From contig OX638151.1 in assembly GCA_951804945.1 (NCBI GenBank), positions 80,476,001 through 80,540,000 on the forward strand: a stretch of 64,000 nucleotides of DNA, given 5' to 3'. Below, one piece after another: positions 1 to 64,000 of the stretch (positions within the stretch are counted from its first letter, which is position 1; every line of letters begins with the position of its first letter). Under the pieces are notes generated by a model. The model saw nothing but the letters and a program-made list of their open reading frames with translations, did no database searches and had not been told where the DNA came from. Both the position numbers and the translations under genes were made by a program. Origin of the DNA: Podarcis cretensis. Lineage: Eukaryota.

Positions 1-620
1 TGTAGTGGCATATGTCCCTCCAGGGGAGAGAATTCCACAGTCAGACCACCACTATGGAGAAAGCCCAACCCATGTTACTATGCAGCAATCCACTTCCACG
101 GGTGGGACAATGAAAATAACTTTCCCTGGTGATGTGTGGGCTGGGGCTGGTTGATACTTGAAGAGGTGCTCCATCAAAAACTTGGGTCCTGAATCATTTA
201 GGATTTTATAGGCCAACACTAACACCCTGAATTGGGCACAGTGACATATATAGGCAATCAATGCAGATCACACAGAATGGGTGTTATATGATTTCATATA
301 GATGGTCCTGTCAACGTTCTGGCTGCAGTCTAAAGATCCCAAGCTGTCTTCAAGGATAGTTCCATTTAAAGTGCATTACCATAGCCAAGAGATGAGGTTA
401 CTAGAATGTGTAGTACTGCAGCAAGGCTGTCTTAGTCCAGGGACACCAGGGACATACTGGTGCTGGAACAAGGTACTTTTTGTTTTTAACGATGCACTAG
501 CATCACTAGGACCACAAGTAACAATGTACTCTAAGAGTACAGGCAGCATTCAAAACTGCTCCTTCAGAAGAGTGTGGCTCTGGTTGGAACATGTCATGCA
601 TCTAACTTCCAGACACAAGA
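1..620 (-). mobile_element. Degraded L2-clade LINE, 3' part of ORF2
   Basis: Minus-strand translation gives AQFRVLVLAYKILNDSGPKFLMEHL, homologous to [25 protein letters not shown] of the young L2 at 14251-15328. It has many stops and indels; boundaries are approximate. Confidence 0.75.
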
Positions 621-1857
621 ATAGCTTGCCAATAGTGCCTCTGTCTTGCGGCTTCAGTTGTATAGTAGTTTGCTTGAGATTATAGAAACTGTACCTTGCC
701 TTGAGCGTTTCATGATGGAGAGGTACTTAATACATTTGAACATAATAATAATGATAGAGTAATAGAGTTCTGGTTAAACAATTTCAGGCAGCAAGATAGG
801 AAATAACCTGTCCTGTTCTCAGTAAGCCAATGGCCTGACTCGAAATAGAGTAGACTTTTGTAATTGTGAATATGATATCCCTTTCATCCATGGAATTGCA
901 CAATTAAAATGCAGTGCTTTCTCTGTGTAATCTGGCAAATTAACATGTGCACTGACTGGCAAATTATCTCTAAACAGCATACAATTCTTAGGAGGGTCCA
1001 AATACAAGAGATGGAGTGAAATGGGTTGACAATTCTTAGAGACATTGGAACAAACTTCACTTCCTTGGTTTCTCCAAAAGGTCCTTAGTTTAAAGAATAC
1101 CTTCTGACAGTTCTCAAACCTCACACAAGAGAAATCCATTTTTACCTTCTAAGGATAAAATAAGCCTGTCAGATGAAAGTAGGTATGATTCATCCCATTT
1201 TTACCTGTCTTTACAAGAGTAGTTTTTACTCCATTTGAAACTGTCGATACTGAAAAGAAAGATCATCATGAAATTGTTCAACAGACCCTGACATTATTTG
1301 GATGGCATTAAGACAATAGAGTGTAATGCAATGCTATGTCTGGGCCTTTGTTGTACTTCCATCCCGTCCCTTTTCAAAGGATGGCTTACACCTTTAAAAC
1401 CTGTAAAAGCTTTTGTAACTTAGAACAGATCCTTCAAAAGAATCTGAGTCATGTTCTTCAACTGTTAAACAAAGTGTATTACTCTCCTCTTCTCTTTCAA
1501 AGAATTCATCTTTCTTACAGAAAAGACAAAATGGTTTACCTGTCAAATATTCACTTAACTGATGTTTTAAATGTTTTTATGACTAATGCATTGCTTTAGA
1601 TCACTTTCAGATTACTTGTCTATTAAACACACAAAGTTTTCAAATGTGATGGACATCTCTTTACTGAGAATTCATTCAGATTTGTTTAGGGGGAGGTCAT
1701 ATGTCATTTCATCATGCAATTGTTATCCCAAACTTTTGGGTGGATTGTCCATTACTTTCCTTACTGCAAAAGTCCTTTAAAAAGAGAACAGGTTTGTTGC
1801 ACAAGACCATCAACCCCATTTGAATTGTACAACTTGAATTGTGTGGTTAGCATTGAA

Positions 1858-2168
1858 TAGGAGACTGAGAGAAGATATGATAGCCATCTTCAAATATCTA
1901 AAGGGCTGTCACAAGGAAGATGGAGCCAGATTGTTTTTACAAGCTTCAAGATTCTGACTAAATACCAGGAAGAACTTTCTGACAGTAAGAACTATTCAAT
2001 AGTGGAACAGAACCCAAGAGAGGTGGTGGACTCTCCTTCCTTGCAGGTTTTAAAGCACAGGTTCAGTGGCCAACTGTCTTGGATGCTTTAGTTGAGATTC
2101 CTGCATTGCAAAGGACAGGACTAGATGACCCTTGGGGTCCCTTCCCTTCCAACTCTATGATTCTATGA
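1858..2168 (+). mobile_element. CR1 LINE 3' fragment
   Basis: RLREDMIAIFKYLKGCH-like coding remnant matches the CR1 at 32816. It ends in the CR1 3' UTR with the ATTCTATG terminal repeat (ctctatgattctatga). Confidence 0.85.
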
Positions 2169-2749
2169 TCCCACTTTCAAAACAGTGACACCCTTAAATT
2201 GTTATCCACCCTGCACTCTCTTTTGGGAGGAAGGGTGAGTTATAAAAATAGCAAATAAATCAATATTACTTAATTTTATTCTGGTACCAGATTAAAACCA
2301 AGATTCACCAAGACCTATAAGGATTTTAAAGGCTCGTTGTGATCTACTGTGAAGACAAATTTGTATATGAAAAGGGCTGCCTATTTTCATGCTTTCTCTA
2401 TCTTTAAAAATGATTTGTATTAACAGTAGGGGTGTGCATTTGGTTAAAACTTAACATTTGGTTCAACTTTCAACTGTCCCAAACAAATTCCCACTTTGAA
2501 GCTAAGGACAACAGAACAACTTGCACCCAAAGGTATGCCTAATCTCACCACTTCTTGCATTTTGCCAGCTGCTTTTATCTGGTTGTGAACTTCCCCCACC
2601 TTTTGCCATCAAGGCAGGCTGTTATAGGTGTTAAAGATTTGTTATAGATGTTATGTTCTATATATATGTTTCCTATTTCTTATTTTTAAAATTTGATATG
2701 AGAATCAAAATATATAGATATCAAAACAAATACATTCTTTCTTTTTTTA

Positions 2750-2773
2750 AAACAAAACAAAACAAAACAAAAC
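2750..2773. repeat. (AAAAC)n microsatellite
   Basis: Direct reading of the tandem pentamer. Confidence 0.85.
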
Positions 2774-2867
2774 CTACAGTTTTGTAAGATGAAATATATT
2801 TATTCTGGGTAGAATATTAACCTTTATAGTTTAGCCATTGAAATGAATTCTGACCAAATGACAAATA

Positions 2868-3105
2868 CAGTGGAACTTCGGTTTTCGAGCCTCTCGGAAG
2901 CCGAACGATTCAGAACCCGAACACCGAAAACCCAGTGAATGCTTCCATTATCGAACGCGCCTCAGAAGTTGAATGGCTTCCGAGGTGTGTTTCTCCATTT
3001 TCTCAATGGAATTTGCCGACTGCCCATTACTCCTTGGTTGTTGAACATTTCAGAAGTCAAACTGTCTTCCAGAACGGATTATGTTTGACAACCGAGGTTC
3101 CACTG
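2868..3105. mobile_element. Tc1/mariner-superfamily (Tigger/pogo-like) MITE
   Basis: TIRs CAGTGGAACTTCGGTTTTC / GACAACCGAGGTTCCACTG, flanked by TA at 2866-2867 and 3106-3107. No coding capacity. Confidence 0.85.
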
Positions 3106-4357
3106 TAGTTCTTTACAAGCACAACTACTGGGCTGCATACTTCATTGACATGACCAAACCCATTTGGGGTTTCATGGTATGTAATCCATTTTATCACTAA
3201 AGGAATATGCTTATCATTGGAAAGAAAAGGTGATAGCTTTGGAACAAGTATGGCTGCTGGGTATGTAATATACCTTTTACTTGCATTTCTTTGCTGCCTT
3301 AGGTATAACTGTAAATGCGGGATAGAAGAAATAAATTATGTACTAAGGAGAAAGTCTCACTGAACATAGGACGGCTTTAATGTTGAACAAACCCATGGAG
3401 CATTGTTCCATGCATTATGAGAATTCACTCTAACTGCAGAAAAGTAACTAGATTTCTTTAAAAATAACAGGAAAAGTTTGGGAAAGCTTGTTAACCTGAT
3501 TGCTTCCTTTTTAGTCATGAAATTGTTTCTTTGTAGCCCCCTCTTCATATTGGTTGGAAAATGTGAAAAGTACATTTTTGCACTACGAAAGAGCAACAGC
3601 AGACATAGGATTTGGTTTCATTTTATGCTAGCAGAGCTCATTGAAGATCAGGTTAACAGTCAGTACAGGAGGTGATGTAATTTCCACTGGTGTCTAGATA
3701 GCAGTACTATAACAGCAGGAGCCACAAAGTCTTCCTTTCTTTTTTTATGACCAGCACAGATACACAATAATTTTTTAAAAAACCACTGGAAATCAATTGC
3801 CATGTTCTGTCCCATCACCCCCACCCTGCTTTAAGTAAAACCACAAACTACTGAGATAGCAGAGCAAAAGATACACAGAAAATGCCAGGTATTGTCTTTT
3901 GTTACACAGCAGTTATATCATAAATGGTATATTGAAAGTATTAAGTGTCAGCAGGGATGCATTCTCCATCAAATTATCTTTTATTTTATGGAAGGTAGAG
4001 CCTCTCCCTTAAGTCAGTATAAAACATTTACAGCACCTTTGCCATTTCTTTGTGTACCGCTGCATTTGGGAAAGATGCAAGCGACAAGTGAATAGAGACT
4101 TATAAATAAAAGATTATGGGCTCTATTGTAACTTTATAAGCCAGAGCTGTGTTTGTGTGTGTGTAAAAGCACTCGACCACTGGCAGCTCCTGCAGGCATT
4201 TGCCCTAAAACAGCCAGACAGAAATGCCGTCAGGAGGCAGGACCTATTAGACTTGAGAAACACCTCTTAAGGCTTTGCATTCTTTGGAACTGCAGTATCT
4301 GTTTGCCCATTTCCTGCCAGTGCCAGAGTCTCCTCCCTACTAAGAAGTCCACCTTAC

Positions 4358-4404
<47 letters not shown>
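4358..4404. repeat. (TTTC)n microsatellite
   Basis: Direct reading. Confidence 0.95.
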
Positions 4405-5044
4405 AAAAAAGGAAGTTCCCAATAACAGAAATACTAAACTTGTAGCACATACATTACCACAATACCCAGCATTCTCTAGTAGAGAAATATTGTCAAGGAA
4501 TCATCAACATTAGCCCAAATCCAAGCATTTGATAATCAGGATTTTGTTATCAGGTGCATGATAGATCATTAGGAATGTAAAGTTAGGCCCACCACGTAGA
4601 TACCAATGTGCACACTCCTGTCGGTGCCAGCCAGAAGGTGGCCGATGGGTGCGTGAAGGTGTTTAAGTTGATCTCCTTGCACATGGTCATGAACCATGAC
4701 TGACCAGAGTTCATGTGCCTGTGAGGAGCCCTTCATCCATACATGGGTATGTCCTCTTCATGATGACACTGATTGCATGTCAGCTAGAGATTGTGGCAAG
4801 TATCCTTGAGGGAAGGGGAGGACAGCCTTCAGGCTTACTGGATCTACTTTGCTATTTAATAGAATCCCAAGATCTGCCAACCAGAGCCAGCTGCTAAAGA
4901 CATACAGTTAGAATTAAACAGCATAAAGACTCTGAGTGCATTTTGAGTCCAGGCTGGCTTTCTTCACTTCAGCAGACTAATTTTGGTGAGGAAAGATGTT
5001 CTGTTGTCACTGTTGTCAAACAATTTGGAGACAAAAACTCTTGT

Positions 5045-5460
5045 CAGGATCTACTAGTAGATTCCAATGTACTCAATGTAATCTGCTCTATGTAGGGCTT
5101 CCCCTGGGATTGGTGCTGAAGTTGGAGCTGGTGCAGAATACTGCGGCCATCTAGAGGTGCACCTCTGCTGAGGGAACTGCACTGGTGACCAGTCAGATCC
5201 AGGACCATGTTCAAGGTCTTATTGTTAGCATATAAAGCCTCAGACAACTTTGAATTAAGTTACCTGAAAAACTGTACAGACTTGTACATCCAGGTAGATC
5301 ATCTACTTGGAGCACCACACTCTGCAAAATATGTTAGGACAGTGAAAACTGGAATTTTTTGGTGATGCCCTTGTACTGTGGAATGTCCTTCATTTTGCCA
5401 CTAGTTACTTCAGACATCTTTGAAAGACTTATATTTTCCTGACCCACAAGATTGGACCCT
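5045..5460 (+). mobile_element. Degraded L2 LINE 3' ORF2 fragment
   Basis: Remnants resembling [14 protein letters not shown]...LELVQNTAA...LHW.PVRSRTMFKVLLLAYKA, homologous to the L2 at 14251. Confidence 0.7.
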
Positions 5461-8204
5461 GTTTTTATGGGATTGAATCCCTGAATGTTTTTGCTTCGTT
5501 CACTTTTAAATGCTTATACATGTTTTTATACTTCTGTTCTTAAATAGCATGAAACATTTTTTTAAAAAAAATTAATGAAAGAAAGGACCAGGAGGACTAG
5601 TATTAATGGCCTTTTCACGTTGTCCTTGCAAAGTCAAAACTTTTCTGTGTGTTACCAGGAATACAGTGGGATCTATTTTTGTAAACACTATAGACTACTG
5701 GGAAAATGAAGGAGAAAGTACTAGGGAACTAGTTGTATTACATGAATATTTTATAACTGTCTATGTAATATGTCTGACAGGAACCAAGCTACATGTAGCT
5801 AGCATCTATCCATGTTGCCCCATCACAAGGGAGGTACAATGCTTTTAGAAACAAGAGTATAACTAGCAAATGGAAATTTATTCTGCACAATAGCAGTTGG
5901 TTTCTGGATGGTATTTTCTCACTAATGATGCCTGATTTGTCACAAAAAGTTGTACATATCTGGCATGAATATGGGTTTGTGAGGCTCCCCCATTTTTGAA
6001 GGATCTTGACTGGGAACCTTTTTAAATCTCTCTGCATTATAAATAGATGACAATCAAGTACAAATATACTGCAACTATCCTTGATTCAGGGATGATCATG
6101 GTACATATGGGGCACATCCAAAGACACTGTTACAATGCCATAGCTAGATTTTTACCTAGAAATAGATAAGTTATTTTGTTGCCTTTGTCACTAAGTAGTA
6201 CTTCTGCCAAGTATTTAAGGCCCGCATAACAAGGTACATGAAACAAACGTCTGTGTGTCAGTCCCCACTTCGGCATGCCAGTCTCCTACCTCCCTTTGGT
6301 TGATGTTTGGGCCTCTTCTGACTAGCTGTGAGTTCTGGCTACTGTGAACCAATGGACCAGTAAGCAGTCGGCACTTGCATGCCAGCAAGGAAATAGACTC
6401 TGAGAGGATCTTCTTTGCTCCTGCCACTTTCTGTGGGAAAACCCGCCATTTACTGCTAAATCTGAAGAAACGTCACTCCATAGAAAACCCAACTGAAAGC
6501 AATGGGACAAAAGAAAAAGCTCTTGGAACCATGCCTCTCGCCCAACAAATGGATTTGTGGGTGAGCCCTTTGTGACTTGACAGAGGGTCTTCTCAGCAGT
6601 TGATCCCACCCCCAAGATCTGGCTGTCACCAACATTACCAAACCTTAGGCACCAGTTGAAATTTTCCTTTTTCATCAGGCCTTTGGTATTTTAAAAATTG
6701 GCCTATCTAGTGATACTTTACAGATGGCTGGAGTTTTATTGAACTGTCATGAACAGTAAACTTTGTTGATTCTTTTCCATGTTTTATGTTGCAGCTTGCC
6801 CTCATATAAGACGTAGGGTAGGATATAAGTTTTAAAAATAAATCTATTTATAAACTACACTGGATACTTGTTTGATTCTGGTCTCCTGAGAAGATGCTAG
6901 GACATTTCCTTTTTGGGGGAATATTTTTATTAAGAAGAAATTCTGCACAAGAACATGAGGGTGCTGGTTTTGACCTTTAAATATGATTTTGCATTACAAA
7001 ATATTTAAATAATGCTAGAAGCCTAGGTGAGTTTAACTTAAAGCCTCACTTCAATTAGCCAATAAATAATTAGCCACTTTCATTTCATATGCAATAGCCA
7101 TTAACTATGATGCTTCAAGAGACTTGAAAAGATCACCTAGACAGGTAAATCAGCAAGTATTGGAAGAAGTAGATATTGGCAGGATTTTTAGAGTTTCAGT
7201 AATTGGAAGAATATTCAGTAATTGGAAGCATTTATATAAAATCTTTGGAAGCACCAGGATAAAATCAGTTTCTCTTCTGAAGCATGCCAATCAAGTTTGC
7301 ATGCATTTCTTCTTCTTATCTGTATTTGATAGAGCTCATTAAGGAAGGAAATAGTTAGTGATTTTTGGATTTAGTGAGAAAGAACTGTTTCATTTCTTTG
7401 CTAATTCTTGCCAGCATTGGTTAAATTAATTCTCAGCCTCTTGGTAAAATATAGGTTTACTGAAAGACAAACAAAAAATCGCACGGTAGGCATGAGAACA
7501 AGACTTAATTCTGGTGTACATATTCAAAATGACAGCAGCAGAACACTTTTGGAAATCCAGCTGAGTAACAGTTGTTGGAACCCTACTGAGACCTCTCCAT
7601 CAATTTCTAGTGATTCTCAGAAGGAATGCATGAGTCAAACTGCAGCTGAATTTTGTGAAAAGGAAAAAGAAACAGCCTGAAGTACTGCCTAATTTTACAC
7701 ACCAAATAAGTTGTTAGGATGGAGAGCACAATGAATTTACTTTGCCAGTACAAGCTATGATGTCATATGCTGGCATCGCAAACCAGTCCAAGGTACCATA
7801 CCAATGAAACAGTGGGAGTCAGAGCTGGTATTCCGATAACATCCCCCCAATATCAAATGTGACACACAAACATAAGGCAAAGCTCTTGGTACAGGACAGA
7901 ATTGAACTGATAACAAGGCCAAGGAATGATGATAGTGAGTGAGGCAACTAGAGAGTTTCCTCTAAGGTGCTTTGATTATCCTTGAATCACACACAGTGGT
8001 ACAATCCTAGGAATTGTACCACTTCAATCATAGAAGTAGGGCAGCATATACAAACAAAAGTCCATCACATCTATGCTCCCTGCATAAAATCAATGGAGGA
8101 AGCCATTGCAAGGGTATCAGTTCTTGTGTCCAAAACAGGGCACTATACTTGATAATGATGTTTAATGGATCATTAGCTGAGGGATCAAAAATAGAGCTAC
8201 CCAT

Positions 8205-8824
8205 AGAATAATGCTGTTATATAAATCTATGCTGAGGCTGCAGTTGGAATACTATGTACAGTCCTGGTCACCTCACCTGAAAAATGATATTGTACAGTTA
8301 GAAAAGGGCAAGCAGAGTGATAAAGGACAATTCCTCTGTGATGAACGTCACAGCATTTAGAACTTTTTAGTTGAGAGAAAAGGTGAGTAAGAGGAGACAG
8401 GATACAGGTTTATAAAATTATGCATGGTGTGGAGAGAAAGTGGGTGGATAAAAGTTTTTCTTCCTGTCTCTCACAATACTAGGACATCCAATGACACTGA
8501 ATTTTGGAAGATTCACAGTATATAAAAAAGTATTTCTCTACATCATGAAACTATGGCACTTGCTCCCACAGGAGGCAGTGTGGCCACCAGCTGGAGTGGC
8601 TTTAAGAGAGTGTTTTTGACAAATTCATGAAGAATAGGGCTATTAATGGCCTCTAGCCACAATAGAGATGCTCTACCTCCACTGTTGGAGGTAGCACGCT
8701 TTGGAAAAGTGAATTCTAATGGCTGAGAATCACAAATGGAGAGACTGCTGTTATGCTTGCAGGCTTCTAATAGATAACTGGTCGGCCATTGGCCTGATCC
8801 AGCACACTCTTCTTACGTTCTTAT
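8205..8824 (+). mobile_element. Old CR1-type LINE 3' end (second subfamily, TTCTTA-type terminus)
   Basis: LYKSMLR..LEYYVQSWSPHLKNDI..LEK remnant of the CR1 ORF2 C-terminus, followed by a 3' UTR ending ggcctgatccagca...tcttacgttcttat. The same 3' UTR recurs inverted at about 22605, 24590 and 59197. Confidence 0.75.
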
Positions 8825-11624
8825 AATGAGTGTAAAATTGCAGAGCCTTCTAGGGGCTAGCCAGGTTTTTGCTCCGGGTGAAGCCTTCAGATTGGTGCCA
8901 AAGACACCCCGAGCCTTTGTGTGTGCGTGCAAATGCACATGGGGGGGGGCATAAACTGGGACTTTGACCAGGGTGAAGCCTAGTTTCGTCCCTAAAATCG
9001 ACAGGATGAAATCCACAAAATTACTAAGCACAGCAGGTACAGTACTGAAGTGCTATTTTTCGGGGGGGGGGGGGTGTCGGAAGTTCACCATAAATGCCTC
9101 CCTTGTTTTCTTATAATGACAATGGCTGAAAAAAGCCCTGGTTACACTGATATATGCCACAAGCGGGGCATGCTTCTGTGAAAGGAGCTTTGGTGCCTGT
9201 ATCCCTGGTTGGACCAGGCATTGCATTACAGGTGGATGCTATATACATAGCTCCAGACAGCTAATCATTAATACTGTCCACCAGCTGTCCAGAAGGAGGA
9301 GGCGGAAGCTGGTTTTAGTCTTCCCCTAGGGCCACCCCAGTACATTTTGGTGCCTGGGGTAAACCACAAAATGGTGCTCCCTACCGACCAGGGAAGAAGG
9401 GGTGAGTGAAGATCTCCATTGGGACCTGCTGTCCCTGTGGAACTAGCCACCTAAGGAGGTCCCCTCACCTTTCCTCATGGGTGGGCTGGCCCTGTCTCCC
9501 ACTCTTCCTTCCCACTGAACAACTGCTAGAATTGTTGCTGATGAAGTGACGGAAGCTGTGAGTGAACAGACCTTTCTGAACTGAAACAATGCATTGCAGT
9601 GCCAGGCTGGAGCTTAGCTTTGTCGTTCCAATTATTTTGGAGAAGGAAGAGATATTTTAAGATGGAACAGCAAGCAGGCACTGGGGCCATGAGGTAGCTG
9701 ATGCTATAGAGTCTTATGGCAACATACAGGAACTGGCTGGGAAAGTCCGTATTTCCTAGAAGTTCAGGTGTGCAACCTTATAAAGTGTGCCTTATGACCT
9801 CCAGGATTCTCTCAACCTAGCAGGATTTAGAAAGGCCACTTCACAGCAGTGTAGCTTTCTATGAATATATTCTCTGTTTATTGCCAGGATCACTTCTAGG
9901 ATTGAAGTCTGCTAGAATCATCAGCACGATACAAGAATACATTGATTGTATGTGATAAACCACTTTTTCAGTCTTAAACTACCTACAGTAAGTAATCCTG
10001 CTGGACATCACTTAATAGCATGGATACTCCCAGTGTTTTATGCTTCAAGTTATGTGAAATGTGCAGCTCTTTGTGTCATGTTACTTTGGATTTTGTGTTT
10101 AAGAATAAAGAAGGGAGAAGACAGGGAGGGGCAGAAGACACTTGCTACAGTACTGCTTTAAGATTTTCAAATAGCCGACTTCCAACCGTGACAAGCTTAG
10201 CACAGCTATTAGTCTGGCTGATGGCAGGTTCTCTCTTTTTTGACTCAGTTGCTAAACCTGCTTTCAATACTCCCCGTGGGTTCTAGTTCAAGGACTGGCT
10301 GAGTGCACAAACAAGAAGTTCAGTTACCAGATTTAATCTGTCAGGTGCAAACAGCTGTCAGATCCATCTGTGGGACTTTCTCAAAGGGGGCAGACGTTTA
10401 AAAAAAACCCCAACAACACCAAGATTCTTTAGTGTCACTCTTGTATTCCCCAAAATGCATGAGAACTTCACAGTGAAGCTTAAGTGACTAGCAATATGGT
10501 GAAATGTTTGCATCATAAGATAAATAGCAAGATGCAAGTGACAAAGCCAGCCATTCTTGGTGCCATCGCTAGTGCTGTGCCGTGCCTTCCACAAGGGCAT
10601 TTGTTGTCACTTTCCCTTTGATCATCTCTGACATTCCTGTGATGGAAACTACCAAGCCATTGCCAACTTAGTCTTGTACATGTTGCATGAATTAAAATGT
10701 ATTCACTCTGTCATTTCCCTTGGATCGCTCACTAGCTGCTGAACTTATATTAAAAAAAACCCCAGTGTCTCTAATGCCTGAGCCGATTACCCTCCTTTTT
10801 AAAGTTTTACCACTCTTACATGAATCTACACATTGACATTAGTTTAGAAATTGAATTAAAAGGACAATATTTGTTTAACGTCTACTAAAGGTTTAAGGCA
10901 AATTGCTAAACCATGTCACTAATGGCCTAAAACTAATGCAAATGCTAGAAACACAAAATAGAACGATCAAAGCTGCAGGGAGCAAACTAATGATCTGAGG
11001 GAGTTCTTGCGGGCAGAATATGCTCTGCATAATCAGGAGCTGTCCTCTGCAGTTTCATGTCAGCAAGTGGTCCACTGGCACAAGTCTAGTTTGCAGATGG
11101 ACTATTCCCCATCATTAAGGGAATGGGGGGAAGTCCTTGCCTGTGCAGAGAAGCACTGCCTATTATAGCTCCTGAGTGCACACTGGAATTGTTGGCTGAG
11201 TGACAGACTGCAATTCACAAACCCACTTATGCAAACAGATTGGTCTCTCTGGAGTCCTTAGGGGTGGGGAACTGCACAGCCATAGAATCTCTTGTGCAGC
11301 AACCAGTGGATGACATTGCAGACAGTCTAGACATAGATCACAACCAATACAATGTGGCATCTGAGGAGTTGGGAAAGACCTGGTTTTAACAGTGTGTGCA
11401 CAGATATAAAGGTTTATTTATTTTTTTACCAGGTTGGTGGTTGAAGACCAGGCCCCTCTTTATCTATCTGAGGTAGCTGGCATCGCAACAAGCATCAGCT
11501 CACCTTAAATCTCAAATTGGATGAGAACAAAATAAAACCTCTCTCTATATTTATTGGTGAGGGCATTTCCCATACTAAGCTCCACAGCTACTTTTGACCA
11601 GGCCCCACTGGAAACTGCTTAGAT

Positions 11625-11762
11625 CAGCAGTTCTCAACCTGTGGGTCCCCAGATGTTGTTGGACTACAAGTCCCATCACCCCTAGCTAGCAAGGCCAGAG
11701 CTCAGGGATTATGGGAGTTGTAGTCCAACAATATCTGGGGACCCAGAGGTTGAGAAGCGTTG
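11625..11762. mobile_element. Palindromic hAT MITE (URR1/Charlie-like)
   Basis: TIR CAGCAGTTCTCAACCT / AGGTTGAGAAGCGTTG. Long internal palindrome (gatgttgttggactacaa...ttgtagtccaacaatatc). Perfect 8-bp TSD GCTTAGAT at 11617-11624 and 11763-11770. Confidence 0.9.
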
Positions 11763-11898
11763 GCTTAGATGTTTTAATGGGAATTGCTACTGCAACTTCC
11801 CTTGAAGACTTCCATAGAAATGATTTTACGGCTCACACAAGTAGATCACTGACATATCAGCCGGCTGAGATACTATATTTTATCAACCAGTTCAAGGG

Positions 11899-11984
11899 CA
11901 GCAATCCTATACTGTACACACCTGGAAGTAAGTTCCACTGAACTTAATGGGACTTACTTCTGTGTTGACATACACAGGGTTGTG
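11899..11984. repeat. Short palindromic interspersed repeat (about 85 bp, MITE-like)
   Basis: caatcctat...gaagtaagttcc-actgaacttaat-gggacttacttc...agggttg hairpin. Related copies at about 15757, 38978, 48820, 48930, 57887, 57965 and 61484. Confidence 0.65.
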
Positions 11985-14250
11985 TTCTCATTGTTCCTAG
12001 GCGAAGGACACCAGGAATGCTCAGCTAAGTAGTTGACTTACCAAAGTTCATCAAAATGTTCCTCAAACTATGGAGACAGTTCTGTGGTTTGTCCCATCTG
12101 GTTTCTCCTGTTTTAGTTGCTCAGGATGTGGTGCGTGGGCAATTTTGAATAATGTTTCTAGTCTGGAGATTTTCTCTCTTTTAACAAACAATAGGGCTGA
12201 TGTTGAATAAGACAATCACGTCTAAGTCAAAAGGCACCAAATGTGATTGTAGCTAGTCTTGTATTACAAACTGGATTTCTGATTTGCTCTTGTTAAATTA
12301 CACATTAACTAAACATTAGGTCATCTTGTAGCTCTGCTTTTCTTTGCATGTAGGTTACAGACTTGAAAGACCAAGACAGCTCTCTGTCAGGCAAGAACCT
12401 TGCCACACATTATTTTTGGCTGGGCTTGCAAGATTTCTTCCCTCTTCTCTCATTCGTCTTCAACCAACACAAATAAAAGAGACATGCCAATATTTATGTT
12501 CCTCAATTTCCACCCCTCAAAATGACCAAACTGGTGGGGGTGGGATGAAGGGGAAGACCGCTTGCCCCATGCAGACAATTTATAGAGCTGAGCAGATGTC
12601 CGAAACAGCTGACAGGACGTGAACATTTTTAAACAGTAACAATGCAACAAACAAGTGGAACAGAATTTTCTTCCCGGCAATGAGTCTGCTCAGCCAGAAA
12701 GTTCAAGGAGTTAACAGCAAAACTGCTGCATATATTTAAACTTTGTGCTGAGGGTCATGTAAACATTCCTTTCCCAGACACTCTGCTGTGAATACAGAAT
12801 CTCACTGACCCTGCTGTGTTTTCCCCTATAAGATTTACCACAATGCCATAACAAAGCTACACATTGTATCTGTCAAAAAGAAAAGGATATTTAAAGGGGG
12901 GAGAGAGAGAGAGACACCATCTTGCTATTTAAGGAAACCGAGCCTGTTTTTTTTTTTTTATCAGTGGCATGTGAAGCAAAATAACTGAGTGACCAATCCT
13001 CTATTCAAAACATTTCCCATCTTTTTAAGTACACATCATGTGGAAATTTCTGCAAACTCCAAGCTGTCTTCTATTCTCCAGTAAAAGCGTGCCTAAATAT
13101 ATATGAGTTGTCATGGACTGTTATGTGGGAGCAGCATGTATCACAAGGCTTGTAGGAAAGGAACCATCTTGAACCATTAGGAATAAAGTAAATTGTACCA
13201 TTAGGTAGTCTGCATGTTCAAGGCAATATATCGCTCTTCAAATGGAAAGCAGGGATGAAGAGGTGGGTGGAGGGAAGGAAAGAAATGGAAGATTATGATT
13301 TAAAATTCTAGTCATTTCACTGTTGTCCTGAAGAGATATGTCATTGTCAGGCACTTCATCCGTCAAACTGTATTCTTGCGTTAGACAGCAGTGGGCCTGT
13401 GGGAGATTTCATAGTGTAGGAATCTGGGGCGGGGGTTGTTGTTCTCTTTCCATGGTCAGGCTGCGGTAGCAGCAGGTGCAAAGTCATCACAACTCTATTA
13501 GCTCAACCATGGATGGCTATAAAGACATGCTATTGTCCTCAAATTGCATGTCAGCTCATTACCGGGGGAAGCGACTTGTTTCAGGCTTTGCCCTTTCTCT
13601 AGAAAAGTTGCATGTCCCTGCCAGGTCTCTTTCACAAAAGACCTCAACACAGAGAGAGAAAGAGAGAGAGACAGAGAGAAGGAGAGAGACATCAAACACT
13701 TAGCTGGATTCCAACCACATTCCACTCCTCTAGCCTCATAGAGAGGACCTGAAAGGCTCTTCTGCTCTTATTTCACTCCTGACAAAAGCTGAACAATGGA
13801 GTGGCTGTTGGCAAGGCCCCCTTTCTTCCCCCTGTTAAGAGCTATATGCATTATCTCAGGAATCTCCATTCATATTAAGATAATGCCCAGTCACTCTCCC
13901 CTTGTTTAGATTACAGCTCAGCCTATCCCAGACCACCTCTCATTTTCTTTTCTTCCCTGATAATCCTGGGCTTTAGCCACTGAGCTACCCCAGAACTAAA
14001 CAGCCTAAATGGGAAGATAATTGCAGTAAAACTAATGCAGCAAAGCCCTACACACAGATGTTGTGCCTTTCTCCCGCCTTCTGATCCTAAGCTACAGATT
14101 TGGTTAGCCTTCCCAGAATGCATCAGTGAATACCATCCTGGATCCAAGGAAGGATAAGGTTTTATTGAGAGCACCATTAACTATTCCCAAAGTGAGAATT
14201 CTTAATAATCAGCCTTTCTAGTGATCAGCTTTAAGTGAATACTTGCATGT

Positions 14251-15292
14251 ATTCTCATTTGTGGGGTGCCTCAGGGTTCTGTCCTCTCCCCCATGCTTTT
14301 CAACATCTACATGCAGCCACTGGGAGAGATCATCAGGAGGTTTGGGCTGGGTGTTCATCAGTATGCAGATGATACCCAGCTCTACCTCTCTTTTAAATCA
14401 GAACCAGTGAGGGCAGTGAAGGTCCTGTGTGAGTGTCTGGAGGCGGTTGGAGGATGGATGGCAGCTAACAGATTGAGGTTGAATCCTGACAAGACAGAAG
14501 TACTGTTTTTGGGGGACAGGAGGCGGGCAGGTGTGGAGGATTCCCTGGTCCTGAATGGGGTAACTGTGCCCCTGAAGGACCAGGTGCGCAGCCTGGGAGT
14601 CATTTTGGACTCACAGCTGTCCATGGAGGCACAGGTCAAATCTGTGTCCAGGGCAGCTGTTTACCAGCTCCATCTGGTACGTAGGCTGAGACCCTATCTG
14701 CCTGCGGACTGTCTCGCCAGAGTGGTGCATGCTCTGGTTATCTCCCGCTTGGACTACTGCAATGCACTCTACGTGGGGCTACCTTTGAAGGTGACTCGGA
14801 AACTACAACTAATCCAGAATGCGGCAGCTAGACTGGTGACTGGGAGCGGCCGCCGAGACCATATAACACCGGTCTTGAAAGACCTACATTGGCTCCCAGT
14901 ATGTTTCCGAGCACAATTCAAAGTGTTGGTGCTGACCTTTAAAGCCCTAAACGGCCTCGGTCCAGTATACCTGAAGGAGCGTCTCCACCCCCATCATTCT
15001 GCCCGGACGCTGAGGTTCAGCGCCGAGGGCCTTCTGGCGGTTCCCTCATTGTGAGAAGCAAAGCTACAGGGAACCAGGCAGAGGGCCTTCTCGGTAGTGG
15101 CGCCCACCCTGTGGAACGCCCTTCCAGCAGATGTCAAAGCGATAAACAACTACCTGACATTCAGAAGACATCTTAAGGCAGCCCTGTTCAGGGAAGTTTT
15201 TAACGTGTGATTTTACTGTATTTTTGGTTTTTATGGAAGCCGCCCAGAGTGGCTGGGAAGGCCCAGCCAGATGGGCGGGATATAAATAATAA

Positions 15293-15328
<36 letters not shown>
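14251..15328 (+). mobile_element. Young 5'-truncated L2 LINE with (TTA)n tail
   Basis: RT motifs [13 protein letters not shown] and YADDTQLY, the L2-typical C-terminus [10 protein letters not shown]...[14 protein letters not shown], a short 3' UTR, and a (TTA)n tail at about 15294-15328. Confidence 0.95.
14266..15210 (+). pseudogene. L2 ORF2 reverse transcriptase C-terminal portion (one premature TGA at 15052-15054)
   Basis: 262-aa ORF. The frame continues past the TGA (EAKLQGTRQRAFSVVAPTLWNALP...FREVFNV*) to the natural stop at 15208-15210. Confidence 0.9.
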
Positions 15329-15406
15329 GCATACTAACCATTTATCCTTATTCTTACTGTGAAGGATTGGCAACCTAGTTTGTCTAGAGAAGCCCAGTTT
15401 AGCACA

Positions 15407-15459
15407 GACTTTTCTAAGTCATTATGAAACTGGGGGACTTTTCTAAGTCATTATGAAAC
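15407..15459. repeat. Short direct duplication (24 bp x2)
   Basis: GACTTTTCTAAGTCATTATGAAAC at 15407-15430 and 15436-15459. Confidence 0.85.
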
Positions 15460-18400
15460 ACTATGTATGGGGGGCCAGTTGTTGAGAAAGGCCATGGTTT
15501 GCCACTTGAATTTACATGTCTTGAATTAAAAAGAAAGGAAGAAGAAAGAAGGAAGTAAACAAAGGTTTCTGGATACAAATAAACAAAATATAACAACATA
15601 TTTTGTTTGGGTTCCATATAATCCCAATAAGATTTCATTTGTAAACCTTAAATGCCAAGGAATTATGATGTTGACATCACTTCATTCCAGTTGAGGAGAA
15701 GTTAAAAATGTGTACTTGATTTCTTAGAATTCAAATGGAATAAAATACATAAACAGTGCAGTCCTATACATGCCTACTCAGAAGTAAGTCTAATTGAGTT
15801 CAATTACACTTGCTTCCAGGTGAGTATAAGATTGCAACCTAAGAGAGAAATAAAATTGCCTTTTAATTTAACATTGAAAATGCAAAAAATGTGCTTATTT
15901 AAATCATAGAAATACCTATTATAAATGAGAACTCTGGCTTGTCATAGAGGAGGAAAAATGGGCAGAATACTAACAGGAATGTACTGTAAATCATTTCCTA
16001 CATAGTACGTGCAGAAGGATACAATCTACTTCCAGCATCTGACGTGTTAGTAAATAACATCAGCAGAGTCTATGCGATGCGGTTTGCAATCATTTACTTA
16101 ATTACAAAAATATGTGCCACAGTTGCCGAACTTCGCTACTGTCATAACTTTCCCTGAAGTTCAACCAGCCAATGACAGTAAAGCTGTCAGGTAGATTAAA
16201 GAGGGCTGCTTGTCATTCCTTCTGGCATTTATATGTAATATGCAAAATGCAAACAAGCATGTCAAATTATTAGTCATATTATTAGTGTTATCCCTGCACA
16301 TCTTGGACATCTGCCTTTGCAATAGAGAAGAGAAACTAGATAGCCATATTGACATTGATGGGCCATAACTGCTCAGGTTCAGTTACTAGCTTTATTCGGG
16401 TGCCATTTCCTCCATGTAATAAGATCAAATGTTGAGAGAGCAGAGCTGCATTGGCTGGCCTGCTCCTACCATCCTATCCCACCCCTGTGTTTTGGACTTG
16501 CCTGCTGGATACTCATAGGCTCTTCCCAATTCAGATTCCGGAGTGCATGGATACTCAGGACAGGGCAGAACTCGTTACATACAGATTGGGAAGATACCTA
16601 TCAATGTAGCCATTGGCCAAGCTGCTATGATGTAGATACCGGGAAGTGAAACACTACTAACTCTCCAGCTTCAGGGTTTTTTTGGGGGGGGGCTGGAGTT
16701 GGGGGTTGAAATTGAACCTCTTGATCTGCATCATTGACTGGCTGAGCAGCTGACTTCGTGGAACATTCACAAACATTCACATGGAGAGAGACAGAGAGGT
16801 GTGGTCTTGGTAGGTAGCATGTACCAAGGCACAAACAGATGAATGACCAAAGTATTCTCAGCTTAGATTTTTAGTATTATGCATTGTTATATTATTGGTA
16901 AAAAATGTTGCTGAAATGTGACCCTAGAATAAATAGATTTTTAAAAACCTTACAATTATTTATTTATTTTTATTCCAGGAGTGTGGAACCTGTCCCCCTC
17001 CCGGTGATGTTCTTTCTGACAAGGTACCCAAGGCAGTCCACAAATTTAAAGTACTAAAACAAAATACACATATAATAAAACTTGTAAAGTTGGCTGGGTG
17101 ATGGAGGTGAGGGGACAGTCTGAATGGAGCAGACCCTGATGTGGTCTTTGCTTCTGTCGCTCTCTTCTTTCATTTCACAAACCAGATGGTGTATGCTGGC
17201 TCTTTGTTGGGGGGAAGCGGGCAGTCTGACTGGTGCTGTTCTTATCTCCCTTGCTCATTCTTTTCCTTCCAATGCTGCCTATTGGCCCTGTGGGAGGGGG
17301 GCAGTTTGACTACAGCAGGTTCTGATGTTGCCTCTGCCTCCTTCCTTCACTCTCTTCTTGCTTCTCACAAGGCAGATGGCATCCATTAACTCTGCAGTGC
17401 TGCTGGGGAACCATCTTGGTGGAGCAGGTCCTGGTGTTGTCTTTGCCTGCTTCCTTTGCTTTCTTCCACAAGGGATAATGCAAATGGGAGTTCAGCAACA
17501 TCTGGGGCCCCAAAAATTCCTCACACCTTTATTTATTTATTACAAAATAAAAGGTGTCTAGGTGGAGATCATCCAGCAGGTGCATCTAATTCTTCACCAT
17601 GAGCCAGGCAATGCCAATGAAGAAATGGGGGTGGGGGGAGTTTTGCAATAAGTATGGTTGCTAGATTTCTTGGTCTTCAGTATACAGATACATTGCAAAT
17701 AATAGACCTCCATTTTGTCATGTGACTGAAAGTAGCCATTTTTGGTTTAGCTTTTCTTAATTATATTTTAAAATAAATTGGAATAGATACGTACTAGCAA
17801 GGATTTGCTGGCTCCCCCCCCCAAAAAAAAAATCATTATTAGAGTTTCTCCATGTACCACCATTCTAATCCTTGAGGGGAGAAATGGAATTTTGATGATT
17901 GCTTTCTATTAGATCCCAAATATGTCTTTCTACAGGCTATGCCTTTATAAAGCTTATGGAAATACTTAAACCAGTATGTGCAGTGGTTTCATCGGCAAAT
18001 GGCATAAGTAGCTGTACGGTGCATTAAATAGTGAGCATAAGACTGATTGATGTCTGCATTGGCTTCCCTGAGCTTGACAGTAGTTTTTGTGTTATATTTT
18101 AGTTCCCCGTGAGACAACTTTCTCTCTCTCTCTGCCTTAGAAGAGTGTCTCTCCAGATCCCACACCATGAATTTGGAGCTTGACGGGGGAGTGAACTGAT
18201 GTCTTAACAGTAAATTGTGACAGAAAACACAGTAAACTCTTGACCCCGGCAGCTCTTATCACAGGCAAGTGGAAGGAGGTGTTTTATTTTTATAGTTACA
18301 AGCAAGTTATCTGAAATCTCAATAGGGCTGAAAAGGGAAATGGATACTAAATTATTTTGGATTTAAACTGGCCATGATTCTACGTTATTGTGTAGGCTTA

Positions 18401-18949
18401 GATCATTTGCCTTTGCAAAGCAAAAGTGTGGGATGCTGAAGGATTGGGATGGGAACTAATGTCACAGTAGTGGCTGCCAAAAGCGGCTGACTGTCTCCTT
18501 CTCATTTCCTCTCCCTGGTAACATTTAGTAAGACAAAATGCATGACATGTTCCAAATATGCTTCAACTTGACACCACTGAGTGTCACTTGTGGGGAGCTC
18601 ACCATGGTGTTCTTGCTGTTGCCATACTAAACTTTGTGGGGGAAATAGGAGGCATGGGACTGCTTTCTTTAGTCATTGCCCACAGGGATGCCGGGAACAT
18701 AAAAAACAAGCGCCCATGTTCCAAAGCTCACAAGCAAGACTGAAATGAGTGGGACAAACAAGTTGATTGCTTCAATACTGTGAGAACCCACTGCCTTCAA
18801 GGTCCATGCTATCTACTGGGATAGAGGAAGGAGAGAAGAGGTAGAAATGATACTGACAGTAAAAACTCAGCCCTGTTGTGTTGAATGTTGGGGTGCACAA
18901 GATGGCTGTAACATCTGGTTTCAGCCTAGGAGCTCTTTATATTGCAGTG

Positions 18950-19075
18950 CAGCCTTTCCAAACCTGGCACACTGCAGATGGTTTGGTCTCCAACTCCCAT
19001 AAGCCCCGGGCAAAATGGAATGGTGGGAGTTGGGAGTCCAACACTATCTGGAGGGCACCCTGTTGGGAAAGGCTG
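18950..19075. mobile_element. hAT MITE (URR1-like family)
   Basis: TIR CAGCCTTTCC / GGAAAGGCTG, an internal caactcccat...tgggagttg palindrome, and a degenerate 8-bp TSD TTGCAGTG / CTGCATTG. Confidence 0.75.
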
Positions 19076-22000
19076 CTGCATTGTGATATTGTTCAGTTAT
19101 ACACAGTCTCAGATTGTGCATGTTTCCTGGAGAATGTAGAAGCCATATCAAGATATACAGATTACTCAAAGCCCGTTGGAGATTATGCTTATTTCCTGGA
19201 GAATATACAATATGCATTGGTCTGTTGGGCTGTATGTATACCAGCCAGGAAAAGAGCCCAATTCCTTCTTTGAGGAAGGTTGTATTATAATGTGCATGTT
19301 TTCTGGACAATACTGTATGCATTGTTTCTAAGAAACAGTCCCTTGGTTTCTATTTCTAGTTCACACAGTCTTTTCAAGACTCCAGCACTGGATGTAAGGC
19401 CAATAAGAAATCCCTCTAGCTAGCACAGTCTCATAAGTGAAGCCAGAAAATGTGAATTTATATTTATTTATTTTTAAGCAAAAAGGGCAATTTTGAACAG
19501 CAGTGGCAGAATGATCCCTTTTGTCTTATATTTTTAGATCATTTTCAAAAACGATAATGGAAACCTATATGTGAAAAAAGAAGCTGGCCAAACAAAATAG
19601 AGTTGTGCATTCCCACTGGGGATGGGGAATGTGATGTTTCCAATCGCTACGAGCCAAAAGTACTAATGGGGGTAAATCGTAAAGCTACTAACATAGAAAG
19701 CCTTGACTTTCGTTGACATGTTTGATGTGCGTTTTCACATGACCTTTTGTGGAACAGGTCTCAAACTTAAGCAGTTTTACAAACAGGGAGAAAGAAAAGA
19801 GGCATGTAGAAGAACAAAGCAGAAGTGTAAACAGAGGGAACAAAGATATTTGAATCTGAATATCCAGTTAATGATTCAATTAGTTTTGCACTTTGTTAAA
19901 CCAGGGTAATCCTTCTTTACCACCTCCCCATACTGAATACTGCTGAATGGAAGAATGCAAAGGTTCCTAAGAAAAACCATCCTATAAAAGTAAAATCTTT
20001 TGTAAAGTATTACAGCCCCGCAACCAAAGGTTGTTTTTTTTGTTAGCTGAAACTGATTATAGCAGATAGATAGTTAGATAGATACAGGGGTACAAATACA
20101 TTATTCAGTCTCATCTAAATTCCTTTCACTATAAGCTGTTGAATGAACACAGTTCGTTTTAGGATTAGAGAGTGGGGAGTGAGCAATATTGCTTCCCCCT
20201 TGAAAGATATGTAAGAACTTCATAACCTTTGCTCAGACCTTCTCCTATTGCCTTTTATCTATCAGTTATACATAATACCTAAGCATTTTGCATTTTTCTT
20301 CAGTTTTCTTGCCTCATCTTCAGAATAAGGACTATATTTTGCAAGCACTGTTTAAATTTGGGCTCATTGTAAACATGTGGAGAATATTCTGGGTGGGTTA
20401 GACACAGGCTTGCCTTTCCATAATTTTTGGGTTCCTTCTATTCAGAAAGACTCTGCAGAACCTGTTACTGAGGGAAAAGGAGAGAAGTGGGTGAATTAAT
20501 TTTTTTTTTATTTGCTGGATTCCCGATTCTGCCTACCCCCCCCCAAAAAAAAATCAAGAAGGTGATCCAACTGCGTAGAGCAGGCTTTAAGTGGGCTGTA
20601 GGAGAACCAGCAAAAAAATTGTTCCCCTTTTTCTAGAGGAACATCTCATGAACAGAGTTCTCTACTATGAGTACTCTGGATCCAACCCACTAAAATGATA
20701 AATTTATGGACAGCTGTGACAAGCTCCTTGTTTCCCAAGGGCAAGTCTCACAAAAGAGTTTCTCATAAAAGTTTCTTGGAAGGTTGGGAAGCAATGCAAG
20801 AATAAATAAATAAATAACCAATTTGCTATAAATGAAATATCATGATAGCAATAATGACGATGGTTAAATCAGGAAGAAATGAAATTTGTTGCTGTTAATA
20901 TTATAAAATAATAATAGTGCATAAATCAAAAATCAATTTGCTATGAATGAAATATATCATTATTATTAATTGTTGTTGTTGCTACAGCAGTGACCAGAGA
21001 AATAATGACCATTGGGAGCAGCACAGAAAGAATAAACGCCATGCTGTACCTGTAGCAATGAAACACATTTATCTGCCCCACCTGCAATAAGAAATGTCTC
21101 TCCTGTATTGGTCTCACAGAAGGCACTGTAACTCTCCAGGGGTTTGACTTTATCCCCAAACATGTATTCTTCCATTCGTTCTCGATAAAGGTGGATGCAA
21201 AGTCCAATTAAAAACAACAGCAATACCAATAAAAATGCAACAGTTGTCTGCAGACTCATTGGCTGTCCAGTGTGTTGCACTGACTAGTGGAGATCAGTGC
21301 AGGAACTGCTCACTGGGTCTGAGGTAAGCTCAGAGTGACATGACCATTTCTGAAGAATGCTGTCTGCTGATTGTGAGATAAAGTAAACCTTGTCAGGCCA
21401 GGAAGGAAGCCCAACTCTGATGCATCTTAAGTATAGCCAAGGTTATTTCATACAAGGCTATGATGCCTGCTAAGTTGAGAATTAACACCGCTCATTTGTA
21501 TAACCACTATGTAATGACACTGAGCAATTATTAAATCATAAGTGACAAGACAAAGTTAATGAATAGGTAGGTGTATGTAATGAAACAACTTGCTTATGTT
21601 AATGGATTACAAGAATACATCTCTAGAAATAATTAGATTAGTTTTCATCTCCTGTATTGGCAGTATTTCTTTGCTTCACAGTCCCATCACTCCAAGCCTT
21701 GTCAGTGATACCATGGCAGAATTCATTACACCGATAAAGTACACCGTAAGGCCAGTCTAGCTGCTATGCTTGATAAGGATAGCTCACTGGACTAACGGCA
21801 TTTAGTGCAACTACCCTAGTTTGATCTGCATGCTCAGTGCAAATGACATTAGACGTTTGGGAGCTTGTTAGAGAAAACAATTGCCAGAACGTAATTAGTA
21901 ATGGTGAAACTTTCAGTGGTGTTTAATTGATAGAGAGTGCGGGCCACAAATAGCTCTGACAACTCTGCTTCCAATTAAACAGTCTTAATGAATGTCTGAT

Positions 22001-22399
22001 TAAGTGTTTTGTGGATCACACTGAAAGGAGAGGCAACTCTACAAAGCAGATACATCTGGCAGTGAATGGAGTCCTGTATGTCTCCCATAGACTCATCCTT
22101 GTGCTTTATGTTGTGACAATGGTGGGTAGCGTACTAGTTCAAATGGGCTTTTTATAGTTGGTTTAAGTGCTTTTGCTACATGAGAGTTTAAACTGTATTT
22201 GTACAATCTTAATGGTACTTTAAGCCGCTCAGAGAAATAAGTATTACAACTTGAACAAACAAATATTAGCTTTTAAGGATTGGTAAGAACTGATCATCTT
22301 GTTTTGGTCTCTGCTTAATGGCACCCTTACATTGAAAAGGATATCCAGTGTTCTACAGCTCCCAGTTACAAATAGAATCTAGAATGGGGCCAAGCACTG

Positions 22400-22570
22400 T
22401 GCAAGAGCACATACATTGCATGCAGAGGATCCTAGGTTGAATATCACACATTTCTAGCTTAGGAAGGAGAGCTTGGAAAGATCTCTACAAGACACCATTG
22501 AAATCTGATGCAAGGCAGCACTGAGATATATGGTTCAATGGTCAGACTTAGCCAATATAAGGCAACTCCA
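22400..22570 (+). mobile_element. Degraded tRNA-derived SINE
   Basis: gagcac...ttgcatgcagaggatcctaggttgaat (B-box-like) head, followed by a ...caatggtcagactt...tataaggcaactcc tail. A similar tail is at about 780-855. Confidence 0.5.
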
Positions 22571-22604
22571 TACGGGCCAAATATGTTTTGAATTTAAAAC
22601 CTAA

Positions 22605-22800
22605 AAGAGCCTGCTGGATTAGATCAAAGGCGTATATAGGCAAGCATCATGTCCTCACATTGGCCAACCAGATGCCTATGGGGAGTCCACAAGCAGGACC
22701 TGAGTAGAAAAACACTCCCTGCATGGAATTCCCAGCCACAACTATTCAAAGGCATACTGTCTCTGAAAGTAGAACACAGCCATTGATAGCTATGAATTTG
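22605..22800 (-). mobile_element. CR1-type LINE 3' UTR fragment
   Basis: aagagcctgctggat.agatcaaagg...ggccaaccagatgcct is the reverse complement of the 3' UTR type seen at 8600-8824. Confidence 0.65.
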
Positions 22801-24132
22801 TGCTCTGCACTGCTTATTGTGTCTGTCTTAAACATCATATTTCTGTGTCCCTTACCCTTTTGTTTTCTTTCCTCTTGTGTTACAGGTTTCCTCTTCTTGC
22901 TTTTCTGTGTATACTAGTATGTGTTTTCCAAATGCTGTATATGCAAACTTATTAATAAAACAATAATTCTTTAAAATGAGCAAAAAAATCAATCAAGATT
23001 TCACTGAAATGAGGAAAAGCAGAGCTTCATTTTGCACAGAACAGTCCAGGAGCCAAAATGCAGATCAAACAATTCCATGATGGATCAGATATTTAAAGGG
23101 ATGGGGAAGAAATCAAATCAGTTTGCATTTAAAGGTGAATATCTCATTTGTACTTTTGGAGACAACACACAAACCTAAACTCTGATTTCCATAAAATTCG
23201 CACTTCTGAGTTTTGCAATGCAATTCTCCATCCAAGTAATGTGTACAAAACAGCATACACGATGGTAAAGTATGAATAAAACACACTTTACCATAGGCAA
23301 TAAGACATTAGTAATCTCTCTCTCTTGAAAGTTTGAAAGCTATTTGGAATTAACTCCACTAATGAAATCATTCTACAGCATAAAATCCCTGCCCTGTGTT
23401 GATAGTGGATTAATTCAAGTGCCTAATACACTTGTGAGCTATTATTAAATAAAACACCAACAATGGCAAACAAGAGCTGTACAGGAAATCACTAGCTCCT
23501 TGTCTCACATTGTCATTGGGGGTCTGAGTTTTTCAGCCCAATTTAACAGCACCAAAGTGAATGCCTCACAGAAAGGAGCTTCTCTTTTCCTGCCGTCTTG
23601 TTTCTTAAGACTGCAGTTGTCTGATATTTGGTGCAGTAATGCTTTACATGCAAATGGCAGTTCACAAATGCTGGCAAATGCGACTAAATGCTTCTGACCC
23701 ATTTTTAAATGCCTTTTGGTGCACTGCAGCATAGATAATTTAGACCCGAGCTGTTCTAAGTGCATACAATTAGATTTGATTTAGGTCAGCCACCCTACTG
23801 TAGGCCAATGAAACATTTTCACTTTAAATCAAAACAGAATAACCTCTGGTGCCAAACCTGTCATCATAATGCGGATGCGCTGTAATTCCTTTGTTTGTGA
23901 TATGGGGGGGGGGCGGAAAGATTTGGATCTATCAATCCTGGAGCAATTGTCTGGATTCCGTACTTTCCTGCCTTATTTACTGCAAAATTGCCTCTGTGAT
24001 TAGGTTCTTCTCTTGCCCTATAATCTTTTGGTTATATCCTCAGGATCCTTGTCACTACTAAACTGGATTAAGTCCTTGATTCCAGATGAGATAAAGACTA
24101 AGAAGCTTGAGGATATAAAGATAAACATGTAG

Positions 24133-24134
<2 letters not shown>

Positions 24135-24168
<34 letters not shown>
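24135..24168. repeat. (GT)n microsatellite
   Basis: Direct reading. Confidence 0.95.
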
Positions 24169-24170
<2 letters not shown>

Positions 24171-24589
24171 CAGAAGGTGAAATGTGTGAAGCTTTAAGCA
24201 CACAGAGATGTGGGACAAATATAGCTTGGCAGCTTGTAAAGACTGACAGAATCCAGTAAAGGAAGTAAGCCTTTTAACTGGTGGTTTGGACCATTTATAT
24301 AGCACTGGATAATTTTTTTTTTAAATCTTTTCCTGTGCCTTAAGGACAATGACCTTGGCTGATAGAATGAGCAAAGCAACACAGCTCTGGCACTTTTCCT
24401 AAAATCCTTCTACAAAGTGACAGCCTGGTTAAAAGCAGAATCAGGAGGCGGGAGAGGAAGCAACAGCAGCAACTACCAAGAAAAGGGCAAAGATCATCTA
24501 CTCATTCCATATTCATAGTTTTGTTTCTATATCCCTTTTGTCACATTTGCACCTACACAACAACAGAGTTTGGGATAAATGACAACAGC

Positions 24590-24990
24590 AAGAACATACA
24601 AATGCAAGGAGAGTCCTGCTTGATCACGCTAAAGGACCGTCCACTCCAGCATCCTGTTTTCCTAGTGGCTAAACAGATGTCTGTGAAAAGCCTGGACGCA
24701 GGACAAGCAAGACTTTCCTGAGCATGATCCTAAGCAACTGCAGTTTCTAATAGTGGAAGTAGCACATAGCCACCATGACAAGTGGCCATTTGGCTCACCC
24801 TCCGGGAATGTGTCTAATCTCCCTTCAAAATTGTCCAAGAGGATGGCTTCTACTACATTTCATAGCAGAACAATTCTGCAGTTTTACTATGTGTAGTGTG
24901 AAGAAGTACTTCCTTTTGTCTGACTGAATAGCCCAATGTTCTTTGGAAGATCTCAGTTTCAAACAGGGAGAAAATCTTCCCTTTCTGCTT
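24590..24990 (-). mobile_element. CR1-type LINE 3' fragment
   Basis: aagaacata...gtcctgcttgatca...ccagcatcctg...gtgaagaagtacttccttttgtctg, the same family as 8205-8824 in reverse. Confidence 0.65.
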
Positions 24991-25834
24991 TTACTCAGGG
25001 AATATTATAGTGAGACAAGAAACCCACAAGGACATGAAGAAATACCTTACAGCCCCTTGCTGACCAACTTGAATTATTCATATATTGTTGTGGGCTAATA
25101 AATACATGTAAGTTGTAATCCTAACCATCACTAGCTTGGGTACTGCATGTAGAAAGCCAATGAGTGAATCTGTTGCCCTCCAACTGTTATTGGGAAACAA
25201 CTCCCATCATCCCTGCCAAGTGACTGCTGACTGTGGCTGATAGGAATTGGAGTCCAACAACATCTGAGGGGTTGTAGGTTCTGGAACATATTGTTCACCT
25301 CACCATCCACCACTGCTGCCTGCAGGGCCCACTACTGCTGCCATCCCTCAAAGCTGACACCCAGGTTTGCCTACTGGCCAAGGCCATGGAGCCAGCCACT
25401 GTCAGCTGTTGCCTCAGGGTGCTGCTGCCATTTTGCCATAGCAAACTCTCTTTAAAGTTTAGCATTCATCTGAACCTTATTTAGCACTCCAGTAAAGAGG
25501 CTGGCGGCACTCCGAAAACTGGGGCTTCCTGAGGTTGTCTGAGATGTGGAGTCTTTCCCAGAGGAAGGCATTATGAAGTGAGTTTGTCCCGGAACACATA
25601 TTCACCGCCTCTTTGCCACAACAGCAAAAACTGTTTGAATATTGTTTACAACAAGCCTGAAAATGAAATTGACCACTACACCAAAGCAACTGGCAGCACT
25701 CTTGTGGGGCTCATCAGAAAGCATGCAGACCCCCAGCACACTGATTAGGTATTTCTTTAGCTGCCCTCTGCTTCCATCCATCCTTGCTATACATGCCAAC
25801 CTTCCTGTTTTTCCTGTTAAATTTCTCTTTTGGA

Positions 25835-25901
25835 ATAATAATAATAATAATAAGTAGTAATAGCAGTAGTGGTAGTAGTAGTAGTAGTAGAAGTAGTAGT
25901 A
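25835..25901. repeat. Compound (AAT)n/(TAG)n microsatellite
   Basis: Direct reading. Confidence 0.9.
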
Positions 25902-26819
25902 CAATTTATTGCCTGCTCTTCACTCCAGGGTTCTAGGATGGATTACAAACTCTTACAACACTGTATCACTACAGACAGTAGACAGACCTGTGTTTACAGT
26001 GTATATGCAGAAGTTTTTTGTTTTTTTGTTTTTATTCCGGCGGCATCATTCATTAATGTAAGAGAAGGTAGGTGATTTTTGCTGATCCCCTTGAAGACTG
26101 GGAGCCTGCCTCTCCCCCCCCCCAAAAAAAAAAAACCCAGTATGGAAGGGAGCAAGGGGGCAAGAGGAATTTGTGGAACTTGCTTAGTTAGCAGGCACTT
26201 CCATGGGATCGAAAGCTATTCAATGAGCAGAACAGCAGCACCAAATTTCACCCATAGTATCAAGATACTTATCATTGAAAAGTACAGAAGGTCACATCTG
26301 CTTGTGAAGTTGGTTATAAAATCATTTTACAGATTAGCCTGTAGGTATCTCCTACCTTGCAAAGATTTAAATGCATAATGGTTAATTATAAAACATTATT
26401 TTGTGCACATTAAAAATAGCATGTAATTTATAGTCTTGTACTATTGGAATAGGGCCAAAAAGTCATAAACCTCCAAGAACGTTTGGGATAGCAGTCAAAG
26501 TGAAAGGCACATTTTGTGATTAGATGGGCTGAAGCTTCCAACTTCTTGTCATTCTAGAGAATAAAAGGGAAATGCAAAGAAAAAGAAGGCACAGATTAGG
26601 TAATTCTTATTTTTAAAGCGATGGCATCTAGTTTATGCATGAAAATTCAGCAAAGCTACATCTGTGCATGCTTGATTTTGCATGCTTGGTTTTACACTGT
26701 TTCCTATTCAGCTGTAAATGTTTTAGCCCAATGTTTCTATGGAATATAGTTGTAGATTCTACTTTATCTACAAATTCTTTGATTTAGGTTCATTTTATTC
26801 CACCAAGACCATTGAACTA

Positions 26820-27069
26820 CAGTCATACACTGGTTTTCGAACAGCTTAGTTCTCAAACGTTTTGGCTCCCAAACGCCGCAAACCTGGAAGTGACTGTTTC
26901 AGTTTGCAAACTATTTTGGGAAGCTGAACATCCAATGGGGTTTCTGTGGCTTATGATGGGCTGCAGAAGCTTCTTGCAGTGAATCAGAAGCCATGCTTTG
27001 GTTTCTGAACATTTTGGAAGTCGAACGGACTTTCGGAACAGATGCTGTTCAACTTTCAATGTATGACTG
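26820..27069. mobile_element. Tc1/mariner-superfamily MITE related to the 2868-3105 element
   Basis: TIR CAGTCATAC / GTATGACTG flanked by TA at 26818-26819 and 27070-27071. Internal ttttcgaac/gaagtcgaacgg motifs are shared with the 2868 MITE. Confidence 0.8.
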
Positions 27070-27971
27070 TAATGGAAACCCTCCGAAGTGCAACATAACA
27101 GCACAGTATAACATATCAGTACTGGTATGGCAACATTCCCATTGGACCCACAGGTTTACGACCACTGGAAGCAGCAATGAAGCTTTTTGGTTTTACAAGT
27201 TACCAAAAAGCAGACCTATTGCTGGCCTGTGCCACCTTGCACCAATCAGATAACCCTCTAAGCAGCCTACTCCCCCAAAACAGTATTAAGAAATTTACCC
27301 AAACACAAAAATCCCTTTTATGTCCACCAGATATTGCTCGCTCTAGAAAAGCAGGGGGCTGTTTTAGCTGAGACTTAGTTTCAGCCCAAATGTTTACTTA
27401 GGACTCAGGACTGTCTCTCTTTACCTCTTCACCCACAGTTAGATCTAGTCACAGGACCATGAAATATTTTGGTAGGTACTTGCTTCTATAGTACTTATCA
27501 ATTCTAAAGTTGTTTTAACCAATCCATGCTCAACTTAGACAATTCTCTGCATTTTCCTGGCCCCTAAAGCACAAGAGGCCATTCTTTTGGAATATAGTGA
27601 AACTTTTGGAATTGTCCTGGACTGACAGTTCTAGTATGGGGTGCATCAGGGAATCTCCCTCTCTTCGTCAGGTTGATAGCAATTCCCAAATATCAGCAAA
27701 GATTGGGGTGATGGTAGCAATGGGTTATTTCTGCATGGCACCTCCCTGCTTTGATAGGCACAAAATGATGTAGACGGATTCAACATGGCAGCTTAATTTT
27801 ACATGTCAGCTCTTCTCATGCCTAGTGTGACTGACATACAAACTTGATTCAAATAATCAAACATTGGACTAATAAGCAAATAACAATGCACTACAAAATT
27901 CGGTAACCATATAAAATATTCCACAGAATATTCATTTGTGTTTTGAGATTCTTTCTTACAATCAAGTGGTA

Positions 27972-28335
27972 AAAAAAAGGTAAAGGTACCCCTGCCCGTA
28001 CGGGCCAGTCTTGACAGACTCTGGGGTTGTGCGCCCATCTCACTTAAGAGGCCAGGGGCCAGCGCTGTCCGGAGACACTTCCGGGTCACGTGGCCAGCGT
28101 GACATCGCTGCTCTGGCCAGAGCCAGAGCCGCACACAGAAACGCCGTTTACCTTCCCGCTGGTAAGCGGTCCCTATTTATCTACTTGCACCCGGAGGTGC
28201 TTTCGAACTGCTAGGTTGGCAGGCGCTGGGACCGAGCAGCGGGAGCGCACCCCGCCGCAGGGATTCGAACCGCCGACCTTTCGATCGGCAAGCCCTAGGC
28301 GCTGAGGCTTTAACCCACAGCGCCACCTGCGTCCC
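27972..28335 (-). mobile_element. Sauria SINE, full length, young
   Basis: Minus-strand tRNA-like head GGGACGCAGGTGGCGCTGTGGG with B-box GGTTCGAATCCC, and a 3' tail ACCTTTACC. Perfect 14-bp TSD ACAATCAAGTGGTA at 27958-27971 and 28336-28349. CpGs are largely retained. Confidence 0.93.
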
Positions 28336-29214
28336 ACAATCAAGTGGTAGAATAATTATAATGAAATAAAAATAAGCTTGGCCTTAAGAACACTGTATGA
28401 TTTGTCTGCCCATAAGAGGTCTATCTAGTCTGCTAATAGCAAGTGGTAATGGACTCCTTTTGATAAAGACAATGTGCACACATTTCTTATTTAAAACCCA
28501 TAATCCCTTGAACTTGGGCTCACAGTGAGAGAAAGTGTTGCACTTGGGTTCATTTGAAAGGAAGCACTGAAATATTCTGCCTTGTTTCTGGATTCAGAAG
28601 CACTTGACGGACGTGAGTATACCCCCGTTTACTGCAAGTGCACACAGGACTGCAAACCTAGTTAATTAAAAACTCACACAAACATGAATTCTTCCCACCA
28701 ACATGAACCCCCCGACCCCATTTCTTGCCACAAAAACAGCAAAGAATACTTTTGCTGTTCAGGTTAATCAGTATGTTTTTATGGGACAAATATTTCAAAG
28801 CCCTCCCAGAAAACCATTTAAGCAGATGCTTGGAAATTTACTAGCATATTTTCTTTTGGAAAGTAGTAAAATATTGGTGGGTTAAAAAAAAAAGATTTAA
28901 GAATAAACTACAAGTCTTAACACCAAGATTGCTTCTTAATTTTATGTTTGTGCTTGGGTCTGCTTCCTAATTCCTAGTGGTCTCGTTGGATTCTGCCCCC
29001 CACCACTACCCCAGCTTTAGTGTTATAAACTATCAAAGCAAAAGGTACAATTTGAAACCATTAAATCAGTATGAGGTACACCACTGATTTTAACAACACA
29101 TGGCTTACACCTAAACTGCCTAAGAATTAATGACACTACTTACGTTTCAGTCTTACATAATCCAAATAAATTACTTTTGTGTATTGTATTAAAACCTTGC
29201 TTTTCAACAGAACT

Positions 29215-29216
<2 letters not shown>

Positions 29217-29255
<39 letters not shown>
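29217..29255. repeat. (GT)n microsatellite
   Basis: Direct reading. Confidence 0.95.
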
Positions 29256-29257
<2 letters not shown>

Positions 29258-30602
29258 ATATGATCTCCCAAACTGTAGTCAAATAGATTATTACTACTTG
29301 AAATTAAGGAACTATTTTTAGATCTATAGTAGGTCAACGTCCACAAGTGTGAGCAGGTTGACATCATCTTGATTACAATGTGCTTTGCCTTTGTGGAAAG
29401 AAACAAGTCTATCTAAAAATAGATGATAAAGTCTAGGAGTGTCCTCCCCCTGGAAGTTCAGTGGTGCAGTAGACCTAAGCCCTATTCAAGCATTCAGCTT
29501 GATCATGTAAGGATTCATGTAGGCCACCCTTGAACTCACTGCTTCCCTCCTTTCCTTGTCTTTAGTGCAAGAGTCCGAAGAGGGCTTCAAATATGAATAT
29601 GGCTAGAAGCCCCTACAGAACTTTGTGTGCGGAACACACAAAGGCTGGGGTGGGAGGGGTGTGCTCAGCACAGAGGATGAGGAGAGCAGCACAAGTGCAC
29701 ATGGCCCTGTATACACATTCAACTCTCTTGCGATCAGGCTGAATGAGAGGCAACAGAGGATTCAGGTTAGGGGTTATTTTTATGCAGAAGAGGAAAGGAA
29801 TAACCCACTCTGACAACAGTCCCAATCCAAGTCCTCCCCTCACATTCCTCTAGCAAGCTTTTAAAACAGTAGGAGACCAAATCCCAGATCTCTCACAATC
29901 CCTCAAAAATGAATCTTTGCTGATGGCCTTGGGTCAGCCACTGTCTCTCAACCTAACTATCTGAAACAGTCCTTGTAAAGATAAAACGGGCAAGGGGAGT
30001 TAATGGATTATAAAATTGGCAGCGGATGCAGATGAATTATGTGCAGTCTGAAACATAGTGGGATACTTTCCTTCTTTCTCTATCCCATAATCCCCTTTTG
30101 GGAGAAACCAGGATATGGCATGGAGCTCTTGTAAATGGCAAATACAAACGAGTATAATTTCTTATGCCCATTTTACCCACAGATACTTTAACTCCTTAAT
30201 TTAAAGAAGTTGCACTTTAAAAAACAACTAAGAGGATCTCTGTGTCTCATCCTTGAATCAACGTTGTTTCCCATGAATCTGAATTAATGGTTCAGCCTGC
30301 ATCATCTGTTCTGCTCCAGAGTAACCCTCTTCACTATGTAAATAATATCCATGAACTTTGGAAATGAATTGTGTTACTGGTTCCATTTCCTAAGTTCTGG
30401 GCCAAATGAAAACACAGGCTTGTTATAATGTAAACATTGGCTTGTAATAAATGTGGGACATTGTTTTAGTTTATCCATTTCTGAAGTAGCCTCCTCCAAC
30501 TTCATCATCCTGCAAGGAAAAGTGAATTGGCAGAGATGCAATTAAGCAACTGGCATGGAAGATAAGTACTACACATCCTCTAGAAAGTCTACTCCTGCTC
30601 AT

Positions 30603-31167
30603 TGTCCTGAACCCCTGGCCAACTTGGAAGCAAGTTAGTACGTCATGTCCAAAGTCCAAAGTCTGGGGGTCAAGCCACACAAGCAAAGTCCCAAGACCAA
30701 AATCCAAGAAACGCAGTCCAAAGTCAAACCAAGTAGCCAAGTCTGAAGTCCAGAAGTAACAATATATTCCAGTGTCAAACCAAAAGTACAATCTCATAGA
30801 GGTCCAGGAGCATCCATCAACATGGGTAGTTGAGCAGACACAGCCCCTCAGCTCTGCTTCCCTTTTGTACATTACATGCTGATTACAGCATCTTGGCTTG
30901 ATGAGGCATGTGACCCTCACCTGTTCCAAGTCTACTCCAGCTGAGGAATCACTTCCCCCTACAGAGTTAGTGACCACTACCTGGCTAGCTAGGGAGTTGG
31001 GATGTGGGCTCTTGCTTGCCTCAGTCTCCTAGAGCACCCCTCCCACTGCTCCCTATGCTTCAGAGCCTGCAGTGTTCATGGGGACAGGGGATCCTTTGGC
31101 TCTGGTGATGGGTCCTGCTGCTCTGGTTCCCATGCATTGACCTCCATCCCCTACGCCATGCATAACA
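30603..31167 (-). mobile_element. Probable degraded solo LTR (Gypsy-type)
   Basis: Bounded by TG(TC)...(AA)CA with a near-TSD TCAT/TTAT. Contains internal gtccaaagtc-type short repeats and is more GC-rich than the flanks. Orientation is inferred. Confidence 0.5.
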
Positions 31168-31524
31168 TTATATACCTCTACAATGTCCCTCTTGTTCACT
31201 TTTTAGTTTCGAGAAAGTCCCAAAAGCTCATAGGGGAGTAACCCCATTCCCTTGATAATGTTGGTTGCCCTTTTCTGAACCTTACTTATGTCCATTGATT
31301 TCAGTGGATCTACTCTGAGTATGACTAACACCCAATATCATCTATTGGGTGGTAGTCAAGTAATTTATATTCAGGGTAGACATGTTGAGATTATGGACCT
31401 AAGTTACTCATGTCCATTACTTTCAGTGGGTTTCCTTTGGGTATGACCTATAATTTATTGGGGGAGAAACAATGTGTTTCTTTGGATATTCTCTGCTGTT
31501 TCTGAAATTTTATTAATTTAAGTA

Positions 31525-32534
31525 CCGTATTTTTCCTTCTATAACACGCAGATTTTTTCTTCTAAAAAGGAAGGGGAAATGTCTGTGCGTGTTATTGAGC
31601 GAATGTGTGGTCCCTGGAGCCAAATGACGCGAGGGGAGGCAAAAAAAATCAAATCGCGTGTCTCAGAGAAGGGAAACCTGAAAAGAGGAAGCGGCTGCTT
31701 TCCGGCATTCTGCCTCAGGGTCTTACTGCCCACCCACCTCTGTTTCCTTGCTGTGTTTGCTCAAACGGAACAAAGAGCAGGGAAAGCCCCTCCCCTCCAG
31801 GCAAGCAGAAGGGAAAACATGCAAGAGGGAGAGAGAGAGAGAGAGAGAGCGCGAGCTGGCTGGCTTGGGTGGGTAGGTGAGAGAAAACTTTTGCCTTCCT
31901 TTCCTCCCTCCCAGTTATACCCCTCTCCTGCATTCTTAGCCAGCTGCTTCTCTGCACACCCCTCTCATGCTCCTTGTCCGTTCTGTGTTTTTCCTTCCCT
32001 CCCCACTTAAAATGTGGTTAAAAAGCATGGATCCACATGGATCCTCAGGATCTTTGCATTCGGTCACCCCAAATTCACCATAAGATCACATAGCATGTCC
32101 ATGGCTACAGCCTGCCCCCCAAAAATCACGCACCCACTGTTGCCTGGGGCTGCAATGGTGCAAAAACGTGGTTAAAAAGCATGGATCTACATGGATCCTC
32201 GGGATCTTTGCATTAGGTCACCCCAAATTCACCATCAGAGCACATAGCATGTCCATGGCTACAGCCTGCCCCCCCCCAAAATCACGCACCCACTGTTGCC
32301 TGGGGCTGCAATGGTGAAAAACGTGGTTACAAACCATGGATGCACAGGGATTCTCAGGATTTTTGCATTGGGTCACCCCAAATTCACCATCAGATCACAT
32401 GTCTGTGGCCACAGCATGAAGCACAAAAATGATACATCCACTGTTTCATTCAGAATGTTTTTTCCCTTGTTTTCCTCCTCTAAAAACGATGTGCGTGTTA
32501 TGGTCAGGTGCGTGTAATAGAGCGAAAAATACGG
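31525..32534. mobile_element. Non-autonomous Tigger/pogo-like DNA transposon with an internal tandem array
   Basis: 26-bp TIR CCGTATTTTTCCTTCTATAACACGCA versus CCGTATTTTTCGCTCTATTACACGCA (3 mismatches). TA TSD at 31523-31524 and 32535-32536. Confidence 0.88.
32011..32400. repeat. About 154-155 bp tandem repeat, about 2.5 copies, inside the transposon
   Basis: The unit (T/C)GTGGTTA(A/C)AAA(G/C)CATGGAT starts at 32013, 32167 and 32322. Confidence 0.9.
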
Positions 32535-32815
32535 TAGTTTTTCCTTTAACTTATCTTTCACCTGCCCTGCATCATAAAGATCCTAGGGGAGGATACAGCA
32601 ATAAAATTTGAGAAGCTATTTGAGAAGGCTGGCTCCTCCCCGATGAATTCTTAAATGAACTAAAAACTGGGCACATTTGAGAAAACAATACTATCTCTTC
32701 ATACCTAGATCAGATGAAGAGAGGGAAAAAGAGCAATAAGAACCAAATTATATCTTTTAAAAATATGTATAATATGACATTGGCCTCTATTTTGTCTGCA
32801 TATTGAATGATGTTA

Positions 32816-33393
32816 ATCAGGAGTATAGCATCTAGATCAAGTGAAGTAATAGTGCCACTGTATTCTGCTCTGGTCAGACCTCACCTGGAGTACTGTGTCC
32901 AGTTCTGGGCACCACAGTTCAAGAAGGACACTGACAAACTGGAACGTGTCCAGAGGAGGGCAACCAAAATGGTCAAAGGCCTGGAAACGATGCCTTATGA
33001 GGAACGGCTAAGGGAGCTGGGCATGTTTAGCCTGGAGAAGAGGAGGTTAAGGGGTGATATGATAGCCATGTTCAAATATATAAAAGGATGTCACATAGAG
33101 GAGGGAGAAAGGTTGTTTTCTGCTGCTCCAGAGAAGCGGACACGGAGCAATGGTTCCAAACTACAAGAAAAAAGATTCCACCTAAACATTAGGAAGAACT
33201 TCCTGACAGTAAGAGCTGTTCAACAGTGGAATTTGCTGCCAAGGAGTGTGGTGGAGTCTCCTTCTTTGGAGGTCTTTAAGCAGAGGCTTGACAACCATAT
33301 GTCAGGAGTGCTCTGATGGTGTTTCCTGCTTGGCAGGGGGTTGGACTCGATGGCCCTTGTGGTCTCTTCCAACTCTATGATTCTATGATTCTA
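32816..33393 (+). mobile_element. Young 5'-truncated CR1 LINE
   Basis: Uninterrupted ORF2 C-terminus ([25 protein letters not shown]...[13 protein letters not shown]...WNLLP, stop at 33316), then the 3' UTR and terminal (ATTCTATG)n repeats. Confidence 0.95.
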
Positions 33394-33547
33394 CGTCAGT
33401 AATGGACAACTTAATGCTAATAAGCAGGTAATAAATAATAACTAGCATTTGTGATGACGTATTCAGAGACATACTGTCTCCAGTAGTGATGGTAGAGCCC
33501 CATTGGGCCTAGTAGCCACTGATACTCTTATCCTCTATTTTGTATTT

Positions 33548-33611
33548 TGTGCGTGCGTGCGTGCGCACGCACACACACACACACACACACATGCACGCAC
33601 GCACACACACA
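33548..33611. repeat. Compound (GCGT)n/(CA)n microsatellite (alternating purine-pyrimidine)
   Basis: Direct reading. Confidence 0.9.
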
Positions 33612-35393
33612 AATGGAGAAACACAGCAGCCTGCATTTTTTCACTGTCCTTGGGGGCTATCATGAGGAACCCTTGCACTTCAAAATTTACTACTACACTA
33701 TGGCTGGGGGAGTTTTGGCCCGCTATATATTATTGAACTCCAACTCCCATCAGCCCCATTCAGTATGTCCAGTGACTAGGGATGATGGGTGATGGGAACT
33801 GTAGTTCAGAAACATGTGGAGGACTGAAAGTTGCCCAGCCCAGAACTACATCATTGGCTTTTATTCTACTTTTGTAGTTTATGAGCATTTACATATCTGA
33901 GATTAGGAGTAAGGAATCCAGGACAGAGACTATTATTTCAATTTGGGCTAGAGTCCTGACACCAAATATTATCCACTCGACATATATTGAAAAATAGTCA
34001 ATGGGTATGACCTAGTATTCTCTGAGGCAGTAAACCTATGCATGGACTGTACAACTTCAGATGCAGGTTGGTTCTCATTCTCTCTCCCCCCCCTCCCCTA
34101 AACGCAAATACTCCCTGCACACAGAAAACTAGAATACATTGACATGCTGGTTTTCTATTTACAGGGATTCATTTTTAGTGTCATATGAAGCAACATTATA
34201 TAATGTGAATCAGGTATCTTGTGAAAAGTTAGAAACCAATGTAAGGCTTTTAAAAAAATGAATTTAAACATTTTCCCATGTCAAGGTAGAACGTACTGAT
34301 GAAAGGCATATGCTATGTTTTGTAAAGCAGCAATGCTTTATGTAAATCATCCAAAGCTTTCATTCTTATCTCCACTCAGTCTCTGTGTGAGTTACACAGT
34401 TTTGTTAGCTCATTAATCTATGATTAAGCAAGAGCTTCAATGTATAGGTGGTCTCCTTCACATAAAACAGCCAAGGTTTTCTAAGGTTTCTAAGGATGGC
34501 TTGTATATGTTTGTATGATGGTTGTATATGTCCAGCTTTAGGATTAAGTGGTCAAATCTTCTTAATGTACAGATAGCATTCTTATTGCACACTAGCCTGT
34601 TCTGGGAAAGTTTGTTTGTTTGTTTTGAAAGAAGGATCTAATCCTTGAAATCCTTATACAGGACAGATATACTTTGTTCTAACATATGGCGGAAACACAT
34701 TACAAATGGCTTTTTCAGATAATTTTTTCAGATAATTACTGGGATAGGGGTTTAAGGCTTCTTCTACATACCAACTCAAGCCTTAGAGCTTGTGTGGTAG
34801 AAAAAGAATGGTGCTTTCATCTGTGGAAAGCAATCTCCTGCTTAAGGTCTTGCAGGAGGTCTCAAGATACATGCTAGCACAAGGCCATGCACAATCTCTT
34901 GTCACACAATCTCATCTACTAGCTCTAGCACATCTGTTAAGGGAACAACACAGCTGCCAGAATTTCTTCATCTAATGCATAACAACCCATAACACACTCA
35001 TAAATCACACACTCACACCCCACCTCTACAATGCTAGAGAGGTCCTTTCACTATTCTGTATCCAGCCATTAACTTGAAATGAATTCTTTTCCTGGACACT
35101 TCATAAACAGGTTGCCTGGAAATCTCTCCCATAGTTGACCACAACTGAATGATCAGTTTCTGTATTTTTTGTTCACAAAAGTGGACATTTGTCCATTATT
35201 AGGTAATTTCCCCCTCTTGTGCGACTTGTAGCACTTTGTTGTAGTAATCAGTCTTCTTTGTCTCAGACTTTCTGCTTTATTTTCTAACTCAGGAGTGTGA
35301 TGTCCTAATGGTAAAATTACTCTAAAGGCTTGGAGTAATTTTCCCGCCCTGGGCTTGTTCCAGTCAAAACACTTAAGGAGTCCAAACCTTTTA

Positions 35394-35635
35394 CAGTGGT
35401 ACCTCAGGTTAAGTACTTAATTCGTTCCGGAGGTCCGTTCTTAACCTGAAACTGTTCTTAACCTGAAGCACCACTTTAGCTAATAGGGCCTCCCGCTGCT
35501 GCTGCGCTGCCGGAGCACAATTTCTGTTCTCATCCTGAAGCAAAGTTCTTAACCCAAGGTACTATTTCTGGGTTAGTAGAGTCTGTAACCTGAAGCGTAT
35601 GTAACCTGAAGTGTATGTAACCCAAGGTACCACTG
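35394..35635. mobile_element. Tc1/mariner-superfamily MITE (CAGTGGTACCT TIR)
   Basis: TIR CAGTGGTACCT...AGGTACCACTG, TA TSD at 35392-35393 and 35636-35637, and internal TAACCTGAA repeats. An inverted near-identical copy begins at 51320. Confidence 0.92.
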
Positions 35636-36875
35636 TATTCTGAAAGGAAGAAGTGTTATGGCATCATAGATACCAAATAGTATAATATGCTTCTCAAAAC
35701 AACGGTCTTCCTGTGAGGCAGACTTTATTTTGAGAGGCTTGACTCTGGCTCTTTGAGCAGTAATAAGCTTATTTGGCCAATGTAAATCATTGACACCAGC
35801 AGATTTTTAAAAATCTGGCTTTGTTCTGATATTTTCAATTTCTGTTTACTTAGGGTGATAGCTAATTCAGAATAGACCCACTGAAATCAATGAAATTAAA
35901 GTTTCTTGTCTATTAAGTCCAATAGGCCTACTTAGTTATGATCTTTAAGATGTGTGTGTGTTTTTGTGTGTGTGTGACAGAGAGAGAAGGGAGAGAGAGA
36001 GCAAGAAGAAAAGGGAAGAAATTTAATATAGAAAAGGAAAAATGAACATGACTGGGAGAATAAGAAGACAGACACATTATTTCAGTCTCTACCTGACAAC
36101 AGTCTGGCCTACACATGCAGAAGTAGTGAGGGCAAAAGAAAAATAACAGGAGAGAGATGATCTATAATTGTACTCTAGATACCAGGAATGAACAGGAACT
36201 ATGTTAACTATCCTCTGAGATTTGAGTAATTGCCTGCTTATTGCTTAAGATAGAAGAGAGTGAAGTGCACTGCTATCGTAACGGAAAGAAATAGAAACCA
36301 AGGAGGCAAGGTGTACTGCTGCAAAGGGGCCTAAATTATCATTATACCCATGGCAAACAGTTATTTCTATTTTTATTTGTCAGTTCCTTCCTAGTAACAT
36401 GACGGTTTCTGCTCTTTCCATTGCTCAGTTAATTTCAGCCAGATTCTTAGGATCCAACCTGCATAATTAACGGATGAACTATTTTGGATAGTTAATGGAT
36501 AATTTCATTTGTTTAAATTTCAATCACCTTGCATAGGAAATGAATATTAGAAAACGGAAAGTAGTTTCCCAAAACCTCTGGATCCAGGGAGAAACTCTTT
36601 TAAGAATAGCCTCTTTCAAGGTGGAGAGCACAACTCCCTCCCATGAACCAATTCAGTCAACCCCCTGCCACTACATTCTACCAGCCATAATGGGCATGGA
36701 TCAAGAGGACACATTGTTGGCCTCACCACTGCAAGCAACCTGGCCAAATCCTTGCACTGTGAATCCTATAATAGCCCTAGAAATCCATGTCATCTTCTGA
36801 CATAAGACAACACAGCACACTTCACAAAGGTCATAAAACTTGTAACAGTTTGCCACAGATGGCAACAGCTTACAC

Positions 36876-37013
36876 CAGGGGTAAGCAATGTCGTGCCCTC
36901 CAGATGTTGTGGGACTCCGATTCCCATCGTGCCTGACTATTGACTATAATGTCTGGGGCTGATAGGAATGGTAGTCCAACAATATTTGGAGGGAGCCAAG
37001 TTGGCTACCCTTG
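36876..37013. mobile_element. hAT MITE (URR1-like family)
   Basis: CAGGGGTAAGCAA / TTGGCTACCCTTG termini and an internal ctccagatgttg...caatatttggag palindrome. Confidence 0.7.
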
Positions 37014-38559
37014 GTCTGGATAGTTTTTCAACCACAATATATTAAATGTAGGTTAAAATAAGGCCTCTATAAATATAGAGGGTCAATGTGTTGTGGTGTG
37101 AAGGTGAGCACAGACAAAAAGTCTTTATGAGTGGCGTTGCCAGTAACTACTACATGTTTAATGAAAGAGGTGTGAATATTCAGTGTGAGAAAGGATATAT
37201 CCAATTACTATTTTATAGGCGCAAAGGGACATGAATGACAGGATTATGTGGTTAGTGTGCCAGTGGGCCCCAATTAGTGTAGTGAAATGAGCCTAAGAAT
37301 TAACTTAGGCAGAGAATGTGACATATTCATGCGGACGAACAGATTGTGAGAACATGCAAGGAACAGAAGAAGGTTCATAGAGCTGCACCCTCTATAATGG
37401 CCCACCTCACATCAAAGTTGTGCAAGAAACAGTCACAAAGATATATGCCATATTTTATATGCAGGCACAGGAGTCTTCACAGATGAGGAATTACACAGAT
37501 GATGTCAGAGTGTGCTATACAATTAAGGAAATGTTGGAAGATAGTTTTGTAATATATCCTTAAATCTCACAAGTTTTTGCTATTGCAGAAAGGACGACAA
37601 AGTCACCTTTGTCTACAGAGTGAGCTGTTGGCAGGAAACTACTCAAAAAGATTTGGCCTTCTGTATTACAGTTGGAACTTCCTGACAATTGCAGAATAAT
37701 GGGGAGTAAATATCAAGTTTAAGTACTCTGTAAAATGTTGTTCATTGATTTTCCCCCCTTCTGAGCATAAACCTTGAAGACTCAATAACAGTTCAAAGGG
37801 CTGAACATCTAAGAATTAAGTACACTCATAATTACTCCTGGCAGGGGTGTGAAAAAAGTCATGCTGTTTCTCCTGAAGTGGAAATTAACCTCCTGCCTTC
37901 ATTTTATTTTCCCAACTTTATGAAAGCTATCGGTTTGAGAGAGGGGGTGAAAAAACCTTACAGTGGACACTAGAAAAAAGAGTTACATTTGAGAATGTGG
38001 TTTAAAATATTCTGAATAGAAGTGTTTTAGGCAGGGACTCACAAGTGGTCTTTGCTCCAATATAAGGTGGATCAAGTCCAGGTTGCCACCACAATTTTTG
38101 TTGTTTATTTAGGCTCCCCCCCAAAGTGAGTGGAGGGAGAAGAAAGACGGTTATATAGGAAAGTGACACAGAGAAGTAACAAAGAAGTAAAAGGGACCTC
38201 CATATTGGATTCAAAGGTCATGGTTCTGAAAAGTCTTGAAGACTATTGTTAGACAAGCTTCTGATCAAACTGCAGTCAAGTTCAAATGATGACATCTTTT
38301 TCTGACTACAATATCTTACATTTATTATTATTACCATCATCACCATTGATGCATTAATCACCTTCTACACCTACATACTCATCCAATACATTTAAAACAA
38401 AATTAAAAACAATACAAAATAGATACATTAATATCCACTGTTGTTGAGTAACATGTTACAGACCTACAGAGAGAAGAATATGGAGAGTTTGAGTCCTACA
38501 ATAAAAGGGCAGCAATGGAAAATTCAGAAAAGTGTGAATTCTGAAGAATGTGTTTAGAT

Positions 38560-38845
38560 CAATGATTCTCAAAGGGTGTGGCAGGAGAGGATGGCAAATG
38601 TGGCAGGAAGATTCAAGGACAATTATATTATATTTTGGGAATGGTTCATGTTCTTATGTACCTGCGCTGTTTTATACTATCTGGGTGTCCTGTGATTATA
38701 TTATAAAGTAGTTGTGTTCTATATTATGAATCAAGCACTGCTAGGAGTTTTCTTTTCCCATGTATTACTTATCAATAAAAAAATTGGTGTGGTGTGAGCA
38801 AATTCTGAAAGTGTGACCCAGAGGAAAAAGGTTTGAAAACCACTG
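38560..38845. mobile_element. hAT (Charlie-like) non-autonomous element
   Basis: TIR CAATGATTCTCAAA / TTTGAAAACCACTG. Perfect 8-bp TSD GTTTAGAT at 38552-38559 and 38846-38853. Confidence 0.8.
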
Positions 38846-39079
38846 GTTTAGATTCAAATCTGGTAACTTTGCCTCTAAATGTGAGCTGAATCCAAATTCT
38901 CTCCCATCTCTATGTATAGTATTGGACATGATATGAAGGGATATGGGAAGACATGATGGGTTGGATCCAGACTCACAGCACAATGCTATGTGTATCTAGT
39001 CAGAAGTAAGTTCCATTGACTTCAGTGAGACTTATTCTCGGGTAACTGTGCATGGAAGAAAAGCCTTCATTGTGCTAAG

Positions 39080-39494
39080 TGAGAGCTGGACCATAAAGAA
39101 GGCTGATTGCCGAAGAATTGATGCTTTTGAATTATGGTGCTGGAGGAGACTCTTGAGAGTCCCATGGACTGCAAGAAGATCCAACGTATCCATTCTTCAG
39201 GAAATCAGCCCTGAGTGCTTACTGGAAGGACAGATCCTGAAGCTGAGACTCCAATACTTTGGCCACCTCATGAGAAGAGAAGACTCCCTGGAAAAGACCC
39301 TGATGTTGGGAAAGATGGAGGGCACAAGGAGAAGGGGACGACAGAGGACGAGATGGTTGGACAGTGTTCTCGAAGCTACCAGCATGAGTCTGACCAAACT
39401 GCAGGAGGCAGTGGAAGACAGGAGTGCCTGGCGAGCTCTGGTCCATGAGGTCACGAAGAGTCGGACACGACTAAACACTAAACAACAACAACAA
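39080..39494 (+). mobile_element. BovB (RTE clade) LINE, 5'-truncated
   Basis: ESWTIKKADCRRIDAFELWCWRRLLRVPWTARRSN...YFGHLMRR...GRQRTRWLD is the RTE/BovB C-terminus. It has a (CAA)n tail and a 7-bp TSD TGCTAAG at 39073-39079 and 39495-39501. Confidence 0.95.
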
Positions 39495-39566
39495 TGCTAA
39501 GAGTAGATTCATTCAAATCAGTGAAACAAGTTTGATTTCAGCAGATACTATAAGCATGGCCTAAAT

Positions 39567-39995
39567 CAGGTGTCAGCAAACCTTTTCAGCAGGGGGCCGG
39601 TCCACTGTCCCTCAGACCTTGTGGGGGGCTGGACTATTATTATTTTTTTGGGGGGAATGCCCCACAAATAACCTAGAGATGCATTTTAAATAAAAGCACA
39701 CATTCTACTCCTGTAAAAAACACCAGGCAGGCCCCACAAATACCCCAGAGATGCATTTAAAATAAATAATAATAATTTTTTATAATTTATTATTTATAGC
39801 TCGTCCATCTGGCTGGGCTTCCCCAGCCACTCTGGGCGGCTTCCAACAAAATATTAAAATACCGTAATACATCAAACATTAAAAGCACACATTCTACTCA
39901 TGTAAAAACATGCTGATTGCCGGACCGTCCATGGGCCGGATTTAGAAGGCGATTGGGCCGTATCTGGTCCCTGGGCCTTAGTTTGCCTACCCCTG
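39567..39995. mobile_element. hAT non-autonomous element carrying a nested L2 3' end
   Basis: TIR CAGGTGTCAGCAAAC / GTTTGCCTACCCCTG, perfect 8-bp TSD GCCTAAAT at 39559-39566 and 39996-40003, and an internal direct repeat cccacaaata...agagatgcattt. Confidence 0.88.
39765..39882 (-). mobile_element. Extreme 3' end of a young L2 (3' UTR plus TTA tail)
   Basis: ccatctggctgggcttccccagccactctgggcggcttcc is the near-exact reverse complement of the 3' UTR at about 15235-15275, preceded by (AAT)n. Confidence 0.85.
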
Positions 39996-42461
39996 GCCTA
40001 AATGTATGATTCTGTGATAATATAAGATTAGACATACAATAACAGAAATGTATGCACACAATGACCCATAAAGAACATGGCATTTCAAATCCCCATAGCA
40101 CTGCACTCTGACAATGGAATAATACTGGAAGTCCAATAGATCAAATTTAGAGGGGACAATGTTTAACTGAGCCATATCATCTGCTCACCTTCCTAGAAAC
40201 ACAGACATTTACTCCAAATAATCTATGAGATCAAAAAACAATGAAAATGGTAAAATAGGGACCATTTGCTTTCTAATTAAATTGTTACAAAGTATGTTGT
40301 CACAATTCAGTTAGGAGCAGAGAAATAATTAATAGCTTTTAACTAGATTCTGGGAGCAGGCTAATTATCACCACAGCTTCCAGGCTGGGAATGAATTGGA
40401 TTTACACCATATTAACATGGGTGTCATTCTGTTTACTTCACTGGTTTCTGATTTACACTGCTGCTTCCAGTGGTATAGATGGATAATTTGAAACAAATTA
40501 ATTTCTTTATGGGCCAGTGTTTTGCAGAGCAAAATGTGCAGTGTTAATAGGAGAGAATCCAAGCCTTGAGATTTCATATTTCCCATAAACCATATTTTTT
40601 AATATAAAGTTCAAGCATCATTATCATCTCAGTCTCTTTATAGCAAAATAAAACCCCAAGGTGCTGTACAATATTTTTTTTTTTAATCACACATGCTCTG
40701 ACCTCATGTTTCCCTACTAAAATAAAAAGGCCACGTCAGCTATGGATATAGAATTTTGCCTGAGATTTGGGTCAAGCGTTGCTAACGGCTCTATTACTGG
40801 CTAGACCAGCATCAATTGGAGTAGTCAAGCAGTTCAACCAACCAGGGCTATGCTAGGCCTTTGTTTGTCTGCTTCGAGGCCTTTAGCGCCCTGAGTAAGC
40901 ACTGCATTTTCATAATGGTCGCACAACTTGCTGGGAGGGGGGGGGGACACACTGGTTCTAGGCTGGGTCCAGATTGGCTCTGATCCAGTTGGAGTCATGG
41001 CTGCAGTCTTGATTTTGGTTGTAGTGGAAGTCTACTCCATCCCTAATATCTGCTTGTGTTTTGCAAACATTAGGCTGGTATCTTAGGGACAACATCGGTT
41101 TCTTCCTCTGTGAGGCTGTTTTGGTGGCTTTCATGGTGACCATCTCATCTGTCTGAAGGAAGGCTGATTCATGGTTTCAGAGTGTTAAGCACTGGCTAAA
41201 CTGCCTTAGCAAAGTATTTTTTGTGGGCCCAGCCAAGCACAAAGAATATGAAAGAGCTTAGGGGAGAAGGGAAATATCAGCCTGAAAGAAAAAGAAGTGG
41301 AAAACCCATGTGTTGGAGATGGAGTGGCCTTAGACTCACTACTGTCTGGGGTAGAGGGGGAATGCTGTTTGAGGAAAAAGTGTAATTTTTGTTAGGAAAA
41401 TAGCTAGGCAAAAGGCTAGTTTAGAAAATAATTGTTTTAGTTTTTTTATTTTTGTGGTTGAGTTTTGAAAAATGAACTGTGGCAAAGTTTCCCCCAAAAG
41501 AAAAAAATTGTACCGGTGAGTTAAGACTAACAATTACCCACATGCTTTACATATAACATATTAAAAAGGCAGGTTTTCAGTTATACTGATAAGTAGGGAA
41601 GCCGAGAGGTGAGTACAGAAGTACTGATGCACCAGGCCCAGCCCAGCAATGGGGTGGGGTGGGGCAGACTGTGATATTTCTTTCTTCTCTTTAAAAGATG
41701 GATTTTCTAGCCCCACTAAAAAGAAAGGTATGAAGCAAAATGTGCATTTACCCTTATAAGTGATTTCTGTGAAACGAGGTGGTCGAGCTGCTCCCACCTT
41801 CCAATGTTTTTATCCAATGAATGAAGTCAGAGCTGTGATGGACAAATGACTCCGTTAGAACAACATTAACGTAGATTGGTTTGGACAACCAATGATGAGT
41901 TGATATTGAGGCATCTAATCATAGCCTGCATTTTTATTAAGGCTTGATCAGGGCCTGTATTTTAAAATGAGCTTAAAGATTTTCAAATGTTCATGCTAGG
42001 CAGAAGACCAGCTGCCTAAGAACCTTGGCAAGATGTTTATTCTCCTGAACAAGGGGCCCCCCTGATTTATAGCAGAAAACAATTCTCAAAGTCAAAGGGA
42101 ACTACAGGCTGACAGCCAAGGTTATACTGACCCTACATATTACAGAAGATAAAAAAAGAGATAAACATAATTAAGAGTTGATAAATAGTAAAATAAAACC
42201 ATGTGCCTCCCATTAAACTTGAGCCATATTTTCCTAAGGTTGAAAGGTCAAGAGCAGTGAAAAAGGCAACTGGCTGGCAGAAAGGAAGAGAGTATTTTGG
42301 GAAGTCTTTTTCTAAAGTTGTTTCTTTCTTAAACTGAGATCCTTTTAAGATTTCTTTTCCTTTTAAAAAAGCTATCTATGTTATGTATTAAATATATTGG
42401 CTTAAATGTAATTATGCAAAGGAATTAGAAACTAAGAAATGTTAAATCCTTATGCTAGATT

Positions 42462-42600
42462 CTTATTTCATATAGTTGGAAGAGATCACAGGGGCCATCA
42501 GCCACCAGCCCAGCCCCCCTTGCCAAGCAGGAAACATCATTAGAGCACACATATGGTTGTCAGGCCTTTGTTTAAAGACCTTCAAGAGAAGGAGATCTTT
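42462..42600 (-). mobile_element. CR1 3' end fragment
   Basis: gttggaagagatcacaggggccatc...ttgccaagcaggaaacatca is the reverse complement of the CR1 3' UTR at 33310-33375. Confidence 0.75.
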
Positions 42601-42712
42601 CAATAATGATGTGAACTCAAGATCCTTGACATCTGTTTAAGATAAAAATTTAAGATTAAACCATTTGTTTTGGAGGGCAATAGGGCGAGGTGAGCTGGTA
42701 ATTAAGGTTCCT

Positions 42713-43070
42713 TGTTGAGACACATGTAAGATATATTACTACTTATTTGTCATTTATAGATAGAAGAATATATAGCTTTTTGTTTCCCAAAAAAGGGCAA
42801 GAAGAAATGGGTGTATCTTTTGTGATTGGTTCTAGCAAACAGCCAATAGGAATTTCAACCAGGCTGATTGGACAGAGGCAGCCACAGGAGGAGCAAGGGG
42901 GCTGGATTAAGGAAATATAAGTGCTGGCCATAACGGCAGGAGGCCAGGCCAGAGCTTGGTAACCATATACCACTGTGCCTCATATTTATTTGTCCGACAA
43001 ATAAATTATTATTTTAATTTCTCTATTGCTGCGTTGAATATTTCATTCCAGCTAAGCGTTAACCACAAGC
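42713..43070 (+). promoter_or_regulatory. LTR-like cassette: three CCAAT boxes, TATA and a downstream AATAAA (possible solo LTR)
   Basis: ATTGG 42825-42829, CCAAT 42843-42847, ATTGG 42867-42871, TATAA 42916-42920, AATAAA 43000-43005. Termini and TSD are not resolved. Confidence 0.45.
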
Positions 43071-46000
43071 AGGGTGCTACAATATTAAAATGTGAAGCAG
43101 CATGTGCTCAGAGTGCTTGTTGTTGTTGCTTATTGAGGTTGGAAGTCCAGCTTTTGTTTTTTGTTTTGCTGTAAAGTATTAGGAGTCAATGTCTTAATTA
43201 ATCAGCTTAGATGCCCACCTTGTCCCTGGCCTTACATAAGCATATTAGAACAGAACATACATTGCATGCGAAACTGGGAAGTCCAAGGAATATTGCAGCA
43301 GGTCTATTCTTTTGGAGAATACCCAGAATGCTGCAATTGCCTAAAATTCCCTAATTCCCTAAAAGATTTTGAAAAAGCATAGACTTGCATTGAATAAATC
43401 AAAATTTTCAAGAGTTAGGTGGAATTCAGAGGTGTATCTATCAACCTCTCCAACAACAAATGTGCTTCAGGTAAAAGGGTTTCATAGCCTGCTTGTATCA
43501 GCCTAGCTACTGTTAGAAATAGAATGCTGGTCTAGACAGACTCTGGGTCTGATCCAATAGGGCAGAGCTTATGAAGTAAATAGCTTCAGACTGGCTTCTC
43601 AAAACCTAGAATAATGCCCCATGACAAAGTTGCCTTTAAATTCTCTGTAAGAAATGACAACAAAGGACTAAACCCACCTTACTTTCGGATCATTTAATGG
43701 TTTCATTGAGCATTTGTCTCAAAAATGACACAGACGATCTGTGCTTTGAATTATCCAGACGAGTGATGTCTTTTTGGCTTAAGCAAGGAGCAGTAGATAC
43801 TGTACGTAAGAGTTGTACCATTTGCCGCCAGCTAAGCGTGAGCCAATTTCTACCTCTTTTAGGTAGATCATAAATCGCTATGAATTCAACAGCCTTATTT
43901 GTCTTTGTATGCCACGCTGTATGGCAGGCTGTCGCTTGCCACTGTGAGCTACATCATTTTTATAAGGAAAATCCCTGCAGATTCATATGGATTTCTAAAA
44001 TGACCAGGTGTATCCATCATCAAAACCCATATTTAACTGGAGTGCTGAATAGTTCATCTGCTTTTTGATGATAGATGATTTTTAATTATATGTCGTACCA
44101 CAGCCTTGTGTCAGTTTGCAATCATTCTTCTTTTATTTAAGGCCACTGTATCTCTTCTATTCATGTAATATAACTAAGAACTGATAGGGGAAAATGCTTT
44201 ATATTAACTGTGATTATAAGGGTGCTTTAATATAGAATAATCTGCTAGAAAAACACTACTGGGCATCAGACTTACATATGCTAAAAGGATTTAGACATGC
44301 ATGGTCAGGCTGAATTCAGAGGGCGCACTAGTCACAAGATTTGACTTCCATCTGTAAATGGAGGTTTGGAAAGCAGCTCAGTCTGTTTCAGAGCTGCTCA
44401 ATGTCTTCCCTATTTTATTCTCTGTTCATCATTTGATCTGTTAAAATGGAAACTTTATTTTCTCCAAGTTCACTATACTCTAATGGGGAATCTAAAAATG
44501 GCCACAACTTTCCTTTTCACAGAAGTGGACAGACTTGGATAAAATTTGCAGGCTTGGTCACCCCTTTGAAGGAGAAGATGGGACTATAAATTAAGATTTC
44601 CAAAACACATTAGTGAGATGCCCTGTATATGTGATATGTCTTTATTCAAGACATGGCACTTGGTTTCATCTTTTGAACTTCAAGAAAAGCTCCCTTAACC
44701 ATTTGTTCTGTATGGTTTCCAACTAGTGTGTCTCAACTCAAGCCAATGTATCCCACAAGCTAGAAATAACTGCTTTTAGAATAATTGACACCTATTAATA
44801 CACTCCCTCCCCGCCCCGCCCCCAAATCTTCTGAGCTTCAAAGGAGAAGAGTGACATACTGATTTTCTAAGCATCATAACATGTTGCCAAATTCCATTCC
44901 TCCTCTATGGGGGGGGGGTGTACTTGCCATATCCTCCTCCCCTGAAAGAAGATGAGAATTGCTTTCTCCCACAGGGAGTGATGTGGCTTGTCAAATGGGA
45001 CATGTCTGATTGAGCAAATGGGTTCAGTTTGGTTGATCTGCAGATCCTCTACTTTGTTATATATATATATTTAAATAGCATCTTTTAAACCCACAAAACA
45101 TGTCTTCTTTCTGGTGTTATGACAAATTAATGCTCTAGAGTGGTTTACATGGAGCATTGCTAAAGTAGAATAATTTGAATCTTGTGTGTTATCAGAGACA
45201 CCTTAATGATGATGCACACAAGTTGCGTTTGCAAGCACTTTATTTTGAGAATCAACATTTAAATTGCTAAAACGGTGTAAATTGTTCTTAGTTTAAATAT
45301 TAATCACAGCTAAAATGAGAAAACAGCACACAAATATAGAAGCCTAACCAACATAAGTGCAGACCAAACTTAAACGGGGGGGGGGGAGGGGGGAGATTTA
45401 AAAACAACACAAAAGCGTTAGTTTCTAAATAAGCATTTAAACATTCTTATCCTCTGGCACAATAACTGTGTGTGGACCTTTGATTCATCTCTATTTGGGA
45501 ACAATTTGCAACTCAGAATTTAATCCTTTTAAGAAGTTATTTGTTTCTATACTTATTCAGCGTTTTTGTTTTTGTTTTTACATTTACAGGAACGATTTTA
45601 CTCTAGGTCAGTTTGAATGTATTTTGCTTTAGGTCAGCCTGAAGTACAAATAGCTTCTTAAGATTACCCTGTCAACTATTATTTATTTTATGTGTGTATG
45701 TACTGTAGGTTTGTTTTCTTCATTATTGTTTATAGCATCCTTTCAGATGCTCTAAAACAAAATGTTGCTGCTTCAGATTTGATATTTTTTCAATTTACTG
45801 TAACAGACTGCTAACCTCCCCTGCCTTCCTCTACTCTTTACTGTAAGAGCAGAAACATCTTTGGCTGGGCAGCTTTAAAGAGAGCCTGGGGGAAGATTCA
45901 TTCATTTATTTAATGCTTTAACAGCTTGATTGTTATGCCAGCACATAAACGTTTGGTGGGGAGGAGGAAGGGATGCTAACAGCTATGGCGGTGCAGCATC

Positions 46001-46179
46001 CACCAAAGATGATGCTGTGATAGCATTTTGGCAAGATTTATGCCAGCACTGCAGCTAGATACGTCAACACAAATGTTTCCGATCAGGATGCAAACCTAGT
46101 TTGGAATTAGAGTTGCAGGATAGCGATTTCTCAGAGAAGAGAGTGCAGGCTTTCAAGTGTCTTAGCAAATCCTTCTGTA

Positions 46180-46564
46180 AAGGTAAAGGACCCCTGACAG
46201 TTAAGTCCAGTTGCAGATGACTCTGGGGTTGCGGCACTCATCTCACTTTACAGCCCGAGGGAGCTGGTGTTTGACTGCTCCGCAGACAGTTTTTCCAGGT
46301 CATGTGGCCAGCATGAAAAAGCCACTTCTGGCACAACAGAACACCGAAACCAGAGCAGCGCATGGAAACGCTGTTTACCTTCTCGCCGGAGCAGTACCTA
46401 TCTATCTACTTGCACTTTGATGTGCTTTCGAACTGCTAGGTTGACAGGAGCTGGGACCGAGCAACGGGAGTTCACTCCGTTGCGGGGATTTGAACCCCCG
46501 ACCTTCTGATCGGCAAGCCCAAGAGGCTCAGTGATTTAGACCACAGCACCACCCGCGTCTCCTC
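46180..46564 (-). mobile_element. Sauria SINE, full length, older subfamily
   Basis: Homologous to 27972-28335, with the tail CCTTTACCTTT on the minus strand. Perfect 14-bp TSD CAAATCCTTCTGTA at 46166-46179 and 46565-46578. Confidence 0.92.
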
Positions 46565-47375
46565 CAAATCCTTCTGTACCAGGGCACAAAACTAAATCAT
46601 TAACGCAGGCTTCTTGTGGGTGTCACAGATTTTTGGAAAACATCATGATTGCATTTAAGCAGCTTTCTACAAAGATGTTGACATTTCTGGGTTTATCAGA
46701 AATGAGGCAAATTTAGGTCACACTACCTGTTTGTTAAATATGTAGTATGCTGTTTTATGCACCTGTGGTTTTCTTACCGGGGTGGGGCTGCCATTCTAAT
46801 CATTCTGGGTTGGGAAGAGATAAGCCTCTTCTCCCCACATGCTGCCTTCCTGGTCAGGATCTTGCACTCTCACACACAGTGCTTAGCAAAAATCTGGTTT
46901 GATCTTAAGTACACTAAAGATTTTAACTATTGTTTGGATAACCCATATTATCTTCTCTTCATAATGAAAATGGTGTCTTCTCTATGTATAGGATCCAATA
47001 GCAATAAAGACCTTCAGCCTCTGGGCCATGGGCCTAAAATTCCTGCTAGGCCTCCTCATTTGACCCTCCAGGCCATTTTGGCCTAGTCCCACCCATCTGA
47101 CGTCATCTATTATGTCAAGTGTTGAGGGGAGGTAAAACAGGCTTGGGCCAAAGGAGAGGGTATAGGTTGTGCAGCTGATCACTGGGTTTGTGAAGCACTG
47201 AGCTTGTGATTTCACAAGTGCTGACAAGCTTGTAAAGCCCTGTGCATGGTGTAGGGCTATGTCTTTGATTTATTACTGCACAGGCAAAAATGGGTCAGCA
47301 GATCTCATTAGAACATATGATATGCTTAATGGTTGAAGACAGGAGGATATGGAGTTATATATGTGTGTATGTGTT

Positions 47376-47470
47376 TATATATGGCATGTACAACCAGTCT
47401 ATATATATATATGAATGATAGAGAGACTGGTTGTACATGCCATATATATCTGAGACTAGTTGTACATGCC
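47376..47470. repeat. Perfect 25-bp inverted repeat plus a direct duplicate of one arm
   Basis: TATATATGGCATGTACAACCAGTCT (47376-47400) and its reverse complement (47424-47448). The arm is repeated at 47452-47470 with one mismatch. Confidence 0.9.
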
Positions 47471-49881
47471 TATGCAAACATTCTGGATTTTACAGTCAAT
47501 TCCCTTTGTTATACCTCCAACCCAGATGCTAAATGGTAAGAGGAACATAGAATACATGTCAGTATATGATTGTGGATTTGCAAAATAGTTGTTGTTTTCC
47601 CCATGCTTTCTCTACTAGTACTTTTGGACAAGAAGAAACTAGAACCAGATTTATGGATGCTGCTGTCAAGCTTGCCTGTAGTCTATAAAGCTTCTGAGAA
47701 CATTGATGGCAAGTCAATGTGGAGGAGATATGAAGCTTTTGCTTCCACTGTCAGTCAAGTGCAGCTTTTCGCTATGTCCAAGTCAGGACAAATTGTACAC
47801 AGCTTTAACTATGGCTTGTCCAAACAAATCAACATAAAACCATGTTTTATGATCCTGCCTCATTCAGATAAACCACAGTTAAAACTGAACACAATTTCCA
47901 GTTTAGACAAGATTATAAATTGTAGTTTATTTAAAATAGAAGTGGATAATAAGTTCTGATCTCATCCTCACGGCTATTCAAGAGGAAGAAAAGGGAAGAA
48001 AACCCAGTACTAACTATGGTTCAGCATTACTTCTGAACAAGGAAGTCTGGAAGTCTGTCATCTTTTTGAGGAGTGGCAGCTGAGGATGAGAAGAAATTAT
48101 ATAAATTGTCAGTGAGTTCTTTATGGAAAGGGATTCTTAGGTCTAAGTTTTGTTCTTGTACAAGTTTTCTATGAACCAGAACCTAATTACTTTCCAAACA
48201 AAATGGGGGGAGGGGGCAAGATTCCTATCTAGACTTCATACCAGAACTTTTATTAAGTCTTCAAAACAATAAGAAAAGAAAGGAAAAACAAAGGAAGGAA
48301 AATAAAAGGCACCTTACTTTGAGAAACAATTAGACATTTTAAAACAAAAAGCTTCACTGGTGTGGACAAGAGGTCAAAACAGGAGGCAGGCTGCTTTATC
48401 TGCCCCAGTCTGAAATGCAGTATTCATTAGTTATCAAAATCCCTTTCGATTGCTTAGATCAAGTATGGTTTAAAAGTGGTCTTTCAAGTGCATTTGAATC
48501 CCTGCAGGTTTTACCTTTACTATGATGTTTTATTTAAAAAAGAGACAGAGAAACTTTGCTTTTATATTTCTGTTGCATTTAATCATTTTATTTAGAAAAG
48601 GAAAGGCAAGGAAAATGGTCTTGACAAAGCAGGCATATAGAACACCTGTATAACTTCCACATTAGAGGCAATATGGGTTGCATGTTGTTTAAAGCGGTAA
48701 TAGCCTCTCACTGTGATCCTTAGCAGGTAATGATTCACTTGTGCAACAACCCCTGATAGCAAAATGTAAAGGTAAAATTAGAATCGAAGGGTGCTGGGAT
48801 CTGACATCCCATTGGAGTCTGATCCTAAGCAAATCTGCTCATAGGTAACCTCACCGAGCTTACTAAAATGTGTTTCCTAGTAACTATGCTTTAACATCAC
48901 AGCCTACAGCATGTAACTTTACACTTAGTTGCAATCCTATGTACACTTGGTAGTATGCCTAATTGTACTTAACTGAATATACTTCTGAATATAGATGCAT
49001 AGGACTGCACTGTTAGATTTTATTGTACTTTGGTTTACACATGTGGGTTCAAGACTTTGGAAATTACACTCTGAGGAGCATGAAAGTTTATGCCAGTAGA
49101 TGCACTGTGCCTTTTTGTTCATCTTTTTCCTAGGAAGTCTAACTTCATCTTTCTACCATGCAGAATATTTTTATACCACAATCACCAAACTCTTGCCTGC
49201 CCACCACCACCATAAGCAAACAAACATCTATGATAATCTGGGCCAAAATTCCCATTAAATATGTGCATGCAGGAAAGTGCTTAAAATTACTTTGAAGAGT
49301 TTTCCTATGGAGTGTGCTTTGATAGAAGATATAGCACGTTCAGGTTCCTTTCTTAGATCTGACAGACACATTTATTTACTGTGAATGATGCTTTTAAAAC
49401 TGCAAGCTAGATTGCTCAGTATTATAGGGAACAGCATTCTGTGGCACAACCAAGCATAAAGAAAACAAATATTATGAAAGTAAAAAGCTGCCCAGCGCAG
49501 CATTGCACAGCTAGCCTAAAGAGGACAAATAGTTTTTTTGGAATATTGGAAGACTTTGGAAACAAAGGAAAATCAGTCCAACCATCCAATTCTTTTACTT
49601 TTGGTGTAAAAAATTTAAACACTGGGAGGTTATTCTGCTAAATCTGTTGGGATGAGATGTTATTCATCCGTATTGATCACAACATTTCAATTTTAACACT
49701 GGTATTATTTTCTACATGACTTTTAAAATTGACTCTCAACTAGTGGTTAGAGAGCTGAGAGATGCGGTATTTTATCTAAACACACTATCAAATTTTGATA
49801 TTGCTTGGGTGGAATATCTTCTGAAAGCTACAGCAACAACCCTACCATGGCCTGAATTATTCATAGTGTCAGTGGTTATGC

Positions 49882-50166
49882 CAGGGGTGGCAACCACACT
49901 GAATGCGGCCCTCATGTCTGTCTCTGGCCCCCAGAAGCTTCCCCAGGCTGCACATCCTCCAGTGACACCTCTCATCGTGCCTTCCTTGCACATTTTTCCC
50001 TGGCTGGAATGTGTCCTTGACTTCTGGTGTCTCTTTTTTGTCTTAAGAAACAGGGGTGTGTAGGTAAAGAAAAATCCTAATGTACAAAGGTAAAAACTAT
50101 ATACATTGCTCCACCCCAGAAAGTGGTCCAGAAGGAATTACCACTGAAAAAGATTCCCTACCCCTG
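49882..50166. mobile_element. Degraded hAT non-autonomous element
   Basis: CAGGGGTGG...CCTACCCCTG termini and a tgcggccc subterminal motif. The TSD is not conserved. Confidence 0.5.
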
Positions 50167-51616
50167 GACTATACCTTCTGACTTTTTAAAACACAGGCTA
50201 TTTCAGATTACCATAAAGGACCACACATCCTGTGGACTTAACCCCTTGACTTAACTCACAATGAAAATAAAGCCTAGAAGTCTAGAACTGAACTTTTTCA
50301 GTTGTGCAGTCATTCATATATCTGCAAACTTTTCCTTGTGAAACCAAAGTATTTGGATTATTCAGTTCTTTTCTTTTTTTCTCCAGTGATTTTAGCTCTC
50401 ATTCCATGACTGTATCAATAAGGTTTTGAAAGGAATTTGATGTTCTATCCATTGGGAATAAACCATGGTTGAGAAATGCAGTGGGGAAAGACCCAGTGGA
50501 GGAAACAGAAAGAGTTAAAATTCATTTAAGGGATTTTTTTGTTTTGTTTCTTTTGCCGCAAAGCCTGGGATGAAAACGGAATAATGTTGACATCTCAAAT
50601 GCACCAAGACCATTGAAACATCTGAAACCAGAAAACAGAGGTAGAACGCAACCACAGTAAAGGTTTATGTTTCACAATTGTTTCTTGAAGTCTCTGCTGA
50701 CTTTGCTCACTACATTCCTGTGTTCTTGGTGATTTTCTCCCCCATTATAGATTTTTTAAAGGAAGTTTATTCCCCCAGGCCATGGATTCTGAATACTGTT
50801 TCCTTATGAATCTGGCCTGCTTCTACAGTGCAGCCTCAGACTCCGGATGGGAATAACATTTAACACCCATTACTTTTAATATACCGATGAGTTCATACCA
50901 GCAGGAAATTTGCACAACTTCTGGAATACCTTTACTCAAATTCAACTACTAGTGAAGGAATGTTTATGGATGTGGTTTCTCAACTGTGAAAACTGCACTG
51001 GACCCCGGAAATAAAAATCAAAGACCATGCTCTGTGCCAGAGTATAAATTTGTCCTACTGTTTCCAAACCCTAGTTACATCCAAATGAATAACAATTAAA
51101 CAGGAAATACTGAATGTACTGCATATTCTGTAAGGCACATTAGGCTATAGTCATCTGGCTTTCCCCTCCCAACCCCTTTTCCTTTTGTGCTGTCCCATCT
51201 AGATTTTACACTTAAGGACAAAGTGTGTATTCATTACAGATATTTTTAAGTTGCTCTGAAACCCTCTTTTTTGGGGGGGGGCTGAACAGTGGGATAAAAA
51301 TACTTTAAATAAATAACTACAGTGGTACCTTGGGTTACATACGCTTCAGGTTACATACACTTCAGGTTACAGACTTCGCTAACCCAGAAATAGTACCTCA
51401 GGTTAAGAACTTTGCTTCAGGATGAGAACAGAAATTGTGCAGCGGCAGCGCGGCGGCAGCAGGAGGCCCCATTAGCTAAAGTGGTGCTTCAGGTTAAGAA
51501 CAGTTTCAGGTTAAGAACAGACCTCCGGAACGAATTAAGTACTTAACCCGAGGTTGTTGTTGTTTAGTCGTGACCCCATGGACCAGAGCATGCCACGCAC
51601 TTGTGTCTTCCACTGC

Positions 51617-52051
51617 TGTCAGGGAACTGCCATCGGAGCCAGAGGGAGAGGGAGGGCTCCAGAGGGATTACGGAGAGCGTCCTAGGAGGGAGAGAAGCAG
51701 CCCATCTTTTGGGGAAGGAAATCAGCGTAGCACCAGTGGAGAAGGGGGGCAGATGGGGGAATCAGCAATGTGGCTCCATGACTCCTCGCCGGAGACCAGT
51801 GGGGAGAGCACGGGTCCTCTGCTGCCCACACCCTCCCTGCGCAGAAGGCTTCCACACAGGGAGAGTAGGCGGAGACTAGGCGTCAAAGAGCTTCTTTGCT
51901 GGAAGAAGTTCAAGAAACGCCCACTGACGGATTCTGCCAGCGACTGAGACAGCCACGGGTGAGTGGCTGTCCGGACAGAATAGGGTTCACCGAGGTAACT
52001 CAGCCAGGTGTGGCGATGACTTATGCACGAGCAACCCCTAGAACTATTACA
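51617..52051 (+). repeat. 5' LTR (435 bp)
   Basis: Begins TGTCAGGG immediately after the TSD. Its last 70 bp (51982-52051, ending ATTACA) align with 54411-54480. Confidence 0.9.
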
Positions 52052-52104
52052 GCAATCCGTCAGTCCCTTACGTTGCTTGTGCGCAGCCCCAGAGAGGCAG
52101 CACG

Positions 52105-53122
52105 ATGAGCCGAACAGGGACAGCCAGAGAGACGGAGCAACCAGCTACAATGCAGAGTCTGGTAGAGAGGAACCGAGACTTGAAACAGCATGTAGCTGTC
52201 CTGACGGCATGGCTGGACGAAAGACGGGCTCAGGATGCACAGGTCAGACCCACCCCCATCTCAAGGAAGGTACCGGGGCTGGTACACAAGTTTGGTGGGA
52301 AGCTCCAGGACTACAATGCTTTCCGAACAGAAGTACAGTACGCTTTGGAACTGCAGAATGATGACTTTGCTGATGACGGGGAGAGGGTGGCTTACATTGT
52401 GGGGCATCTGCAGGATGGGGCGCGCGAATGGATCAGGCCCCTAATGGCGACGCAAAATGATGCCTTGAAGGACCTTAAGAAATTCTTCCAGACAATGGAT
52501 GCGAGGTACTCCAGCGAAGTGGAGCAAAGTGTGACTCGGTGGGAACTGATGGGGTGCAGGCAGGGGAGCCAGTCCATCAGAGACTACTGGTCGCGTTTTG
52601 CGATGCTCATCCACTGGCTCGGGTGGGATCTGGACTCTGAACCGATACAAATGTTTGAGGAGGGTCTGTCCCCAGCAGTGAAAGACGAGTTGTCCCGCGC
52701 ACCCCGCCCACGGTCGATGGATGAGCTCACCAAGGCTGCGCTTGCTATTGGCGTACGCCAGGAAGCGCGGGCTCAGGAGAAGCGCGAAGGGAGAGGGGAA
52801 CGTTGCCATGACTACCGCATTCCTGAGATACCGAGACAGCCTTCCCAGGCGGCGGAGCCAATGGAAATTGATGGCGTGCGAGAGAGGTTTCAAACTCCAG
52901 TGAAGGTCGCAAAAGGGAGGGAAAGGAGTGGAAAACTACCAATAAGTGTTTCCTCTGTCAACGACCAGGACATTTTGCTAAGGTCTGCCCTCAAAGAAAA
53001 GCCTGGCAAGGGATGGTGGGGGCTGCTGGCTGTGAGGAGAAGGGGGAGGAAGGGCAGGCACAGGGAAATGACAACGCCTGGCTGCCAATCAGCAGGGGCA
53101 GCAGCCAGGCCAGCAACCAATA
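52105..53122 (+). pseudogene. gag: Gypsy gag (PEG10/sushi-like capsid and CCHC zinc knuckle), frameshifted
   Basis: KFGG...ERVAYIVGHLQDGAREW...RQGSQSIRDY...FEEGLSPAVKDEL...AEPMEIDG. The zinc knuckle KCFLCQRPGHFAKVC (CX2CX4HX4C) starts at 52944 in a different frame, which ends at TAG 53120-53122. Confidence 0.9.
53063..53110 (+). promoter_or_regulatory. -1 programmed ribosomal frameshift signal at the gag/pol junction
   Basis: Slippery heptamer G GGA AAT (53063-53069) in the gag phase, a 6-nt spacer, and a perfect 10-bp stem GCCTGGCTGC (53076-53085) / GCAGCCAGGC (53101-53110). The protease is in the -1 frame. Confidence 0.8.
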
Positions 53123-53125
53123 GAA

Positions 53126-54410
53126 GTGCCCCAGCCTGACCCTCCCAAGGCAGCTATAGCCATAGAAGTGGTGCTAGAACTCCCAAATGGGCACCCCGTC
53201 AAAGTTAAGGGGCTGCTGGATTTGGGAAGCTCATGTAATTTCTTCAGCAGGGACTTCGCTCTGGAGCACCAACTCCACCTGCTGCCCCTAGATTTTCCCT
53301 TGCAAGTGACCACCATCGATGGCAGGGAACTTCTGGGGGGGGGGAGTGACACACCAGACCCTGCCAATGCAAATGAGGGTGTCCAGGCACACGGAGACCA
53401 TTGCCTTTCACGTGGCCACACTGGCAGGACCCCCAATAATACTGGGGATGAGCTGGCTGGCACTACATGATCCAGTAGTGTCATGGCATCAGCGGTCAGT
53501 CACCTTAGGGTCAGCTTACTGCTTAGAACACTGTCTGGGAGGGGAGAACCCAAGAATGATGGTGGCCAGAGTGGCTGGGCTGGCCGTGGAACAAAGAGGG
53601 GAGGTGCCACCACAATATGCTGACCTTCCTACCACAATATGCTGACCTTCAGCGAGAAGGAGGCAGATAGACTACCCCCCCAGGCCCCTTGACTGCCAAA
53701 TCAACTTACTCCCAGGGGCTCAGCTGCCGGTGGGTAAGCTGTATGCCATGTCCGACCGGGAGATGCAGGAGTTGCGGCAATTTATTGACAAGAACCTGAA
53801 GCGGGGGTTCATAAGGGAATCAAAGGTGGTGGGGGACAGTCCGGTGTTCTTTGTGGACAAAAAAGAGACTAATCAGCCCAGATTAATCGTGGATTACCGG
53901 GCATTAAATCTGGTGTCAGAACCCGTGACCTTCCCAATGCCCAGGATTGACGACATTTTAACACGGGTGAGGCAGGGGAAAATTTTTACCAAGCTGGACC
54001 TCAGGGGAGCGTACAATTTGATTAGGATAAAGGAGGGGGACGAATGGAAAACTACCATGTTCACCCCGCTAGGGGCTTTTGAGTACGTAGTCATGCCATT
54101 TGGATTACAATCGGGCTCCGCCTGCTTTCAAGCATTCATGCACCACGTGTTGGGACCCCTGCTGTACAAGAATTGCGTAGCCTTTTTGGATGACGTCTTA
54201 ATCTATTCGGACAATGAGAAGCAACACGTCAGAGACGTCAGGGAAGTACTACAGAGACTGCAGAAGTACCAGTTGTGGGTCAAGCTGGAAAAATGCCAAT
54301 TTCACGCCAGAGAGGTTGAGTTTCTGGGGTACAAGGGCCTAGCTATGGACCCAAGCAAGGTGATGGCAGTGCTGGAATGGAAGGCCCCCAAAACCCGGAA
54401 GGATGTGCAG
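53126..54410 (+). pseudogene. pol: Gypsy pol: aspartic protease and reverse transcriptase, frameshifted and truncated
   Basis: Protease GLLD(L)GSSCNF...IILGMSWL. RT motifs PRLIVDYRALN, KLDLRGAYNLIRIKEGDEWKT, MPFGL, FLDDVLIYS, KLEKCQF...VEFLGY. It ends at KDVQR where the deletion joins the LTR remnant. Confidence 0.93.
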
Positions 54411-54480
54411 AGGGTTCACCCAGGTAACTCAGCCAGGTGTGGCGACAACTTACGCATGAGCTACCCCTAGAACCATTACA
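54411..54480 (+). repeat. 3' LTR remnant (70 bp)
   Basis: 63 of 70 positions are identical to 51982-52051 by manual alignment. Confidence 0.9.
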
Positions 54481-54835
54481 ACTGCCTTCCGCACTTTGGC
54501 CAGACTCATGCTGGTAGCTTTGAGAACACTGTCCAACCATCTCATCCTCTGTCATCCCCTTCTCCTTGTGCCCTCAATCTTTCCCAACATCAGGGTCTTT
54601 TCCAGGGAGTCTTCTCTTCTCATGAGGTGGCCAAAGTATTGGAGCCTCAGCTTCACAATCTGTCCTTACAGTGAGCACTCAGGGCTGATTTCCTTAAGAA
54701 TGGATAGGTTTGATCTTCTTGCAGTCCATGGGACTCTCAAGAGTCTCCTCCAGCACCATAATTCAAAAGCATCAATTCTTCAGCTATCAGCCTTCTTGAT
54801 GGTCCAGCTCTCACTTCTATACATCACTACTGGGA

Positions 54836-55536
54836 AAACCATAGCTTTTACTATACAGACCTTTGTTGGCAAGGTGATGTCTCTACTTTTTAAGATGCTG
54901 TCTAGATTTGTCATTGCTTTTCTCCCAAGAAGCAGGCGTCTTTTAATTTCATGGCTGCTGTCACCATCTGCAGTGATCATGGAGCCCAAGAAAGTAAAAT
55001 CTCTCACTGCCTCCATTTCTTCCCCTTCTATTTGCCAGGAGGTGATAGATCCAGTGGCCATGATCTTCGTTATTTTGATGTTGAGCTTCAGACCATATTT
55101 TGCTCTCTCCTCTTTCACCCTCAATAAAAGGTTCTTTAATTTCTCCTCACTTTCTGCCATCAAGGTTGTGTCATCTGCATATCTGAAACCATAGCTTTTA
55201 CTATACGGACCTTTGTTGGCAAGGTGATGTCTCTACTTTTTAAGATGCTGTCTAGATTTGTCATTGCTTTTCTCCCAAGAAGCAGGCGTCTTTTAATTTC
55301 ATGGCTGCTGTCACCATCTGCAGTGATCATGGAGCCCAAGAAAGTAAAATCTCTCACTGCCTCCATTTCTTCCCCTTCTATTTGCCAGGAGGTGATAGAT
55401 CCAGTGGCCATGATCTTCGTTATTTTGATGTTGAGCTTTAGACCATATTTTGCTCTCTCCTCTTTCACCCTCAATAAAAGGTTCTTTAATTTCTCCTCAC
55501 TTTCTGCCATCAAGGTTGTGTCATTTGCATATCTGA
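54836..55536. repeat. 350-bp tandem duplication inside BovB
   Basis: Copies start at 54836 and 55186 (AAACCATAGCTTTTACTATAC...). Three substitutions were found by manual comparison. Confidence 0.95.
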
Positions 55537-55955
55537 GGTTGTTGATATTTCTTCCGGCAATCTTAATTCCGGCTAGGGATTCATCCAGCCCAGCCTTTCG
55601 CATGATGAATTCTGCATATAAGTTAAATAAGCAGGGAAACAATATACAGCCTTGTCGTACTCCTTTCCCAATTTTGAACAAATCAGTTGTTCCATATCTA
55701 GTTCTAACTGTAGCTTCTTGTCCCACATAGAGATTTCTCAGGAGACAGATGATAACCCGAGGTATCACTGTACAAATGATAATATTATGCAAGGGCAGGC
55801 AGAGTGGTTCAGATTCTAAACTTTCAAAGTTGCCATGTCCAGACTCTAAATTAAAAGCCAGAACCAAAGTAACTGGTATACAACACCACATATTTTAAAG
55901 CAAATAACAGATAAAATTGATTTCAGTTATTACTATTTTTTTAAGTCCTAGGAAT

Positions 55956-55959
<4 letters not shown>

Positions 55960-55988
<29 letters not shown>
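55960..55988. repeat. (GA)n microsatellite
   Basis: Direct reading. Confidence 0.95.
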
Positions 55989-55990
<2 letters not shown>

Positions 55991-56132
55991 TCAATCAGTA
56001 GAGCATGACACTCTTAATGTCAAGGTTGTGGGTTCAAACTCCACATTGGACAAAAGATTTCTGCATTGCAGGGGCCTGGACAAGATAACCCTCGTGGTGC
56101 CTTCCATCTCTACAATTCTATGATTGTATGAT
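55988..56132 (+). mobile_element. tRNA-Lys-derived SINE with a CR1-derived 3' tail
   Basis: The head ctcaatcagtagagcatgacactcttaatgtcaaggttgtgggttcaaactccacattgg resembles tRNA-Lys(CTT). The tail ctgcattgcagggg...ttcc..ctctacaattctatgatt matches the CR1 3' end at 2100-2168. Confidence 0.8.
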
Positions 56133-59100
56133 CTTCACCTAATACAAAAACTGTTTTGGACAGCAGGCGTGCCTTCTTGGGTAGAGACCTTGGAGACCAG
56201 GGTTCAAATACCTGACTCTCAGCCTCTCATGGTTGTTGTGAAGATGAAATGGGGAAAGAGCAAACCATGTATACCACTTTGAGCTTTTTTGGAAGAAAGA
56301 TGGGATATAAATGTAAGGATAAGCAGTCAAAAATATGCTTTCACAAGCTGTTTGATGGCACCTGGAAACAACCCTTTTGAGGACGATGCATGGGCAGGTA
56401 ATGTGGGAGAGGTGGTGGTCCTTGAGACAGCTAGGTCCAAAGCTGTCTAGGGCACACTTCCACAATGAATGCATTCCACAGTCTCCCATACTCTTCTCCT
56501 GGTGTTCTCTAAAACACTTCAGGACAATGTTTGGGTGAAAAAAGAATATAGAATGATTCTAATTAAAGGAAAAGTCATATTAGGTTGTCTAAATTATGAG
56601 AACCTCTGCAAGAGATAGATTTTAGAAAATGCAGTAGAATGTAGGGGCAGTGAGAGTGGGAGAACAGCCAGTAATATGTCACAAGCAGCTGATTTAGAAG
56701 TTGTTAGCACATGGAGGACTTAATAAATCTGAGCAATGAAATATGAATCTCTCAGCAAAGTGGCTATGACTGGTATGTCTAAACCTGAAAACACTTGCCC
56801 TTAGGACATTGGTCTGTTGCTCTGCACTTTAATGCATCCTTAACAGCTCTTTAACTACATCACACCAAACTACAAATGATAGTTGTAAAATAGCAGTGAT
56901 TAGAGAGTCTCCTATTAATACAATTTTGTGTGCCAGTAAAAGGATAAAAAAACCCAGCCTTATTGGTTTGCTTGTTCCTTTCAGTCTAGGCTTGTTTGAG
57001 GTGAACAGTTAATGCTATAAGAAATATGAGCCTGGGAGGATAATTTTATCATTAAAAAAGGGTGGTCAGATTATTCTTCTGATAAAGATTATCTTTGTAA
57101 GGCCAACATTATTAAACAGTAATTCACATAAAACTGTTCAAAGTAATCTTATTAAATATATTTCGGAGCATTAGGAAAGCCTTCTTAATAATTTACTTTA
57201 ATGCTGAAGAAATTAATGGCACCATTTAAAGGCTCTTTGGCTAACAAATCGTAATTGGCACACGCAGCACGTATCGTGGCGTGCCAAAAACTTTGCAGTG
57301 TTAACATGCTCTTAACATCTGTATAATGCATTATAATCAAAGAGCTTGCACAAAATTCCCAGGATTTCTCCTGGGTTTTTAAAGTAATACTAGGAGAAGA
57401 CGACTCATCAGGCTGGCATCAGCAGAGTGATGAGTGAGTGAAGAGTGAGTGACTTAAGAGTTTTTCCATATCACATGCCTATGATATGAAGCATTGTGGC
57501 CTTTAGCTTTCAAAGGTGGTCAAGTGTTTTCACATGGAGGAAGACATGCTGGAAGATGGTAAGGTGTAGAGTGAACCTTTGGTATGCAGCATGCTCTCTC
57601 CCCCATGCCTATACTTGGAACAAATATAATCTTCAGTCTTCTACTTATGCACGGGAGAGACTAAAAACATTTTTATGACTAGTCAAAATGATCCTGAAGT
57701 AAACTATACAACTGCAGCATTTTTTACCATTGAACAAAATGAATGCATTGAGAGTGGGGTGGGGAAGTTGCTCTCTAGGAAATTGGGGTGGCTGTTAATT
57801 AAACCTGGAATCTGGTGCTGAGCTCTGCAGGTGTCTATGTTTCCCCTGAATTGGTTTCTGCATGGCCAATGCATCATATGCTGACAGTGCAATCCTATAC
57901 ATGTCTTCTGAGAAATCCAATATGGCTTGCTCCCAGGTAAGTGAGTATTGGATTTCAGCTTTACGTTGTATACTTATCTGGGAGTAAACACCGTTGAATA
58001 GAGGGGAACTTACTTCTGAATAAGCATGCTTAGGTTTGTACTGCAAATTGTGTCTCACCATGTGGACCATGTGTATTTGTAAAGCATGCATGTGTCCATT
58101 TTATATATTTGGGTATTTTAAAAATGTAAAGGTACACAGCTTTGCTTAGCACCAAAGAGAAACTAAACATGATTACCACTGTTGTTTTAAATGTATGTTT
58201 AATTTGGTTTTTCAAATAACAAACCAAACATCAAGGATATCAATGGGCCATTCTCACAAGTGCCTTGAAGAAGCTTACTGAATAAATGATCATCTGCCCA
58301 GAACATCCCTCCATAGCGGTCCAATCAGTCTCAGACAATTTTCTAGTCTTATCCTGCATAGCCATATGCATGATAACAAAGTTCCTTATGTCAACAACCT
58401 ATTGTTCAGGTGTTACTCTAGATGAGCAACTTCGAGGCCCCTGAGCTGCCTTCTTATGGGTATTTTCTTCAGATCTTTAAACCAGACTAGGGAGCCCTTC
58501 AAATGGAGGACTTCTTCAAATAGAGGAGGAGAGCACAAATCTGAACTGTAGTGAGACCCTGAAAGAACCTGGGGAATTTCAAGATTCTGTCCTTTAAAAG
58601 AAGCTGCAAACACCCTGCATTGGTAAGCAACCCTATGTATTGGATCCCTTTGGATAAACCAGTCCCCACTATGAAGAACCTACTGATGAAACCATCAAAC
58701 GAACTGTACATACAATCTAATGCCAGGTACAAAGCAGCTGTGATAAAAACTGATGCTCAAGGTTTCTGATCTTTAATATATTTGTGTGTTTAATCCAACA
58801 TTTTCCAATTTAAAATGTCTCTGGAAGGGAATTACATGTATGAATCGACCACTGTAATAGAAAGCTTGCATATCGCCTAACATTAGCTTCAGTATAAGGC
58901 AGAAGATAGGTCACTTTTCAGCTGCAAGCCACTGAGTGATGTGATACTGAGAATTGTGAATCAACTCTTACTTCCTATTCGAAATATATTTAGAAACAAA
59001 GCTTAAGATGTGCACGGACCAGGGTATTTACCGGTACATGTTTTGCAAAGGAAGCAGTACACAGTAACCCTCTTTGAACCATTTCCATTGGGAACTGGGA

Positions 59101-59196
59101 GGAGGCTAGAATGCTTACTGTAATAGTGTGGAAATAATTGTAATAATTTTATTTTATTTTTTGTAATTTTGTTGCCCCAGCAACATTATGGACATG

Positions 59197-59442
59197 AGAA
59201 CATAAGAAGGGTCCTGCTGGATCAGAACAAAGGATCATCTAGTCCAGCAGGCTGTCCTCACAATAGCCAATCAGATGCCTCTGAGAAACAGAACATAAGC
59301 GCAGTAATACTGTCCCACTCGTGACCACCAATAATGGATATTCAGAGGCATACCAACTCTGATACTGGAGGCAATATATAGCCATTGATAGCCTTGTTCT
59401 TAATGAATTTGTATTATCACTTTCTTAAACCATCCAAGTTGA
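59197..59442 (-). mobile_element. CR1-type LINE 3' UTR fragment
   Basis: agaacataagaagggtcctgctggatcagaacaaagg..catctagtccagca, the same family as 22605 and 24590. Confidence 0.65.
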
Positions 59443-59500
59443 GTGACAGAGCCAAGCAGAATAGGATCCCTCCCCCAACAGTGAAGAAAGAAACCCAGTT

Positions 59501-59503
<3 letters not shown>

Positions 59504-59538
<35 letters not shown>
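59504..59538. repeat. (CA)n microsatellite
   Basis: Direct reading. Confidence 0.95.
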
Positions 59539-59539
<1 letters not shown>

Positions 59540-62500
59540 TACTGTTTGTGATAGGAAGAATGATGTTAAGATGAATGAATGAATATTGTGAGGTTAATCG
59601 ATGCCATTTGAACACTAAGTGGCAACCTGATTAAAGAAATTAGAGCTAATTAAAGGTAAAATGTTTCCTCCTAAATTTCATTTCATGCATCTGATAATGT
59701 GAGATGTGCCACTCAGGGAATGTATTTCATCCATAAAGCCTAGATTTTATGGCTTGTGTATAATGCTTGTAATCGTTCGCTTAATATGTTTGGATATTAT
59801 TAAGCATAACTCATCTTCCAATATTATTTTTACTTGGATAAATGTCTGATGATTTTGCAAACTGCCTACTACAGTTGATATTACCAAGATAGACCGATTT
59901 TATAGCAGATGTTAAACCCAGACTTATTATCATTATTTTCAAACTGATGAAGCAAATTAGATGGTCTGCTAACAGAGGCCACAAAGTACATAAGAAGTGC
60001 CGATGAATTTTGTAGATTGTGGCAGATAAGAAATTAAGGCTTAAAACTATTGCTATGGGCTACAGAGCAACAATTAACTTTGCTATGAACCTAGGGCAAA
60101 ATCAAATACTTTAGCCTGTGACAAAATAGATGGCTGTAACCCAATGACAATGCTAGGCTGCTCCAAGGACCCCCTTGACCTAATACATATAAAAATAAAT
60201 CATTTCTTTCTCCTTTTAGTTAACTATCTACCGATTTAAAAGATGTGGACAGTGCCCTTCAGCAAAGCTTTGAGGGTGGTATACAAACAAAATGAGATAA
60301 TAGGCATAGATAGAATAAATAACAGCATGGTTAAAAATACATTTTTAAGTGTCTTTGTCTAACCTCAAAAAGATAGTGTTAGATGCTAAGCGTCCATGTT
60401 CCACTATTCCACAAACAGGCACTGTCAAGGAGAATTCTCTCTCTTCCCCCTGTCCCCTCTTGAATTGCCATTCACCTGAACTCAGATGGCAGGGATCACC
60501 TGGAACAGCATACCAGAATATTGCCTCAGAACATGGGCACCTTAGTTATGAGAGCAGGTGTTTATCCAGGTACATGGGCCCTAAGCCTATAGATTTTTCA
60601 AGTAAGCATCATCACCTTGAAATGTATCCAAAAATAGACCAGAAGTTCTGGCAAGATCATGCTAGATCAGACCAAAGACCCATTTAATGCACCATTCCAC
60701 CTCCAACAGTGGCCAACCAGATGCCTATACGAAGTCCATGAACAGGACAGGAGAACAGTGTTCCTGCCACCTGACCCTAGCCAACATCTACCAGCAGTAT
60801 TTTGAACTAACTGCAGCTTCACATTACACTAGTCAATCCCAGATGTTAACATCTTCATTCCATCTGTTGTTTCCTTCCTTGCCTGTTTTTGCCTATTCAA
60901 CTCTTGTCAAGTGCCATATAAATTATTCTTATGGGAGAATGGAAAGAAGATTATTTTAGTTGAAGCAAGAGCACCTTTGTGCTGTTTGAGACTGCCTGCC
61001 CACAATATCCAATGTAAGTGTGCCATAGTTTTCTTCATCTGCTGTTTTATTAACCAAATGAAGAAACCTATTTTAATAAAAATGTGTATGCAAGTCTAAT
61101 AATGTCTAAAATAAGATTTCATATCTTATATACATTGCAAATTCAGCCTGCATATATATATTTCTGATTCCTAATGGCAATCTCTATCTCCTAGTCTAGG
61201 GGTGGGCAACCTTTTGAGGGCCACATCCCCCCCCCCGGGATAATCTGTTCGGGGCCACATGCCAGTGGTAGACAAAGCCAGTGTCAAAACTTTCTCTTTG
61301 CCACCTCCTTCTCTTTCTTTCACTTTGACCTCACCCAGAAATCTGCAGGAGAGGAACAGACCACTCTTGGTCTGATAGCATCTAGAGGGCTTTTAAAATG
61401 AAGCTAAGGGCCTCATGCAATTAGATTGAGGGTCATATGGCTGTTCCTGCCCTAATCCAAGGATGATTAAAACTGATCAACAATGCAATTCTCTGCATTT
61501 AAACTCAGAATTAAACCCAACTGAGTTACTCTCACAGTTACTCTGTCTACAGGTTGTAGCCACAGTTATTATGTGTTGTTGTTGTTGTTTGCTGTTACAA
61601 AATATACTGCACTTTGCATCCTGTGTTCCCATTTTCATACATTTCTAGTCATCAGGATTCTTTTTTTACGGTGCTTGTGTGCACCACATATCAGCTTTCT
61701 ATCTATTATGTAGATCTTAGCCAAAGCATCTGAGCCAAAATATCTTCATATGTATATGATATACATCCATATTTATCTATCTACCACCGGAAGGGAAATA
61801 ATAACTCCAGATTCCGGATGTGCTGCAGAGATAAGTATAGCGAGAATGAGGTAATAATAGTTGTTTTTAGAAAGAATGTATTGTGTCTGTTGTCTGGAAT
61901 GTTCAAATGGATGGCCAGGGAAGTGTAATTTTCCATTAAAGGCATTAAGGTCAAAACAGTACACATATTTCCACTGTCGTTACTATCAGTGTGGTAGTTT
62001 ATTCTCTTTCTTTTTCAGTCCCTTCTGATTTCTCAAGTAAAAGAGCATGGTGGCACTTAAATAAGCAGAAATGAGGACAGCATGACACAACTATTCTTTG
62101 ACTTTGAGACAGTCTAAATAGCACTGGAGGAGCTTAAAGAAACATGTATTGGGACGTTAGCAGCAACTGAAAGCATAAACATCATGACAAAAAAGTAACT
62201 GTGAGAAAAGCCATTAAAAATAGTAGGGATTTTTAGTAAGCAAATTGAAGGTCTGAAAAGGGAATCTACTTATAGGGTTGCCACCCTTAGTCAGGATCAG
62301 GGGGGGTTCCTTGCATTTGGCCTCCCGTTTCCCTCACCACCCCCAATTTCCCGCTCAACTCATGTAGATAGGAAGGGGCCACTGGAAGAAACAGTTCTGA
62401 TGTTCATCAGAAATGAGGCCCATAAGCCTGCAAGGGAGGGGCTGTTTGTGGTGAAAGGAGGCAGCTCCATTCCTACCCAGAACAGACCATGGCTGCATGC

Positions 62501-62844
62501 TTTGAGCCAGCTGGGAGGCAAGCCTGGCAAATGGCTCCAGCCACTGCAAGACTGGAGATCATATTATCGCAAAGCCTGAGACCTGTGTGATCTCAGCAGG
62601 GCCTCTTTGGGGCTGAAGCAGCAGTGTGGCACACTCATCCACCCTACCGTTTGGCTTAGGTTTGTCACACTCTTCCAGGGCTAAGGTTGAGGGAAGGATT
62701 TTTTCATGCTCTCCAGATTGGCCATAGACATGGTTTTCACCTTTTGGGGGAGGTTCTTGAAGTGGGGGTATGGTACATAGTTTGGCTTGATTACTGTTGT
62801 CACAACTGAAGCAGGTGAGGGGAATGAGGCACAAGGAAGCTAAA

Positions 62845-62857
62845 TTTATTATTATTA

Positions 62858-62893
<36 letters not shown>
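62845..62893. repeat. (TTA)n microsatellite
   Basis: Direct reading. Confidence 0.9.
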
Positions 62894-64000
62894 TCTGTAG
62901 GCAAAGGTAGGGGCTGTGTGGGGATCACTGAGGATATTTTGAACCAACTGCAAGTTGGGAACCACTTTGGCCAAGTGGCTCTCCCATAAGGTTCTCACCA
63001 CAACAATTTGGGTGGAAGTTCAGGCATGCTGGGGGAGCAAGACACAGCATGGGCAGCCCCGCAAGCTCCACTAAGCAAGAACGATCAAGAACAGACCGCC
63101 TACTCACACTTCTTTCTTCCTTGCCCAGTTCAAGGCTATGAACATGCATGTAAGTAAATAAAGTTGTGACCGAATTTCACCCAAAGCATTGTGTTTGTCC
63201 CTTTCCTCCTACCACAAGAGTGCCATAAAAAAGTGTGCCATAAATTGCTTGCCTTGTTTTTGCTGCAAGAGATCAACCACAGCTGCCCACCTGAGTCCTA
63301 TTAATTTAACCTTGTGCAACATTTGCAAGCCTAATTGAGATAGTGACAAGTGACTGGCACTGCTGCTGAATATATGGTTGTTGTTGTGACTAAAGCACTA
63401 TTACTGTGACACTGAGATTAAATTCTGCAGCACTCTGTGGCAGCATACTGGCTGAAAGTGTTAGGCCATAAACCAGCCATTTTGTCTTCATTTACCAGCA
63501 TCCCGGTTTTCAGAGGACTTTCTGACATTATCTTCACAAAGCATCTCCCTACATCTTGAAAGGTATGGTGGAAACCATCCTAGGTTTTGTAGGAATAGTC
63601 TGGGGAATGTTTTCCATTCAGAGGCTGGATCCTTGGTTTTCATGCACCTAACAGGGCACCCTGACAGGTGGAAGGGGGGCAACCATCTGCCAGTCACCTG
63701 ACATCACCATGAATTTGAGCTTCTATGCTGACCCAAGATGATTCAAGTGCAGCTTGAAATCTGTTATTGGTGCTGACTTCAAATGTTGCTTTCAGCCCAT
63801 TGGGAACTCTGTAAGTCAGCTGATTTCAAGTCTTGCTTTCAACAGGAAACTCCACAGCACAGCCATTGCAATGGGTTTAGCTGTCCAAGTCATGACTCTT
63901 ATCATCCCCAGTATTGTGATTCCTGGAAATTGGGGAACAGTTGCATCAGAAAGAGCAATGTCAAGGATTGCTCCCATGCAATTGAAGGCTTCTGACAGTC

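Follow-up and report, generated by a model that had tools for sequence, protein, structure and literature searches.

How is reverse transcription primed in a lizard Gypsy element whose 5' LTR is not followed by TGG, the letters expected of a tRNA primer-binding site (PBS)? The question is raised by a copy in a 64,000-nucleotide stretch of Podarcis cretensis DNA (assembly GCA_951804945.1, contig OX638151.1, positions 80,476,001 to 80,540,000 of the forward strand; the window, from whose first letter coordinates are counted). An earlier note on this DNA had pointed to complementarity between the letters beside the LTR and letters inside it and had proposed that the family self-primes.

The window copy and its family

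The element occupies positions 51617 to 54480 of the window, on the + strand, between target-site duplications of 5 bp (51612 to 51616, with the identical five letters at 54481 to 54485). Its 5' LTR of 435 nt (51617 to 52051) begins with TG at 51617 and ends with CA at 52051, and a 2-nt spacer, GC (52052 to 52053), separates it from the PBS. The coding region that follows is damaged throughout: gag (52105 to 53123; Retrotrans_gag, 7e-11; zf-CCHC, 2e-5) is broken by frameshift, with the CCHC knuckle in a different frame, the aspartic protease region (53075 to 53645; Asp_protease_2, 2.5e-4, below the cut-off) is frameshifted, and reverse transcriptase (RT) (53649 to 54410; RVT_1, 1e-32; best PDB matches Ty3-type RT, 1e-46) is truncated by an internal deletion. 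A putative slippery site at the gag-pol overlap (53063 to 53069) reads GGGAAAT here and GGGAAAC in many relatives. Of the 3' LTR, the final 70 nt are present (54411 to 54480; 63 of 70 identical to the end of the 5' LTR). Compared with a fuller copy that is 95% identical, about 2.7 kb is missing before 54411, including RNase H, integrase, the chromodomain, the PPT, and most of the 3' LTR; this deletion, which starts at the end of RT and stops 70 nt short of the 3' LTR end, leaves the window copy dead. TG...CA LTRs, a target duplication, and the order gag-PR-RT-RNase H-IN (the last two domains in fuller copies) identify a Ty3/Gypsy LTR retrotransposon.

Fuller copies are about 5.6 kb long, are flanked by 5-bp target duplications, and encode RNase H, integrase, an SH3_Tf2-1 domain, and a chromodomain. 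The chromodomain (PF00385) scored 36.8 bits (cut-off, 25.1) in one copy with 95% identity to the window copy, where it lies at the integrase C terminus, as defines a chromovirus, and 15.2 bits, below the cut-off, in a second fuller copy. The sole PDB match of Gag was PEG10 (4e-5), with a weak match to DUF4939. In young copies pol overlaps gag in the −1 frame, and the heptamer at the overlap was GGGAAAC in 9 of 16 copies scanned and GGGAAAC or GGGAAAT in 5 of 7 copies scanned; GGGAAAC is the slippery heptamer reported for PEG10 (PMC10570562). This anatomy appears to be that of the vertebrate V-clade/sushi chromoviruses (Tf1/sushi group), a placement made without a tree of reference elements. 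No AATAAA or ATTAAA was present in the 14 LTRs scanned, those of the window copy and 13 related LTRs. In one fuller copy (L031), the chromodomain is followed by an acidic tail, repeated in part (4970 to 5295), and the frame continues into the 3' LTR.

The element is nested in an antisense LINE (51555 to 51616 and 54486 to 55760, − strand, by RT match), which we take to be RTE/BovB-like, and contigs of other runs cross the empty insertion site. Within the LINE, a 300-nt tandem duplication (54836 to 55135 and 55186 to 55485; 99% identical) is either a recent duplication or an assembly artefact. A further repeat with internal short repeats (51324 to 51553), presumably a non-autonomous DNA transposon, lies just upstream of the LINE tail, and three tandem units of about 155 nt each are found elsewhere in the window (32009 to 32429).

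The predicted primer:PBS match and its conservation in close copies

The letters after the 5' LTR (52052 to 52064) are GCAATCCGTCAGT. We verified, letter by letter, the match described in the earlier note: the PBS (52054 to 52064), which lacks TGG, is the exact reverse complement of 51923 to 51933, the predicted self-primer (RNA nucleotides 1 to 11), and neither 11-mer has a second occurrence in the window. The description of the match as exactly 11 nt long holds for the uninterrupted match but not for the helix, which, beyond a C bulged on the inner side, can gain 3 more pairs with the LTR end. On the outer side, the letter that follows the PBS and the one that precedes the primer are both C and so cannot pair. 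All 41 copies of one set had C at the position after the PBS (52065 in the window copy); in another set, 1 of 20 copies had G. The primer:PBS helix alone was calculated at −16.0 kcal/mol (−19.3 kcal/mol with the 3 extra pairs), and 2 of these 3 extension pairs were present in all 24 aligned copies. When the LTR was shuffled with its dinucleotides preserved, 5 of 5,000 shuffles matched the 20 nt after the LTR over at least 11 nt; among 116 zones of 20 nt inside the element, no match was as long as 10.

Conservation was assessed in the 30 best DNA matches, a set that includes the window copy and in which two rows are a duplicate pair. LTR start and end positions were identical in all 30 copies, and 30 of 30 read GCAA after the LTR instead of the TGG whose absence the earlier note had remarked on; a further set of 41 rows likewise had no TGG there. 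All 11 pairs were kept in 20 of the 30 copies, and a pair was broken in 10, of which 7 involved a CpG change. In a pooled set of 92 selected and partly redundant rows, 21 were not fully paired, and CpG decay can explain 17 of these.

Covariation, predicted transcription start, and RNA structure

Divergent copies were sampled at 20 loci around SH3_Tf2-1 matches (RT 72 to 90% identical where matched). Nine of these loci had an 11-nt match, six had a match of fewer than 11 nt, four were without an LTR pair, and one was mis-paired; among them were subfamilies with different primer letters and the corresponding letters in the PBS. Genome-wide, copies were counted with patterns in which the flanks were fixed and three positions were free per side, and 656 copies matched. 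With 8 of 11 primer letters fixed by the patterns, divergent copies that do not pair cannot show up among these 656. With the primer letter scored as A or non-A, position 5 agreed with its PBS partner in 654 of the 656: the primer letter was non-A in 465 copies and the partner non-T in 465, A stood with T in 190 copies and with non-T in 1, and by subtraction 464 copies were non-A with non-T and 1 was non-A with T. The first 30 non-A loci, which were unselected for the three free PBS letters, were all 11/11 complementary, in three versions (24, 4, and 2 copies). At position 7, where compensatory changes were likewise seen, just 4 of the non-A copies with A there lacked the partner T (denominator, at most 465); this position lies in a CpG, where old copies can acquire double changes by chance.

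Copy counts overstate the number of events because the copies are related. In a tree of 48 copies from which both 11-mers had been excluded, six fully paired versions of the variable triplet fell on separate supported branches, and roughly 5 to 8 independent paired changes were counted by eye on this tree; at least six distinct fully paired primer/PBS versions exist in the genome. Seven of the 11 pairs are invariant and hence uninformative. A scan of all columns in 24 chosen copies singled out two column pairs, both in the primer:PBS helix, as the only ones to combine 100% pairing with three Watson-Crick types. Across the named structure, 97.6% of 551 cells were paired in these 24 copies (24 to 35% in slid registers), and 30 cells were changed on both sides, against a shuffled mean of 7.7 (0 of 500 shuffles; this control ignores relatedness). 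The comparison of copies that the earlier note had proposed came out in its favor: the pairing was kept and covaried across subfamilies. Paired substitutions that have become fixed in several subfamilies within a single genome carry more weight than one complementary match. Two candidates were dropped along the way, L052, a chance match outside any LTR, and a pairing of the first LTR bases with the leader (8 nt, 2 loci), which was absent from other subfamilies.

The pairing begins at the A of an initiator-like CCCACT (51920 to 51925), and this A, 51923, is the predicted +1 and U3/R boundary. CCCACT fits the human initiator consensus BBCA+1BW (PMC5287114); a degenerate motif of six letters is weak alone, and its value would lie in its coincidence with the first paired base. 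A T/A-rich box (51892 to 51897) occupies −31 to −26 relative to the predicted start; this putative promoter element reads TTTTAT or TCTTAT in most subfamilies and TTCTTT, with no TAT, in the subfamily of the window copy. A search for copies cut exactly at the primer A, as retrocopies marking the start, gave 0 matches and was uninformative. The covarying pairing predicts an exact transcription start, and, with LTR pairs 99 to 100% identical in some copies, it may be feasible to capture the ends of native RNA and cDNA.

Folding of the RNA from 51923 to 52070, also proposed in the earlier note, gave a molecule closed by the primer helix (z, −2.66; 1 of 200 shuffles as stable). Within R/U5, a local hairpin (51948 to 51971) with a 5-pair stem was predicted across 24 copies, with two columns changed on both sides. 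A second stem, chosen by eye from the same 24-copy alignment, pairs a U5 arm (52025 to 52034) with a leader arm (52073 to 52082) and crosses the primer:PBS helix, which makes a pseudoknot; 95% of its cells were paired and 4 of its 10 pairs showed changes on both sides, whereas one pair was unpaired in 7 of 24 copies. Its energy in the window copy was −14.4 kcal/mol. A candidate third duplex amounted to at most 2 to 3 bp of invariant pairs.

Probable self-priming, its alternatives, and known systems

Since the PBS is complementary to 11 letters of the element's LTR and covaries with them, the family very probably dispenses with a tRNA and starts reverse transcription from the 5' end of its own transcript. 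The self-priming proposed in the earlier note is supported by the missing TGG, the conserved and covarying pairing, and the anatomy with its chromodomain and PEG10-like Gag. Covariation shows that the bases pair but not to what end, and we keep a small probability for a reading in which selection does maintain the pairing, yet the RNA begins at another site, a co-packaged RNA or the R copy at the 3' end provides the primer, or the helix is needed for packaging or dimerization and not for priming. The start at 51923 is a prediction, and the helix may run to 13 or 14 bp, in which case the cut site known from Tf1 need not hold; against this, the helix sits exactly at the position of a PBS, two bases past the LTR, and starts exactly at the initiator A, with the T/A box 31 nt upstream, and no alternative primer candidate was found.

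Priming by a host tRNA, a tRNA half, or another small RNA, with an incidental match to the LTR, is less probable again, even though most Ty3/Gypsy elements use a tRNA (PMC6317226, PMC5006619). Without TGG, no mature tRNA CCA end can pair with the PBS. The comparison with tRNAs that the earlier note had called for used a partial set (63 candidates scored in the Rfam search; 42 genes from 20 stretches, with 20 anticodon types, used), and in these 42 genes complementarity of any part to four PBS versions was at most 6 nt. A host primer would moreover keep the PBS constant, and a fixed one is hard to reconcile with six PBS versions that each track their own LTR.

A short DNA inverted repeat without an RNA function, its two 11-mers homogenized through template switching or gene conversion, is the least probable reading: the transversion shared by the 5' LTR primer site and the PBS of L035 and L036 could postdate insertion, but old copies decay one-sidedly at CpG and are left uncorrected, amplified subfamilies that number hundreds of copies have the paired versions fixed, and no other primer site is present. 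L035 and L036 (also sampled as L006 and L007; G000:C16, about 16 kb apart) are a tandem duplicate of one copy; their 3' LTR keeps the common letter, a pattern that calls for two parental RNAs or for a conversion that took place once the element had inserted.

For self-priming itself, a sequence of steps can be proposed. Pol II would start at the A at 51923, and nucleotides 1 to 11 of the RNA would fold in vivo onto the PBS two bases beyond the LTR, with the U5:leader stem crossing the helix. An RNase H cut near nucleotide 11, by analogy with Tf1, may then liberate a 3' end, which RT would extend through the GC spacer, U5, and the remaining R; integrase would trim the 2 extra bases. During plus-strand synthesis the primer would be copied back into the PBS, so that the two sites stay in step and paired changes could arise at one stroke; the Tf1 primer is reportedly not removed, going by the title of Atwood-Moore et al. 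2006. The window copy itself is without RNase H and integrase, and the mechanism concerns the family.

An unlikely extension of this scheme would be a vertebrate variant of self-priming whose primer, still capped, remains attached to the cDNA and is copied together with its cap into the PBS. Primer and PBS would then change together as a self-correcting unit, transcripts would end without AATAAA, and young high-copy subfamilies would offer the first amniote system in which this can be read from native RNA and cDNA. One idea is that copying of the cap G could account for the unpaired C after the PBS.

Self-priming has been demonstrated for Tf1 and implicated from fungi to vertebrates (PMC4600332), self-primers are described in yeast and vertebrate Tf1/sushi elements (PMC6317226), and self-priming is called a common feature of the Tf1/sushi group (bioRxiv 10.1101/2022.12.06.519325). 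In Tf1, RNase H makes the primer by cutting the RNA after nucleotide 11 and before nucleotide 12 (PMC7175516). For the vertebrate relatives, self-priming is "implicated" or predicted in the sources cited here, and the bench proof is in the fission yeast Tf1; the earlier note had called Tf1 self-priming established and that of vertebrate sushi elements proposed. The present finding is well supported, is one expected for the Tf1/sushi group, and adds no new kind of system. Self-priming has reportedly been ascribed to vertebrate sushi elements since 2001 (Butler et al. 2001), in work that may already cover reptile elements. New here are the primer/PBS covariation, the paired versions on separate branches, and the second covarying stem; our search, which was thin on subscription literature, found no report of primer/PBS covariation in a reptile (lizard) family.

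Self-priming was predicted for the Tcn1 clade (fungi and non-seed plants) and for Tj1 (S. japonicus) from a complement of at least 10 nt within 0 to 5 nt of the LTR (PMC6317226), and the present family has such a complement; Tcn1 and Tj1 have other hosts. Tf1 (Tf1/Tf2 of Schizosaccharomyces pombe) differs in several respects. It is described as having a single ORF without CCHC (bioRxiv 10.1101/2022.12.06.519325), whereas the family here has a CCHC Gag and a gag/pol overlap in the −1 frame, and its self-priming is proven by experiment, whereas ours is predicted from sequence. In the Tf1 "pretzel," side duplexes join PBS-adjacent sequence to LTR sequence downstream of the primer (bioRxiv 10.1101/2022.12.06.519325), and here, likewise, a U5:leader stem crosses the primer helix; the pretzel has three duplexes, and we find one long side stem and an extension of 2 to 3 bp. 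Members of the Tf1/sushi group outside fission yeast have a gag-pol −1 frameshift, which the −1 overlap and putative slippery site would match. A further difference from Tf1 lies in the spacing of the PBS, which adjoins the LTR directly in Tf1 and follows a 2-nt spacer here. The family also resembles the vertebrate sushi/V-clade elements, in the vertebrate-type host genome, the chromodomain, the PEG10-like Gag, the putative GGGAAAC-type slippery site, the TGT...TACA ends, and the self-priming signature. V-clade elements are reported from fish, amphibians, and amniotes (PMC2774666), and the LTR model of sushi has a clear AATAAA (PMC3601003), which sets it apart from the 14 LTRs of the lizard family.
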